From contig JAIZWK010000001.1 in the NCBI GenBank assembly GCA_021498095.1, positions 3,030,001 through 3,062,000 of the forward strand: DNA of 32,000 nucleotides, in the 5' to 3' direction. The notes under the pieces are model-generated. The model saw nothing but the letters and a program-made list of their open reading frames with translations. It made no database searches and had not been told where the DNA came from. This DNA comes from Candidatus Harpocratesius repetitus (GTDB taxonomy: Archaea > Asgardarchaeota > Lokiarchaeia > Sigyniarchaeales > Promethearchaeaceae). The position numbers were made by a program, and so were the translations under genes. Positions 1 to 32,000 of this stretch are shown here, one piece after another. How positions within the stretch are numbered: position 1 is the first letter of the stretch; every line of letters begins with the position of its first letter.

Positions 1-1
1 T

Positions 2-2905
2 CGTATAAAGGAGATTTTACTGGTATCAAGTGCATATGATAATTTTATCTTGGAAGAAGATGGTAGATTATCTGACCAAATATATGCAGAATTTCACGAT
101 CTAAACTTAAGGACATTACCCCATATTACTAGAGTTTCATCTGTAAACGAAGCAATTAATCAACTTAAGGAAAAAAAATTTGATTTAGTTGTTACTATGA
201 GAAGGCTATTTGAGATAGATCCATATGAATTTGGAAAACAACTTAAAGAGATACAAGACATTCCTGTTGTTCTATTGCTTACAAGTCTTTCAGAAATCAA
301 TTTTTTCCCAGATTTTTGTAAAAAGAGAGAAGGTATAGATCTAACATTCCTATGGAACGGAGATAGCGCTATATTTATCTCATTAACAAAATTGATTGAA
401 GATCGAATGAATTTGAAATATGATACAGAACATGGGCTTGTCCGTGTTATTATTATTATCGAAGATTCCATTAGATTCTATTCATTATATCTTCCTCTGA
501 TATACAGCGAAATTATGCGGCAAGTTCAATTTTTAATTCACGAAGGTGTAAATGATTACTATCGACTGTTACAAATGAAAGCACGACCGAAAATTGTTTT
601 AACACATACCTATGAAGAAGCAATGAAGTTTTATGAAGAATATAAAGAATATATAATAGGAATAATCTCAGATATTGAATTTCCACGAAATAACAAAATC
701 GATAAAAATGCAGGAATTGATTTCATTAAAATGGTAAAAGATGAAGCTCCAACAATTCCTGCGATTTTACAATCTAGCAATATCCAATATGAGAAAAAAG
801 CGCATGAGATCAATGCTTATTTCATTCATAAAGAATCTAAGACACTATTAGAAGATATAAGGAATTTTATGATTCAATACATGGGTTTTGGTGATTTCAT
901 CTTCAGATTAAAAAATGGCAAACAAGTAGGCAAGGCATCTAATTTACGGGAATTTAAAGAGGAAATAGAACATATTCCAATTGAATCTCTATATTTTCAT
1001 GCAACTCATGATAATTTTTCTGGATGGTTAATGGCCAGGGGAGAATTTAGAGTTGCTTCAATACTAAAATCAAAACATATCGAGGATTTTAAATCATTAG
1101 AAATGATCAGAAAATTCTTACTTGAATCTGTTCAATATTTGCTAGTTCAACAGAAAAATGTCGTAACTGATTTTAGAAGAAACAATTATAATCCAGAATC
1201 AAATTTTATAAGATTAAGACCTGGTTCTTTAGGAGGAAAGGGAAGAGGGCTTGCATTTCTCATGTTTATTTTGAATCCATACAATCTTACTCATTTTCCA
1301 ACAGTTGAAATTTCAATTCCGCAAACGATTGCTATTGGTACTGATGAATTCGATAATTTTATGAAAAGAAACCATTTGTATGAAATTTCTCTATCCAATG
1401 AGTTGGAAGAAGAAGAACTTTTTAAAATTTTTAAAAAAGCCAAATTATCTAAAAGTTTGAAAGAAGATCTAAAAATTATTTTAAAAGATTGGAAAAATCA
1501 TCCAATTGCTGTAAGAAGCTCATCTATAGTCGAAGACTCACAATTTCAACCATTTGCTGGAGTATTTGGAACCTACATGATATCAAACCAAGAACGAGAC
1601 CTAAATTCACGTTTAGAGCGAGTTCTTGAAGCAATTAAAATGGTTTATGCATCTACTTTCTCGAAAATGGCAAAAACTAATAGTAAAGCACTAAATTTGC
1701 GTATAGATGAAGTAAAAATGGGAGTTTTAATTCAGAAAGTTGTTGGTCGAAAATATGCAGAGAGCCAGCATTATTATCCAAATTTTTCAGGAATTGCAAG
1801 TAGTTACAATTATTATCCCGTAGGTAAAATGAAGTCGCATGATGGTATTGCTTTTTTAGCGTTAGGTTTAGGAAGAACAATTGTTAATGGAGGTTTAGCG
1901 AGAACTTTCTGTCCAAATTATCCAAAACTTCAGATTTGTTCTGATGTAAAAGAACAATTAAAAAGTAGTCAAACAGAATTTTTTGCGATTGATTTAAACA
2001 CTAAAACCAAACATATTAAAAATGAAGAGTCTTATCTTGTAAAATTAAATATTCTTGATGCAAAAAGAGATGGAAGTTTGGAGATGATTGCTGATACCTA
2101 TAACATCCAAAATGATGTGATTCAATCAGGTTATTGGGACGAAAAAATAGGTCCACCAATAATCACTTTTAATCGTCAATTGTTATACGACGATTCTTTT
2201 CCTTTACCTAAAATAGTTAAAGAAATACTGATTCTCGGTGAAAGAACAATGGGATGTCCTGTTGAAATTGAATTTGCGGGTAATTTTAGACAAAATGAGC
2301 AGGAAAAACATTCATTTAATTTACTTCAAATTCGACCTAGTATTGAAATTTTCCAAAAAGAAATTGAAGAAATTGAGTTAGGAGAAAATGAAAAGATATT
2401 AGCATATTCTTCATCTTTTTCTGGTAATAATATTATTAAAAATATTCAAGATATTGTATACATTAAGCCAGCAAATTTTGATGTTCTTAAAACTTTAGAT
2501 ATGGTTGCAGAGATTGATGAATTTAATAATAAATTAGTTTCCCAGAAAAAACCATATCTACTAATCGTATTTGGCCGACTAGGCACATTTGATAAATTTT
2601 TAGGAATTCCAGTTAAAGAATATAATATCAGTGGTGCAAAAGTTATTATTGAAACAGGGACAAAAGATTTTCAAATAGAAAAAAGCCAAGGAACACATTT
2701 TTTTCAAAATATGGTTAGTATGAAAACAGGTTATTTATACATTAATCATAATTCAGAAACAGATTTTATAGATTGGGAATGGCTTGAAAAACAAAATATT
2801 TCGGAGGATAAGCAATATTTTGCCCATATAGAATTCTCTGAACCTTTAACTATTATACTAGATGGAAAACGAAAAATTGCATTGATTCAGAAACCAGAAA
2901 AATAA
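2..2905 (+). CDS. Receiver-domain-fused PEP/pyruvate-binding-domain (PEP synthase/PPDK-like) protein, 5'-truncated by the window edge
   Basis: The frame is open from position 2 (RIKEILLVSSAYDNFILEEDGRL), so the TTG at 50 is not the true start. It has two receiver-like segments (e.g. IIGIISDIEFP), then GSLGGKGRGLAF, PIAVRSSSIVEDS, FAGVFGTY and ALGLGRTIV motifs of the PPDK N-terminal domain family. No phospho-His swivel domain is evident. Confidence 0.85.
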   Translation, partial: RIKEILLVSSAYDNFILEEDGRLSDQIYAEFHDLNLRTLPHITRVSSVNEAINQLKEKKFDLVVTMRRLFEIDPYEFGKQLKEIQDIPVVLLLTSLSEINFFPDFCKKREGIDLTFLWNGDSAIFISLTKLIEDRMNLKYDTEHGLVRVIIIIEDSIRFYSLYLPLIYSEIMRQVQFLIHEGVNDYYRLLQMKARPKIVLTHTYEEAMKFYEEYKEYIIGIISDIEFPRNNKIDKNAGIDFIKMVKDEAPTIPAILQSSNIQYEKKAHEINAYFIHKESKTLLEDIRNFMIQYMGFGDFIFRLKNGKQVGKASNLREFKEEIEHIPIESLYFHATHDNFSGWLMARGEFRVASILKSKHIEDFKSLEMIRKFLLESVQYLLVQQKNVVTDFRRNNYNPESNFIRLRPGSLGGKGRGLAFLMFILNPYNLTHFPTVEISIPQTIAIGTDEFDNFMKRNHLYEISLSNELEEEELFKIFKKAKLSKSLKEDLKIILKDWKNHPIAVRSSSIVEDSQFQPFAGVFGTYMISNQERDLNSRLERVLEAIKMVYASTFSKMAKTNSKALNLRIDEVKMGVLIQKVVGRKYAESQHYYPNFSGIASSYNYYPVGKMKSHDGIAFLALGLGRTIVNGGLARTFCPNYPKLQICSDVKEQLKSSQTEFFAIDLNTKTKHIKNEESYLVKLNILDAKRDGSLEMIADTYNIQNDVIQSGYWDEKIGPPIITFNRQLLYDDSFPLPKIVKEILILGERTMGCPVEIEFAGNFRQNEQEKHSFNLLQIRPSIEIFQKEIEEIELGENEKILAYSSSFSGNNIIKNIQDIVYIKPANFDVLKTLDMVAEIDEFNNKLVSQKKPYLLIVFGRLGTFDKFLGIPVKEYNISGAKVIIETGTKDFQIEKSQGTHFFQNMVSMKTGYLYINHNSETDFIDWEWLEKQNISEDKQYFAHIEFSEPLTIILDGKRKIALIQKPEK

Positions 2906-2975
2906 AAAAATACAGAAAAACAAAAGTTGATAAACACTAAATTCAAATAAATTGAAAAAAAGAGAGTATTGAAAG

Positions 2976-4349
2976 ATGGCATTTACTTTACCTATTAAAA
3001 AGCGAAAATGTCCACGATGTGGAGAAAAGATCTTAGATTGTTTCGTTGAAATTTGTCCAAAATGTGGTTTTCAATTAGATAAAACCCCAAAACCTACTGC
3101 GCCAGAATTTTTTCTAAAAAAGAGTCAAGAATTTCTTGAAAATGTGGAAAATTCTACTAATCAAGAATATCACGAAACAAAAATTCAAAAATTTAAAAAA
3201 TCAAATGTTTCGAGTAAACAAAATGCACATCTTTCTTTCATAAAATCTTTGAAAATTCAAAAAAATCCTGAGATAATTTCCAGTTCATTTGAATCCAGTC
3301 AAAAAGAAGAAAGAAATTCCTTAAAAATAAAGGATTTTAAAATTCAAAAATTAAAAATCGATGGATCTATTGCCAAATTAAAAACAGATACAAAAGTAAC
3401 ACGTATACAAGTTGAACAAGAAAAGATACCTTTAGGTATTTCAGGTGAATACATCAAGTATATTGGAATAATTACTAAAGAACGTGAAAAGATATTTAGC
3501 TTAAACAAGACTTTTACATATTTACTTGATTTATCGATAAATTTGGAATATATTGCAACTTCTATCTTAAGTGGTCAACTAGATCGGATGTTTTTAGCTT
3601 CTAGTGATGGAAAAGAACAAGAAATCTGTTACTTTGCAGAACAAAAAGAATTTTTATTTGTTTTATATGGAAAAATCCCTGAGAAAAAGGCAAATTGGCT
3701 CACACAACAACTAATTATATCTGTAAAGGATTATTTTCATCACAAAAATATTAATCAAATGACTAAGTTGGAAAAATATGAAATTAGTCAAAAATTCCGA
3801 TCAAAAATTAAATTCCTTTTAGAAACGATAATAGATCTTAATGATGTTTTTACATCCACTCCAATAAAAACACTTTCAAAAGGTTTTAGGGTAGATTATT
3901 TTGGTCTTAGTTATCAATCAATCGGTGTTTTATCCAAAATGATTACGACTGAATTAAAACTTAAGGATTTACCACCACTTTCAAGTGTAAATGAGGATGA
4001 TTTTGATGACATGATTGAACTACAAGAAGCAATAATAACAGCTAAAGTAGAAGCTATTGCTGCAAATACTTTTGCAAATACATTAATGACACCAGAATGG
4101 ATATCAGTCAAGTTAGGGTTTCAACAATATCGTTTTATCATTTTTTCACATATAAATGACTATTATTTGTCTTTATTAGCTGAAGGAAACTTAGAATTAC
4201 GTAAAAAAATCTTTTCTGAACTTACACCCCTATTGATGAATCTAACGAATCATCCTTTCGTTGGGATTCTTACTGAATATTCTGAGGCGGCACCTCGAAT
4301 TGTTGAATTTTTACAAAAAATGAATAAAACTAAATTTGATTCCTCTTAA
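2976..4349 (+). CDS. Hypothetical protein with N-terminal zinc ribbon and possible longin-like C-terminal domains
   Basis: 457-aa ORF: CPRC-x11-CPKC at the N-terminus, a K/S/Q-rich linker, then two alpha/beta modules. The fold call is inference. Confidence 0.6.
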   Translation: MAFTLPIKKRKCPRCGEKILDCFVEICPKCGFQLDKTPKPTAPEFFLKKSQEFLENVENSTNQEYHETKIQKFKKSNVSSKQNAHLSFIKSLKIQKNPEIISSSFESSQKEERNSLKIKDFKIQKLKIDGSIAKLKTDTKVTRIQVEQEKIPLGISGEYIKYIGIITKEREKIFSLNKTFTYLLDLSINLEYIATSILSGQLDRMFLASSDGKEQEICYFAEQKEFLFVLYGKIPEKKANWLTQQLIISVKDYFHHKNINQMTKLEKYEISQKFRSKIKFLLETIIDLNDVFTSTPIKTLSKGFRVDYFGLSYQSIGVLSKMITTELKLKDLPPLSSVNEDDFDDMIELQEAIITAKVEAIAANTFANTLMTPEWISVKLGFQQYRFIIFSHINDYYLSLLAEGNLELRKKIFSELTPLLMNLTNHPFVGILTEYSEAAPRIVEFLQKMNKTKFDSS

Positions 4350-4455
4350 AATTCAACATTATAGTAGCTAAAGGGAAACGAAATTTTTTAACACCTAAAA
4401 ATCTAATACAATAGTAAGAAAGAATATAGAGCATTTAGAAAAACAGTGGGCCCAT

Positions 4456-5544
4456 ATGAGTGAACGAAGAATAAATGTAATTTGTCCTATATGTAAAAAT
4501 GCAGGGAGAATTCCCGTTCCTGTGGATGTTGTCAAGAAAAAAGAGACCGGTGCGACATCAGTGTTTATTCCAGCAGGAATGGTCTGCGAACATTCATTTT
4601 ATGCATATGTAGATAAAAATTTTGATGTACGCGATTATTTGGTACTGGAATATTCCTTAATGGATGATGAAAAGAAAGTCGAAAATCTAAAAAATGACAT
4701 TTTAAGACGTGCAGATGAGTTTAATATCACTTATGCTAATGTTACCAAATTTATTAGCGAAGATGATTTACGTATTTTACTTTTTGCTGGATTTATAGGA
4801 ACTCAATTACTTCTCATTGAAAATGATACAGAATCTGAACGATTTTGCGTTTTATTTACTTACCTCTCTAAATTATTCCCAACAGTAGCACGAGATGCCA
4901 AAATTTTTCCAGCAGATCAATTCTTAGAATACAATGATTCACATAAGGAAAAACTGAAAAAATTTACAATTTATAATGTAGTTTATAAGTTAATAGTCCA
5001 AAAACCTTTCAGTGCAATTTCTACCGAACCCTTAGAATATTTATTTGATATGATCAAGAAAACACCTCCTAAGCTTCAAATAGTTTATGCAAAAAACTTC
5101 TTTGATTATCTAATCAAGTTTTCTGAAGAAATCAAAAAAGGAGATATGCAAAAAACAGATAAAATTCAAAAAACCCTTCGAAAAAAGTATCCTCGACAAG
5201 CTGAATACTTCACACCAGAATTAATTCAATTAATGCGTGATCGGAATGAAATCATTGAAAAACTTCAAAAAGTCGAGGGTGAAGCAGAAATCGTTTTGAA
5301 ATTAGATGATAAAACTTTATTCATGTATAATGATGAAACACATATCAGACAGGCAGAGATGTTGCCAGATCTTTTAGAAAAGCATACTTTACGAACGTTA
5401 CGAAAGGAAAAAACAATTACACTCAAACATTTGATTGATGAATTACGAAAAATTGCAGCTGATCAATTATTAAAATTTGATTATGCGCGTGTGCCAGATA
5501 TACTGGATGAATTTGTGATTAAAGGTTATATCATGAAATTATAA
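4456..5544 (+). CDS. Hypothetical protein with N-terminal CPxC...CxH metal-binding module
   Basis: 362-aa ORF with ICPICK ... VCEHSFYAYVDKNF. The remainder is not recognised. Confidence 0.6.
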   Translation: MSERRINVICPICKNAGRIPVPVDVVKKKETGATSVFIPAGMVCEHSFYAYVDKNFDVRDYLVLEYSLMDDEKKVENLKNDILRRADEFNITYANVTKFISEDDLRILLFAGFIGTQLLLIENDTESERFCVLFTYLSKLFPTVARDAKIFPADQFLEYNDSHKEKLKKFTIYNVVYKLIVQKPFSAISTEPLEYLFDMIKKTPPKLQIVYAKNFFDYLIKFSEEIKKGDMQKTDKIQKTLRKKYPRQAEYFTPELIQLMRDRNEIIEKLQKVEGEAEIVLKLDDKTLFMYNDETHIRQAEMLPDLLEKHTLRTLRKEKTITLKHLIDELRKIAADQLLKFDYARVPDILDEFVIKGYIMKL

Positions 5545-5624
5545 ATAAAAACAAAAAATTTTTTTTCAATTTTCTTTGATTATAATTAAATTCTTTAATT
5601 TTCAATATAATATTTCTTTGATCT

Positions 5625-6284
5625 TTAATCAAATGAAAAATCATCTTGAAGTATTTTCCAAAATCGTTCAGCTAACGCTTCACAATTTGCTTTAGCTACT
5701 CCAGAAATATCAGTAGATTTTCTAAAATCTGTAAGTTCCATTTTCTGACTGGTTTCTGTAGGAAAATTTGCCATCAAAACAGGATGACCCAATGCGCCAA
5801 TCACAATCATTCCTTGAATTAATGCATATTGGATGAGTGAATTTTGGACTACATTCAATCCCCCAGCGCGCAATCCAGAAGTTACAATAACAGAAAAGAG
5901 TTTATTCTTAAGTTTATATTTTGCCATTTTTAAAGGTCGGCTGCGATCAATTAAATCTTTTACTAATCCTGAAACATTTGAAAAATAGGTTGGTGTTGCG
6001 ATAATAATTGCCGATGCTTTTAGCATTTTTTCCGAAATTATTTTAAAATCATCATTCTCATCCAAAGGACATAAATAAGGCTTGCGAAGACAATTATCAC
6101 AAGCCGAGCAATGTTTAACACGAAAATCAGTCAAATGCATAATTTCAATGTCTATTTTCTGCATTTGTTTATTATTTTCATTATCATTCAAAGATTGAAT
6201 TTTATCTTGAAATATTTTCGCTAGTGAATAAGTTAATCCATTTTTTCGAGGAGAACCGTTTATAATCAATATAGATTTATTCAT
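5625..6284 (-). CDS. Iron-sulfur flavoprotein (Isf) / NADPH-dependent FMN reductase family
   Basis: INGSPRKNGLT FMN-binding loop, CSACDNCLRKPYLC (Cx2Cx2Cx6C) Fe-S motif, ATPTYFSNVSGLVKDLIDR. Confidence 0.9.
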   Translation of the reverse strand: MNKSILIINGSPRKNGLTYSLAKIFQDKIQSLNDNENNKQMQKIDIEIMHLTDFRVKHCSACDNCLRKPYLCPLDENDDFKIISEKMLKASAIIIATPTYFSNVSGLVKDLIDRSRPLKMAKYKLKNKLFSVIVTSGLRAGGLNVVQNSLIQYALIQGMIVIGALGHPVLMANFPTETSQKMELTDFRKSTDISGVAKANCEALAERFWKILQDDFSFD

Positions 6285-6388
6285 GTGTTATTTTTTCTCT
6301 TGCTCCTTAAAAAAGAATTCGATTTACTCTTTACGGATGAATAATTAAGAAATTTATTATAAAATAGAAAAAAGAGAACAACAGAAAT

Positions 6389-7150
6389 TTATGGAGATTC
6401 TAAAGATTTTATCGGAACAATTATAGTAAAATGCGATTTGTACAATTCAGAATGGCTCAATTCTTTAATTTCATCCAATAAATCAACTTCCATTTCCCCT
6501 TCCTTCATCCGAATAAATGTATGATCTTTATATTTATGTTCTTCATCAACAAATACATCAACCATTTGAATATGGTCTGCTTCTAAGTTAGGATTGAATG
6601 AAATATTCATAGAAAATAATATGTCTGCCTTTGGATCTTCAAGTAGAAACAAAAATTTTGCCTGTTGACTTACAATCATTTCACCGAGATTGAAGAATAA
6701 AGATTCAACTCCAGTAACAATCGCTTTTGTTGCATTTTTCCCTTTCAATATATTTTTGGTATAATCTTGCATTTCTGGTGTAAGGATTTTAAATTTACCT
6801 GGAAGAAGATTCTTTCTCTCATAATCACTTAGATATTTGGTAAATAAAGGTGAAGTGGGTTCATTAATGAATGTATCAGAAATTCTCTCACTTTTATGAT
6901 AAATAACCATTTGATGATGATATGATAACCCAGACATTACTTTTGTGTAATACATTTTCTTTTCAGGATCATATGGAAGAATAAGGCGTGTTTTTGCACC
7001 CATTCCCAACTGTTGCATCATGGCTTCAGGACCACCGGCATCTAAATTTAAAATCAGAAGAAGAAATTTTCGAAAATCAGAAATTTCGAAATAATTATGA
7101 AATTCTTCAAATTTTGTAACTGCAAATTGATATTTTTCTAAAGAGTTCAT
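6389..7150 (-). CDS. Hypothetical protein
   Basis: 253-aa ORF with protein-like composition, collinear with its neighbours. No motif recognised. Confidence 0.6.
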   Translation of the reverse strand: MNSLEKYQFAVTKFEEFHNYFEISDFRKFLLLILNLDAGGPEAMMQQLGMGAKTRLILPYDPEKKMYYTKVMSGLSYHHQMVIYHKSERISDTFINEPTSPLFTKYLSDYERKNLLPGKFKILTPEMQDYTKNILKGKNATKAIVTGVESLFFNLGEMIVSQQAKFLFLLEDPKADILFSMNISFNPNLEADHIQMVDVFVDEEHKYKDHTFIRMKEGEMEVDLLDEIKELSHSELYKSHFTIIVPIKSLESP

Positions 7151-7243
7151 ATTTAAGATTAAGAAAGGATCTCTTTAAAAGAGTAGTAATTAAGCACTTT
7201 GGCTCACTTTTTCAAATAATAAACTTAAAATTTTCATCTTTAC

Positions 7244-7846
7244 TTAAAAATCACGCTGAATAATTGGCAAATCTTTGACATATTTATCAATTTTCATATA
7301 AGGTAATTTCTTTGAAAGTAATGGGGAATCTCGATTATCGATCCAGTATTCTACTAAAATAGTTGGCATTTTTCCACCATATTGAGCAAAATATTTAACC
7401 CGATGATGACCATCATGACATACATAGTTATAACGACTATCATCCTTAATAAGCCAGACAATAACTGGTGGAATCGGTTTTTGAGTTTGTATCATGTAAG
7501 GAATACCTGCTTTTAGCATCTCATAGGTATCGTAATCAAGTGAATCCTCAGTAGCCCAAACCATATGAGGATTGATAAAGGTTTGCCTCCAACTTAATCC
7601 TTGACCATTAAAGAGTGGTAATCGTAGCTGCATTAATACTTTTTGAATACCTCGCTCAATATCAAACTCCACACCCCACATACTATGCTGTAAAAATGAG
7701 AGATAAGCCAATTCGGGAACCATGGGATCTTTCACGCGTAAGAACATTTTTCGAATATCTGAAAGCGAAAAATGTTTTAAATGCTCTGGAGTAAATTCAG
7801 AAACATTAATGAACTGCCATTTAATTTCGGGTTTTTGAAATTGCAT
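7244..7846 (-). CDS. ParB/sulfiredoxin-fold protein
   Basis: PPVIVW ... YVCHDGHHRV, the DGHHR motif of the ParB N-terminal/Srx fold. Confidence 0.75.
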   Translation of the reverse strand: MQFQKPEIKWQFINVSEFTPEHLKHFSLSDIRKMFLRVKDPMVPELAYLSFLQHSMWGVEFDIERGIQKVLMQLRLPLFNGQGLSWRQTFINPHMVWATEDSLDYDTYEMLKAGIPYMIQTQKPIPPVIVWLIKDDSRYNYVCHDGHHRVKYFAQYGGKMPTILVEYWIDNRDSPLLSKKLPYMKIDKYVKDLPIIQRDF

Positions 7847-8017
7847 GAAATGATCGCCATTTAATTTTGAAGATTATTTTTAATTAATCTCTTGTTTTTA
7901 TTTTCATTTTTTTATAATCTTTTTTTTGAGTAATTCTCAATAGACATTTTGATAAGATGTCGTTTCATTATGGATATCTATGATTTTCTATTAATTTTTA
8001 TTAATTTATATGAATTT

Positions 8018-8596
8018 CTATGAAATAATCACAGAAAAATTCCGAGTGCGGGATACAGGTAGATCTATCACGCGTTTTTGAATTTGGAACGCATATCGGA
8101 ATTTGTCTTCCATTTGATCATAATTTCCAATGGGTTCTAGCAGCACCACTTGAACCCTTTTTCGTATACGGTGAAAAAAATATGCGCGATGATGACCATC
8201 ATGTACAATCATTCGCATCTTTTGTGAATCGAAAAAATTCCAGACAACAATTGGAGGAAAAGTATCTCCAATACTTTGAGTATATTTATAAGCTGCTTCA
8301 ACCATTATCAATTTAGCACTTTCTAAACCATCTTGCGAAGCCCATAGAAATGCAGGTTCGACCATCTTCAAACTTGCAATGACATTGCGTTCCTTAACAT
8401 TTAACTGCTGACATGCAAATTTTTTTAATGATTCGGGTGTTTTTCCCTTTAACCAATGCGTTCTTCTTAAAAATGAATCATATCCTACCTTATTATCAAT
8501 TGGATTCTTAGATATTAACAATTGATAAATATCCATTGGATTTTTATGATATTTTAATGAAGATCTGGATGGTGAGCCTGAAAGCGGAGGAGTCAT
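8018..8596 (-). CDS. ParB/sulfiredoxin-fold protein (paralog of neighbour)
   Basis: PPIVVW ... IVHDGHHRA. It shares C-terminal layout with 7244..7846. Confidence 0.75.
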   Translation of the reverse strand: MTPPLSGSPSRSSLKYHKNPMDIYQLLISKNPIDNKVGYDSFLRRTHWLKGKTPESLKKFACQQLNVKERNVIASLKMVEPAFLWASQDGLESAKLIMVEAAYKYTQSIGDTFPPIVVWNFFDSQKMRMIVHDGHHRAYFFHRIRKRVQVVLLEPIGNYDQMEDKFRYAFQIQKRVIDLPVSRTRNFSVIIS

Positions 8597-8699
8597 AAAA
8601 TAGTTGCCTTCGAATGCACAGAATTATTAGAATTCATGTGTGATACAATTTGTCATTGGTTTTGATTGGTTAAATATTTTTATTCGCTTTTTATTTTAA

Positions 8700-9932
8700 T
8701 TATACTCCTAAAAGTGAATAGAATGTCAATCCAATAATTGCAACACCAGATAATATTCGAAGTATTGGGCGATATTTTATCCTTATTTGGTTAATCTTTT
8801 CTGATTCACTTCCACGAAGCAAGAGAATTAAAACAATTATTAATGGAAGAATTAATCCTAAGTAGAAAAATCCTAAATTTAAAGCAAAGAAAATAGGATT
8901 TTCGACTAACCCCATAAATAACGAAATCATTATGGCGCCAATGCAGGGAATTTTGATTAATGAAAAAATGAATCCTAATATAAAGCCATAAATAAAAGAT
9001 CCTTTACGTAGCATTTTAGATACAAACTTTTTTACTAAATCTGGTGTAGAAAATAACTTACTTTTCTCAGAAAATGAATCAAGAATATACCAGATTCCCA
9101 ATCCAATCATAATACCTCCCAAAATCCACTTAAAGCCAGTTAAATAAATCAAATTTGCTAATGCTTCAAACGTGCCTATAATTATCAAACCAAGCAAAAT
9201 ATACATACATATTATTCCTAACGACAATCCGGAAAAAATTTTTACAAATTGACTCTTGTTTAATTTTTCTGCAGAAAAACTTGGTGTTACAACAGCTAAA
9301 ATCAGAATAATACAAGGAGATAATCCTGTTAACACACCAGAAACGAACGAAATCCATGGTGTAATTTCGTCTCCATGTAAATTCTGATTAATTCCACCAG
9401 AAGTGTAATTTACCATAATATAATAGGTTGATTTTAATTGATCATATGTAATTTTGCTATATCCTAAACCAATTGCATAGTCTTCCTTTAAAAAAATCAC
9501 CCCTGGTGTTCCAATACGAGGTAACCTAAGATTATTTAATCGAGAGTAGTAGTATGATTCATTTACACCATATAAAACCGCGATTTTTGTGTAATTTACA
9601 GTAAAATCCATCAAAAAGCAATCAATTACAGCCTCTTTTTCAATGCAAAGAGAGCAACCAGGTTGATAATAGTATTCCATATAAATTGCGGTTGAATTAT
9701 TGCTTGAATTTGTTGATATATTATTATTAGAAATACTTGCAGAAGATTGAACTAAATTAATTTGGTCCTCATTAATTTTTTGTGAAGGAACAAATATTAT
9801 CAAGCAACAAATTCCACTAAATAATATTGTCAGTAATATTATCTTAAGTATAATTTTATTTCTGAGCGGAAATGAATGCGCAACTGAATCAGATCTACCG
9901 CATTTTGGAAAGTTACCATGCAATGTGATCAC
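8700..9932 (-). CDS. Thioredoxin-like (CxxC) domain fused to CcdA/DsbD-type membrane electron transporter
   Basis: N-terminal TM helix, YYYQPGCSLC CxxC, then a multi-TM domain with the two conserved Pro-Cys sites (GLSPC, IKIPC). The true start may be downstream of the listed ATG. Confidence 0.8.
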   Translation of the reverse strand: MITLHGNFPKCGRSDSVAHSFPLRNKIILKIILLTILFSGICCLIIFVPSQKINEDQINLVQSSASISNNNISTNSSNNSTAIYMEYYYQPGCSLCIEKEAVIDCFLMDFTVNYTKIAVLYGVNESYYYSRLNNLRLPRIGTPGVIFLKEDYAIGLGYSKITYDQLKSTYYIMVNYTSGGINQNLHGDEITPWISFVSGVLTGLSPCIILILAVVTPSFSAEKLNKSQFVKIFSGLSLGIICMYILLGLIIIGTFEALANLIYLTGFKWILGGIMIGLGIWYILDSFSEKSKLFSTPDLVKKFVSKMLRKGSFIYGFILGFIFSLIKIPCIGAIMISLFMGLVENPIFFALNLGFFYLGLILPLIIVLILLLRGSESEKINQIRIKYRPILRILSGVAIIGLTFYSLLGV

Positions 9933-9984
9933 TAAAATGAGTGAATGCGCAATTTAATAATCTTTTCATATTTATTAAAATAAT

Positions 9985-11343
9985 TTAAAATGTACGTATC
10001 CAGAAATCCAAGCGCTTTTGTTTGTGGATATAAGGAAGAAGATTACTAGCATGTTTCCAATATTCTAGAGGAATGGATAATTTGGATTCAACTCTAGTCA
10101 AAGCGGATTCTAGAGTTTCATGCATTTTTACATTATTACCTTTCCAACCATTAGCTAAAGCTTGTTTTACTGTCTCTCGAATTACCCACACACCAAGAGG
10201 GACCACATATCCACCAGATACTTCTCTAAAAACAATTACTCGTGCCTGGCGTCTACTTTTAACTAAAAATTCTTCAATTTCTTTTCGCGCTGCATAATAA
10301 GCACCAGTTACATGATCAGCATATTTTTTTCTTCCTTGCTCAAATTCAAAATCATTCACAATCACCGGTTGAATTGCTTGCATTGGGAGATTTAAACCAG
10401 GAATTGCTTGATTCCAAATGGATGATTGATTCCAACATTCGTTCATTTCATATGCCCACGGTCCTGGAATAAAAATAATAACAAATTTATTATCAAGATA
10501 TTCCCCGTAAAATGAATAATACTTATCTATAGATGGATAATGCTGAAGTTTTTTCTTCAAATATTTACCAATTATATCATCCACTGCAGTAATACTCCAA
10601 CGCGTCGGCACTAAACGACGGTTTTGTTTAACCCCTAATAAACCAGCAGAAAAGATGCGTTGAATGGAGGTTACATTTAAAGAATCTGCATGATATAGAT
10701 ATTCTTCAATTGCATCTGCTGCCTTTAAATCAGTATCGCTAACAGCTTTATCAACAGGTTTTAAAATCTTAATATTATCGATAATTTGTATTTTTTCTGC
10801 TCTTCCACTTGGACCTTGTGGTGGTGAATGTGTTCCATAAAGCATCCCTACTCGCACTCTACTAAGTTTTGCTTCTGTATCCACAGAATTGGAAGCTAAT
10901 GTTAATTCTTGAGTTGCTTCCAGTAGTTTTAAGTTGGATCTTGATAGTTCTTTTTCTAATTCTGAAATTGGTAAATTATACTTCACATTCATAGTAAAAT
11001 TTGAACGTACTAAACCGGATCGATAAGCAATAATTTCATTAATGTCTTTACCAAACCAACTCTCAGGTGAATCTAAATATTTCGTATCTTTTTGTGCGGA
11101 AAAATTTCCAATAGGAATTAACGGCCCTATATTAACATGCGGATAACCAACATGGCCAACAAAAACTGCAGGAGGTGAAGCACCAAAGATATCTTGTTTT
11201 CCCTTGAATTGCCCAGGATCTACAGACAGAGTGCTTTTTAATACACTGTATTTTAGTAATATAGGACATTTTGACTTTCCACAAAGAAGACGAGCCCCTT
11301 TACAACGAACGCAAATATTATCAGATACTTGAGGTCGAACCAT
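9985..11343 (-). CDS. nreA: Nre family archaeal DNA repair protein
   Basis: CVRCKGARLLCGKSKCP N-terminus, SPPAVFVG, LVPTRWSITAVD, GAYYAAR, PLGVWVIRE, and a C-terminal PIP box QKRLDFW. Confidence 0.92.
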   Translation of the reverse strand: MVRPQVSDNICVRCKGARLLCGKSKCPILLKYSVLKSTLSVDPGQFKGKQDIFGASPPAVFVGHVGYPHVNIGPLIPIGNFSAQKDTKYLDSPESWFGKDINEIIAYRSGLVRSNFTMNVKYNLPISELEKELSRSNLKLLEATQELTLASNSVDTEAKLSRVRVGMLYGTHSPPQGPSGRAEKIQIIDNIKILKPVDKAVSDTDLKAADAIEEYLYHADSLNVTSIQRIFSAGLLGVKQNRRLVPTRWSITAVDDIIGKYLKKKLQHYPSIDKYYSFYGEYLDNKFVIIFIPGPWAYEMNECWNQSSIWNQAIPGLNLPMQAIQPVIVNDFEFEQGRKKYADHVTGAYYAARKEIEEFLVKSRRQARVIVFREVSGGYVVPLGVWVIRETVKQALANGWKGNNVKMHETLESALTRVESKLSIPLEYWKHASNLLPYIHKQKRLDFWIRTF

Positions 11344-11707
11344 GAGAATGTTTCACATTGCTTAATGATCAACTTAATTTTAATTTTCAATTAAAAGATT
11401 AATACTAAAAAATAATAGAATTCTCTTTATTTGAAGATGCTCCTTTTTGAATTAATAATTTCGTAAAAATAAATAATAAATACATTAAAAAGAATATTTC
11501 TCCTTTGACATAAGATCCTTAACCTATTTAAAGTACTAACAGAACCCATGCGTCTTCTTCCAATAAGTTTTAATAATATTTCCGACAAAATGATAATATT
11601 GACGCATTGCAATCTCGTCAATCGAAAGATTTAAATCTGAACAACAATCAACCATTTTTTAAGATTCTTTAATCATTTTTAAAGATAACCAAGGGGAATT
11701 CAAAAAT

Positions 11708-11920
11708 ATGAAAATTGTAACGATTAACATTCCAGATCAATATTTAGATGGAATAGAAACAATGGTTAATCTTGGATTTTATCCTTCACGAAGTGAAGCA
11801 GTTCGCCAAGCATTAAAGCAATTCTTAGCAAGAGAAGCACAGTTCAGTGAAGATTTAGAGACCGACAGATTTGCTAAATTAAAGCAGTTCCAATTAGATA
11901 CAATAATCAATTATAAATAA
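11708..11920 (+). CDS. Ribbon-helix-helix (CopG/Arc/MetJ-type) transcriptional regulator
   Basis: KIVTINIP beta strand followed by YPSRSEAVRQAL. Confidence 0.85.
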   Translation: MKIVTINIPDQYLDGIETMVNLGFYPSRSEAVRQALKQFLAREAQFSEDLETDRFAKLKQFQLDTIINYK

Positions 11921-12083
11921 ACTCAAGATTTCTTTTTGTTTTTTTCTCTTTTCCTTTATAATGCCAAGTTAACTGCTCATATAAGGTTATTTTGATAAAG
12001 CAACTCATTTGACAATTCCTTTCGACTTAATTACTTAGCTCTTTTCATTCATGCCCGTAACTTTTTATATATTTGTATCTTAG

Positions 12084-12091
12084 TTTAAATA
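12084..12091 (+). promoter_or_regulatory. Candidate TATA box for the ileS leader transcript
   Basis: TTTAAATA ends about 30 nt before the leader ATG at 12121, compatible with a near-leaderless start. Confidence 0.35.
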
Positions 12092-12120
12092 GGTCTGTCC
12101 TAAAGGAATAAGTGAAAATT

Positions 12121-12210
12121 ATGCCCGCGTCTGAAACATCTATTCTTATTTCTATATCAACGGAGTTGTTTAAGATCATCTCAGGCGCTATTATTCAAAT
12201 TATCGCATAA
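12121..12210 (+). CDS. Putative Ile-rich leader peptide of ileS (MPASETSILISISTELFKIISGAIIQIIA)
   Basis: ATG...TAA, 29 aa, 9 Ile including three Ile-Ile pairs, 292 nt upstream of ileS on the same strand. Confidence 0.7.
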   Translation: MPASETSILISISTELFKIISGAIIQIIA

Positions 12211-12352
12211 CACTTTTCATTGGCTCCCTAAAATTATCTTGTTTCAGACGCAAGTATTAATATTAAACACTATCAAAAAGAAATTAAATTTCTTATTCAT
12301 TTGTTAGGGAGATCAAAGTCAATGAAATCAGATGAATAATTCTGAAATAAGA
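12121..12352 (+). promoter_or_regulatory. Putative attenuator with alternative helices in the ileS leader
   Basis: Complementary pairs read directly from the sequence: 12127-38/12240-51 (12 bp perfect), 12215-31/12304-27 (9+8 bp), 12237-48/12341-52 (12 bp, one G-U), 12293-303/12329-39 (11 bp, one G-U). Confidence 0.6.
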
Positions 12353-12502
12353 AAATGCGTTGAAATTTGAAAGAATTCAATAAAAAAAGCAAGTGTGATT
12401 CAATTATCTTTTTTTAAGATGAAAATTTGTTCATCATATTAAACAATCCACCTAAATCTTAAATTGATTAAATGGCGGGAACTTTAAAAATTTCAATAAT
12501 AT

Positions 12503-15500
12503 ATGAAAATATTTGAGGAAAAAACAATGAAACCCTTAGGAAATCTAAATTTACTAAAAATTGAAGAAGATATATTAGAATGGTGGGAGAAACAGAAAAT
12601 CTATGAAAAAATAAAAGCTCAAGAACCAGCTGATGAAGAAAAAACTTTTAGATTTATTGATGGCCCACCATATACTACAGGTGATGTCCATTTAGGCACT
12701 GCATGGAATAAAATAATGAAAGATCTTGTCATTAAATATAAAAGAATGCAAGGATTTCGTGTAACTGATACTCCTGGTTATGACACTCATGGTTTACCAA
12801 TTGAAGTTGTAACAGAAAAGAAATTGGGAATTAAAAATAAGCAAGAGATTAAGACGTTTGGATTGGATAAGTTTATTTCAGAATGCAGAGCTTATGCTGA
12901 AAGTAAAATTCCCAGTATGAATGAACAATTCAAGCGTCTTGGTTGCACTTTCTGGGACTGGGATAATCCTTATGTAACATTAAAAAATACATATATTCAA
13001 GGTATCTGGTGGACTCTTAAACGTGCATGGGAAAATGGGTATTTATACAAATTCTATAAACCCCAAAACTGCTGTCCACGATGTGCAACTGCTTTAGCCA
13101 AACATGAATATGAATATCATGATATTACTGATACAGCTATTTTTGTCAAATTTCAATCAGTTGATGATCCTAAAACGTTTTTCATTATTTGGACTACAAC
13201 ACCTTGGACCTTAATCAGCAATACAAATATTATGGCCAACCCAGATGTTGAATATGTCAAAATGCGTGTAAAAGACGAATACTGGATAATGGCAATTGCA
13301 GCTACTTCAGATCTCCTCCAAAATAAATTAGGATTGGTAGTAAATGCAGAAGAGGGTTTTTCATATGGAGAACGTTATACTGGACGCGATCTTGAAGGAA
13401 AACGCTATATTCATCCTTTTGCAGATTTAATACCAAAACAATTAGAATTAGAAAAAGAACAACCATTAGTTCACACAATCATCCTTTCTCACGAATATGT
13501 CCAAGAAACTGGGGGAAGTGGGTTAGTTCACACTGCACCTGGACACGGTCCTGAAGATTTCGAAGTTGGTGTTTCCTATAATATACCGATTTATTCACCA
13601 GTCGCTATGGATGGAACTTATACGAACGATGCAGGAGAATACTTTAAAGGTAAGTATGTGCATGATGCAAATCACGAAATCATTGAAATGCTCCGCAAAC
13701 GGGGAACATTAGTTCATGAAGATTCAATTTCACATGAATATGCACATTGTTGGCGCTGTCATACTAAACTCGTATATAGAGCCACCGAGCAATGGTTTTT
13801 CAAGACATCAGCACTGCGAGATGAAATGTTAAAAGAAAATGATGAAATATTTTGGATACCTGAGTATGCAGGTGCCACAAATTTCAAATCATGGTTAACC
13901 AGTTTACAAGATTGGTGTATTTCACGACAACGATACTGGGGAATTCCCCTCTCAATTTGGACCTGTGAAAATCCAGAATGTGATAATATGCATGTAATTG
14001 GTTCAATGGAAGAATTACGAGAAATCGCAGGAACTTGTCCTGAAGATATCCACAAACCTTGGATTGACGAAGTTACATGGAAATGTGATAAATGTGGAAT
14101 GAAGATGACCCGTATTCCAGATGTTATGGATGTTTGGCTTGATTCTGGATCGGTAATGTGGGCGTCACATAAATTTGTTGATGGGCATGAACATTATGAT
14201 TCATGGGTTCCCGCAGATTTTATTCTTGAAGGAAAAGATCAAATCCGAGGTTGGTTTAACTCTTTATTATGTAGTGCTATGGTCTCTACTAAGAAGAGAA
14301 ATTACAACGTTTGCTATATGCACGGATGGGTAACTAGTCATGGAACGAAAATGTCTAAATCTTTAGGAAATGCCTTAGACCCACAAGATGTCATTAATGG
14401 AAATATAGAAATTTTAACAGAAAAACAAAAAGAATATTTACGAGAATTGGCAGCGGATGAACGTACGTCTAAATTCGATAAAACAAAACAAAAATCAAGT
14501 AAAAACAAGAAACACTGGAAACCAAAATATATAAAAGATGATAGACGCTGGTCAATGATTAAAGGAATTGAAACATTCAGATTTTATTCAGTAATGGGCA
14601 CTCCCCCGGGAAAAGATTTAAATTTTGATTACAAAGAATATACAGATACGTTTAAAGTCTTAAATACAATTTGGAATACATTTAAATTTGCCCAAGAAAA
14701 AATGAAATTAAATGACTTTCATCCTAAGACACATTTGATCAAAAAAGATGAACTTTCTGCAGCAGATAAATGGATTCTGGCTCGAACAAATAGTTTGATT
14801 CGTACAATAACGGATTATTTTGAAAAATTTGAATTACCATCAATTCCTGCTACTTTACAAAATTTCATATTAAATGATCTCTCTCGCTGGTACATCACCA
14901 TTATACGAGATCAAGTTGAACCATCAAATAAAGATCCTTCAAAATACACCACTTTGGCAGTACTTTGGCATGTATTATATCGTGTGCTACTATTACTTGC
15001 TCCGGTTAATCCAATGTTGAGTGAAGAGATCTATCAAAAAATATTTCGTTCAGAATTATCAGATCAGTTAAAACTCTCAATTCATTTAGAACAATGGCCA
15101 AAACCATCACTTGAATACGATAATCATGAAATTGAAGAAGAAATGGCGACTGCTCGTAGAATAATTGATGAAGTGCGTTCATTAAAATCTGAACATAAAA
15201 TAAAACTTCGCTGGCCTACAAAGGGATTAATTATCGTTCCTAAAAATGACAACCCTAAACCTTCATTCCCACAATTGATTCAAGAAATGAGTAATGTAAA
15301 GCAAATAAAAATCAGAAAAACTCACCCGAAAAATCCAGATTATTTATCCACAGAATGGGGAGAGTACGCAATTTATTTGGATTTAGAAGAATCAGAAGAA
15401 ATTCAACAAGAGCGAATTTTACGAGATTTGCTTCGAACTATTCAATTTCTCCGTAAAAATGCAAAATTACAAACAGGAGAATCCATTGAACTTCACTTAA

Positions 15501-15787
15501 GCACAAAACATCCTTTTCTTTTAAAAACGATAAAAGATAATGCTGAAGCAATTAAAATAAAGGTCACAGCGAATCCGATGGATTTTTCACCTGTATCAAA
15601 CCCTAATCTTGATAATTGGACCCGCCATGGTTTCAATGTCTGCTTAAATGAGAATTGCTATTCAGTAGTTAGAGATAAAAACGTTCAAGCAATCCATAAA
15701 GGAGAAAGTTATAAGTGCAGCTATTGTGGTAAATTAGTTACCCTAGAAAAATTGGGTGAAATTCAGATTGAATTTAAAAAGAATTAA
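12503..15787 (+). CDS. ileS: Isoleucyl-tRNA synthetase, archaeal/eukaryal type
   Basis: DGPPYTTGDVHLGT (HIGH), GYDTHGLPIE, WTTTPWTL, GSGLVHTAPGHG, DWCISRQRYWG, EGKDQIRGWF, KMSKS. The start may be ATG 12527, which is preceded by TGAGG. Confidence 0.97.
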   Translation: MKIFEEKTMKPLGNLNLLKIEEDILEWWEKQKIYEKIKAQEPADEEKTFRFIDGPPYTTGDVHLGTAWNKIMKDLVIKYKRMQGFRVTDTPGYDTHGLPIEVVTEKKLGIKNKQEIKTFGLDKFISECRAYAESKIPSMNEQFKRLGCTFWDWDNPYVTLKNTYIQGIWWTLKRAWENGYLYKFYKPQNCCPRCATALAKHEYEYHDITDTAIFVKFQSVDDPKTFFIIWTTTPWTLISNTNIMANPDVEYVKMRVKDEYWIMAIAATSDLLQNKLGLVVNAEEGFSYGERYTGRDLEGKRYIHPFADLIPKQLELEKEQPLVHTIILSHEYVQETGGSGLVHTAPGHGPEDFEVGVSYNIPIYSPVAMDGTYTNDAGEYFKGKYVHDANHEIIEMLRKRGTLVHEDSISHEYAHCWRCHTKLVYRATEQWFFKTSALRDEMLKENDEIFWIPEYAGATNFKSWLTSLQDWCISRQRYWGIPLSIWTCENPECDNMHVIGSMEELREIAGTCPEDIHKPWIDEVTWKCDKCGMKMTRIPDVMDVWLDSGSVMWASHKFVDGHEHYDSWVPADFILEGKDQIRGWFNSLLCSAMVSTKKRNYNVCYMHGWVTSHGTKMSKSLGNALDPQDVINGNIEILTEKQKEYLRELAADERTSKFDKTKQKSSKNKKHWKPKYIKDDRRWSMIKGIETFRFYSVMGTPPGKDLNFDYKEYTDTFKVLNTIWNTFKFAQEKMKLNDFHPKTHLIKKDELSAADKWILARTNSLIRTITDYFEKFELPSIPATLQNFILNDLSRWYITIIRDQVEPSNKDPSKYTTLAVLWHVLYRVLLLLAPVNPMLSEEIYQKIFRSELSDQLKLSIHLEQWPKPSLEYDNHEIEEEMATARRIIDEVRSLKSEHKIKLRWPTKGLIIVPKNDNPKPSFPQLIQEMSNVKQIKIRKTHPKNPDYLSTEWGEYAIYLDLEESEEIQQERILRDLLRTIQFLRKNAKLQTGESIELHLSTKHPFLLKTIKDNAEAIKIKVTANPMDFSPVSNPNLDNWTRHGFNVCLNENCYSVVRDKNVQAIHKGESYKCSYCGKLVTLEKLGEIQIEFKKN

Positions 15788-15829
15788 CTAAAATTTGAAA
15801 GTTAAAAAAAATTTTTTATTTTTTATTTT

Positions 15830-16087
15830 TTAATCATATCTTTTATATTTATCAATTATCACTTTACTAAGCGAATAGGCGTATTTCTTCAAATCGAGAA
15901 TTAATTTTTGCTGAGATAATTCACGTAAAACTGAAACGTATAAAGAATTGAATAATTCTTCTAGTTGCTCAATTTTATCAAAAATATCAGTAATTTTTTT
16001 CCAATCTTGAGCCCATTCTTCATCCCAAGCTTCGTCATATATGGTTTTATATGGAAAAAACATAGAAGAAATTGCTTCTGGTGCCAT
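15830..16087 (-). CDS. Small hypothetical helical protein
   Basis: 85-aa ORF with protein-like composition, convergent with ileS. Confidence 0.55.
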   Translation of the reverse strand: MAPEAISSMFFPYKTIYDEAWDEEWAQDWKKITDIFDKIEQLEELFNSLYVSVLRELSQQKLILDLKKYAYSLSKVIIDKYKRYD

Positions 16088-16175
16088 TATATTCTCATAC
16101 TAGTTGATTTACTAAGCTCTTATAAATATATGCATCTTTGATTTATTTTAAAATAAAAAATCTATTATGATTTAA

Positions 16176-16928
16176 TCAATTTAAAGGAATATTAAATGTG
16201 TTGGAATAATACATTTCAGGAGGATTTACTATTTTATGGGATAAATTTTCCTTAAATTGAGGAAAGCGCCGATGAAATGATTCTGTATTCAATAATGGCC
16301 AATCTCTAAAAAGTAAAAGTGAACTTAGTGGTTTTTTGCCTATTTGTCGGTAATCCAATTTAATTGTATTTCTCAAAGCATCGAGATCAAATAAGGAAAT
16401 AATCTCAGATGAAGAGAGTACATCCAAAAAGCGAATATAATATCGCAGTAAATCATCACTGGTATCAATATCATTCTGCGATTGGTATTCTTGACAAATT
16501 GCATGTTCTAACAAAGAAGGATAAGATTGATGCTCCCACATAATTACATTAGTTAGGAGAATGAATATTTCATCTAAATCTAATTTAAAATAAATTGTTT
16601 GATAAAGAATATTCATATAATCAAGTGGAATATCATCTTTATCCTTATATTTCTGCTGACGTTTGAAAGACTCAATAAAAGTACTGTAATTACAATGGAC
16701 GAAAGGTCTTAATACAGTATTAAAAAATATTTCATGTTTTTCAGAACGTAAAAATACCAATATTGCTCGATACAAATAATTTTGCATCTTCTTAACACGA
16801 GATCGTGTGCGGGTGCAGTTTTTCCATTTTTCTGAGAAAGGATTGCTTTTCGCTCTATGATTATATTCAAGTTCAAATATAGTCATATCGAGCAATTCAT
16901 GCATCATTTCGAAAATCAATTCTTTCAT
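16176..16928 (-). CDS. Hypothetical protein
   Basis: 250-aa ORF. No motif recognised. Confidence 0.5.
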   Translation of the reverse strand: MKELIFEMMHELLDMTIFELEYNHRAKSNPFSEKWKNCTRTRSRVKKMQNYLYRAILVFLRSEKHEIFFNTVLRPFVHCNYSTFIESFKRQQKYKDKDDIPLDYMNILYQTIYFKLDLDEIFILLTNVIMWEHQSYPSLLEHAICQEYQSQNDIDTSDDLLRYYIRFLDVLSSSEIISLFDLDALRNTIKLDYRQIGKKPLSSLLLFRDWPLLNTESFHRRFPQFKENLSHKIVNPPEMYYSNTFNIPLN

Positions 16929-17739
16929 TTTGAGGTCACCAAAAAGAAGTACTTTGAAAAATTCTCACACCTACATCCATATACTCATTTAGGCAATTTA
17001 ATATTTTCTGGTTTGTATTCACTAAACGCCAGAAAGTTAGTGGGAACTTCATCCCAATGAAAAATAAAAAGGGTTTAACTTACCTATATTAATCCGTTAT
17101 TATACAAGTAAAGAATATCTTCGTAATTTTAGAAGAATTGGCTATTTTTAATTACGAAGGATCAATTCATTGACACCTCGGTTTGAATTTTTTTCCCCAA
17201 TTTTTCGTTTAATTGAAATAATAGTTTAATTATTGAATTGTTCTATACATTAAATAGAATTTTGGGGCTAAATTGGTGTGGAACAATGGCTATTCCTAAG
17301 ATTTCGGATTCATTTGTGATTTTAATATATACTCGAAGTCACTGTTCTAAGCCTTCATGTGTTTTAATAACAGTTAAATACACGCGAATCTCAATCACAC
17401 TAATCATATTCTCTGCAGGATAAATCGATATAACTTTTGCACACATAGTCTTGTATTTTCTTGATAGCAACTGTAACTGCGAAAAGCATATTTTTTGCTA
17501 GTTTGAGAGTTTTATAAAAAAATCAATTTTTGCATATCCTTGCTTTTCTTTGTCAAAAGCTTTAAAATATTGTATGTTTTGCTTTCAAGTTTCAATTATG
17601 TTGCCAAAAAAAAATATTTGAAAGATAATTTGGGAATAATTTAAAAAATATGGCTTCTCTTAATTGATCCTTTATCCTTAAAAATAGTCGAAGAATTGTA
17701 AAAAAATTATTAAATTTAGAGAAACAATAAATCCTTAGT

Positions 17740-18510
17740 GTGAAAAATTCAACTGAAATGCGGATTTCTCATCATTTTCAATACAATCACTCAGATTGTA
17801 CCATTATTTCGAATAACCGAGAGAATATCGAAAAATCTAAAGCCAAATTTTATAATGATATTAAAGAACTCGAAAATTTTGTTAATATTCATAAAGATTG
17901 GAGAAACTCATATATTCCTCTTCTAAGTCAACCTGCAGCTAATAAAAATTCATTAATTTATACAATGGAACAAGCCAGTCTTAAATGTAATGTTGGACCA
18001 ATGGCAGCTGTTGCTGGTGCAATAGCAGATAGAATGGTTTCAGCAATGATTCAAAATCCAAAAACAACCATCGCTGTAGTTGAGAATGGTGGTGAAATTT
18101 CCATAAATTCTAAAGAAGATATTATTATTGGATTAATGGTTTTATCAACAACATTACAATCAAAACTCGGTTTTAGATATAAAGGTGGGACAAGACCAAT
18201 TGGAGTAGCAACCAGCTCATCTACTTTCGGTCATGCAGAGAGTTTTGGAGAAGCAGATGCAGTAGTGGTTTTTGCCTCTAATGCGGCTTTAGCAGATGCA
18301 GCTGCAACCTATATTTGTAATAATGTTAAGGGAAAAGAGGATAAAGAGGCAATAAATGCAGGTTTGGAAGTATTTGATTCAATTCCACAATTATTAGGTG
18401 TATTAATAGTAAAAAATCAGCTGATTGGAAAAAAAGGGAAATTACCTACTCTAATCAGAATCAAAGATGAAAAGAATATTCTACTGCAAAAAAAAATTGA
18501 AAATATATAG
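17740..18510 (+). CDS. UPF0280 / COG2122 ApbE-like protein (MA1715-type sulfide-assimilation factor)
   Basis: GPMAAVAGAIAD, VENGGEI, TSSSTFGHAESFGEADAVVVFA, AALADAAAT. Confidence 0.88.
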   Translation: MKNSTEMRISHHFQYNHSDCTIISNNRENIEKSKAKFYNDIKELENFVNIHKDWRNSYIPLLSQPAANKNSLIYTMEQASLKCNVGPMAAVAGAIADRMVSAMIQNPKTTIAVVENGGEISINSKEDIIIGLMVLSTTLQSKLGFRYKGGTRPIGVATSSSTFGHAESFGEADAVVVFASNAALADAAATYICNNVKGKEDKEAINAGLEVFDSIPQLLGVLIVKNQLIGKKGKLPTLIRIKDEKNILLQKKIENI

Positions 18511-18567
18511 GGTTTTAAGGTATTTTGGAAAAAAAAATATCAAAAATTTCATTTTTTTTTTTAACTT

Positions 18568-18777
18568 TCATGTTATGTAAAGTGCTCGGCGAGGACATGC
18601 ATCTAAACATAACATACATCCTTTACAATTTTCAGCTTTGAATAAAAACGAATAATTGTTGTCAAAACTCAATGCTCCGAATCTACAGTACGATGTACAC
18701 CAACCACATTCAACACATAAGTCTTTATTAAACTGTATCGATTTTTTGTTGATTTGTGCTGAGTTCATATTATGCAT
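18568..18777 (-). CDS. 2x[4Fe-4S] ferredoxin, MA1822-like partner of the homocysteine synthase
   Basis: CVECGWCTSYC and CKGCMLCLDACP motifs. Its start overlaps the stop of the COG1900 gene, with GGAGG upstream. Confidence 0.85.
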   Translation of the reverse strand: MHNMNSAQINKKSIQFNKDLCVECGWCTSYCRFGALSFDNNYSFLFKAENCKGCMLCLDACPRRALYIT

Positions 18778-19894
18778 CCTCCAATTGATAAGTTTTAAAA
18801 CTTTGTTTTATTGACAAATTCTGGATGGGTTTGATAATTGGAATTCTTTTTTCTTCAACCATTTTTTTTAATAATCTTGTAATAATACGGGCTTTCCTAT
18901 AGGATGAAGTGGATGAAACAGGGACAATCTTTCCATCTATCTCAATTTGTCTTGATTTTAACTCAGCATAAGACACACTACGAATTAAAGGGCGTTCTCT
19001 TTTTCCTGTAGAATAATCTAAAACATTAGTAAATATTTCACTATCAGGTGTACCGCTTGTTCTTGCTAGAGATTCATTCAAAATAGGAATTGGAATACCT
19101 AATCCAATAAAGCAACTATATCCATAACCCTTTAAAAATGCACCTGCAAGAAATTCTGGAGTCATTTTCTTTAAATCCCCTGATACCATTAAATTACCCC
19201 ATTCTGATTCAGGATTATGTTGAGTTCCAGAACCGATGATATGTCCAACCGTACCACCTAAAAAAACAGGAGTTCCAATTCCTATTGTTTGATAAGTTGG
19301 ATCATTGTTTAATGGAGATAATGTGCCTACACCTCCATATGTACCATTTTGATACTTGGGAAGAAGTTTCCCCATATAAGTATACAATATTTCACCAGAT
19401 GAATTAACTGCACAAATATATTTTTGATATGCATTACGGGGATTGATCATTATTGCTTGATTAAAATCTTGAAGCCCTAAAGAAACATCAAATGATTTTC
19501 GAGGATAGCAATCAGTTCCAGTCCCTGTAGAGTGAATTGACACATTTTCTCCTTTGACCAGTTTTTCGAGAACGTGACCCCCACCAACTTTATCAAAAAC
19601 TCGACTACCTTGAGTTACACCTAAATAACAATCAGCTGCAGCATTTCCATGATACGCATTTACTCCATCAATTTCAATAGTTTCAATTTTGATTGGTGGA
19701 TCAGGCTGTGGTAAATTAAAGAATACACCGCTTGAACACATACAACCAAATGTTCCAGTGGTAACAACATCTACGGCTTCTGCAGCATATTCCACTCCTT
19801 CTTTCTCAACCAATGAAACCATTTCTTCTGCTGTTAATATTACTGCAGTCCCATCATGAATTTTTGAATTAATATCTTCATATGTTTTCTCCAA
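18770..19894 (-). CDS. L-aspartate-semialdehyde sulfurtransferase / homocysteine biosynthesis protein (COG1900/DUF39, MA1821/MJ0100-type), without CBS domains
   Basis: KTYEDINSKI..GTAVILTAEEM, VDVVTTGTFGCMCSSG, NPRNAYQ, SPLNNDP..TIGIGT.VFLGG. TTG start preceded by GGAGG. Confidence 0.9.
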   Translation of the reverse strand: MEKTYEDINSKIHDGTAVILTAEEMVSLVEKEGVEYAAEAVDVVTTGTFGCMCSSGVFFNLPQPDPPIKIETIEIDGVNAYHGNAAADCYLGVTQGSRVFDKVGGGHVLEKLVKGENVSIHSTGTGTDCYPRKSFDVSLGLQDFNQAIMINPRNAYQKYICAVNSSGEILYTYMGKLLPKYQNGTYGGVGTLSPLNNDPTYQTIGIGTPVFLGGTVGHIIGSGTQHNPESEWGNLMVSGDLKKMTPEFLAGAFLKGYGYSCFIGLGIPIPILNESLARTSGTPDSEIFTNVLDYSTGKRERPLIRSVSYAELKSRQIEIDGKIVPVSSTSSYRKARIITRLLKKMVEEKRIPIIKPIQNLSIKQSFKTYQLEDA

Positions 19895-19896
19895 TT

Positions 19897-21381
19897 TTAT
19901 TCCTCCGTTTTCTTTTTTGCATAACCATCTTTATTGCACTCATCAGAAAATATTAGATTTATTTCATTTGCAACTATTGGAATAAATTCACGATTAAGAA
20001 CTATCGAAACAGTTATTCCATTATAATCTTGCAAAATTCCATGAATTTGTATTCCATGCTTTTTTAAAATTTGTCCAATCTTTGAAACAATTTCAGCTTG
20101 GTAAAAAGATTCAGTTATGATTGTAATGATTCCAACTGATTCTATGCTAATTTTTAACCATTCCCTTTGTATCTGTGATTTATAACAAAATTCTTCCAAT
20201 TTTTTTCTGATATTTGAATCTTTAGAGCATAATAATAACCTATTTTGAGAAAATGTTTGCTGAAAGAGTGAAATATGCCAATTTTTTTTAATGAAATATG
20301 AAAATAATTCCATTAGGAATGTTGATTCTTGGAATAGAAATGGGGATTTGAGAATTATTAAGTAAGAAGACTTTGTTATTTCAATCCCTTTTATAGGAAT
20401 TTCCATGCTTTGTGATGAAATATAGGTAAAATTTGAACTCTTTGGTTTATGAAAATGACGTATTTCAATGGGAATCATTTGATCTTCAATAATGCTTATA
20501 CATTTTGGATGTAGAATTTTAGCTCCAAGAACTGCAATTTCTTTTGCTTCTTTATAATTGAGTTTTTGAATTAAATGTGGATCTTGAATATATTCAGGAT
20601 TACCAGAAAGTACACCAGGAACATCTTTCCAAAGGATAATTCTTCCCTCGTGAAAGAGATTCAAGTCAAATAGCATACGACCAATGATGGTAGCTGTAAA
20701 ATCACTTCCACCCCTTCCTAATGTAGTGGTATAGCCAATTTTATTTCGACCAATAAAACCTGTGATTACAATAACTTGATGATTTCGATTATTTAAGAGT
20801 AATGGAAGTAATTTTTGGTTAATACGAGCTTGCGTGTGTTGAAGATTAGGAATTGCCTTATTATATTCGCTGTTTGTAATGATTAATTCTTCACCAAAAA
20901 ATACTGATGAAGTAAAGTTTTCTTGTTTTAAATATAAATTAACCAAAGTAGCGCAAAGTTTTTCACCAAACGACATTACATAATCGATAAAATAAGGAAT
21001 TATTCCAAATTCTTCCACTTCTTCTAAAACTTTTGCAAGCTGATGTAATATAAGTTGGAGTTCTCCTTTGGCACTGTTAGTTACCTTAAAATTCTCTTCA
21101 AATAATAAATCAATGTACTCTTCATGAATTTCTTCGATTTGTTTTAAACGAGAAATTACATCATGTCCAGATCCTTTACTCGCTAAATTGGTTACTTCAA
21201 TTAATAAGTCGGTTACTCCTTTCAATGCTGAAACTACTAAAATAATAGAAATAGGAATGCTATTTTGTTGATAGTATGTCCGAATAATGCTTTTAATCTG
21301 CTTAAAATCAGAAGGTTCAGTTAAACACGACCCACCAAATTTCATAATAAATACTTTATTAGGATTTTCTTGTTCATTCAT
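19897..21381 (-). CDS. ask: Aspartate kinase with C-terminal ACT-like region
   Basis: MKFGGS, VVSALKGVTDLL, SFGEKL, TTLGRGGSDFTA, WKDVPGV. The start overlaps the asd stop (ATGA), with AGGAGG upstream. Confidence 0.92.
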   Translation of the reverse strand: MNEQENPNKVFIMKFGGSCLTEPSDFKQIKSIIRTYYQQNSIPISIILVVSALKGVTDLLIEVTNLASKGSGHDVISRLKQIEEIHEEYIDLLFEENFKVTNSAKGELQLILHQLAKVLEEVEEFGIIPYFIDYVMSFGEKLCATLVNLYLKQENFTSSVFFGEELIITNSEYNKAIPNLQHTQARINQKLLPLLLNNRNHQVIVITGFIGRNKIGYTTTLGRGGSDFTATIIGRMLFDLNLFHEGRIILWKDVPGVLSGNPEYIQDPHLIQKLNYKEAKEIAVLGAKILHPKCISIIEDQMIPIEIRHFHKPKSSNFTYISSQSMEIPIKGIEITKSSYLIILKSPFLFQESTFLMELFSYFIKKNWHISLFQQTFSQNRLLLCSKDSNIRKKLEEFCYKSQIQREWLKISIESVGIITIITESFYQAEIVSKIGQILKKHGIQIHGILQDYNGITVSIVLNREFIPIVANEINLIFSDECNKDGYAKKKTEE

Positions 21382-22583
21382 TGATTTTTCCTCCTAATAA
21401 TTCCTTTAGCATAAAGATATTCTGCATTAAGAACTGCACCTCTCCCTGCACCCAATTCAGTATTATGAGATAAAACGGTCATTTTAAAACCTTTTTCAAA
21501 GTTTGTGGGTTCTAATCCACCAATAAATGTAGTCATACCAAGAGATCGATCTACTAATTCTATTCTGGGCTGAGGTCTATCTCTTTCAGCAGATGAAAAG
21601 AGATGGATGGGTACTTTGGGATAATTGGGAAGATTCATACCATTAATTGTGTTTCCTTCCTTATTTTGATTAAAATCATCAAAACATTGCCGAATTTCTT
21701 CTTCGGAACAGTCAATTTTTGTTTGGAAAAATATTGATAATAAATGACCCTCTAAAACAGGAACCCGATTACATTTAGAGTCAATTTTAAATTCTGGATA
21801 AATAAAAATCGATTTTTCTGAAATACTATTTATTTTTTCCTGAAATCCATCTTTACTTATTTTTGCAAATATTTTTTTTATTTCATAATTGACTTTCTTT
21901 TCTTCTTCAGGAATATAAGGAATAATATTGCCGATTATATCATAAGCACTCACACCAGCATATCCTGCTCCACTAATTGCTTGCATTGAAACAACATTCA
22001 CAGATTGTAATCCAAATTTACGAAAAATTGGATATAACGCAATAGCAAGACCAACAGTAGTACAATTTGGACCAGGACAAACAAATCCTCGAGAATTGTT
22101 GATATATCTTTGGATTTCAAATGCTTGGAAGTGAGATCCATTAATAATAGGAAGAAATATTGGAATTTCTGGTTTATAACGCGCCCATGATGCAGTTGAA
22201 AACACAGGATAGTTTTGAGCTAACAAGGGTTCGAGTTCTGCTGCATATTCTGAAGGAATTGCAGAAAAAATTATATCTATTTCTTCTTTATTTATGTCAT
22301 CTGGTGATTTTACAATCATCTCAGCAATTTCTTTTGGCAAATATAGATTTGAAGTACCTCTTCGACCATATTTATATTTTTTTCCTACTGTTCCAAAACC
22401 ATGAAGTGAAGAAATTTGAAACCAAGGATGTTTAACTAAAGCTTCGACTATAGATTGCCCAACTAATCCAGTACAACCTATTATTGCAGCTTTCAACTTT
22501 TGCTTAGGATTTAAAGTTATAGTTACTAAAGGATTTTCTTCTTTCATATTTTCTGGATTTTTATTTTTATTTTCTTGATTCAT
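21378..22583 (-). CDS. asd: Aspartate-semialdehyde dehydrogenase, archaeal/fungal type
   Basis: IIGCTGLVGQ, PNCTT (catalytic Cys), SMQAISGAG, RVPVLEGH, SHNTELGA (catalytic His). Confidence 0.95.
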   Translation of the reverse strand: MNQENKNKNPENMKEENPLVTITLNPKQKLKAAIIGCTGLVGQSIVEALVKHPWFQISSLHGFGTVGKKYKYGRRGTSNLYLPKEIAEMIVKSPDDINKEEIDIIFSAIPSEYAAELEPLLAQNYPVFSTASWARYKPEIPIFLPIINGSHFQAFEIQRYINNSRGFVCPGPNCTTVGLAIALYPIFRKFGLQSVNVVSMQAISGAGYAGVSAYDIIGNIIPYIPEEEKKVNYEIKKIFAKISKDGFQEKINSISEKSIFIYPEFKIDSKCNRVPVLEGHLLSIFFQTKIDCSEEEIRQCFDDFNQNKEGNTINGMNLPNYPKVPIHLFSSAERDRPQPRIELVDRSLGMTTFIGGLEPTNFEKGFKMTVLSHNTELGAGRGAVLNAEYLYAKGIIRRKNQ

Positions 22584-22590
22584 TGTTATT

Positions 22591-22599
22591 TCTCCTTCT
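22591..22599 (-). promoter_or_regulatory. Shine-Dalgarno-like site of asd (AGAAGGAGA)
   Basis: Purine-rich GGAG 7 nt upstream of the asd ATG. Confidence 0.65.
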
Positions 22600-22630
22600 A
22601 TTTGTAATGTTTTTTAATTCTATAATGTTT

Positions 22631-22804
22631 TTCTGAAATCAAAATGCTATCGATTCATTTCAGAACTTAATACTTGTTCCAAAATTATGTTTATAGAGAT
22701 AATCTAATGGAAATGCACAGAAAATTGATTCTATCGCCCAGTTCTCATCGGCGATACTTTCTGTGTTCAAGCACAATCACAAAAGAAGAGAGAGCGATCG
22801 AATC
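22631..22804 (-). promoter_or_regulatory. Putative attenuator with mutually exclusive helices between the Met leader and asd
   Basis: Segment 22792-804 pairs with 22727-39 (12 of 13 positions). This competes with the hairpin 22750-56/22732-38 plus 22758-65/22716-23. A separate 9-bp hairpin lies at 22657-65/22631-39. Confidence 0.7.
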
Positions 22805-22812
22805 TTGTTTAC

Positions 22813-22896
22813 TTATGCCATTACCATTAACATGGACATCATCATCATGGTCGATGGCATCTGAGACATCATTTGCATATCCCACATGCTTCCCAT
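22813..22896 (-). CDS. Putative Met-rich leader peptide (MGSMWDMQMMSQMPSTMMMMSMLMVMA) of the asd-ask-homocysteine operon
   Basis: 27 aa with 13 ATG codons including a run of four, ending 229 nt upstream of asd on the same strand. An in-frame upstream ATG at 22932 would give 39 aa. Confidence 0.85.
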   Translation of the reverse strand: MGSMWDMQMMSQMPSTMMMMSMLMVMA

Positions 22897-23052
22897 GATT
22901 GTTTCTAGGTAAACATTAGAATCGAATCGCATTCTTATTTATTTTGTATAAAGCATACTTTAAGAAATTATTGATGGAAATAAAATATGATAAATTTTAG
23001 TTAAACGTCAATATTTCAAATGTCAAAATAACATTACTAAATAAATGATCGC

Positions 23053-23391
23053 TTAACCACCACCAATCGGAGGAAATATTGCCACAACCGATGGATTCTC
23101 TTCAATTCGAGTTGCAAGTGCTAATTCTGAAAATAGAATGCGGCCGTTTAAAATAATTTTAACATACTTTTTTAACTGTTCAGGTTGAGTTGAAAAATCA
23201 ATTATTTCTTCTAAAAATTCCCGATTATAGAGAATTGATTGTGAAATCTCATCTAACAACTCTCTTATCGTGATTCCTTTTGAAACAGAATAAATACGTT
23301 TTTTGAATTTTGTCAATGGGCGTAGATTTGCAAAAACTCGAACTTCGACTGAAACTCTTTCACTTATTTCTTCATCTACTTTAGAATCCAT
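23053..23391 (-). CDS. moaD: MoaD/ThiS/SAMP ubiquitin-like sulfur carrier
   Basis: VEVRVFANLR beta-grasp start, ILNGR, and C-terminal VAIFPPIGGG. Confidence 0.85.
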   Translation of the reverse strand: MDSKVDEEISERVSVEVRVFANLRPLTKFKKRIYSVSKGITIRELLDEISQSILYNREFLEEIIDFSTQPEQLKKYVKIILNGRILFSELALATRIEENPSVVAIFPPIGGG

Positions 23392-23490
23392 TTTTTATCA
23401 TTCATTCAATTAAATACTTCAAATTTAAGATATCATCGTAATATAGTATATAACTTTAATCATTTATTTATATCATTTTAATAGACTAAA

Positions 23491-24798
23491 TTAAATATCA
23501 AATAAACATTTAACAAACCCAACACTATAAAGACATTCATTACAACCAGGAGTATTTCCATAACAATCGCTTGAATTATCGGTAATATAATAACAATTTT
23601 GAGTGGAATATACACAATCTCCACAGAATGGTACCTGCCTGGAAATAGAATTTAAAACAGAATGAATCCGTTTTACTTTGCTTGACTGTAATATATCTTT
23701 GAATGAAATATTTGGATCATTAAGATTTCCCAGAATATAGGGTTTTACTAATCGTTCATGATGATTTATAACAACTTTATGTTCATGACCAAAATTATAG
23801 CATGGAATAACATTTCCATCAAATGAAATAAATAATCCATTACGAGCTGCAAATGGACATTCTCGCTGAGTTGATTCTGCAAAAAGTGGAGGTAAATCTA
23901 TCAGAATATGATTTTTTTCTGCTAAATTAGAGATTTCTTTAAAAACACGTTGAGCATTTTTAATCGTTTGCTTCTTTTGAATAACATCCATAATTTTTTG
24001 TAAATCGAAATCAATATTATTTATCTGGGCTTCAGAAATAGAATTTAATATTTGCTGGATTTGAGAATTGTGCTCAGAATTTATAAATTTATGATAATTA
24101 GGGGTAAGAATTACTTGATTTAATATTTCCCAACCTAATTCTCCAATTTTATCTAATAAAGTAAATGCATCAGCTGATATTGGAAGAAATAAAGAATCTT
24201 TTTCCATTTCAACAGTGTAAGGAAGAAGATGAGATAGAAATATTTTTGGAATTCCCATCTCTGCACAAAATTCAACCAAATATGAAAGATCATACAGATT
24301 TTGCTTTGATACAACCGTTTCAATTGCAAGATCGGGAATTTTTCCTGATTGATATGCTTCAGCTAAAACCTTTAAATTTTTAAATACTTCTGGATTGAAT
24401 CCTTCTCGCATTTTGCGACTCTTGGCTAAAAATGGTGAATCAACTGAAATAATAATTCGATCTACCTTATATTTTAAGATTTTTTCAAGAAAGTCTGCCG
24501 TCAACAAAGATCCATTACTAGTAAATTCAATCTTTGCATGAGGAGGAAGATAAGTCCGTGATATATCCAAAAGGGTAAGAAAATTTGGATGTGTAAGTGG
24601 TTCACCAACACCATATAAAATAAGATGATCTAATCCAGAAAATACTTCTTTAGCAATTTTTGTAAATAAATCGATTGATATCTCATTACGCTCTAGAGAA
24701 TTTTGAGCATGTAGGCACATGGCACAATCAAAATTACATTTAGTGGTGATCTCAATTTGTAAGGTTTTCAAAGAGAACGAATTCATTAATAACTTCAC
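23491..24798 (-). CDS. Radical SAM/SPASM protein, tungsten-cofactor oxidoreductase maturase type
   Basis: EITTKCNFDCAMC (CxxxCxxC), YGVGEPLTHP, FTSNGSLL, Cys-rich C-terminus (CPF, IPCY, CGDC, SDCYGNTPGCNEC), directly downstream of aor. Confidence 0.85.
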   Translation of the reverse strand: MKLLMNSFSLKTLQIEITTKCNFDCAMCLHAQNSLERNEISIDLFTKIAKEVFSGLDHLILYGVGEPLTHPNFLTLLDISRTYLPPHAKIEFTSNGSLLTADFLEKILKYKVDRIIISVDSPFLAKSRKMREGFNPEVFKNLKVLAEAYQSGKIPDLAIETVVSKQNLYDLSYLVEFCAEMGIPKIFLSHLLPYTVEMEKDSLFLPISADAFTLLDKIGELGWEILNQVILTPNYHKFINSEHNSQIQQILNSISEAQINNIDFDLQKIMDVIQKKQTIKNAQRVFKEISNLAEKNHILIDLPPLFAESTQRECPFAARNGLFISFDGNVIPCYNFGHEHKVVINHHERLVKPYILGNLNDPNISFKDILQSSKVKRIHSVLNSISRQVPFCGDCVYSTQNCYYITDNSSDCYGNTPGCNECLYSVGFVKCLFDI

Positions 24799-24854
24799 TA
24801 ATAAAACGTAATAAAAAAAGAAAAGGATTAAGATCTATATGTGATTTTAAATGA

Positions 24855-26720
24855 TTACTTAATCCCCAATTCTGCCAACTTTTCTGGTTTTGGCACACCA
24901 CGATCGTCCCAACCACGTAATTTATAATATTCTTGGAGCATCTCATCCAATTTAAACACTTCGCCCTTCGATGGACCTTCCGGAATTGGTTCTTCAGATA
25001 GTCGCTTGGGTAAAAAGTCTTGGCCGACAATTCCGAGTTTTTCCATAATAACGCGCTGAAGATTGTAAGTACGCTCACCAACTGTCAAAACTGTCTCTGC
25101 TTTTATATCCCAACCCGTGACTGCACTCATTAATGCTGCAAAATCATCAGCACCTAAAGCAAATGTAGTGAATAAGCAGTTTACAGTACTATTGACAGCA
25201 GCAGTAAAATCCTGGAAAATCTTCACCCAAGTGGGTTTCACTTTATAATCTAAACGATCAATTTGCTCAGGTAATCCAACTACTTCAGGACTTACAGTAT
25301 ATCCAGTTACATGACAACCTCCTCGATTTGCAGTAGCATAATTTAGACCAATTCCCTTAATTCCACGAGGATCGTACGCCGGCATTTCTAGTTTTTTGGC
25401 AGTCATACTTAATTCAGGATGACCGTAGGAATTTGCTAAGTGATATGAACCCATATACAATTTTTGACCAAATCCTTCTCCTTTACCCATCAACTTGATT
25501 GCATCAACTAAACCTTGACCACTTCCAAATTTAAGATCTAAACCAGCATAGTCATCTGCTGGAATAAATCCTTTTGTTGCGAGTTCCATGGCCGCTGCGA
25601 CTGTAGATCCTGCAGAAATTGTATCAAGACCATATTCATCGCAAATATGATTTGCCATAATTATTGCAGGCATATCATAAACACCACAAGAACTACCAAA
25701 TGCCCAAATTGATTCATATTCAGGTCCTTCAGTTTCTGCGATTTTAAACGGACCTTCATCAACTTTAGAAGCTCTTCCACACGCGATTGTGCAACCCCAA
25801 CATGGATTTCGCTTACGTAGGTATTTTTCAGTAAGGGTTTCTCCACTAATTTTTTCTGCGTTTTCGTTATGTGAAAATTGCCAATTCTTTTCAGGAAGTG
25901 CGCCGATATTGTTAACAATATTTACCAAAACTGCAGTTCCATAGGTTGGTAAACCAGTACCTGTGACTCCATTTTCTTTCATTTTTGTAAGTAGAGATTT
26001 TGATATTTCTTTAAATTTCTCTTGATCTGCAACTTCAACTTTCTGATTTCCCCCAGTAACAATAGCTTTTAAATTCTTTGATCCCATAACTGCACCTACA
26101 CCTGTTCTGCCGGCAGCTCTATGTGCGTCATTCACAATACAAGCAATTGGTGAGAGTTTTTCTCCTGGAGGTCCGATACATGCAATGCTTATCTTAAAAC
26201 CAACATTTTCATATTCTTTCAAAAGTGCATCATTGGTTTCAAATACGGTTTTGCCCCATAAAGAAGTTGCTTCTTTAATCTGTACGGTTCCATTGAATGC
26301 TTCTAAGTACACTGGCGAATCCGCTTTTCCTTCTATAATAATTCCATCAATTCCTGCCTTTTTCAAAAATGCACCAAATTTACCCCCTGAATTTGAAGAT
26401 CCGATTGAACCTGTCAAGGGAGATTTTAAAGTCATTACATGGTGACGTCCAGGGCTTGGAAAACCGGTGACCCCGGTTCCTGGTCCAGTTCCAAAGAAAA
26501 TTAAATTGTCCGCGGAAAAAGCATCAAAATCTTTCAAATTAATACCATTCGCTTCCAGTTTTTTTACTTGATCCCAAATAAATTTTGTTCCTAAACCAGC
26601 ACCACCCCAAAATTGTTGAAATATTTCAAGGGGAATTTCTTCAAGAGCAACAGATTTATTTGAAAGATTTATTCGATATATTTTACCCATTATTCCATTT
26701 CCCATTTTAATTACCTTCAT
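24855..26720 (-). CDS. aor: Tungsten-dependent aldehyde:ferredoxin oxidoreductase
   Basis: KSPLTG, GRTGVGAVMGSKNLKAI, CWGCTIAC Fe-S motif, EGPEYES, DEYGLDTIS, AYDPRG, RGGCH. Confidence 0.95.
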   Translation of the reverse strand: MKVIKMGNGIMGKIYRINLSNKSVALEEIPLEIFQQFWGGAGLGTKFIWDQVKKLEANGINLKDFDAFSADNLIFFGTGPGTGVTGFPSPGRHHVMTLKSPLTGSIGSSNSGGKFGAFLKKAGIDGIIIEGKADSPVYLEAFNGTVQIKEATSLWGKTVFETNDALLKEYENVGFKISIACIGPPGEKLSPIACIVNDAHRAAGRTGVGAVMGSKNLKAIVTGGNQKVEVADQEKFKEISKSLLTKMKENGVTGTGLPTYGTAVLVNIVNNIGALPEKNWQFSHNENAEKISGETLTEKYLRKRNPCWGCTIACGRASKVDEGPFKIAETEGPEYESIWAFGSSCGVYDMPAIIMANHICDEYGLDTISAGSTVAAAMELATKGFIPADDYAGLDLKFGSGQGLVDAIKLMGKGEGFGQKLYMGSYHLANSYGHPELSMTAKKLEMPAYDPRGIKGIGLNYATANRGGCHVTGYTVSPEVVGLPEQIDRLDYKVKPTWVKIFQDFTAAVNSTVNCLFTTFALGADDFAALMSAVTGWDIKAETVLTVGERTYNLQRVIMEKLGIVGQDFLPKRLSEEPIPEGPSKGEVFKLDEMLQEYYKLRGWDDRGVPKPEKLAELGIK

Positions 26721-27405
26721 TTACCTTTAATCATTAATTGAATATACTTCATTTCACAATTATTCGAAAAATTAAAAAAAAAAAAGTAATTCACCAAAAT
26801 ACTCTCCATTAAAGTAACTAAAAAGTGTTTTCTTTTACCGTTATGTATGTGGATTTATATCGAAAAAAAGAAAATTTTAATGAAAAAAAAGTAAAAAAAA
26901 CGAAGCAACACCTTAATATACAACAAGATTTAATTCATGCTTTTTTTCATTAGAATTTAAAAATTCATATATTTGTTCATTCAAATAACATAAAAATGCC
27001 CATGTAAATTTCAAATGTCGATGAGAAATTACTCCAATTATTTTTTTCTCTCGTCTTTATTCAGATAATAGATATCTTTTTCTTGAAATCTTAATCTTTT
27101 TGGTTCTTAATTCATTTTTTATTGTTGGTTGTTCAAAAAAATTTTGACATTCTTGGAAAAAAGATGTAAAATTTTTCTGATTATATGCTTCACTTATTTC
27201 ATTGGTTGTAATTGCTCGAATTATTATGATAATTGGATATATTTTAATTTTTAATAGATTTCGTGAACCAAAAGAGAAAAAATGAAAAAAAATAATATAA
27301 TGCAAAATAAATCCCTTAATAAATCACACAATTAATATTACCCGAAATCGGGTATTCATTTTTCATTTTTGGGTAAGGTTCAAATAGATTCTATTCCACC
27401 ATTAC

Positions 27406-28119
27406 TTGTCTATTAATAGTTCAGACAGGAAAGTTCATATGAGTCTACTCGAAAAAATTGATTTAGATAATAATTCATCGGATATGGCTTTAGAGCGTAA
27501 GGCAAAATCTGCAAATCGAAAAAACCTTACAATTGAAATTGCTGGTGCAGCTATATTTAGTGCATTGTCAATTGCTTTATCCTATACAGCAACATTCATT
27601 CCACGTATACCTGGTTGGTACATTGCATGGTTCGATCCTGTTTCTCTTATCTGGATTGCTGCTTTTTTAATATTTGGCTTCAGAGCAGGACTAATTACGA
27701 CAATTATTGGTACAATTGGATTAATTCCATTCGATCCAACTATTTGGATTGGACCTACGATGAAATTTCTCAGTACAATTTGGTTTATTATACTACCATA
27801 CTTTTGGTTTAAAGTCCATAATAAAACCTTAACCCATGAGCAGTTAAAAAAGCCAAAAAATTATTTTCCACCAATGATAATTGCTTGGTTGTTACGGACG
27901 TTTTTAATGGTCTTATTAAATTATCTTATTCTAAAATATATGTTTTCTGCATTAGATTTTATGAGCTTAAAGTGGCTGAATATGGAGCAAATTAATGGAA
28001 CAGTCGCTGTCATAGTTACTGTTGTTTTTATCAACACACTGCAAACGATATTTGATGTGCTAATTCCATATTTTGTTGTATACTTTACACCTATAGAAAA
28101 AAATCTTCATGCATTTTGA
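27406..28119 (+). CDS. ECF transporter substrate-binding (S) component
   Basis: IAGAAIFSALSIAL, FDPVSLIWIAAFLIFGFRAGLIT and about six TM helices. The start is more likely ATG 27439. The substrate cannot be assigned. Confidence 0.75.
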   Translation: MSINSSDRKVHMSLLEKIDLDNNSSDMALERKAKSANRKNLTIEIAGAAIFSALSIALSYTATFIPRIPGWYIAWFDPVSLIWIAAFLIFGFRAGLITTIIGTIGLIPFDPTIWIGPTMKFLSTIWFIILPYFWFKVHNKTLTHEQLKKPKNYFPPMIIAWLLRTFLMVLLNYLILKYMFSALDFMSLKWLNMEQINGTVAVIVTVVFINTLQTIFDVLIPYFVVYFTPIEKNLHAF

Positions 28120-28227
28120 TCAGATTTTTTTTGATTATAAAAGCGACTATTTTTTTATATTAGATTTTTTGAGGGAGGGGATAGAACGACAAATAAAGAG
28201 AGGGAATTCCCAATTAAAGATGCAGGA

Positions 28228-28440
28228 ATGAAGGATTTACTTGGAGCACTTATTCCATGTGGCAAATGTAATTATGCCCAATCAATTAGCATAACAGATA
28301 CAAATCATGTTAAAATTACATGTTTATGTGAGAATTTGAATATGAAATCTTTTGAAGTACCGTTAGATACAAAAATATCTTTTAAATGTCCATACAAATT
28401 CATTAGAAAGATGTTTCCAAATTTTATTCTAATTGAATAA
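28228..28440 (+). CDS. Small Cys-containing hypothetical protein
   Basis: 70 aa with CGKC, CLC and a further Cys; possibly metal-binding. Confidence 0.45.
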   Translation: MKDLLGALIPCGKCNYAQSISITDTNHVKITCLCENLNMKSFEVPLDTKISFKCPYKFIRKMFPNFILIE

Positions 28441-28799
28441 AGCAATTAAAAATAAAAAACATAATTGATGTTGGTTATACAAGCGATTCTGTGAAATTTA
28501 ATAAAGGAAATTAATCAGTTTTCAAAAATATTATGAAAAAGATTACCTAATTCTTTTTTCTTTGAATTTAAATCAAAAACTTATCAACAGCAAAAAAATT
28601 TTTGATAAAGTTTGATCAGTAAAAAATTGGCACTCACGGAATAACTTATGCTGTGTTTTAGATGATAATATTGAACATAAAACTTTAAAATCATTCCCTA
28701 TATCATATATTTCATTTTCTAACATTATCTACGATATAGGATTACATCTATTTAAATAAAAATAAAAAATTTTTTTTACCTATCATATTTTTATGAATA

Positions 28800-29771
28800 G
28801 TGAAAAAGAATCGAATAAATCAAAAAAAAATTGAAAATATGAAAAATATGAAAAACACTAAAAAGCAGCATTTAGCTATCAACCTTGATCACAAAAAATC
28901 GTTTAATCCTTTAGGTATACCTTTAATAAGAATTAATACTGGATATCCAACATCCCAAGCAATCAAAAAACATCCAGATTTAATCCCTTTTTTGAAATCT
29001 CATGACCCTCCACGTATTGATAACGAAAATAGGGAATTATTACTCTTGTATAATCGTTATATCACTCAAGATTTATTTCATTTGGATATTGAATTTTCTC
29101 GTAAAGCGATCATTCCAACTCCTGTAATGCGTTATAATTTCTTAAAACACGTAATTAATTATAAAAAGAAAAATGAACCTTCCACGATAGAGAAAAAGAA
29201 CTTAGAATACTCCCTATTGGAAATCGGAACTGGAGCAAGTGCAATTATTGCAATGCTAGCTGCTAAACACTTTGATTGCAATGTTTTTGCAACTGAAATC
29301 GATAATGAATACATAAAAATTGCAAGAAAAAACGTTCAGAAGAACAAATTGGACAAGAAAATAAAATTATTTCATTCAAAGGGCGGAATAATTGATTCAG
29401 TTATCCCAAAAGATATAAAATTCGATTATATTGTTTCAAATCCCCCGTATTATAACAAAATACTTTCTCCAAAGGTTATTTGGGGAGGTAAAAATCATGA
29501 ATTAGTAAGTAAAGGAAGTGCAGGAGAAGGTTTTATTCTCCAAATGATTCAAGAAGGATGGTCTCATCTAAATCCAGGAGGAATTATTGCATTTATTATT
29601 CCTAAAACACGCACAGAAACATTAATTGAAGTTGAAAATTATCTAAATAAGAAAAACTTTGATTATGAGATAATTGGTTTATTAGTTGGAAATCGAACTC
29701 GTTATGTTTTTCGTATTTTTAAAGAAGGGCATAAAATAGATTTTAATCCTTTATCTGAAATGCTTGATTAA
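28800..29771 (+). CDS. RlmF/METTL16-like SAM-dependent RNA adenine-N6 methyltransferase
   Basis: LEIGTGASAII motif I, ATEID, and the catalytic SNPPY motif. Confidence 0.8.
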   Translation: MKKNRINQKKIENMKNMKNTKKQHLAINLDHKKSFNPLGIPLIRINTGYPTSQAIKKHPDLIPFLKSHDPPRIDNENRELLLLYNRYITQDLFHLDIEFSRKAIIPTPVMRYNFLKHVINYKKKNEPSTIEKKNLEYSLLEIGTGASAIIAMLAAKHFDCNVFATEIDNEYIKIARKNVQKNKLDKKIKLFHSKGGIIDSVIPKDIKFDYIVSNPPYYNKILSPKVIWGGKNHELVSKGSAGEGFILQMIQEGWSHLNPGGIIAFIIPKTRTETLIEVENYLNKKNFDYEIIGLLVGNRTRYVFRIFKEGHKIDFNPLSEMLD

Positions 29772-29826
29772 GCCAAACATTTTTGTGAAGTGAAGATATT
29801 TACGTCAATAATTCATCAATTTATTT

Positions 29827-30570
29827 ATGAACATTACAATATTACATTTAATTATAGGCAACTTAGCAAATTTAATTCTAATCTTTAACAGCTTTCTTCT
29901 TTTTCAAAGATTTCGACTAGCTTTTATCTTAAGTGCTGGTTATGAATTCTTAAGAGCAACGCTTATAATGTATAAAAAAATAATAAAAAACCAAACACGC
30001 TTAATTTTTATTGGTGCTATTATTGCAATTCCTGGCACAATTGTCGCTTTAGTATTAGTTGAAATCATTTTTATTCCTTCACTGGTTTTGCTTGTAGCTG
30101 CAGTTGGTTCTTTTTTTGTTGCTCTTGCATATTCTAAAAATACAGAAGTATCTTTTATTGTTCCTTATGAATGTTATCGATTAATAATACTGGATAAAAA
30201 CGGTATTCCAGCATATTCTTACGACTTCATTGAAGGAACTGATCAACTTGAAGTTTTCATTAGTGGAGCTCTCTCAGCAATCAACACAGTAATGGAATCT
30301 GCAGTTGGCTTTAAATCAAAAATAAAGACAATTTATTTGGAAAAAAGTGTTTTAATTATGGATTTGCAGGAACGTTTTGGAGCAGTGTTATTTGCTAATC
30401 GTTCTTCTGTTCTTCTCCAAAACGCTTTGAAAACTTTCTTATCATTATTTTTAAAATATGTTGAAGAAAATGGTTTGATGACACAAAACGGAAAACAATT
30501 GACAGAACAAATTAAAAAAGAGTTAGATTCATCCTTTCTTAAGCTTTTTAATTTTGTTTTAAAGAAATAG
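29827..30570 (+). CDS. Membrane protein with C-terminal longin/roadblock-like soluble domain
   Basis: About four TM segments, then YRLIILDKNGIPAYSYDF ... FISGALSAI, a beta-beta-alpha pattern. The fold call is inference. Confidence 0.6.
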   Translation: MNITILHLIIGNLANLILIFNSFLLFQRFRLAFILSAGYEFLRATLIMYKKIIKNQTRLIFIGAIIAIPGTIVALVLVEIIFIPSLVLLVAAVGSFFVALAYSKNTEVSFIVPYECYRLIILDKNGIPAYSYDFIEGTDQLEVFISGALSAINTVMESAVGFKSKIKTIYLEKSVLIMDLQERFGAVLFANRSSVLLQNALKTFLSLFLKYVEENGLMTQNGKQLTEQIKKELDSSFLKLFNFVLKK

Positions 30571-30583
30571 CGGGATATAGATA

Positions 30584-31315
30584 TTAATCACAATCGATAC
30601 AAGCTTTTAAATTAGCACTTGGAAGAATAAAACTGACACTGTATATAACATTTCCAACAGCAATTAATCCGAAGAAAATTAAATCCAAAATTTGACCTGT
30701 TGAAATATTAGATGCCATTTGTGATAGAACATTTACAAAAATTGCAATAAAATCTATAATTAACCCACTTTCAAATATTATTAATTTTTTCTTTGAATTC
30801 CCGTGAGATTTTTTAATACCATGGACATAAGTTGTCCAAATAGATTGTGACAAATAATATAATAGAAGTATTACAACTATTGCTAAAACCCATAGATTAA
30901 TTTGCGTATCAACATTTTCTGACTCTATAATTGTAATAAAATCAACCACATTGACCAATATTCCAAATATAACTAATATTATTATATGGATACCCCAATG
31001 CCACCAAACTGCCAACCAATGTGAACTATTTATGATTGTTTGCATTGTTAGGAATAAAAAGATGCTTGCACCCACAATGGCAATAATAGCTTGAGGATAA
31101 CTAAAATATATTATTTTAGGATTACCAGTTTGGAAAAAAGAAATATCATAAAGCATAATTAAAAATGCATAAAGTGCAATAAAGATCATAGAACTTGCCA
31201 TCAATTGGTTTGCGCGATATTTAGGATCACGATGTATTGCCGTAATTGCAGCTATTACACCACTGATTATCGCAACACTCTCAAAAATATACCCTAAAAT
31301 TTGAATCAATGCCAT
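30584..31315 (-). CDS. Stand-alone ~7-TM membrane protein (HisKA_7TM-like)
   Basis: Seven hydrophobic segments. RDPKYRANQLMA after TM1 resembles 7TM sensor N-termini. No cytoplasmic kinase domain. Confidence 0.6.
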   Translation of the reverse strand: MALIQILGYIFESVAIISGVIAAITAIHRDPKYRANQLMASSMIFIALYAFLIMLYDISFFQTGNPKIIYFSYPQAIIAIVGASIFLFLTMQTIINSSHWLAVWWHWGIHIIILVIFGILVNVVDFITIIESENVDTQINLWVLAIVVILLLYYLSQSIWTTYVHGIKKSHGNSKKKLIIFESGLIIDFIAIFVNVLSQMASNISTGQILDLIFFGLIAVGNVIYSVSFILPSANLKACIDCD

Positions 31316-31521
31316 ATATCTTATTAACTATTATACAAATTTCATATCTTTGATTATATCTTAATTTTAAAATAACATCAATGCTAATAATTCTAAATAA
31401 TTTATACTTTTTTATTTCTAAAAATCAATTTGGTTGCCAAAATTATATATTGCTATGATTAATTGAAAGTTACTTAAAAATTAGGTAGGATACGAAAGTA
31501 TGTACGAAAAAAAAATCAGCA

Positions 31522-31977
31522 TTAGTTTGGACTGATATTATCTAAATCTGACAAATCCAAACCTAAATCCATATCATCGGGCATCTCACTTAAAAATTCA
31601 TCTAAGATACTCCGTAATTCCTCGCCCGAACGTTTCAAAACCAAACGAATTAAGCCCAAATTCACATCTACATCAGAAATCAGACACAAAACACCTCTCA
31701 TTCCTGTTGCACAAGCAAATATTTTTCCTTGATCAAATTCACTTGTAACTATTTGGAGGGCACCAAGTTCTAAATTTCGCCCTTGTTCTTCAGATGCACA
31801 GAAAACGGCTGATGCAATGGCACCAATTCCATCTGCATCAACAGGTATGTAAGAAAATTTGGAAACATGTGCAATAGTTAAACCAGTTCGATCAACTAGG
31901 ATAACCTTTTTGATTCCAGATTCGGATTTGATAATTTTACTAAGGATATCATTAAATGATTTTGTGGATAATGACAT
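31522..31977 (-). CDS. Roadblock/LC7 (MglB/LAMTOR-like) domain protein with acidic tail
   Basis: GIKKVILVDRTGLTIA, GIGAIASAVF, EFDQGKIF, NLGLIRL. Confidence 0.9.
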   Translation of the reverse strand: MSLSTKSFNDILSKIIKSESGIKKVILVDRTGLTIAHVSKFSYIPVDADGIGAIASAVFCASEEQGRNLELGALQIVTSEFDQGKIFACATGMRGVLCLISDVDVNLGLIRLVLKRSGEELRSILDEFLSEMPDDMDLGLDLSDLDNISPN

Positions 31978-32000
31978 AAGAGTTTACCATCGATAATGTA

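Follow-up and report, generated by a model that had tools for sequence, protein, structure and literature searches.

An isoleucine-rich open reading frame enclosed by a conserved helix upstream of ileS in Lokiarchaeia: a candidate leader sensing tRNA-Ile supply

Introduction

Sensing of charged tRNA through leader peptides is a textbook mechanism in bacteria, which needs coupled transcription and translation. The pheM-pheST attenuator of E. coli, as well as ilvL/ivbL, trpL and hisL, are built around a short open reading frame (ORF) upstream of a synthetase or biosynthetic gene, and the pairing that surrounds this ORF includes overlapping antiterminator and terminator hairpins with a U-run directly after them. 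The ileS genes of bacteria can be preceded by a T-box, an untranslated element that binds tRNA directly. In mycobacteria, leaderless short ORFs encoding polycysteine have been described as a 'Cys ribulon' (Canestrari et al., bioRxiv 10.1101/834739). A full-text literature search found no published description of a leader-peptide attenuator from archaea.

Here, we analyzed a window of 32,000 nucleotides (the whole stretch of DNA studied, G000:C1:3030001-3062000) from the closed genome (4.36 Mb, 31% GC) of Candidatus Harpocratesius repetitus. A first-pass annotation of this window, made from the letters of the DNA, had described a short Ile-rich ORF (hereafter sORF) in front of the gene for isoleucyl-tRNA synthetase (ileS) and had read it as a sensor of Ile-tRNA charging. 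Sequence comparisons lend good support to a translated, Ile-codon-rich element that is tied to ileS.

Results

Organization of the ileS upstream region

The sORF comprises 29 codons including nine for Ile (five ATT, three ATC and one ATA), a composition given in the first-pass annotation and confirmed here from the sequence and the ORF list. The three Ile-Ile pairs placed near its 3' end were found in codons 19-28, the TATA-like box described about 30 nt before the ORF is present (Table 1), and the gap of ~580 nt reported 5' of ileS agrees with the distance of about 580-600 nt between ileS and the preceding gene, which encodes a ribbon-helix-helix (RHH) protein. TATA-like AT-rich boxes were also read by eye some 25-65 nt before the sORF ATG in relatives. 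The tetramer GTGA upstream of the start codon is complementary to UCAC in the 3' tail of 16S rRNA. A longest-ORF listing begins ileS at ATG 12503, but the N-termini of relatives and the position of the GAGG sequence place its start probably at ATG 12527 (MKPLGNL).

Table 1. Features of the ileS upstream region and of the methionine locus, in window positions
Feature	Position	Strand	Remarks
RHH gene	11708-11920		70-aa ribbon-helix-helix protein (Pfam)
TATA-like box TTTAAATA	12084-12091	+	29 nt from the sORF ATG; candidate promoter for the sORF transcript, on weak evidence in DNA of 31% GC
GTGA	12112-12115	+	resembles a Shine-Dalgarno sequence; 5 nt from the sORF ATG
Candidate leader sORF	12121-12210	+	29 codons plus stop, MPASETSILISISTELFKIISGAIIQIIA; ATG 12121-12123, TAA 12208-12210
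Closing helix, 5' arm GCGTCTGAAACA	12127-12138	+	begins 3 nt past the ATG
Ile-codon cluster	12175-12204	+	C-terminal; Ile-Ile pairs at codons 19-20, 24-25 and 27-28
Closing helix, 3' arm TGTTTCAGACGC	12240-12251	+	begins 30 nt past the stop
T-block	12402-12440	+	T7 (12409-12415), conserved ATG (12419-12421), hairpin GATGAA/TTCATC (12418-12423 with 12430-12435)
Second TATA-like box TTTAAAAA	12483-12490	+	preceded by GGGAAC; possible G000-specific proximal ileS promoter
GAGG	12515-12518	+	Shine-Dalgarno sequence of ileS; five aligned sequences all have GAGGAA at 8-9 nt from the ATG
ileS	12527-15787	+	isoleucyl-tRNA synthetase; Pfam tRNA-synt_1 and Anticodon_1; relatives begin MKxLG
Met-rich leader ORF MRFDSNVYLETIMGSMWDMQMMSQMPSTMMMMSMLMVMA	22813-22932	-	precedes asd and the aspartate kinase gene at a distance of 230 nt

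Several Lokiarchaeia keep the genes Nre, RHH and ileS in this order (window positions 9985-11920 and loci L284, L286, L287 and L318), and at some loci an inserted gene for GTP cyclohydrolase II on the opposite strand separates RHH from ileS. The region 5' of the RHH gene (11580-11640) contains a conserved CCGACAAAA motif, a palindrome and a conserved promoter-like box GAAAGATTTAAAT. The palindrome covaries between genomes (ATTGACG-N11-CGTCAAT in G000, the genome of the window, and ATTGATG..CATCAAT in G002 and L286), and these motifs are probably the promoter and operator of the RHH gene. A GACGC word near the RHH promoter of G000, considered as an RHH operator, is not conserved (GATGA in G002 and L286).

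The proteome encoded by G000 contains 10% Ile, and its intergenic ATG ORFs of 20-40 codons (n = 2275) have a mean Ile content of 11%. A content of at least 31% was found in 13 of these 2275 ORFs (0.57%), four of which also have three Ile-Ile pairs, and under looser limits 48 short ORFs rich in Ile were counted in the 450 nt preceding a gene. The first-pass annotation had cautioned that Ile enrichment alone is weak evidence, which these counts bear out. It had also held that similar enrichment, if common among random short ORFs, would speak against its reading; here the answer is divided, as the sORF is among the highest 0.6% of the intergenic short ORFs, yet dozens of Ile-rich ones exist. Since composition alone is weak, the case must rest on other evidence.

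Conservation and linkage to ileS

The ileS loci were taken from 30 relatives, with metagenomic contigs added via homologues of the RHH protein and IleRS, and a covariance model was built from five copies of the element. The model matches nine sequences with E values from 1e-35 to 1e-6. Two of them belong to the same genus (G000 and G002) and one to another genus (G010), and the other six are metagenomic (L284, L286, L314, L315, L316 and L318). The carriers span several Lokiarchaeia lineages. The RHH protein of G010 is named Lokiarchaeum ossiferum in the source records, and this carrier looks like a cultured species. Scans of the genome and metagenome contigs with a 17-base pattern were too unspecific and returned at least 120 chance matches each and one true extra copy, L215, which is identical to G002.

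In all nine sequences, the element is present as a single copy directly upstream of ileS and on the same strand. Its upstream neighbour is the RHH gene in G000, G002, G010, L286 and L318, a divergent gene for GTP cyclohydrolase II in L284 and L316, and a gene for a 224-aa protein in L315. In L284, RHH and ileS are apart and the element has remained beside ileS, and no element follows the RHH gene where this gene stands in another context (L288 and L289). Thus, the element belongs to ileS, as it stays with this gene when RHH is separated and is absent after a relocated RHH. The expectation of the first-pass annotation that the ORF would be conserved upstream of ileS was borne out by the nine sequences, with their in-frame indels, turnover of Ile codons and covarying helix.

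The element is absent from four genomes of genus g6, in which RHH and ileS are only about 140 nt apart, as well as from G006 (of the genus of G010), g3, g7 and L317. For g2, a covariance-model scan of the genome G003 gave only a weak, unconvincing match elsewhere, and the sequence of the ileS locus (L019) extends no more than 31 nt upstream. As many relatives are without it, the element is dispensable for ileS. It may have had a single origin; the resolution of the IleRS tree within the family is too low for gains and losses of the element to be dated or counted.

A conserved helix closes the ORF

A perfect 12-nt inverted repeat surrounds the sORF, a feature that had been overlooked in the first-pass annotation (Table 1). 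Its 3' arm contains CAGACGCAA, which is invariant in seven of the nine sequences. Across the nine sequences, the helix has seven near-invariant pairs and two further positions with AU/UA/CG covariation. The covariation score is 0.153 compared to 0.048 in shuffled alignments (none of 500 shuffles reached 0.153), and 84% of the cells are paired versus 14-40% with the 3' partner slid, both from an alignment that had been fitted to the covariance model. The spacing of the arms varies from 117 to 129 nt. No conserved secondary structure was found inside the ORF region on either strand, and such an unstructured interior fits a coding interior. The 12-mer arm is unique in the genome and the model has one match per genome, which rules out a MITE or other repeat family.

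In a scan for closing duplexes, which took ORFs of 15-50 codons and scored the most stable pairing of the start region with the 55 nt past the stop, the Ile sORF ranked 16th of 3161 intergenic sORFs with -22.4 kcal/mol (top 0.5%). The next rank, with the same energy, was held by a Met-rich ORF described below, and the higher ranks were mostly rRNA, tRNA and repeat sequences. Strong closing duplexes were also observed at other sORFs (genome coordinates 1198552-1198656 on the minus strand, 4185425-4185487 on the plus strand, 267085-267141 and 531870-531932 on the minus strand, and 249171-249320 on the plus strand), some of which may be additional leader ORFs or structured RNAs not yet annotated.

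Rfam models gave no match in the window at the gathering threshold, and positions 11850-12560 at E values up to 10 gave only weak chance matches to snoRNA and CRISPR-repeat models. ARAGORN predicted no tRNA in the window. Mimicry of tRNA was rejected, as the helix arms are unlike the acceptor stems of the tRNA-Ile of this genome and other tRNA features are absent, and matches to GCGTCTG..CAGACGC in G008 and G020 turned out to be chance pattern matches to ordinary intron-bearing tRNAs. ARAGORN listed just 36 tRNA genes in G000, many of them with long introns (for example, a 56-nt intron in tRNA-Ile GAT), and several isoacceptors were probably missed owing to unusual introns.

Signs of translation and of selection for isoleucine codons

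The ATG of the sORF is invariant, and in each of the nine sequences its frame runs without interruption for 28-32 codons, at a nucleotide divergence of about 50%. No other of the six frames is open in all three genomes compared (G000, G002 and G010). In the covariance-model-based alignment, which is not codon-aware, indels within the sORF measure 3, 3, 6, 3, 3 and 6 nt, and those just past the stop 1, 2, 4 and 5 nt. GTGA is found 5-6 nt before the ATG in five of the nine homologues (G000, L284, L314, L315 and L316). Speaking against the constraint of a normal protein-coding gene, substitutions are spread evenly across the three codon positions, with no third-position bias, and the peptides share little beyond the Ile codons and the residues encoded by the helix arm (x-A-S). 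Low peptide conservation is expected for a leader peptide, in which only few codons matter. The invariant ATG, the kept frame and length, the in-frame indels and the GTGA word favour translation of the sORF, which is very probable.

The share of Ile is 16-34% in each of the nine peptides and 4-7 of the last 12 codons, with near-invariant Ile at alignment codons 20, 26 and 28. The ratio of Ile to Leu is 71:20 over the nine peptides versus 1:1 in the proteome, and Leu codons are as AT-rich as Ile codons. Turnover of Ile was also observed: G010 (…IKIPIDAIIIIR), L318 (…IMIIADNIIICG) and L316 (…DIIIIADAIIIR) have Ile at positions that are Phe, Ser or Gln in G000, and in turn are without some of the Ile residues present in G000. 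The subgroup of L284, L314 and L315 has 16-20% Ile and peptides ending in …KIISxAxISIRG, where ISIRG is free of Ile-Ile pairs; this subgroup weakens the case for selection of Ile and leaves the pattern unbroken.

The spacer and the ileS promoter

The spacer between the element and ileS is 160-316 nt long, and its sequence is not conserved. No conserved hairpin-plus-U terminator or other terminator-like site was found after the element, and no conserved U-run directly past the helix, the nearest conserved U-tract lying 160 nt beyond it. Duplex energies between the sORF region and the ribosome-binding site of ileS in eight sequences did not differ from those of shuffles (z -0.5 to +0.9). Two other pairings were considered and set aside. 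Complementarity of the Ile codons (12189-12201) to 12489-12501 in G000 lies within a G000-specific insertion and is not conserved, and pairing of the sORF word TCATCTC with GAGATGA of the T-block is confined to close relatives and shows no covariation, so that no claim is based on it.

The T-block, the only conserved element of the spacer, is kept 45-117 nt upstream of the ileS ATG in all sequences of family f1, including those without the sORF. It stands at -27 to -32 from the ileS start where there is no Shine-Dalgarno sequence (L017 and L317), and at -45 or further upstream where GAGG is present. This spacing pattern, together with the presence of the T-block in the absence of the sORF, fits the TATA box of an ileS promoter lying past the sORF. 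On the other hand, the 3' half of the T-block hairpin shows compensatory differences between subgroups (TTCATC versus CCGTCAT), which points to transcription of the T-block. Judging by these features, it may serve as a U-tract terminator or attenuation site for the sORF transcript, as the core promoter (TATA) of ileS, or as both. A tiny ORF begins at the T-block ATG, encoding MKICSSY in G000 and spanning 2-21 codons elsewhere.

The second TATA-like box in the spacer lies within a stretch of about 45 nt found only in G000 and resembles the conserved box of the RHH promoter. It is quite possible that ileS has its own promoter downstream of 12210, either at 12402-12440 or at 12483-12490. TATA-like words showed no positional peak upstream of 1330 genes of this AT-rich genome, and promoters are therefore not placeable by motif alone; Shine-Dalgarno-like words peak at -20 to -10 upstream of these genes. 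If the T-block is the ileS promoter, the sORF could act via read-through or promoter interference. The objection that the first-pass annotation had raised against its own reading, namely that ileS might have a promoter downstream of 12210, would in that case partly hold.

A parallel methionine-rich ORF upstream of asd

The first-pass annotation had drawn a parallel to a Met leader at a second locus. With the Met-rich ORF in the same window, this parallel holds up well, with the same closing-helix design conserved across genera. The Met ORF contains 13-14 Met in 39 codons and is the most compositionally biased sORF of the genome (p about 1e-13). The arms of its helix are located at roughly 22930-22908 and 22808-22792. 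Upstream of asd, such ORFs have 8-14 Met in G000, G001 and G002 (g1) and in G007 and G012 (g6), and G010 (g5) has a weaker candidate with 6 Met. In the minimum-energy fold, the ORF is closed by a helix including or abutting the AUG in all six sequences, and this helix covaries (GCGATTCGA/TCGATCGC, GCGATTTGA/TCAAATCGC and GCGATTG/CAATCGC, the last with the core GCGAT..ATCGC). A run of four to five T follows 12-20 nt past the helix. The genes asd and aspartate kinase form a tight minus-strand operon with the genes downstream of them (17740-22583), and asd and the amino-acid kinase were assigned by Pfam. The pheS gene of this genome has another gene 56 nt upstream, and no Phe-rich ORF precedes it.

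Both loci have a short ORF (27-39 codons for Met) with cognate codons towards its 3' end and a closing helix that begins at or beside the AUG and ends shortly past the stop, and the distance from the Met ORF to the regulated gene is 100-230 nt. They differ in that the Met bias is far stronger, the Met helix includes the AUG itself, and a U-run lies nearby at the Met locus, whereas the Ile element has none. The occurrence of the same unusual design at two loci, each matching the amino acid of its downstream genes, makes a regulatory reading much likelier than it would be from either locus alone.

Discussion

Alternative explanations of the element

The sORF might be an independent gene for an Ile-rich small protein of about 29 aa, for instance a membrane or IleRS-associated micro-protein, which stands beside ileS only by proximity. 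Its coding signature and candidate promoter agree with this, as do a possible promoter for ileS alone, the T7 run 200 nt downstream, at which a separate transcript could end, and the good conservation of the segment ELxKIIS in the g1 group. However, the peptide is poorly conserved outside the helix-forming and Ile codons, and substitutions show no third-position bias. Its hydrophobicity is also inconsistent, as the peptides of G010 and of the L284 group contain the residues H, Q, K, D, P and R, and the bias concerns Ile specifically and not hydrophobic residues in general. Moreover, the linkage to ileS survives three different upstream contexts, and a helix occluding the start-codon region is typical of regulatory leaders. 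We consider a separate small protein unlikely.

It is also improbable that the element is non-coding and the ORF incidental, with the arms belonging to a structured small RNA or serving as DNA half-sites for a regulator such as the RHH protein. The two arms are the most conserved parts of the element, the fold of the minus strand is stable too (z -2.8), an RHH regulator gene adjoins in several genomes, and symmetric changes in half-sites can mimic covariation. Against this, the interior shows no conserved structure on either strand, whereas the ATG, the frame and the length are maintained and the indels are in frame, and the distance between the arms is variable. The element persists where RHH is separated or absent nearby (L284, L315 and L316), the g6 genomes have RHH without the element, and the conserved palindrome upstream of RHH differs from the arms in sequence (ATTGAYG..CRTCAAT).

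A type I toxin-like gene, in which the mRNA of a small hydrophobic peptide is silenced by long-range 5'-3' pairing, is very improbable: the G000 peptide of ~29 aa is fairly hydrophobic (mean Kyte-Doolittle value of about 1.7 for residues 7-29) and the helix adjoins the start codon, but in several lineages the element is a single copy at one fixed chromosomal site before ileS, the peptides of several homologues are polar, and relatives do not keep the minus-strand ORF. An ORF arisen by chance in an AT-rich spacer, which the abundance of Ile-rich short ORFs in this genome would allow, is effectively refuted by the conservation of the element in nine sequences with unalignable flanks, at the E values of the covariance model given above.

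Proposed mechanism and significance

A translated leader ORF that senses the supply of Ile-tRNA for ileS is, on balance, the probable reading of the element. The sensor proposed in the first-pass annotation is partly supported: the Ile-rich ORF is conserved and tied to ileS in nine sequences, but neither a conserved terminator switch nor pairing with the ribosome-binding site was found. The comparisons show the ORF with its conservation, its signs of translation and its Ile bias, as well as the helix and the linkage to ileS, from which we infer ribosome stalling, the queue model, co-transcription with ileS and a read-out step.

In this mechanism, ribosomes would translate the 29-codon ORF, the last dozen codons of which are rich in Ile. 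With charged tRNA-Ile plentiful, they would run through and leave, the 5' arm would pair with the 3' arm, and the closed helix would loop the ORF and shut off further initiation. As a ribosome that initiates would cover the 5' arm, initiation should be blocked in the closed state, and translation of the sORF would then be possible mainly during RNA synthesis. With charged tRNA-Ile scarce, ribosomes would stall on the Ile codons and form a queue. Since about three ribosome footprints fit on the ORF, one stalled and two queued ribosomes would cover the 5' arm and the helix would stay open. Archaeal RNA polymerase terminates at U-tracts without a hairpin (see PMC8716108). The likeliest read-out would be the number of transcripts from the sORF promoter that pass the U-tract at 12409-12415 to reach ileS; alternatively, upstream transcription would interfere with an ileS promoter inside the T-block.

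More tentatively, closing-helix leader ORFs could form a family in Lokiarchaeia, which would represent ribosome-mediated amino-acid sensing in archaea (Ile for ileS, Met for the homocysteine-asd operon, and perhaps others). Across this family, a queue behind a stalled ribosome would hold a start-proximal helix open, and the read-out would be either read-through of a U-tract, where termination is hairpin-independent and possibly assisted by aCPSF1/FttA, or interference with the promoter of the main gene.

If the sensing function is real, Asgard archaea regulate a synthetase and an amino-acid pathway via ribosome stalling, and they do so with an RNA architecture, a helix around the whole ORF, that differs from the bacterial one. 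The locus would offer a testable case for transcription-translation coupling, U-tract termination and control by upstream ORFs in the lineage closest to eukaryotes. For annotation, simple longest-ORF calling would miss both the probable true start of ileS and the 29-codon gene, which is below the usual length cut-offs.

Comparison with known systems

Several described systems were compared with the Ile element. It shares with a T-box upstream of bacterial ileS the regulated gene and the proposed signal (uncharged versus charged tRNA-Ile), but it is an ORF, and the T-box model RF00230 gave no match at the gathering threshold or at E values up to 10. Type I toxin-antitoxin systems are marked by a conserved hydrophobic transmembrane peptide, an antisense RNA and often multi-copy or mobile occurrence, whereas several peptides of the Ile element are polar, its locus is fixed and single, and its reverse strand has no conserved ORF.

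The mycobacterial Cys sORFs resemble the Ile element, as proposed here, in having a sensory sORF at or near the 5' end of the transcript, a run of codons for one amino acid, and several loci per genome (here Ile and Met). In these sORFs a duplex hides the ribosome-binding site, whereas the Ile element, 160-316 nt away from ileS, has no such pairing with it. The likeness to pheM-pheST, ilvL/ivbL, trpL and hisL lies in a short ORF preceding a synthetase or biosynthetic gene, with cognate codons near the 3' end and embedded in RNA pairing; the ORF is rich in cognate codons as in an attenuator of the bacterial type. Mutually exclusive antiterminator and terminator hairpins were not found, the only conserved structure being a single long-range helix that encloses the whole ORF. 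As the defining structures of bacterial attenuators and Cys sORFs were tested for and are absent, the element is not a member of either family. The logic that it appears to share with the bacterial leaders pheM, ilvL and trpL is that of a ribosome reporting the supply of charged tRNA. Thus, by analogy, the Ile element would work like the bacterial leaders and the Cys sORFs, and is built differently.

Follow-up and report, generated by a model that had tools for sequence, protein, structure and literature searches.

The genome that carries the locus described here is archaeal and consists of a single contig of 4.36 Mb with approximately 30% G+C; the closest relatives of its isoleucyl-tRNA synthetase (IleRS) are, according to record titles, from Promethearchaeota (Asgard archaea). 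Within the window, by which we mean the whole 32,000-nt stretch of DNA that was analysed, a 606-nt spacer upstream of ileS holds an element composed of an isoleucine-rich upstream open reading frame (uORF) and complementary RNA arms, and is followed by the synthetase gene in the same orientation (Table 1). The mechanical open reading frame (ORF) call begins ileS at ATG 12503, but IleRS orthologues align from ATG 12527, and these alignments, together with the GAGG at 12515-18, favour the latter as the probable true start. Because the element sits before an archaeal ileS, bacterial terminator rules cannot be assumed for it. Searches against Rfam gave no match in the window at gathering thresholds and, with the limit relaxed to E=5, one noise-level snoRNA match in 11900-12560. 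The ribbon-helix-helix (RHH/CopG-type) gene, which lies upstream of the element, keeps its synteny with ileS in several genera of the family, both where the uORF is present and where it is not. Two contigs have a GTP cyclohydrolase II gene between it and ileS or in its place. The RHH protein could be a regulator of ileS.

Table 1 Features of the ileS leader, its neighbourhood and the methionine-rich uORF (positions are those of the window)
Feature	Position	Strand	Basis or remark
Archaeal Nre gene	9985-11343	minus	Protein domain search
RHH/CopG-type gene, 70 aa	11708-11920		Domain search
Candidate TATA-like box, TTTAAATA	12086..12093	+	~30 nt 5′ of the uORF AUG; read from sequence
Leader uORF, 29 codons, ending Ala-TAA	12121..12210	+	Open in all nine leaders
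Arm A, shared 5′ strand, codons 3-6, GCGUCUG core, starting 3 nt after the AUG	12127..12138	+	Pairing alignment
Arm B, internal competitor, UCAGGCGC, codons 21-23	12181..12188	+	Predicted to pair with A, 8 bp, -14.2 kcal/mol
Helix (ii), 5′ strand, pyrimidine-rich, starting 5 nt after the stop codon	12215..12231	+	Duplex prediction
Arm C, 3′ strand of helix (i), CAGACGC core	12240..12251	+	Within an 18-nt stretch identical in the congener
Local hairpin 12293-303/12329-39 enclosing the helix (ii) 3′ strand (12304-27)	12293..12339	+	Complementarity
Helix (iii), 3′ arm	12341..12352	+	Duplex of C with downstream sequence significant in this genome alone
Conserved U-tract block, U7 at 12409-15 then AAGAUGA...UUUG	12398..12444	+	89% identical to the congener
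ileS Shine–Dalgarno GAGG (12515-18) and probable true start ATG 12527	12515..12529	+	Orthologue alignment
ileS, class I isoleucyl-tRNA synthetase	12527..15787	+	Pfam tRNA-synt_1 and Anticodon_1 domains
Met-rich uORF, 27 codons, 13 Met, ending Ala-TAA	22896-22813	minus	229 nt upstream of the asd-ask-HcyBio operon

Nine of the 29 codons of the uORF specify isoleucine, with six of these among the last 11 codons, and the 3′ half of the frame contains two clusters, Ile19-20 and Ile24-28; for comparison, isoleucine makes up 10% of the residues in this genome's proteins and 12% of those in its non-coding short ORFs. The combination of uORF and helix (i), the pairing of arm A with arm C, was found upstream of ileS in nine Promethearchaeota genomes or contigs. 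These comprise the present genome, a congener that shares the gene order, is homologous over 12118-12266 and has a further conserved block at 12398-12444, a representative of a different genus (G010), and six further copies from contigs encoding close IleRS relatives. The present leader is approximately 94 nt longer than that of the congener. Overall, the element occupies 9 of the approximately 20 ileS loci of the family with readable upstream DNA, and the others, including those of four genomes of genus g6, are without it. In 151 genomes of the order, a covariance model gave three significant matches, all beside ileS and all in genomes already known to carry the element. Scanning metagenomes for the arm cores with a gap of 85-115 nt yielded at least 120 loci, of which three were left after screening for low G+C or a preceding ATG, none of them with a comparable uORF. 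One Ile-rich short ORF, in L178, sits within a 350-aa coding frame and was set aside as a chance occurrence.

Alignment of the nine copies revealed that the frame from ATG to stop is intact in each, with a length of 27-32 codons, and that, in a six-frame comparison of the stretch, the uORF frame alone is open in 9/9, the five others being interrupted by stops in most copies. The last 11 codons hold four to seven isoleucines in every copy, although the overall enrichment is modest in three leaders, which have only 5-6 Ile (17-20%). The encoded peptide has nonetheless diverged rapidly. Nonsynonymous differences far outnumber synonymous ones, with seven nonsynonymous and four synonymous codons between this genome and its congener and 23 and one, respectively, between this genome and L226. 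These fast-diverging peptides have kept their isoleucines, the initial Met-x-Ala-Ser and an Ala close to codon 23, and the conserved residues other than isoleucine are those encoded by RNA arms A and B. Because the peptide diverges fast and retains only Ile codons and arm-encoded residues, its conservation, as judged from the alignment, is that expected of a regulatory leader peptide and not of a functional small protein. Between the uORF and the gene lie 160-316 nt.

Upstream of the uORF, the candidate TATA-like box would, if real, give rise to a leaderless or near-leaderless uORF transcript, and AAATTTTTA(A/T)-type motifs precede the uORF in other leaders too. In five copies, a Shine–Dalgarno-like GUGA lies 8-12 nt 5′ of the uORF AUG; in the four others a TATA-like motif is placed approximately 32 nt 5′ of it, which would suit a leaderless message. 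A positional motif profile drawn up for a promoter consensus upstream of 812 genes was uninformative.

An earlier sequence-only reading of this region had proposed a multi-state RNA switch built on helix (i), with the uORF start codon hidden in an extension of that helix. Helix (i) is present as described, a perfect Watson–Crick duplex of 12 bp (12127-38/12240-51), and it recurs in 9/9 copies with 7-12 bp and a loop of 90-100 nt, arm C lying 30-40 nt after the uORF stop (30 nt here). In the core of the A:C alignment, 95.8% of cells are paired, as against at most 46% when the partner columns are slid, and the changes are compensated: arm position 8 is A-U in five leaders, C-G in two and U-A in two, and position 9 behaves likewise. 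As far as nine aligned leaders can tell, the conservation of this pairing is real, and its covariation stems from about two evolutionary events in three clades, so that the statistics are modest. The AUGC/GUAU extension that would pair the AUG itself is specific to this genome, whereas the placement of an AUG close upstream of the helix is conserved (3 nt in 7/9 leaders, and 6 or 9 nt in the other two).

We compared the region with 1000 dinucleotide shuffles of 12110-12420. The suspicion that shuffled sequence would yield equally long helices was borne out for those that admit G-U pairs, a 12-bp helix of this kind appearing in 30% of shuffles, and not for perfect helices of 12 bp, which appeared in 1.9%. 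Five complementary runs of at least 11 bp were found against 0.86 expected (P ~0.004), several of which share a repeated GAAAUAAGAA/UUCUUAUUUC motif and so are not independent. The minimum free energy (MFE) of the whole region is unexceptional (z = -1.57 for the plus strand and -1.87 for the minus strand). This weak z-score, the abundance of long A/U-rich, G-U-allowing helices among the shuffles and the fact that the uORF is not a genome outlier by Ile enrichment alone are what one would expect if AT-rich intergenic DNA had acquired a fortuitous complementarity and a fortuitous ORF. The comparative data contradict such an origin, since in nine genomes the frame is intact, the loop is of fixed length and changes in the arms are compensated, and we regard it as scarcely credible.

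Inside the uORF, between the Ile19-20 and Ile24-28 codons, lies a second partner for arm A that the sequence-only reading did not contain. In an unconstrained fold of this genome's leader, A pairs with this arm B and not with C, which speaks against helix (i) as the untranslated default that had been proposed. The best internal partner of A falls in homologous codons in 8/9 leaders; 87.5% of A:B alignment cells are paired compared with at most 50% when slid; and arm position 8 shows the same three pair types as A:C, namely A-U five times, C-G twice and U-A twice. Thus A, B and C have changed together, a pattern that fits two alternative helices sharing strand A. Duplex energies across the leaders were predicted at -10.5 to -20.8 kcal/mol for A:C and -8.2 to -15.3 kcal/mol for A:B, favouring A:C, whereas A:B is local and transcribed first. 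On this comparative evidence, the conserved switch is A:B versus A:C, in which two mutually exclusive helices compete for the 5′ arm and one of the competing strands, B, is located where a stalled ribosome could mask it.

Co-ordinated change of three related sequences could also arise if A, B and C were half-sites of a DNA operator with a GCGTCTG core (one forward, two reversed), bound for example by the neighbouring RHH/CopG protein: the sites of one protein co-evolve, their inverted orientation makes this resemble compensatory change, synteny of the RHH gene with ileS is seen in several genera, and site A would overlap a leaderless transcription start. The departures of A:B from perfect pairing are, however, mostly plus-strand G-U wobbles (eight cells), which fits pairing of RNA rather than identity of sequence. 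Moreover, the sites are spaced at about 55 nt, within a conserved ORF and beyond its end, and there are copies of the element with no RHH gene next to them. We therefore consider an operator very unlikely and retain the alternative RNA helices as the explanation for the three arms.

Other known uses of short complementary arms were considered for the same sequences. Mimicry of tRNA, of the type known for thrS, was rejected, as the arm core GCGUCUG differs from the acceptor stem of this genome's tRNA-Ile (GGGAGAU). A bulge-helix-bulge splice motif was likewise rejected, the sequence having no 3-nt bulges, as was a C/D-box small RNA, for which no correctly ordered boxes were present. In two relatives, the acceptor stem of an intron-bearing tRNA-Gly(UCC) gene (G008:C16:7993-8091 and G020:C451:1492-1591) matches the helix (i) core (GCGUCUG/CAGACGC) exactly; the tRNA-Gly and tRNA-Ile stems of the present genome differ from it, and the identity is a coincidence. 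ARAGORN called only 36 tRNA genes in the genome, many of them with introns, among them a tRNA-Ile with anticodon UAU as well as doubtful Pyl and SeC tRNAs (example, 1330306-1330427).

Downstream of the stop codon, both further helices of the earlier proposal and the hairpin that cages one of their strands exist in the sequence. Helix (ii) (12215-31/12304-27) has a predicted duplex energy of -19.1 kcal/mol and is interleaved with helix (i), as had been recognized. A comparable arrangement, in which a pyrimidine-rich strand beginning between stop+1 and stop+5 pairs with a purine-rich strand beyond C, has a significantly low duplex energy in six leaders, with a local version in at least one more, and encloses C in several; in three leaders the best partner of the post-stop strand is the ileS Shine–Dalgarno and AUG region. 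The strands are of low complexity, and the pairs cannot be aligned base for base among leaders. Helix (ii) is thus best described as a predicted architecture that recurs in six or seven of nine leaders, its layout being shared and its individual pairs not, rather than as proven covariation. Its GGGAGAU...CAAUG strand has a counterpart in the congener, whereas the caging hairpin at 12293-339 does not.

Helix (iii) (12237-48/12341-52) comprises 12 bp with one G-U, and the associated hairpin (12293-303/12329-39) comprises 11 bp, also with one G-U; given the 30% frequency of such helices among shuffles, helix (iii) alone is unremarkable. The duplex of C with downstream sequence reaches -15.0 kcal/mol in this genome (P=0.01 versus shuffles), but no downstream partner of C in the other eight leaders stands out (P 0.21-0.98), and part of the approximately 94 nt by which this leader exceeds that of the congener falls at the 3′ arm of helix (iii) and at the 12293-339 hairpin. 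Because its partner beats shuffles here alone and coincides with this extra length, helix (iii) appears to be lineage-specific or fortuitous and is probably outside the conserved device. These observations bear directly on the three-state switch in its original form, in which helix (i) would be the default, ribosome position would select helix (ii) or helix (iii), and helices (i) and (iii) would compete for 12237-51. All of its helices exist, the C-downstream duplex is significant in this genome, and the MFE fold does use helix (iii) if the masked ribosome is placed on the stop codon or the mask spans the whole uORF. Against this scheme stand the absence of a counterpart of helix (iii) from the eight other leaders, the ease with which shuffles produce it, the unconstrained pairing of A with B and the omission of B, which, and not helix (iii), is the conserved competitor of helix (i). 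We judge the three-state version improbable, and it is the A:B/A:C switch that we consider below.

The third part of the leader is the conserved block around the U7 tract, which lies at 12409-15 as previously noted. A U-tract of at least six (six to eight U) was found upstream of ileS in 9/9 leaders, 41-118 nt from the gene, followed in most of the nine by a GAGAUGA-type sequence and UUUG. In the five closest leaders, UCAUCUC (the Ile19-Ile20-Ser21 codons, 12176-12182) is complementary to the GAGAUGA after the U-tract (12416-12422), with 6 bp in this genome and without covariation. Archaeal RNA polymerase terminates at U-tracts without a hairpin and with the factor aCPSF1/FttA, and T7-T8 tracts are strong archaeal termination signals. 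No hairpin followed by a U-run, as in terminators of the bacterial type, was found in 11850-12600, and no conserved hairpin adjoins U7; a GAUGAA/UUCAUC hairpin after the U-tract was discarded, as it is not kept in L222 or L223. The same kind of block is also present upstream of ileS in genus g6 (L016-L019) and in L227, both without the uORF. In L227 the upstream gene is divergent, so that a promoter must lie in its 183-nt spacer. From its conservation in relatives without the uORF, we consider that the block may be or overlap a proximal ileS promoter; it may also be an attenuator or terminator, or both, and on the same strand it would form a strong archaeal terminator.

Folding of the nine leaders with the footprint of a ribosome imposed, the check that had been suggested for the switch, provided a divided answer. 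Masking a ribosome at the Ile cluster shifted the predicted pairing from A:B to A:C in three leaders, which agrees with a ribosome-dependent switch, while three other leaders favoured A:C throughout and the remaining three showed no switch. The constrained folds of the nine leaders gave no consistent change at the U-tract or the ileS Shine–Dalgarno, and conserved sequestration of the latter was not found in them.

The presence of the T-tract block in g6 and L227 is also the main ground for a different view of the locus, namely that the uORF belongs to a separate small transcription unit, either a small RNA or a small-protein gene with helix (i) as its closing stem, which has its own promoter and ends at U7, and that ileS is transcribed from a proximal promoter in 12398-12444, any link between the two being in trans or by promoter interference. 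The promoter required in the L227 spacer, the strength of T7-T8 tracts as termination signals and the TATA-like motifs 5′ of the uORF all agree with this arrangement. Several findings argue against it: the element is always directly 5′ of ileS and co-oriented with it (9/9 copies), even where the gene upstream is different (the RHH gene, a GTP cyclohydrolase II gene or another gene); the peptide is kept only at isoleucines and pairing-constrained codons, unlike a functional small protein; and the T-tract with GAGATGA is not a generic promoter motif in this genome, where a DNA run of at least six T followed by [GA][GA]AGATG is matched only 10 times. A methionine-rich analogue described below, which has no T5 or longer tract between uORF and operon, also speaks against it. 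We regard a separate unit as unlikely.

Instead, we propose that 12121-12251 is the sensor of an isoleucine-responsive, cis-acting ileS leader in an Asgard archaeon, a reading to which we assign a probability of roughly 0.55. It is mainly the U-tract block in relatives without the uORF that holds this estimate where it is and leaves the separate unit some standing. Under the proposed cis-acting mechanism, scarcity of Ile-tRNA would slow the ribosome at the Ile codons, so that B, and the first part of the helix (ii) strand that follows the stop, would lie beneath it; with an assumed ribosome footprint of approximately 28 nt, a stall at the last Ile codons would cover the first post-stop bases. 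Strand A, left free behind the stalled ribosome, would then capture C as C emerges, and, A:C being interleaved with helix (ii), its formation would prevent helix (ii). Without a stall, the ribosome would terminate and leave, A:B would re-form and C would stay inside helix (ii). Either helix, A:B or A:C, would restrict renewed initiation on the uORF, because each abuts the AUG, beginning 3 nt from it in most copies. The readout would most likely be either how often the U-tract (12409-15) is read through or how accessible the ileS ribosome-binding site is. That ribosome position governs the structure, and whatever regulation would follow from it, are inferred here. Of the earlier proposal, then, a structured, translated-looking leader with alternative pairings survives, whereas its bacterial logic fits poorly with an archaeal host, the lack of a hairpin-plus-U terminator in the region and the U-tract block of uORF-less relatives.

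When the whole genome was scanned for short ORFs rich in a single amino acid, the top match was a methionine-rich uORF in the same window, approximately 10 kb from the Ile leader. The operon behind it encodes aspartate-semialdehyde dehydrogenase, aspartate kinase and a homocysteine synthesis protein (HcyBio). Neither a T5 or longer tract between this uORF and its operon nor a clear A/B/C layout was found. Chance cannot explain the Met-rich uORF, which means that the organism does carry cognate-codon leaders, and by its sequence and placement it supports ribosome-based sensing. Another short ORF rich in methionine, with 8 Met among 25 codons, is encoded on the plus strand outside the window, at genome positions 3120825-3120902, with no same-strand gene within 3.8 kb downstream. 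Among nine other one-amino-acid-enriched short ORFs that were checked, seven lie 1.3-18.6 kb from the next same-strand ORF and the remaining two 321 and 378 nt from it. No Phe leader precedes pheS in this genome.

Attenuation by a leader peptide is familiar from bacteria as a textbook mechanism and requires transcription and translation to be coupled. The closest system to the one proposed here is pheM-pheST of E. coli, which likewise precedes a synthetase operon; ilvL/ivbL, thrL and trpL are others. As in these attenuators, a short co-oriented ORF with cognate codons clustered near its 3′ end is found directly 5′ of a gene for the same amino acid, mutually exclusive helices share one strand, one strand lies at the site of the stalled ribosome and a U-tract follows. 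The intact co-oriented frame and the clustered Ile codons are seen in 9/9 leaders, with the enrichment modest in three, and the competing helices accompany them. The feature of a classical attenuator that was not found is a fold-dependent terminator. Unlike the bacterial systems, the Ile leader has an archaeal host, lacks a G+C-rich hairpin abutting the U-tract and matches no Rfam leader. Its layout is also not that of the classical 1:2/2:3/3:4 scheme: here the strand common to both helices sits where the uORF begins, beside the AUG, whereas in bacterial attenuators it is downstream of the control codons.

Two other kinds of leader invite comparison. Translation-attenuation leaders such as those of ermC and cat likewise have a tiny uORF with cognate codons at which stalling is thought to control the downstream gene, and stalling on the polycysteine leaderless short ORFs of mycobacteria is likewise thought to control downstream expression (bioRxiv 10.1101/834739). 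In contrast to these, the ileS leaders show no conserved sequestration of the ileS Shine–Dalgarno, and 160-316 nt separate uORF and gene. T-box riboswitches before bacterial ileS serve the same purpose, sensing the charging of tRNA-Ile to set IleRS synthesis; in the leader described here the sensor would be a translating ribosome and not direct binding of the tRNA, and no T-box match was obtained with Rfam.

Our search of full-text literature found no report of a leader-peptide attenuator for Archaea, and we know of none. The fullest form of the proposal is that a ribosome-stalling leader ORF toggles a three-strand switch (A:B or A:C), read out by hairpin-independent termination at the U-tract or by translation, and that, taken with the Met-rich leader, leader-peptide sensing is a regular control layer in Asgard archaea; we give this form a little less than an even chance. 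If true, the lineage nearest to eukaryotes would use ribosome-based amino-acid sensing, here for an essential synthetase gene, and the leader would provide a defined RNA with which to ask how nascent RNA structure regulates archaeal RNA polymerase.

Follow-up and report, generated by a model that had tools for sequence, protein, structure and literature searches.

The window analysed is a stretch of 32,000 nucleotides of Candidatus Harpocratesius repetitus (GCA_021498095.1, contig JAIZWK010000001.1, positions 3,030,001 to 3,062,000 of the forward strand), and all coordinates are given within it. On the forward strand lies ileS (isoleucyl-tRNA synthetase, 12527-15787), identified by Pfam matches to tRNA-synt_1 plus Anticodon_1; the likely start is the ATG at 12527 with the SD GAGGA at 12515-12519, both conserved in relatives, although the first ATG of the frame is at 12503. 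On the reverse strand lie asd (22583-21378), an amino-acid kinase (21381-19897) and HcyBio (PF01837, 19894-18770), also identified by Pfam matches and together spanning 18770-22583. Each of these units is preceded by a short upstream reading frame (uORF) enriched in the amino acid that matches the downstream gene.

The Ile uORF (12121-12210, +) comprises 29 codons plus TAA with 9 Ile and ends in Ile-Ile-Ala, its last sense codons being ATT ATT CAA ATT ATC GCA, of which the Ile codon run occupies 12190-12204. It lies 292-316 nt before ileS, and a TATA-like box, TTTAAATA (12084-12091), whose role as a promoter is inferred, is located about 30 nt before it. The Met uORF (22932-22813, -) starts at a conserved ATG at 22932, giving 39 codons plus TAA with 14 Met, and not the 27 codons counted from an internal ATG in the first-pass annotation. 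It ends in Met-Ala-TAA, 229 nt before asd, and the box TAATTTCTTAAA (22959-22970, -), shared with the related genome G002 and likewise only inferred to be a promoter, is present about 30 nt upstream. Both uORFs are present where the first-pass annotation placed them, and its observation is confirmed. The Ala-TAA ending which it took as common to both is, however, not conserved, as the Ile leader of the related genome G010 ends in Arg-TAG and the Met leader of G002 in Leu-TAA.

The Met uORF ranks first of 6889 intergenic ATG small ORFs of the genome for single-residue bias (p=1.3e-13), whereas the Ile bias alone is weak (p=0.005) and becomes convincing only through conservation. The Ile uORF is conserved in G002 and G010. 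The Met uORF is conserved upstream of orthologous asd in genus g1 (3 species) and genus g6 (2 genomes plus a metagenome contig), and is exactly 39 codons long in five of these six despite divergent sequence. A search for related loci with the single asd protein returned nothing, and with an alignment it returned mostly Nitrososphaerota and added only one new leader. The gene upstream of the Met uORF differs between the genera (radical SAM plus ThiS versus ferritin), so the uORF travels with asd. A radical SAM/SPASM gene and a ThiS-like gene lie directly upstream in all three g1 species, which raises the possibility that the Met-rich frame is a precursor peptide (RiPP) of the neighbouring enzyme. 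This reading was rejected as very unlikely, since in g6 the same leader sits between a ferritin gene and asd with no radical SAM gene within the 1.5 kb examined, and a promoter-like box lies between ThiS and the uORF.

In the ileS leader, arm 1 (12127-12138, GCGUCUGAAACA, codons 3-6 of the uORF) can pair either with arm 2 (12181-12188, UCAGGCGC; −14.2 kcal/mol), directly 5' of the Ile codon run and at the same position in G002 and G010, or with arm 4 (12240-12251, UGUUUCAGACGC; −20.8 kcal/mol), a perfect 12-bp match. Arm 4 lies inside the loop of helix P3, formed by 12214-12231, which starts 4 nt after the stop, and 12304-12329, containing GGGAGAU (−19.1 kcal/mol); an equivalent helix is present in G002. 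A helix arm starts 4-12 nt after the stop of the Ile uORF. Arm 5 (12338-12350, UCUGAAAUAAGA) is an alternative partner of arm 4 (−14.5 kcal/mol). A T7 tract at 12409-12415, with T6-T7 at the equivalent place in G002 and G010, is a candidate archaeal oligo-T termination site, a function that is inferred.

The Met leader folds at z=−4.9 against shuffles. Its helix P1 is formed by a 5' arm starting inside the start codon (22920-22930, -, GCGAUUCGAUU) and a 3' arm starting 8 nt after the stop (22794-22805, -, AGAUUCGAUCGC). The helix joining the uORF start to the post-stop segment shows compensatory changes in both leaders, as evident from its extension, GAAACA/UGUUUC in the present genome (G000) versus GUUA/UAAC in G010 for Ile, and from three different extensions across g1 and g6 for Met. 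Mutually exclusive helices, one of which overlaps or abuts the regulatory codons, are present in the Ile leaders, while in the Met leader only P1 and downstream helices are seen. A pyrimidine-rich anti-SD segment abutting P1 (22776-22793, -) pairs with the asd SD region (22591-22608, -; GGAGA at 22596-22592) at −17.8 kcal/mol (p=0.003 against shuffles), in G000 only; this helix is absent in G002 and G001, and g6 has a different, local anti-SD hairpin.

The first-pass annotation also noticed helices with a UCUGAAA/UUUCAGA core in both leaders (12130-36 with 12242-48 and 12341-47; 22632-38 with 22658-64), and these are present; in the Met leader the core forms a hairpin (22632-22664, -), a similar one being found in G002. 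Such an inverted TCTGAAA/TTTCAGA pair within 130 nt occurs in only 3 intergenic places in the genome, two of which are these leaders, but the motif is not conserved in the G010 orthologue. Its suggested role as a shared protein-binding element is a conjecture.

The first-pass annotation proposed a possible genome-wide leader-peptide attenuation system in Asgard archaea, two cognate matches 10 kb apart being unlikely to be coincidence and predicting more such leaders. That interpretation is partly supported, the prediction of further leaders being borne out in related Promethearchaeota but not as a genome-wide system in this genome. A non-orthologous (type-B) IleRS is preceded by a 24-codon uORF ending in III(I) in 30 of 30 species. 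All indels inside this uORF are multiples of 3 (only 3, 6 or 12 nt), and arm 1 again has two exclusive partners, with covariation (C-G 16 / U-A 9, pair counts computed by script) and isoenergetic states. A Val-run uORF with its own SD precedes valS in 4 g6 genomes, and a Leu-run uORF precedes leuS in 3 genomes of genus g13. When aaRS sets and asd were cross-tabulated against the enriched residue, the table was almost purely diagonal. The two IleRS sets score only for Ile (5 and 29 loci, two of the five in the first set being out-of-frame ORFs inside an upstream gene), ValRS gives Val 4 / Leu 1, asd gives Met 3 / Leu 1 / Phe 1, and antisense controls give 4 hits in total.

In the present genome, on the other hand, twelve other aaRS genes have no cognate uORF, most having under 160 nt of upstream space, and residue-biased uORFs are as common antisense as sense (146 vs 156). 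Only the Met uORF stands out in the genome-wide residue-bias scan, and the next most biased sense uORFs precede methionine aminopeptidase, an aminotransferase, a nuclease-like protein and a lipid synthase, none of them cognate. A genome-wide scan for helices enclosing a uORF ranked the two leaders 29 and 81 of 7184, but the statistic is noisy and no further cognate leader emerged. MetRS has no Met leader in 30 species, and the leaders are patchy, being absent in several genera of the same family. With 31% GC, many small ORFs and the weak Ile bias, chance open frames in AT-rich spacers might be considered; conservation across genera and families, constant length, covariation and the diagonal cross-table with its almost empty antisense controls effectively refute this.

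These observations suggest, with a probability of about 0.75, that both elements are cis-acting leader peptides at the 5' end of the mRNAs of ileS and asd-ask-HcyBio, which report the supply of charged tRNA-Ile or tRNA-Met through ribosome position and so select between competing helices. In this view, a ribosome loads on the uORF while the leader is still being transcribed, and the speed at which it crosses the C-terminal run of cognate codons decides which helices can form. In the ileS leader, a ribosome stalled on the Ile codons would cover arm 2 and shift the fold from 1:2 plus P3 (or 4:5) to 1:4. In the Met leader, P1 closes the whole uORF, a ribosome held on the last Met codons would abut its 3' arm, and in G000 P1 would stack on the helix that buries the asd Shine-Dalgarno sequence. 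The analysis itself establishes the uORFs, their cognate bias and conservation, the in-frame indels and the competing helices with covariation, the latter within the limits given above for Met; translation, ribosome stalling, coupling of the ribosome to the polymerase and the direction of the switch are inferred from sequence alone. The output could be translation initiation of the main gene, or archaeal oligo-T or factor-dependent termination. In type-B leaders, ileS SD accessibility does not change consistently between the two states, and the region downstream of the switch has no consensus structure and could be a second promoter.

That the uORFs encode small peptides acting in their own right, such as hydrophobic membrane peptides or type I toxin-like proteins, and that their position next to aaRS genes has no regulatory meaning, is unlikely. 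The Ile-, Val- and Leu-rich tails do resemble membrane segments, and a 5'-3' fold-back helix hiding the SD or AUG is present, as in type I toxin mRNAs. However, the dominant residue matches the downstream gene in five of five independent leader families, the Met-rich peptide is not membrane-like, and the peptide sequence outside the run diverges freely between genera while the run, the length and the helices persist. Moreover, the uORFs always lie on the sense strand, 100-300 nt before the cognate gene. Equally unlikely are RNA-only switches binding a ligand, protein or tRNA with an incidental reading frame, for which the strong structure, competing helices, invariant nucleotides (the Ile run ATTATTATTA is invariant at the nucleotide level in 30 species) and the shared TCTGAAA/TTTCAGA pair could be cited. 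Against this, the frame is kept in all 30 type-B leaders, start codons (ATG or GTG) and stop codons vary while the frame stays open, the SD of the Val leader is at the correct spacing, nearly all ATGs in the Met leader are in frame, and neither leader has an Rfam match, T-box included, at gathering score or at E<=1.

The leaders share with bacterial ribosome-mediated attenuators (trp, his, leu, thr and ilv operons, and pheST with the pheM leader, the precedent for an aaRS controlled in this way) a short ORF with a run of codons cognate to the regulated gene, overlapped by mutually exclusive helices in the Ile leaders. They differ in that the organism is an archaeon, a helix closes the whole uORF, and no terminator hairpin with a U tract is present: a scan for bacterial promoters and terminators gave 0 terminator-like sites in either leader, where only plain T tracts occur, and promoter-like hits at the level of shuffles. 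No Met-codon leader is known to us among the classical bacterial examples, and none was found in the literature searched. Translational attenuation (ermC and cat type) and mycobacterial poly-Cys leaderless uORFs (bioRxiv 10.1101/834739) resemble the case as proposed here in that a stalled ribosome on a short leader ORF changes downstream expression without an intrinsic terminator, the uORF has little or no 5' leader, and cognate codon runs precede biosynthesis genes. Here, however, burial of the main-gene SD is supported only for G000 asd and, by a different local hairpin, in g6, and the spacers are long (90-300 nt). T-box riboswitches on bacterial ileS, valS and leuS have the same class of targets and the physiological signal that is inferred here, tRNA charging, but sensing here would be by a translating ribosome and not by direct tRNA binding. 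Eukaryotic uORF control (GCN4/ATF4, CPA1 arginine attenuator peptide), whose origin the first-pass annotation linked to these leaders as a conjecture, tunes amino-acid-related genes through uORFs, as is inferred for the present leaders, but works by reinitiation or by a specific nascent peptide and not by cognate codon runs with competing helices.

Leader-peptide attenuation is a textbook bacterial mechanism which depends on a ribosome following the polymerase closely, and no amino-acid-sensing leader peptide in any archaeon was found in the full-text literature searched; one tool paper only states in general terms that uORFs regulate genes in archaea. A broader reading, judged only somewhat more likely than not, is that Promethearchaeota use ribosome-read leader peptides of a shared closed-loop design, the uORF start pairing with the post-stop segment, as sensors of tRNA charging for Ile, Val, Leu and Met, with an output through archaeal machinery (SD occlusion, oligo-T or factor-dependent termination) rather than a bacterial terminator. 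This would be the first leader-peptide attenuation system in Archaea, found in the lineage closest to eukaryotes. Five conserved, cognate families would show that this logic operates in the closest prokaryotic relatives of eukaryotes and would give a concrete in vivo read-out of transcription-translation coupling in Asgard archaea. They also provide compact natural sensors (90-120 nt of uORF plus defined helices) amenable to reporters, and the lack of a bacterial terminator means that the output step may reveal an archaeal way of linking ribosome position to gene expression. A further candidate in this genome, a 31-codon frame with two Trp plus a hairpin before trpB2, is weak.

The two leaders were examined in a complete genome of 4.36 Mb with 31% GC (designated G000), whose nearest relatives are recorded as Promethearchaeota. 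On the plus strand, an ORF of 29 codons plus TAA at 12121-12210 contains 9 Ile, and its last seven sense codons read Ile-Ile-Gln-Ile-Ile-Ala; it lies about 300 nt before an isoleucyl-tRNA synthetase gene. On the minus strand, an ORF of 39 codons plus TAA at 22932-22813 contains 14 Met, including a run of four, and lies 229 nt before asd, an amino-acid kinase and a homocysteine-synthesis gene of family PF01837. The first-pass annotation had counted the latter uORF from an internal ATG, whereas the orthologues fix its start at 22932. The presence of both elements, as observed in that annotation, is confirmed. When 6889 ATG small ORFs were listed in intergenic DNA after a crude calling of genes, the Met uORF was found to be the most residue-biased of all (p=1.3e-13). 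The Ile uORF is not remarkable by composition alone (p=0.005), and the case for it rests on conservation.

Orthologous asd genes (over 50% identity) in the two other species of the genus (g1) carry Met-rich uORFs at the same place, as do two genomes of a second genus (g6) and one metagenome contig. The uORF is exactly 39 codons in five of six cases, although the peptide sequences differ greatly between genera. A helix, P1, pairs the bases right after the AUG with a segment 6-15 nt after the stop; its core (GCGAU/AUCGC) is constant, while its extension differs in a compensatory way in each lineage. Furthermore, the whole G000 leader folds far better than shuffles (-98.1 kcal/mol, z=-4.9). The upstream neighbours are a radical SAM/SPASM gene and a ThiS-like gene in genus g1, but ferritin in g6; the uORF therefore belongs with asd and is not a precursor peptide for the radical SAM enzyme. 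The ThiS-like and radical SAM/SPASM genes (23053-24798, minus strand) lie directly upstream of the asd-ask-HcyBio cluster in all three species of the genus, which may be a sulfur-carrier link to homocysteine synthesis. In G010, a genome of another genus, asd (locus L006) is followed by dapA (DHDPS), and the tail of a uORF about 75-190 nt before asd mixes Met with a Lys-Lys-Lys run; it may be a Lys/Met leader for a diaminopimelate operon, as judged from this single sequence.

The Ile uORF and its helices recur in G002 (same genus) and in G010. Arm 1, at codons 3-6 (GCGUCUG...), pairs perfectly over 12 bp with arm 4, about 30 nt after the stop, and in G010 the outer part of this helix has changed on both sides. 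Arm 1 can instead pair with arm 2, which in all three species ends immediately before the Ile codons; the energies are -10 to -14 kcal/mol for arm 2, against -17 to -21 for arm 4. Arm 4 lies inside another helix, P3 (12214-31 with 12304-29), and also has a third possible partner at 12338-50. At 12323-12340 (plus strand), the GGGAGAU in the 3' arm of P3 is followed after 9-10 nt by an ATG, which opens a 5-codon ORF in G000 and, in G002 (locus L032), a 39-codon ORF whose stop overlaps the ileS start (ATGA), and this may be a second, coupled uORF. Just after ileS, at 15909-15992 (plus strand), lies a weak C/D-box snoRNA-like match (RF01212, 30.4 bits, E=0.15), which is below the gathering score.

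Both leaders contain a UCUGAAA/UUUCAGA core. This inverted pair within 130 nt occurs 30 times in the genome and only three times in intergenic DNA; two of those three are these leaders, and the third lies in a repeat-rich region unrelated to leaders. The core is kept in G002 but not in G010, and it may reflect either chance or a shared factor.

The first-pass annotation had also predicted further leaders of this kind, as part of a possible genome-wide system, and had named a scan for them as a test. In this genome the prediction fails. Twelve other aaRS genes (two Tyr/Trp-type, Met, Leu, Val, probable Cys and six class IIb enzymes) have no cognate uORF, and most have almost no upstream space. 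Biased uORFs are no more common on the sense strand than on the antisense strand (156 vs 146), and the next best sense candidates precede unrelated genes. A 31-codon ORF at 598110-598260 of the G000 contig C1, with two Trp near its end and its stop inside a 14-bp hairpin, lies about 390 nt before a TrpB-like gene, but it is weak by composition.

In the wider order, however, the prediction succeeds. A second IleRS (type B), only 31% identical to the one here, carries a 24-codon uORF (21-28 codons in a few species) about 175-250 nt upstream, which occurs in all 30 species examined, from two genera, and almost always ends in three or four Ile codons. Every indel within that uORF is a multiple of three, one species uses GTG as the start, and stop codons vary. 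A segment just 5' of its AUG pairs either with codons directly before the Ile run or with a segment after the stop, and all 30 sequences can form both pairings; one position switches between C-G (16 species) and U-A (9 species). A hairpin, P2, which shows covariation, encloses the distal partner. The two folds are equal in energy on average (-43.3 against -44.1 kcal/mol). This is the same topology as that of the G000 ileS leader, without sequence similarity. In the last ~25 columns of the type-B alignment (loci L055, L221-L249), the codon aligned with the ATG start of ileS in genus g15 is ATT or ATA in most species of genus g9, 6-7 nt after a conserved GGTG, which may be a non-AUG start.

In genus g6, valS is preceded by a 30-codon uORF with its own Shine-Dalgarno (SD) sequence, ending in eight Val within ten codons; its SD region pairs with the post-stop segment, and its AUG region pairs with the Val run. 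In genus g13, leuS is preceded by a 26-codon uORF with a Leu/Val tail, and a helix joins codons 2-5 to a segment 2 nt after the stop. The LeuRS of G000 itself (C1, 1351818-1354634; locus L250) scores as the bacterial type (TIGR00396, 967 bits) rather than the archaeal type (317 bits). MetRS, taken as a negative control, shows nothing in 30 species. A cross-table of gene set against residue was built with the criterion of at least five of one residue in the last ten codons of a 15-60 codon sense uORF. The table is almost purely diagonal, and the antisense controls give four hits in all. Of the five hits for the type-A IleRS, two are out-of-frame ORFs inside an upstream gene, so three are real. 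Species within a genus are not independent; the fair count is five independent leader families, all cognate.

The sequences themselves establish short ORFs at the start of the leader, kept in frame, a cognate codon run at their 3' end, and helices with competing partners. The latter are so placed that a ribosome on the run would cover one partner (arm 2 in the Ile leaders) or abut the 3' arm of P1 (Met, Val and Leu leaders, where the arm starts 2-8 nt after the stop). It is inferred from this arrangement that ribosomes most likely stall on the run when the cognate charged tRNA is scarce, which would redirect folding. As P1 hides the uORF start or its SD once formed, loading probably happens during transcription, which is likewise an inference. 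As regards the output of such a switch, a scan of the leaders revealed no bacterial-type terminator, and no Rfam family was matched. In G000 the segment next to P1 buries the asd SD in the predicted fold (-17.8 kcal/mol, p=0.003), but this helix is lacking in G002 and in the related genome G001, while genus g6 has a different, local anti-SD hairpin. The ileS leaders contain T6-T10 tracts, which could be archaeal oligo-T termination sites, though in type B the tract sits in a conserved, unstructured AT-rich block that could equally be a second promoter.

The logic matches that of bacterial leader-peptide attenuation, for which the pheST operon is the precedent of a synthetase controlled in this way. 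The defining terminator is absent, and these elements are therefore not assigned to that family. They resemble terminator-independent uORF attenuators, such as the mycobacterial poly-Cys uORFs (bioRxiv 10.1101/834739). Full-text literature searches found no paper describing such leaders in archaea. The interpretation offered in the first-pass annotation is supported in part: it is right about what the two elements are and about the existence of more of them in the clade, it is wrong that this genome has a genome-wide system, and its claims about eukaryotic origins remain conjecture.

Elsewhere in the G000 genome (C1, 3855000-3855560), more than a dozen copies of GTTGATC/GATCAAC flank an AT-rich core between two genes; they look like origin-recognition-box repeats, which makes this region a candidate replication origin.

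Follow-up and report, generated by a model that had tools for sequence, protein, structure and literature searches.

A candidate ribosome-read methionine sensor at the 5' end of an archaeal asd-ask-HcyBio mRNA

The stretch of DNA analysed here (the window, 32,000 nucleotides, G000:C1:3030001-3062000) belongs to the genome of Candidatus Harpocratesius repetitus, which consists of one contig of 4.36 Mb with a G+C content of 30.6%. On the minus strand of the window Pfam assignments identify three consecutive genes, asd, ask, and a gene for a HcyBio/COG1900 homocysteine sulfur-incorporation enzyme (Table 1), and we conclude from this gene content that the operon supplies aspartate semialdehyde as well as homocysteine, from which methionine is made. 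A short methionine-rich open reading frame, below called the leader, is separated from asd by a spacer of 229 nt, and the operon is presumed to be under the control of this leader. Positions are those of the window unless a genome position is indicated. Relatives are denoted by genome (G001, G002, G010, and G012), by locus (L027 and L054), and by genus, where g1 is the genus of the window and g6 a second genus, both belonging to Promethearchaeota.

Table 1 Features of the leader region and the downstream operon, in window positions.
Feature	Position	Strand	Basis or remark
ThiS-like gene	23391-23053	minus	Upstream neighbour of the leader here
TATA-like box TTCTTAAAG	22958-22966	minus	26-34 nt 5' of the leader AUG; putative promoter
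P0, 5' arm of the fold-back helix	22909-22935	minus	Covers the start codon and codons 1-8
Leader ORF, 39 codons, 14 Met, TAA stop	22932-22813	minus	ORF reading
P1, toggling segment, core AUCGC	22790-22812	minus	Starts at the first post-stop base; partners P0 or P2
Pyrimidine tract, CUCUCUCUUCUUUU plus GUGAU	22776-22793	minus	Buried in state A; if not, paired to the asd SD region
5' strands of state B (B1 and B2)	22750-22765	minus	Base pairing and folding
P2, core GCGAU	22727-22739	minus	3' strand of A1, also 3' strand of B2
3' strand of B1	22716-22725	minus	Base pairing and folding
9-bp hairpin UUCUGAAAU/AUUUCAGAA	22631-22665	minus	Present in all folds, constitutive
asd ribosome-binding region, AGAAGGAGA plus AUUACAAA	22591-22608	minus	Partner of the tract
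asd	22583-21378	minus	Pfam PF01118/PF02774
Aspartate kinase (ask)	21381-19897	minus	Pfam PF00696
HcyBio/COG1900 homocysteine sulfur-incorporation enzyme	19894-18770	minus	Pfam PF01837
Operon asd-ask-HcyBio, presumed under leader control	18770-22583	minus	Pfam assignments

The leader carries methionine at positions 1, 13, 16, 19, 21, 22, 25, 29-32, 34, 36, and 38. Its start is at 22932, giving the 39 codons, and not at 22896 as a companion note had assumed. The methionine bias (binomial 3.8e-15) ranks second among 6803 intergenic sORFs genome-wide and is the top genuine match; the sORF ranking first, a Cys-rich frame at genome position 2078663-2078869, was rejected as an antisense artefact, and judged by eye from the sequence it opposes a Q/A-rich frame resembling a small PDCD5-like gene. 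In the three frames of the leader there are 14, 1, and 0 AUG codons, respectively, and over seven loci, with the doubtful L027 counted, 67 AUG codons are in frame and 4 are off frame. The region thus has what is demanded of a leader peptide, a short ORF rich in codons for the end product and placed directly 5' of the biosynthetic operon, and we presume that the leader is translated.

The TATA-like box TTCTTAAAG upstream from the leader would be its promoter. A TTCTTAAAG-type motif is found at the identical distance from the leader AUG in the G002 locus, and the remaining loci have TTTTTAAA or TTTTATATA boxes 24-38 nt 5' of the leader. From the position of the box the 5' UTR would amount to just a few nt, making the leader a near-leaderless ORF; no SD was found ahead of the leader AUG in the loci compared. 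The asd gene has the SD AGAAGGAGA, located 8 nt ahead of the ATG at 22583, and the 16S rRNA 3' end of the genome is GGAUCACCUCCU. An SD of the asd type is carried by just 13-21% of the long ORFs in this genome, and such a strong SD is expected if asd is read from a long 5' UTR. In all loci the asd start is preceded, at 20-35 nt, by A-rich TATA-like stretches, and a separate asd promoter is therefore possible.

A previous sequence-only reading of the spacer had proposed two alternative RNA structures, state A (helices A1, A2, and A3) and state B (helices B1 and B2), followed by a hairpin. Each of these helices can be formed on the minus strand: A1 (22804-22792 with 22739-22727) has 12 of 13 positions paired, A2 has 6 of 7, A3 has 7 of 7 with G-U counted, B1 and B2 have 8 of 8 and 7 of 7, respectively, and the hairpin (22665-22657 with 22639-22631) has 9 of 9. 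Since states A and B use the same strands, P2 having both P1 and the B2 strand as partners, their mutual exclusion is borne out, and the alternative helices are real, located between the stop of a Met-rich leader, which they follow directly, and asd-ask-HcyBio.

The leader and the spacer fold with an energy of -98.1 kcal/mol (z = -5.5). The B hairpin alone accounts for -18.6 kcal/mol (z = -3.9), a value that none of 200 shuffles attained; for the 9-bp hairpin (z = -2.6) 2 of 200 did so. By eye, the G002 locus has a shorter CUGAAA/UUUCAG hairpin at a similar position. In the fold of minimum free energy, state B is accompanied by two long-range helices, one between P0 and P1 and one between the pyrimidine tract and the asd SD region. 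The two-state picture thus misses P0, which is the best-conserved partner of P1 (see below). The P0:P1 duplex comprises approximately 18-21 bp with an energy of -22.2 kcal/mol at this locus, placing it in the top 0.4% of 8887 intergenic sORFs in the genome, and dinucleotide shuffles gave p = 0.0005 for P0:P1 and p = 0.0125 for P1:P2 (A1). Both pairings are this strong in 17 of 8885 sORFs, nearly all of which are located in rRNA operons.

When the post-stop segment is folded alone, state B (-28.2 kcal/mol) is more stable than state A (-25.1 kcal/mol) by 3 kcal/mol. The A3 helix is predicted in no fold at this locus, and the inner part of state A is predicted to consist of GUGAU/AUCGC and UGUG/CACA instead. 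The helix between the tract (22793-22776) and 22608-22591, with 17 bp and interrupted, is present in every full-length fold. With -17.0 kcal/mol it ranks among the strongest 3.4% when 2787 gene starts are compared, and 8 of 1000 and 5 of 500 shuffles match it (p about 0.01-0.03), so the helix is moderately unusual. The accessibility of the SD at this locus is 0.38 in the free fold, 0.65 with P0:P1 forced, and 0.93 with P1:P2 forced.

A DNA search for relatives gave a single close homologue, and further loci came from asd orthologues. Met-rich leaders were found 5' of asd in the genome of the window, in G002, and in G001 from the same genus, and in two genomes and one metagenome contig from g6, making up a conservation set of six Met-rich leaders from two genera. 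A seventh locus, L027 in G010, was set aside as a doubtful Met leader with only 6 Met and a KKK run, preceding asd-dapA-dapB; no leader was found ahead of the second asd in G010, and asd orthologues fused to dapA-dapB are without a convincing leader. Among approximately 111 asd loci an sORF with at least 4 Met per 20 aa is found at only 8, belonging to the close orthologue group and including one near-duplicate contig as well as L027. A metagenome scan with a single asd protein gave no match, and a scan with an asd alignment gave two close loci only, one of them new (L054). A profile of five leaders gave one match among 1.84 billion proteins, identical to the G012 leader, and a protein search with a 48-aa extended form of the leader gave none. 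In all five Met-leader loci with a known flank asd-ask is located downstream, and since the upstream neighbour differs between the genera (ThiS-like versus ferritin-like) the leader travels with asd.

Five of the six Met-rich leaders have a length of exactly 39 codons and an AUGCGAU start. Met 13, 22, and 25 are common to leaders of both genera, the G001 leader has no Met ahead of codon 31, and the Met richness is kept across the leaders while the Met positions vary. The N-terminal residues of the leader are dictated by the pairing constraint on P0.

In all seven loci the same P1 nucleotides serve both pairings, with an invariant AUCGC/GCGAU core, and P2 is located 48-82 nt past the stop. The energies range from -17.7 to -27.6 kcal/mol for P0:P1 and from -22.3 to -28.3 kcal/mol for P1:P2, and in the six Met-rich leaders the two pairings are near-isoenergetic. 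Outside the core the distal pairing sequences are entirely different in each lineage with complementarity retained: GUAAACA/UGUUUAC at this locus, UUAAGGAAUC/GAUUCUUUAA in G002, GGAAGCAAUCGC/GCGAUUGUUUCC in G001, and UCGGA...UCAAAUCGC/GCGAUUUGA...UCCGA in g6, where single changes preserve a wobble pair or mend a mismatch. The conservation was judged from duplexes and shuffles in each locus, because P2 is misaligned by MAFFT across the genera and P0:P1 is thrown out of register by one bulge, and the sequences are too few for a formal covariation statistic. The shuffle p values per locus were 0.0005-0.08 for P0:P1; for P1:P2 they were 0.0005-0.0045 in the six related loci and 0.0005-0.0125 over all loci. 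RNAalifold with the seven sequences returned P0:P1 as the consensus long-range helix.

Of the helices proposed in the sequence-only reading it is thus the outer helix of state A, P1:P2, that is conserved with compensating changes. Neither state B nor A2/A3 was found conserved in the relatives, and a B-type partner for P2 is significant in two g6 loci only. The conserved competition is the one between P0 and P2 for P1, and not the one between A and B. The tract:SD helix is absent in the other six loci, and the SD accessibility does not change between the states in any of them, so SD masking is not reproduced as a conserved output.

The response of the predicted folds to ribosomes was analyzed by masking segments of the RNA. 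In a nascent RNA of this locus ending before the SD, the unmasked fold is P0:P1 plus B, and with a footprint on the MMMM run it is still P0:P1 plus B (P = 0.92-0.96, and at most 0.03 for A1). This contradicts the proposed toggle, in which a stall at MMMM leads to state A and a ribosome at the stop to state B. Masking the stop and the following 13 nt gives B as had been foreseen, but the free RNA gives B too. Masking P0 alone turns the fold into A1 with P = 0.5-0.73. These values for state A are seen only in transcripts of a length that allows the helix to be extended by the 3' end of the ORF; in a transcript ending 12 nt past P2, competition by B keeps P1:P2 at this locus at just 0.01-0.14 even under a mask on P0 or on the entire ORF. 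In most of the loci masking P0 or the entire ORF moves P1 to P2, and a footprint on codons 24-33 leaves the predicted fold unaltered. Since the P0 mask alone flips the fold, what the element as modelled reads is whether the 5' end of the leader is occupied, and neither a ribosome at the stop nor one on the Met run is sensed.

In the full-length RNA, B plus tract:SD is predicted with P of at least 0.98 under every mask. At equilibrium one structure thus dominates regardless of the ribosome, an outcome that the proposal of a toggle had named as speaking against itself. As the full-length RNA is always in P0:P1 or B plus tract:SD at equilibrium, the switch must be kinetic, and control would then be exerted on the nascent RNA.

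Two related elements bear on the interpretation. The first is an Ile-rich leader of ileS within the same window (12121-12210), where the start folds back on the post-stop region with -22.4 kcal/mol. This fold-back is conserved in G002 and G010, two genera, and it supports amino-acid sensing by leaders in the family. The ileS leaders resemble the Met leader in the fold-back and differ from it in the cores (GCGUCUG/CAGACGC), in the length (28-29 codons), and in having an intra-ORF segment beside the Ile run that also pairs with P0; no intra-ORF partner for P0 was found in the Met leaders. Because of this additional partner a stalled ribosome would free P0 and favour P0:P1, which corresponds to the opposite sign of the switch. 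The second is an orphan paralogue of the module, found by a pattern search at genome position 1076854-1076973 and also in G002. It has 39 codons, an MRF start, and the same P0, P1, and P2 cores, and it is not Met-rich. Approximately 870 nt separate it from the next gene downstream, the product of which has 133 aa and no Pfam match. With nhmmer just two copies of the module were found per genome. Lacking both Met richness and a gene within about 870 nt on its downstream side, the paralogue complicates the reading of the module as a Met sensor.

The interpretation that we tentatively favour, giving it somewhat less than an even chance, is a cis-acting, ribosome-read methionine sensor at the 5' end of the asd-ask-HcyBio mRNA. 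Transcription would start a few nt before the 39-codon ORF with its 14 AUG codons. P1 has two near-isoenergetic partners, the start region of the leader (P0) and P2 about 75 nt downstream. When methionine is plentiful P0 would be free, the P0:P1 fold-back would close the leader start, and P2 would fold locally as B; in this state the tract is free to pair with the asd SD, and the operon would be off. When Met-tRNA is scarce, ribosomes would stack from the Met codons back to the start and cover P0, whereupon P1:P2 (state A) could form, the tract would be buried, the asd ribosome-binding site would be open, and the operon would be on. The output at this locus is probably SD masking, as far as the predicted folds go. 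A ribosome queue and the sign of the switch as given here would fit with the fixed length of 39 codons, corresponding to approximately four footprints, over which the Met codons are spread, and with Met 13 being located one footprint from the start. The SD-less leader with TATA-like boxes 24-38 nt upstream and the strong asd SD may be read in the same way.

A sensor of the same kind with the opposite sign and another output is rather unlikely, and it is the alternative that survives best. Here a Met stall would leave both P0 and P1 free, P0:P1 would then be the starved state with the operon on, and P1:P2 would form when ribosomes run through the leader and reload on P0, with the operon off; the output could be termination at the U-rich stretch after P1/P2, by oligo-U or by factor-dependent polarity, and not SD masking. 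The footprints on MMMM or codons 24-33, which give P0:P1 here, in G001, and in g6, agree with this sign, and in the ileS leaders the P0 partner adjoins the Ile run, making P0:P1 the natural stalled state. Conserved U6-U7 runs ahead of ileS, a CUCY-UUUU(U) tract located 3-11 nt after P1 in all g1 copies including the paralogue, and the fact that SD masking is not conserved point towards termination. At this locus, however, the tract becomes available for masking the asd SD in the P0:P1 state. Moreover, a bacterial-type scan for hairpin-plus-U-run terminators found 0 sites in 22400-23150 and only U4 runs, runs of U4-U5 are expected by chance in a spacer with 30% G+C, and since the U tract precedes P2, termination at this tract cannot depend on P1:P2.

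It is unlikely, slightly more so, that the module is an autonomous sORF or sRNA family with a P0:P1 fold-back that does not control asd, asd having its own promoter and the Met-rich peptide having a function of its own, e.g. in binding metal or oxidant. The existence of the paralogue, with the same length, start, and cores and no Met richness, fits this reading, as do the TATA-like A-rich boxes ahead of the asd start. The fold-back that closes the start also resembles hok-type mRNAs, in which the 5' end pairs 3' of the ORF and closes the start so that translation takes place only on nascent or remodelled RNA. Unlike in these, no antitoxin RNA or toxin-like peptide was seen for the element described here, which is enriched in the cognate amino acid and precedes a biosynthetic operon. 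The Met version stays ahead of asd-ask in two genera despite differing upstream genes, and the conservation of P2 indicates that RNAs reaching well past the sORF are under selection, both of which argue against autonomy. The same applies to the Met richness being kept at varying positions, with N-terminal residues set by the P0 pairing, and to the strong asd SD, of a kind typical for internal starts or starts behind a long UTR.

The classical attenuator as it was originally proposed, with a ribosome at the stop favouring B (off) and a stall at MMMM favouring A (on), we consider improbable. States A and B do exist as mutually exclusive structures just 3 kcal/mol apart, and masking the stop and 13 nt gives B, but the MMMM footprint gives P0:P1 plus B rather than A, and it is P0:P1 and not the B helices or A2/A3 that is conserved. 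The classical 2:3 versus 3:4 logic, which had been invoked, requires that segment 1 contain the regulatory codons and that a terminator be present; no terminator was found in the scan above, and Met codons 13-38 fall between P0 (codons 1-8) and P1 (post-stop), inside neither. The sequence-only reading is thus partly supported: the switch is real and conserved, but its architecture is different and the proposed toggle is not reproduced by the folds. Least probable is that there is no RNA function and that GCGAT/ATCGC are DNA operators of a repressor or chance matches in an A+T-rich spacer: the 5-nt core is invariant across genera and P0 overlaps the presumed transcription start, a usual site for archaeal repressors, but the complementarity runs 13-20 bp past the core with distal parts that differ per lineage and yet pair, the shuffle tests are significant in each locus, P1 and P2 lie well within the transcript, at about 135 and 195 nt, and a core constrained by three-way pairing would be expected to be invariant. 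Transposon-like inverted repeats were rejected, with two copies per genome only and conserved synteny with asd.

Like the bacterial trpL, hisL, thrL, leuL, pheL, and ilvL attenuators, the element has a short ORF rich in end-product codons before a biosynthetic operon and mutually exclusive helices, the choice between which is set by ribosome position. It differs from them in its archaeal host (Promethearchaeota) and in having methionine as the amino acid, in the regulatory codons being outside any pairing segment, in the first segment being the leader start, so that the fold-back also shuts leader translation, and in that a G+C-rich terminator hairpin with a U run was not found. Judged by its pairing potential, the element therefore seems to differ in architecture (the P0/P1/P2 fold-back) from known leader-peptide attenuation. 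In Rfam 15, with E values up to 10, only four chance-level matches far below the gathering scores were obtained. Full-text literature searches found no report of an archaeal leader-peptide attenuator, and no methionine-codon leader peptide with attenuation is described in the literature found. To our knowledge leader-peptide attenuation is so far known from bacteria only, and we know of no methionine-sensing leader peptide.

The nearest analogue is a leaderless mycobacterial polycysteine sORF with translational control, where the downstream SD is masked by pairing with the Cys codons themselves until a stalled ribosome relieves the masking (bioRxiv 10.1101/834739). Both are leaderless or near-leaderless first-cistron sORFs rich in one amino acid. 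In the present element, in contrast, the Met-codon tract itself is not the SD partner; this is the pyrimidine tract after the leader stop, at this locus only, and the sensor would be a three-way competition between P0, P1, and P2.

Attenuation by ribosomes requires that transcription and translation be coupled, and Asgard archaea are the closest prokaryotic relatives of eukaryotes. It is possible, though the odds lie somewhat against it, that the Asgard Promethearchaeota use leader-peptide attenuation in a new form that reads a ribosome jam and not a single stalled ribosome, for methionine and, in ileS, isoleucine at least. If this is true, ribosome-read attenuation logic exists outside bacteria, methionine joins the amino acids sensed by leader-peptide attenuation, and the element offers a way to study translation initiation, ribosome queuing, and termination in organisms whose cultivation is very difficult. 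A fold-back that shuts the start codon of its own leader is an unusual design, and it can be tested in vitro with few mutants. A genome-wide leader system was considered in a crude scan and rejected, as only the Met and Ile leaders fit and the other strong fold-back sORFs precede unrelated genes, namely those for a ferredoxin-domain protein, Oxidored_q6, PFOR beta, RIO2, a CDP-alcohol transferase, and FtsX.

The architecture of the Met leader, in which the region around the leader start (P0) pairs with a segment after the leader stop (P1), recurs in the window in front of ileS, where a short Ile-rich reading frame (see table below) shows the same kind of start-to-post-stop fold-back (-22.4 kcal/mol). 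This fold-back is kept 5' of ileS in two related genomes (G002, locus L144; G010, locus L145). P0 of the Ile leader has a second partner within the reading frame, immediately 5' of the Ile run, and runs of U6-U7 precede ileS.

Only two copies of the leader module are present in the genome of the window (G000). The second copy, the paralogue, shares the GCGAU/AUCGC/GCGAU cores with the Met leader and carries a CUCC-UUUU tract 3' of P1; its peptide ends in FIWY and lacks Met enrichment. Approximately 870 nt downstream lies a gene for a 133-aa protein without a Pfam match. In locus L027 the AUCGC/GCGAU segment pair is retained at a short reading frame, which could be a diverged or a lysine-related relative of the Met leader.

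Coordinates of leader-like reading frames and the ThiS-family gene
Feature	Position	Strand	Remarks
Ile-rich leader	window 12121-12210	+	9 Ile in 29 aa; ileS at 12503-15787
sORF in L027 (G010)	oriented 1225-1338		6 Met and KKK run; upstream of asd-dapA-dapB
ThiS-family protein gene	window 23053-23391	-	protein ends in GGG
Leader-module paralogue	G000:C1:1076854-1076973 = L176:6355-6474 (outside window)	-	39 codons, MRF start
Homologue of paralogue	L158:1315-1434	+	

Searches with E up to 1e-30 gave no asd relative for G016 or for G011 and G013, the latter two from the second genus with Met leaders (g6); one of these three genomes is closed (4.3 Mb), and the aspartate-semialdehyde route may be missing from all three. 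The ThiS-family gene, located immediately 5' of the Met leader in the genus of the window genome only, could encode a sulfur carrier for the HcyBio step.

Among intergenic sORFs of G000 the strongest amino-acid bias (14 Cys in 30 aa) belongs to G000:C1:2078663-2078869 (minus strand, outside the window). It was rejected as a Cys leader and regarded as an artefact, since the opposite strand there carries a Q/A-rich reading frame which, judged by eye, looks like a small PDCD5-like gene.

Across the whole of G000, whose 16S rRNA ends 3' in GGAUCACCUCCU, only 13-21% of long ORFs carry a Shine-Dalgarno motif between -18 and -4, versus 3% in a control window, and the majority of genes may be leaderless.

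Follow-up and report, generated by a model that had tools for sequence, protein, structure and literature searches.

The window analyzed here is a stretch of 32,000 nucleotides (nt) from Candidatus Harpocratesius repetitus, which on its minus strand carries a putatively regulated operon of four genes (18568..22583). By Pfam, these encode Asd (21378-22583; Semialdhyde_dh), an aspartate kinase, Ask (19897-21381; AA_kinase), HcyBio/COG1900 (18770-19894; HcyBio, 8e-123), and a 2x[4Fe-4S] ferredoxin, Fdx (18568-18777); an earlier note, made from the letters alone, had already named the first three. The ribosome-binding site (AGGAG) and start codon of asd are located at 22581..22596 of the same strand. 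The genome contains a single asd gene and a MetH-like gene, and a homoserine dehydrogenase was not found in it, so that, judging by gene content, the operon looks dedicated to the supply of homocysteine and methionine (Met) only. The MetH-like gene is internal to an operon and has no leader in front of it.

Upstream of asd, the minus strand contains a short open reading frame (sORF) that is very rich in Met. The earlier note had described it as 27 codons plus TAA at 22896-22813 (MGSMWDMQMMSQMPSTMMMMSMLMVMA*), with 13 ATG codons, an MMMM run, one Thr, and neither Lys nor Ile, and had its stop codon lie 229 nt from the asd start (22583); rereading of the sequence confirmed all of these. The start codon, however, had to be moved. 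The ATG at 22896 is unconserved (P0124 has Leu at this codon, and clade 3 lacks an equivalent), and the same frame is open for 12 codons further 5', up to an ATG at 22932. Because this ATG is the one conserved in relatives, it is most likely the true start, 36 nt 5' of the one proposed. The sORF then spans 22813..22932 (minus strand) and consists of 39 codons plus TAA with 14 Met (MRFDSNVYLETIMGSMWDMQMMSQMPSTMMMMSMLMVMA*), a frame that is open in all versions; the 27-codon frame, whose ATG is codon 13, corresponds to its Met-rich C-terminal two-thirds. Fourteen of its 15 ATG triplets are in frame. Orthologous sORFs have been called as genes of 39, 40, 51, and 53 amino acids by gene callers. 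An antisense ORF of 74 amino acids (22674-22898, plus strand) was rejected as a candidate, since all antisense frames contain stops in every lineage.

The earlier note had suggested looking for Met enrichment in orthologous asd-ask-HcyBio leaders of other Asgard genomes, and an open Met-rich frame is indeed retained there, with a diverged sequence. We found 12 distinct versions of the sORF in three clades and two genera of one Lokiarchaeial family, each of them directly 5' of asd, and the order asd-ask-HcyBio(-fdx) follows in every contig that is long enough (L329-L335 included; contigs L349 and L350 extend to asd and one further gene). The sORFs are 39, 40, 51, 53, or 55 codons long, all differences are multiples of three, and the in-frame indel variants include +3-nt and -6-nt changes. 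Met accounts for 13-36% of each of the 12 peptides (P 3e-4 to 4e-14), 58 of the 60 ATG triplets in six representative sequences are in frame, and in nearly all versions the remaining five frames are interrupted by stops. Closely related pairs differ mainly by nonsynonymous substitutions (6 versus 1, 17 versus 3, and 7 versus 1 synonymous), without third-position bias; the peptide drifts fast, with turnover of individual Met positions. The few conserved peptide positions are Pro26, a Trp/Phe position, and an xPMx motif (Pro26 and xPMx in all clades), which could indicate a function of the peptide itself.

The lineages compared are few and related: the sORF was found in the two genera only, in 5 of the 154 genomes of the order. 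A covariance model and a peptide profile run over the order returned weak matches (E 0.03-1), none of which was a Met-rich sORF. A pattern scan (AATGCGATYYGAWTY...ATCGCT) of metagenome and genome contigs proved too unspecific; among the matches listed, the real ones were only L088, which is identical to G002, and the known genomes. In two genomes of the g6 genus (G011 and G013), the sORF was not found, and both also gave no HcyBio match.

Upstream of the sORF, a promoter-like block (AATAATTTCTTAAAGTATGC; 22953..22972, minus strand) is conserved, with a core, TTCTTAAAG, at -33..-25 from the sORF ATG that is a candidate TATA box. The block is kept in our sequence, Harp2 (L329), G002, and L330; in clade 3, a canonical TTTATATA lies at -31..-24, and the counterpart in the g6 genus is TTTTTAAA at -38..-31 from the ATG. 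No Shine-Dalgarno (SD) sequence precedes the sORF ATG, and this, together with the spacing of the TATA-like box (~25-33 nt), suggests that the mRNA is probably leaderless.

When all six frames of the genome (4,361,485 bp, 31% GC) were scanned, the sORF turned out to be the most Met-dense frame, with 11 ATG codons in 20, compared to 9 for the runner-up. It also shows the top single-amino-acid enrichment among sORFs upstream of genes, with a binomial P of 3e-14; the next best value, 1.5e-7, lies about seven orders away. A genome-wide set of strongly enriched leader peptides was not seen, none of the upstream sORFs scanned coming close to the Met sORF. A second Met-dense stretch (G000 3120826-3120900) is made of GGTTATGAT-like repeats and adjoins, with slight overlap, the 3' end of a gene on the opposite strand; it was not treated as related to the Met sORF.

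The leader RNA folds far better than shuffled sequence (z = -4.7), and four of its segments (all minus strand) are predicted to pair with each other in alternative ways. Box A (UGCGAUUCGAUUCUAAUGUUUAC; 22909..22931), comprising codons 1-8 with part of the start codon, would be the 5' arm of a helix closing the sORF. Box B (GUAAACAAGAUUCGAUCGCUC; 22792..22812) begins 1 nt past the stop and could pair with A or with C. It is followed by a CU/U-rich tract (UCUCUUCUUUUGUG; 22778..22791), by box C' (GUAUCGCC; 22750..22757), which is the 5' arm of a predicted local hairpin with C, by box C itself (GGGCGAUAGAAUC; 22727..22739), a near copy of box A with C' or B as partner, and by a U tract (AAUUUUCUGUG; 22716..22726). 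The helices A:B, B:C, and C':C are predicted to be mutually exclusive, in the manner of an attenuator.

The A:B duplex has a calculated energy of -19 to -21 kcal/mol and is part of the minimum-free-energy fold in 8 of 9 leaders. In all 7 rows compared, cognate A and B arms were more stable than every combination across clades (means of -20.9 versus -14.2 kcal/mol). In eight aligned sequences, pairing of the two A:B helix segments reaches 99% and 83%, with 5 pairs changed on both sides, the whole 38-pair structure is 84% paired compared to 33-39% in slid controls, and its covariation score was reached by 0 of 500 shuffles, the alignment used having been fitted to the helix model. Comparison across the clades shows that the two predicted arms, between which the sORF is enclosed, co-evolve. 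In clade 3, the GCGAU core of box A stands in another codon phase, which indicates that box A is conserved as RNA. The closing helix begins 1-6 nt past the stop, and its core lies 14-18 nt from the stop in all lineages.

For the B:C duplex (-13 to -25 kcal/mol), cognate arms were better than cross-clade ones in 4 of 7 rows, with support from two clades and a weak signal in clade 3. The AUCGC/GCGAU core is invariant (9/9), and the C':C hairpin is predicted in our sequence, Harp2, G002, L330, and g6 (-10.6 to -16.7 kcal/mol), with a weak counterpart in clade 3. Box C has a partner in either of the alternative states, which sets it apart from the 3' arm of a bacterial terminator. When the nine leaders were aligned with MAFFT and folded with RNAalifold, box A of clade 3 was misaligned and the B:C core alone was recovered. 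The fold-backs across the Met run that the earlier note had pointed out (22860-54 AUGCCAU with 22821-15 AUGGCAU, 7 bp; 22851-47 ACCAU with 22827-23 AUGGU, 5 bp) are complementary as described, but they are not the conserved helices.

Masked folding was used to simulate ribosomes on these leaders. With the 5' codons masked, B exchanges its partner A for C in most of them, but a single ribosome on the Met codons caused no consistent change of the predicted fold. The first Met codons are found at codon 13 or later and box A covers codons 1-8, and a ribosome stalled on the former would therefore not mask the latter, in contrast to the geometry of trpL. The classical model of a single stalled ribosome was rejected, as the simulations fail to reproduce its switching; since a single ribosome at the Met codons produces no consistent flip, it is hypothetical that stalling drives the switch, and switching by stalls at these codons would require a queue of ribosomes or a kinetic effect. 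Of the ribosome-mediated attenuation proposed in the earlier note, mutually exclusive helices (as predictions) and a conserved Met-rich frame were thus recovered, and the trpL-like geometry was not.

As for the output of the predicted switch, a U4-U5 run between B and C' is aligned in 9 of 9 sequences and is a candidate for either a termination signal or an arm of a long B:C hairpin. Past box C, U4-5 occurs within 5-20 nt in our sequence, G002, L330, and clade 3 and is absent in Harp2 and g6. No conserved canonical hairpin-plus-U terminator was found among the leaders; the U runs that they do have are only U4-5 in length, differ in position, and are of a kind common at 31% GC. The termination rules of archaea differ from those of bacteria. 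Sequestration of the asd SD sequence was considered and rejected as a model: pairing between it and the CU tract behind B occurs in our sequence and Harp2 but is not conserved, and accessibility of the SD sequence does not change consistently between the predicted states. Nor did full-leader folds show consistent pairing of the Met tract with the asd SD sequence.

We interpret the locus as a translated Met-sensing leader peptide driving an RNA switch upstream of the homocysteine operon, a reading to which we assign a probability of roughly 60%. The element would be a cis-regulatory leader, composed of a probably leaderless Met-rich sORF and an RNA switch, that tunes asd-ask-HcyBio-fdx to the supply of charged Met-tRNA. 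With plentiful Met-tRNA, ribosomes would clear the sORF and A:B would form, sequestering B, so that the C':C state is adopted and expression of the operon goes down. With scarce Met-tRNA, ribosomes would stall at the Met codons and A:B would be prevented, either by queued or initiating ribosomes over A at the 5' end or by one that has reached the last Met codons and shields B in its inner part; once free, B would pair with C, and expression would go up. As its output, the switch might affect translation, mRNA stability, or transcription, which could end early at the U tracts with the help of a hairpin or of a factor. The initiator tRNA also bears on Met codons, which complicates the sensing logic.

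An RNA switch read by translation might also work without specific sensing of Met-tRNA, either as a general reporter of translation or coupling or as a sensor whose nascent peptide responds to free Met or SAM, a mode for which plant CGS1/MTO1, TnaC, and SpeFL are the named models. That the fold flips in silico upon occupancy of the 5' end and not upon stalls at Met codons is in line with this, as is the presence of Pro26 and xPMx in all clades, which is reminiscent of arrest peptides. We nonetheless regard it as unlikely, since a high in-frame Met count is the sole property kept across otherwise divergent peptides and the turnover of Met positions is as expected if codon content, rather than a particular arrest sequence, is under selection. 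Somewhat less probable still is a function in trans for an independent Met-rich micropeptide made from the sORF, its place before asd being incidental or a matter of mere co-expression. Such a peptide might bind metals or oxidants, reside in the membrane, or be a RiPP precursor on which the nearby radical SAM/SPASM enzyme acts. The radical SAM/SPASM gene is located two genes upstream in our sequence, G002, L329, and clade 3, a few residues are conserved, and gene callers predict the peptide as a gene. In g6, however, the upstream genes are different (ferritin, no radical SAM gene) and the sORF remains with asd; the AOR-radical SAM-MoaD/ThiS genes form a self-contained unit; the mostly nonsynonymous change without third-position bias speaks against a folded or recognized peptide; and a start codon inside a helix that co-evolves with the post-stop region is typical of regulatory leaders. 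The more specific idea of a RiPP precursor of the radical SAM/SPASM maturase was dropped because of the ferritin gene in place of the radical SAM gene in g6 and the free drift of the peptide.

We give a similarly low chance to a structured noncoding RNA in which the frame is incidental, be it a SAM, Met, or homocysteine riboswitch with A:B as P1 or a protein-binding leader. Nucleotide conservation is highest in the closing helix and in the recurring GCGAU/AUCGC boxes, the sequence of box A is kept in clade 3 in the other codon phase, and the stability of the fold against shuffled sequence points the same way. The interior of A:B, on the other hand, is poorly conserved and varies from 120 to 168 nt, unlike an aptamer, and the open frame, the in-frame indels, and the 58/60 in-frame ATGs would be left unexplained; an Rfam search of the leader (E <= 10) returned only chance-level snoRNA/sRNA matches. 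ATG-rich sequence without function, arisen by chance or from repeats, might be suspected from the (ATG)4 run within the sORF and the other ATG-rich stretch of the genome at G000 3120826. Comparative data already disfavor this reading, which we consider very improbable: tandem ATGs make up only 4 of the 14, frame, position, and composition are kept over three clades despite divergent sequence, and the flanks of the sORF co-evolve.

The window contains another sORF of the same architecture, an Ile-rich one upstream of ileS (12121-12210) with a 12-bp closing helix, which is conserved in G002. When 1788 sORFs were scanned blind for closing helices, the Met leader ranked 4th and the ileS sORF 5th, and no other sORF with a strong closing helix among those scanned lies beside amino acid genes. 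We consider the chances evenly balanced that leader-peptide sensing of tRNA charging operates in Asgard archaea, with the Met leader as the first archaeal and first Met-specific case, leaderless and with a sensing helix between start and post-stop region, and the ileS sORF as a second member.

Leader-peptide attenuation is a textbook outcome of coupled transcription and translation in bacteria. By analogy, the element described here looks like the ribosome-based amino acid sensors of bacteria. As in trpL, hisL, thrL, pheL, leuL, and ilvL, a short ORF enriched in codons for the end product precedes a biosynthetic operon, the peptide is otherwise unconstrained, predicted helices are mutually exclusive, and a pairing segment lies right past the stop. 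In contrast to these, the host is an Asgard archaeon, the amino acid is Met, and the ORF is apparently leaderless; the place of "segment 1" is taken by the start-codon region instead of the regulatory codons, which are spread over ~26 codons; the shared segment C is the 3' and not the 5' arm of a local hairpin; and a conserved terminator of GC hairpin plus U run was not found among the leaders. To our knowledge, no Met leader peptide has been described, and the literature searched contained neither an archaeal leader-peptide attenuator nor a Met-specific leader. The usual controls of bacterial Met genes are SAM riboswitches (S-box and related) and Met T-boxes, which are likewise cis-acting 5' leaders of Met/homocysteine genes with a closing helix around the sensing part; here, however, there is no Rfam match and no aptamer-like interior, and frame and Met-codon content are conserved instead. 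Amino acid sensing by upstream ORFs (uORFs) is common in eukaryotes, to which the Asgard archaea are the closest lineage. In eukaryotic uORFs and plant CGS1/MTO1 arrest, upstream or N-terminal translation likewise senses for a gene of the Met pathway or the amino acid response, but they rely on scanning-reinitiation or a defined arrest peptide, whereas the leader analyzed here has prokaryote-type predicted helices and a conserved codon composition.

A survey from 2010 stated that such systems had earlier been known only from Proteobacteria and Actinobacteria and added the Firmicutes (PMC2965389). The closest parallel in form is the mycobacterial "Cys ribulon" with its leaderless polycysteine sORF attenuators (Canestrari et al., bioRxiv 10.1101/834739), where a 5'-terminal leaderless sORF rich in the cognate residue also precedes genes of that metabolism, the leader fold is very stable, and ribosome pausing has been proposed as the sensor. 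The Cys tract there pairs with the downstream SD sequence and regulation is translational (bioRxiv 10.1101/834739), whereas the Met tract here shows no consistent pairing with that of asd, the predicted switch is between A:B and B:C, and the host belongs to a different domain of life.

If our reading is correct, archaeal ribosomes and RNA folding would together set the output of an operon by amino acid supply, in the lineage closest to eukaryotes, and the ileS sORF, as a second member, would imply that Promethearchaeaceae have a small, lineage-specific group of leaders read by ribosomes. The case would also mean that intergenic ORFs of 39-55 codons in Asgard genomes can be functional, yet annotation misses them or labels them "hypothetical." With ~220 nt that can be mutated, the leader would offer a test bed for studies of how archaea couple transcription to translation, initiate on leaderless mRNAs, and terminate.

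The Met-rich open reading frame (ORF) that the earlier note had described on the minus strand at 22896-22813 (ATG GGA AGC ATG TGG GAT ATG CAA ATG ATG TCT CAG ATG CCA TCG ACC ATG ATG ATG ATG TCC ATG TTA ATG GTA ATG GCA TAA) matches the window exactly, with Met at 13 of 27 codons and 229 nt between its stop codon and the next gene, asd, and its Met richness is confirmed to lie far beyond chance. In a six-frame scan of the organism's own genome (a single contig of 4.36 Mb with 31% GC), this small ORF (sORF) contained the densest in-frame ATG window genome-wide (11 of 20 codons; runner-up, 9), and among upstream intergenic small ORFs it showed the strongest single-amino-acid enrichment (binomial P = 3e-14; next best, 1.5e-7). 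A simple microsatellite was ruled out, since just four ATGs occur in tandem. The stretch that ranks second in the genome for in-frame ATG density lies outside the window (GCA_021498095.1, 3120826-3120900, plus strand; MMVMMVIMTMMALMTM...); it is made up of GGTTATGAT-like repeats and adjoins an opposite-strand gene of 776 aa, slightly overlapping its 3′ end.

The assignment of the downstream genes to asd, ask, and COG1900 agreed with our Pfam identifications. On the minus strand, aspartate-semialdehyde dehydrogenase (asd, 21378-22583) is followed by an amino-acid kinase of aspartokinase size (ask, 19897-21381), HcyBio/COG1900 (18770-19894; 374 aa, E = 8e-123), and a 69-aa 2x[4Fe-4S] ferredoxin (fdx, 18568-18777). 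The own genome holds a single asd copy and one MetH-like gene (3196652-3199114), which has no leader of its own; homoserine dehydrogenase and MetE were sought in this genome and not found, and the DHDPS family gave only a weak, partial match. Judged from this gene content, the aspartate pathway appears to be reduced to its homocysteine branch. With a sole asd, neither homoserine dehydrogenase nor MetE found, and a MetH-like gene present, the operon therefore looks dedicated to homocysteine for Met, which fits Met sensing. HcyBio is widespread across the order, and the asd-ask-HcyBio-fdx arrangement occurs only in some relatives. Most order-level relatives (loci L005 to L048) have an open frame of ∼490 to 540 aa at the HcyBio match and a ferredoxin-like match several hundred nucleotides downstream of it, suggesting a fused or extended form. 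A 256-aa ORF on the plus strand (17740-18510) converges on the operon end; a Pfam scan gave no match for it in the own genome, and its counterparts at homologous loci, syntenic in all three leader clades, are recorded as PF27030 (AbpE_bact).

Leaders were gathered from genome regions, with a covariance model, by asd protein search with contig inspection, by a peptide-profile search of a protein collection, and by a final genome scan. Twelve different leader-ORF versions were recovered, falling into three clades: clade 1 (39 codons) comprises the own genome, the 'Ca. Harpocratesius sp.' MAG L329, genome G002, and locus L330; clade 2 (39 or 40 codons) comprises 'Promethearchaeum sp.' MAGs and metagenome contigs (G007, G012, and L348 to L350); and clade 3 (51, 53, or 55 codons) comprises L331, L333 to L335, and G001. 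All 12 lie directly 5′ of asd, with ask-HcyBio-fdx next wherever the contig is long enough, so orthologous leaders upstream of asd operons do exist, with 13 to 36% Met, an open frame, and divergent sequence. The distribution is narrow, being confined to two genera: in the genome scan, the leader was present in 5 of 14 family genomes and 0 of 140 other genomes of the order. In the second genus (g6), neither the leader nor an HcyBio match was found in genomes G011 and G013.

The start codon proposed earlier, at 22896, is codon 13 of a longer frame; it is replaced by Leu in one relative's version (P0124) and lacks a counterpart in clade 3, and a conserved ATG 36 nt farther upstream (22932) opens the frame in all versions. 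A TATA-like block is conserved 25 to 33 nt upstream of this ATG, with a canonical TTTATATA at −31 to −24 in clade 3. A Shine-Dalgarno (SD) sequence is absent before both candidate sORF ATGs; the one before asd is clear (AGGAG or AGGTG). Independent gene callers predicted genes of 39, 40, 51, and 53 residues at leader sites. Because codon 13 is not conserved, and given the spacing of the TATA-like block, the lack of an SD at either ATG, and the gene-caller predictions, we infer that the sORF comprises 39 codons (22932-22813, minus strand; MRFDSNVYLETIMGSMWDMQMMSQMPSTMMMMSMLMVMA, then stop), on an mRNA that promoter geometry suggests is leaderless or nearly so.

Within the ORF, ATG triplets are in frame in 14 of 15 cases in the own genome, 7 of 7 in G002, 10 of 10 in L330, 12 of 13 in G007, and 7 of 7 and 8 of 8 in clade 3, and the two other sense frames and the three antisense frames are interrupted by stops in almost every version. 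ORF length takes five values (39, 40, 51, 53, and 55 codons), and thus all length differences are multiples of three; close relatives include +3-nt and −6-nt variants. The peptide itself drifts: in close pairs, nonsynonymous versus synonymous codon changes numbered 6 versus 1, 17 versus 3, and 7 versus 1, with no third-position bias, and the only recurring elements are a Pro, a Trp/Phe position, and an xPMx motif. Met content holds at 13 to 36% (P = 3e-4 to 4e-14 per sequence) even as single Met positions come and go. On this comparative evidence, a conserved frame, approximate length, and Met-codon load with a free amino acid sequence is the hallmark of a regulatory leader peptide, and such drift disfavors both a folded micropeptide and the core of a RiPP precursor. 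For a RiPP, the genomic context also has to be considered. Directly upstream of the leader lies a minus-strand cluster of aldehyde:ferredoxin oxidoreductase (AOR), radical SAM/SPASM, and ThiS/MoaD-like genes (23053-26720), the last encoding a protein that ends in GG; the cluster is kept in the own genome, L329, G002, and clade 3. It is not kept in g6, where the upstream neighbor is a ferritin gene and the sORF still accompanies asd, which argues against a RiPP precursor.

The leader fold is far more stable than shuffled sequence (z = −4.7) and has three conserved boxes. Box A (codons 1 to 8; GCGAUUCGAUUC...) overlaps the start codon; box B (...GAUUCGAUCGC) begins 1 to 6 nt beyond the stop codon in every lineage; and box C (GGCGAUAGAAUC), 56 to 70 nt after B, nearly repeats A and also supplies the 3′ arm of a local hairpin with a segment termed C′. 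The box A core of clade 3, GCGAU, lies in a different codon phase (ATG CAA CGC GAT TG...), so the conservation of box A is at the RNA level, independent of the peptide. The A:B helix encloses the whole ORF and is in the minimum-free-energy fold of 8 of 9 leaders. Its outer core is invariant and its inner extension is clade specific: AUGUUUAC/GUAAAC in the own genome, GAUUCUUU/AAGGAAUC in G002 and L330, UUCCG/CGGA in g6, and GUUUCC/GGGAAGC in clade 3. When arms were cross-combined, the B arm from the same clade was the best partner for each A arm (7 of 7 rows; means of −20.9 versus −14.2 kcal/mol). Across the eight 39/40-codon leaders, the A:B segments were 99% and 83% paired with five pairs changed on both sides, sliding the partner by 1 to 3 columns lowered pairing in the whole 38-pair structure from 84% to 33 to 39%, and 0 of 500 shuffles reached its covariation score, all in an alignment that was fitted to the model and represents only three lineages. 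An alternative B:C helix is strong (−13 to −25 kcal/mol); compensatory changes specific to the lineage support it in clades 1 and 2, and it is weak in clade 3. The helices A:B, B:C, and C′:C cannot coexist, and these are the relevant conserved helices rather than the fold-back across the Met run proposed in the earlier note. In all sequences, a U4-5 run lies at an aligned position between B and C′; most lineages, but not every one, have a second run after C. Clade 3 has an additional hairpin (L331, ∼335-370; L333, ∼2935-2970), CCUCC-(14 nt)-GGAGG and then AUUUUGG ∼90 nt before asd. This hairpin is absent in the own genome and resembles a terminator or an SD-mimic/anti-SD pair.

By comparative analysis, the element combines a conserved Met-rich leader ORF with a co-evolving RNA switch before the homocysteine operon, and we consider it a candidate Met-sensing translated leader, with a probability of roughly 0.6. 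Ribosome traffic on the ORF would decide whether A can capture B. With ample Met-tRNA, ribosomes would clear the ORF, A:B would form once B is made, C would pair with C′, and operon expression would be low; with scarce Met-tRNA, ribosomes would stall on the Met codons. In folding predictions for most leaders, B switches its partner from A to C when the first ∼10 codons are masked, and therefore the B:C state would result from a ribosome queued behind a stalled one or stuck at the 5′ end of a leaderless mRNA. Stalling at the last Met codons, 1 to 4 codons ahead of the stop, would also place the ribosome over the inner part of B. The proposed Met-tRNA-sensing attenuation finds support in the conserved Met-rich ORF and the exclusive helices but not in single-ribosome stalling, as a single ribosome on any Met codon gave no consistent change in the predicted fold, and neither stalling route was confirmed. 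No canonical terminator is conserved among the leaders, and box C is paired in both alternative states. Sequestration of the SD was rejected as the output, the pairing being predicted in the own genome and not conserved in relatives. Termination in archaea can be factor dependent; U-tract termination (possibly of this kind), mRNA stability, and translation are all possible outputs.

The closest functional analogues are the classical bacterial leader-peptide attenuators, whose defining comparative features the Met leader has in common; unlike them, it has no regulatory codons over segment 1 and no canonical terminator. The leaderless polycysteine sORFs of mycobacteria, in which the Cys tract pairs with a downstream SD (bioRxiv 10.1101/834739), share its leaderless, amino-acid-rich design, but no equivalent of that pairing was seen in the Met leader folds. 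An Rfam search of the leader for a riboswitch gave no matching family. A 2010 survey noted leader-peptide attenuation only in a few bacterial phyla (PMC2965389), and our full-text literature search, in which absence does not amount to proof, turned up neither a leader-peptide attenuator from archaea nor a leader peptide rich in Met. The earlier proposal is partly supported by the sequence comparisons; the Met leader differs from that proposal in its ORF start, relevant helices, and probable mechanism.

An Ile-rich sORF of 29 codons, 9 of them Ile (MPASETSILISISTELFKIISGAIIQIIA, then stop; 12121-12210, plus strand), lies ∼290 nt upstream of ileS and is closed by a perfect 12-bp helix between codons 3 to 6 and a post-stop segment (12127-12138/12240-12251). 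G002 has a conserved version (MIASEPILCISILTELFKIISGAIIPIIA), and no counterpart precedes ileS in g6; in a genome this AT-rich, the Ile content by itself does not reach significance. When 1788 upstream sORFs of the own genome were scanned blind for helices joining start and post-stop regions, the Met leader ranked 4th and the Ile leader 5th, and none of the other top sORFs lay beside amino-acid genes. The Ile sORF is a separate finding, and it supports the view that the start/post-stop helix architecture may serve as a regulatory device in this lineage.
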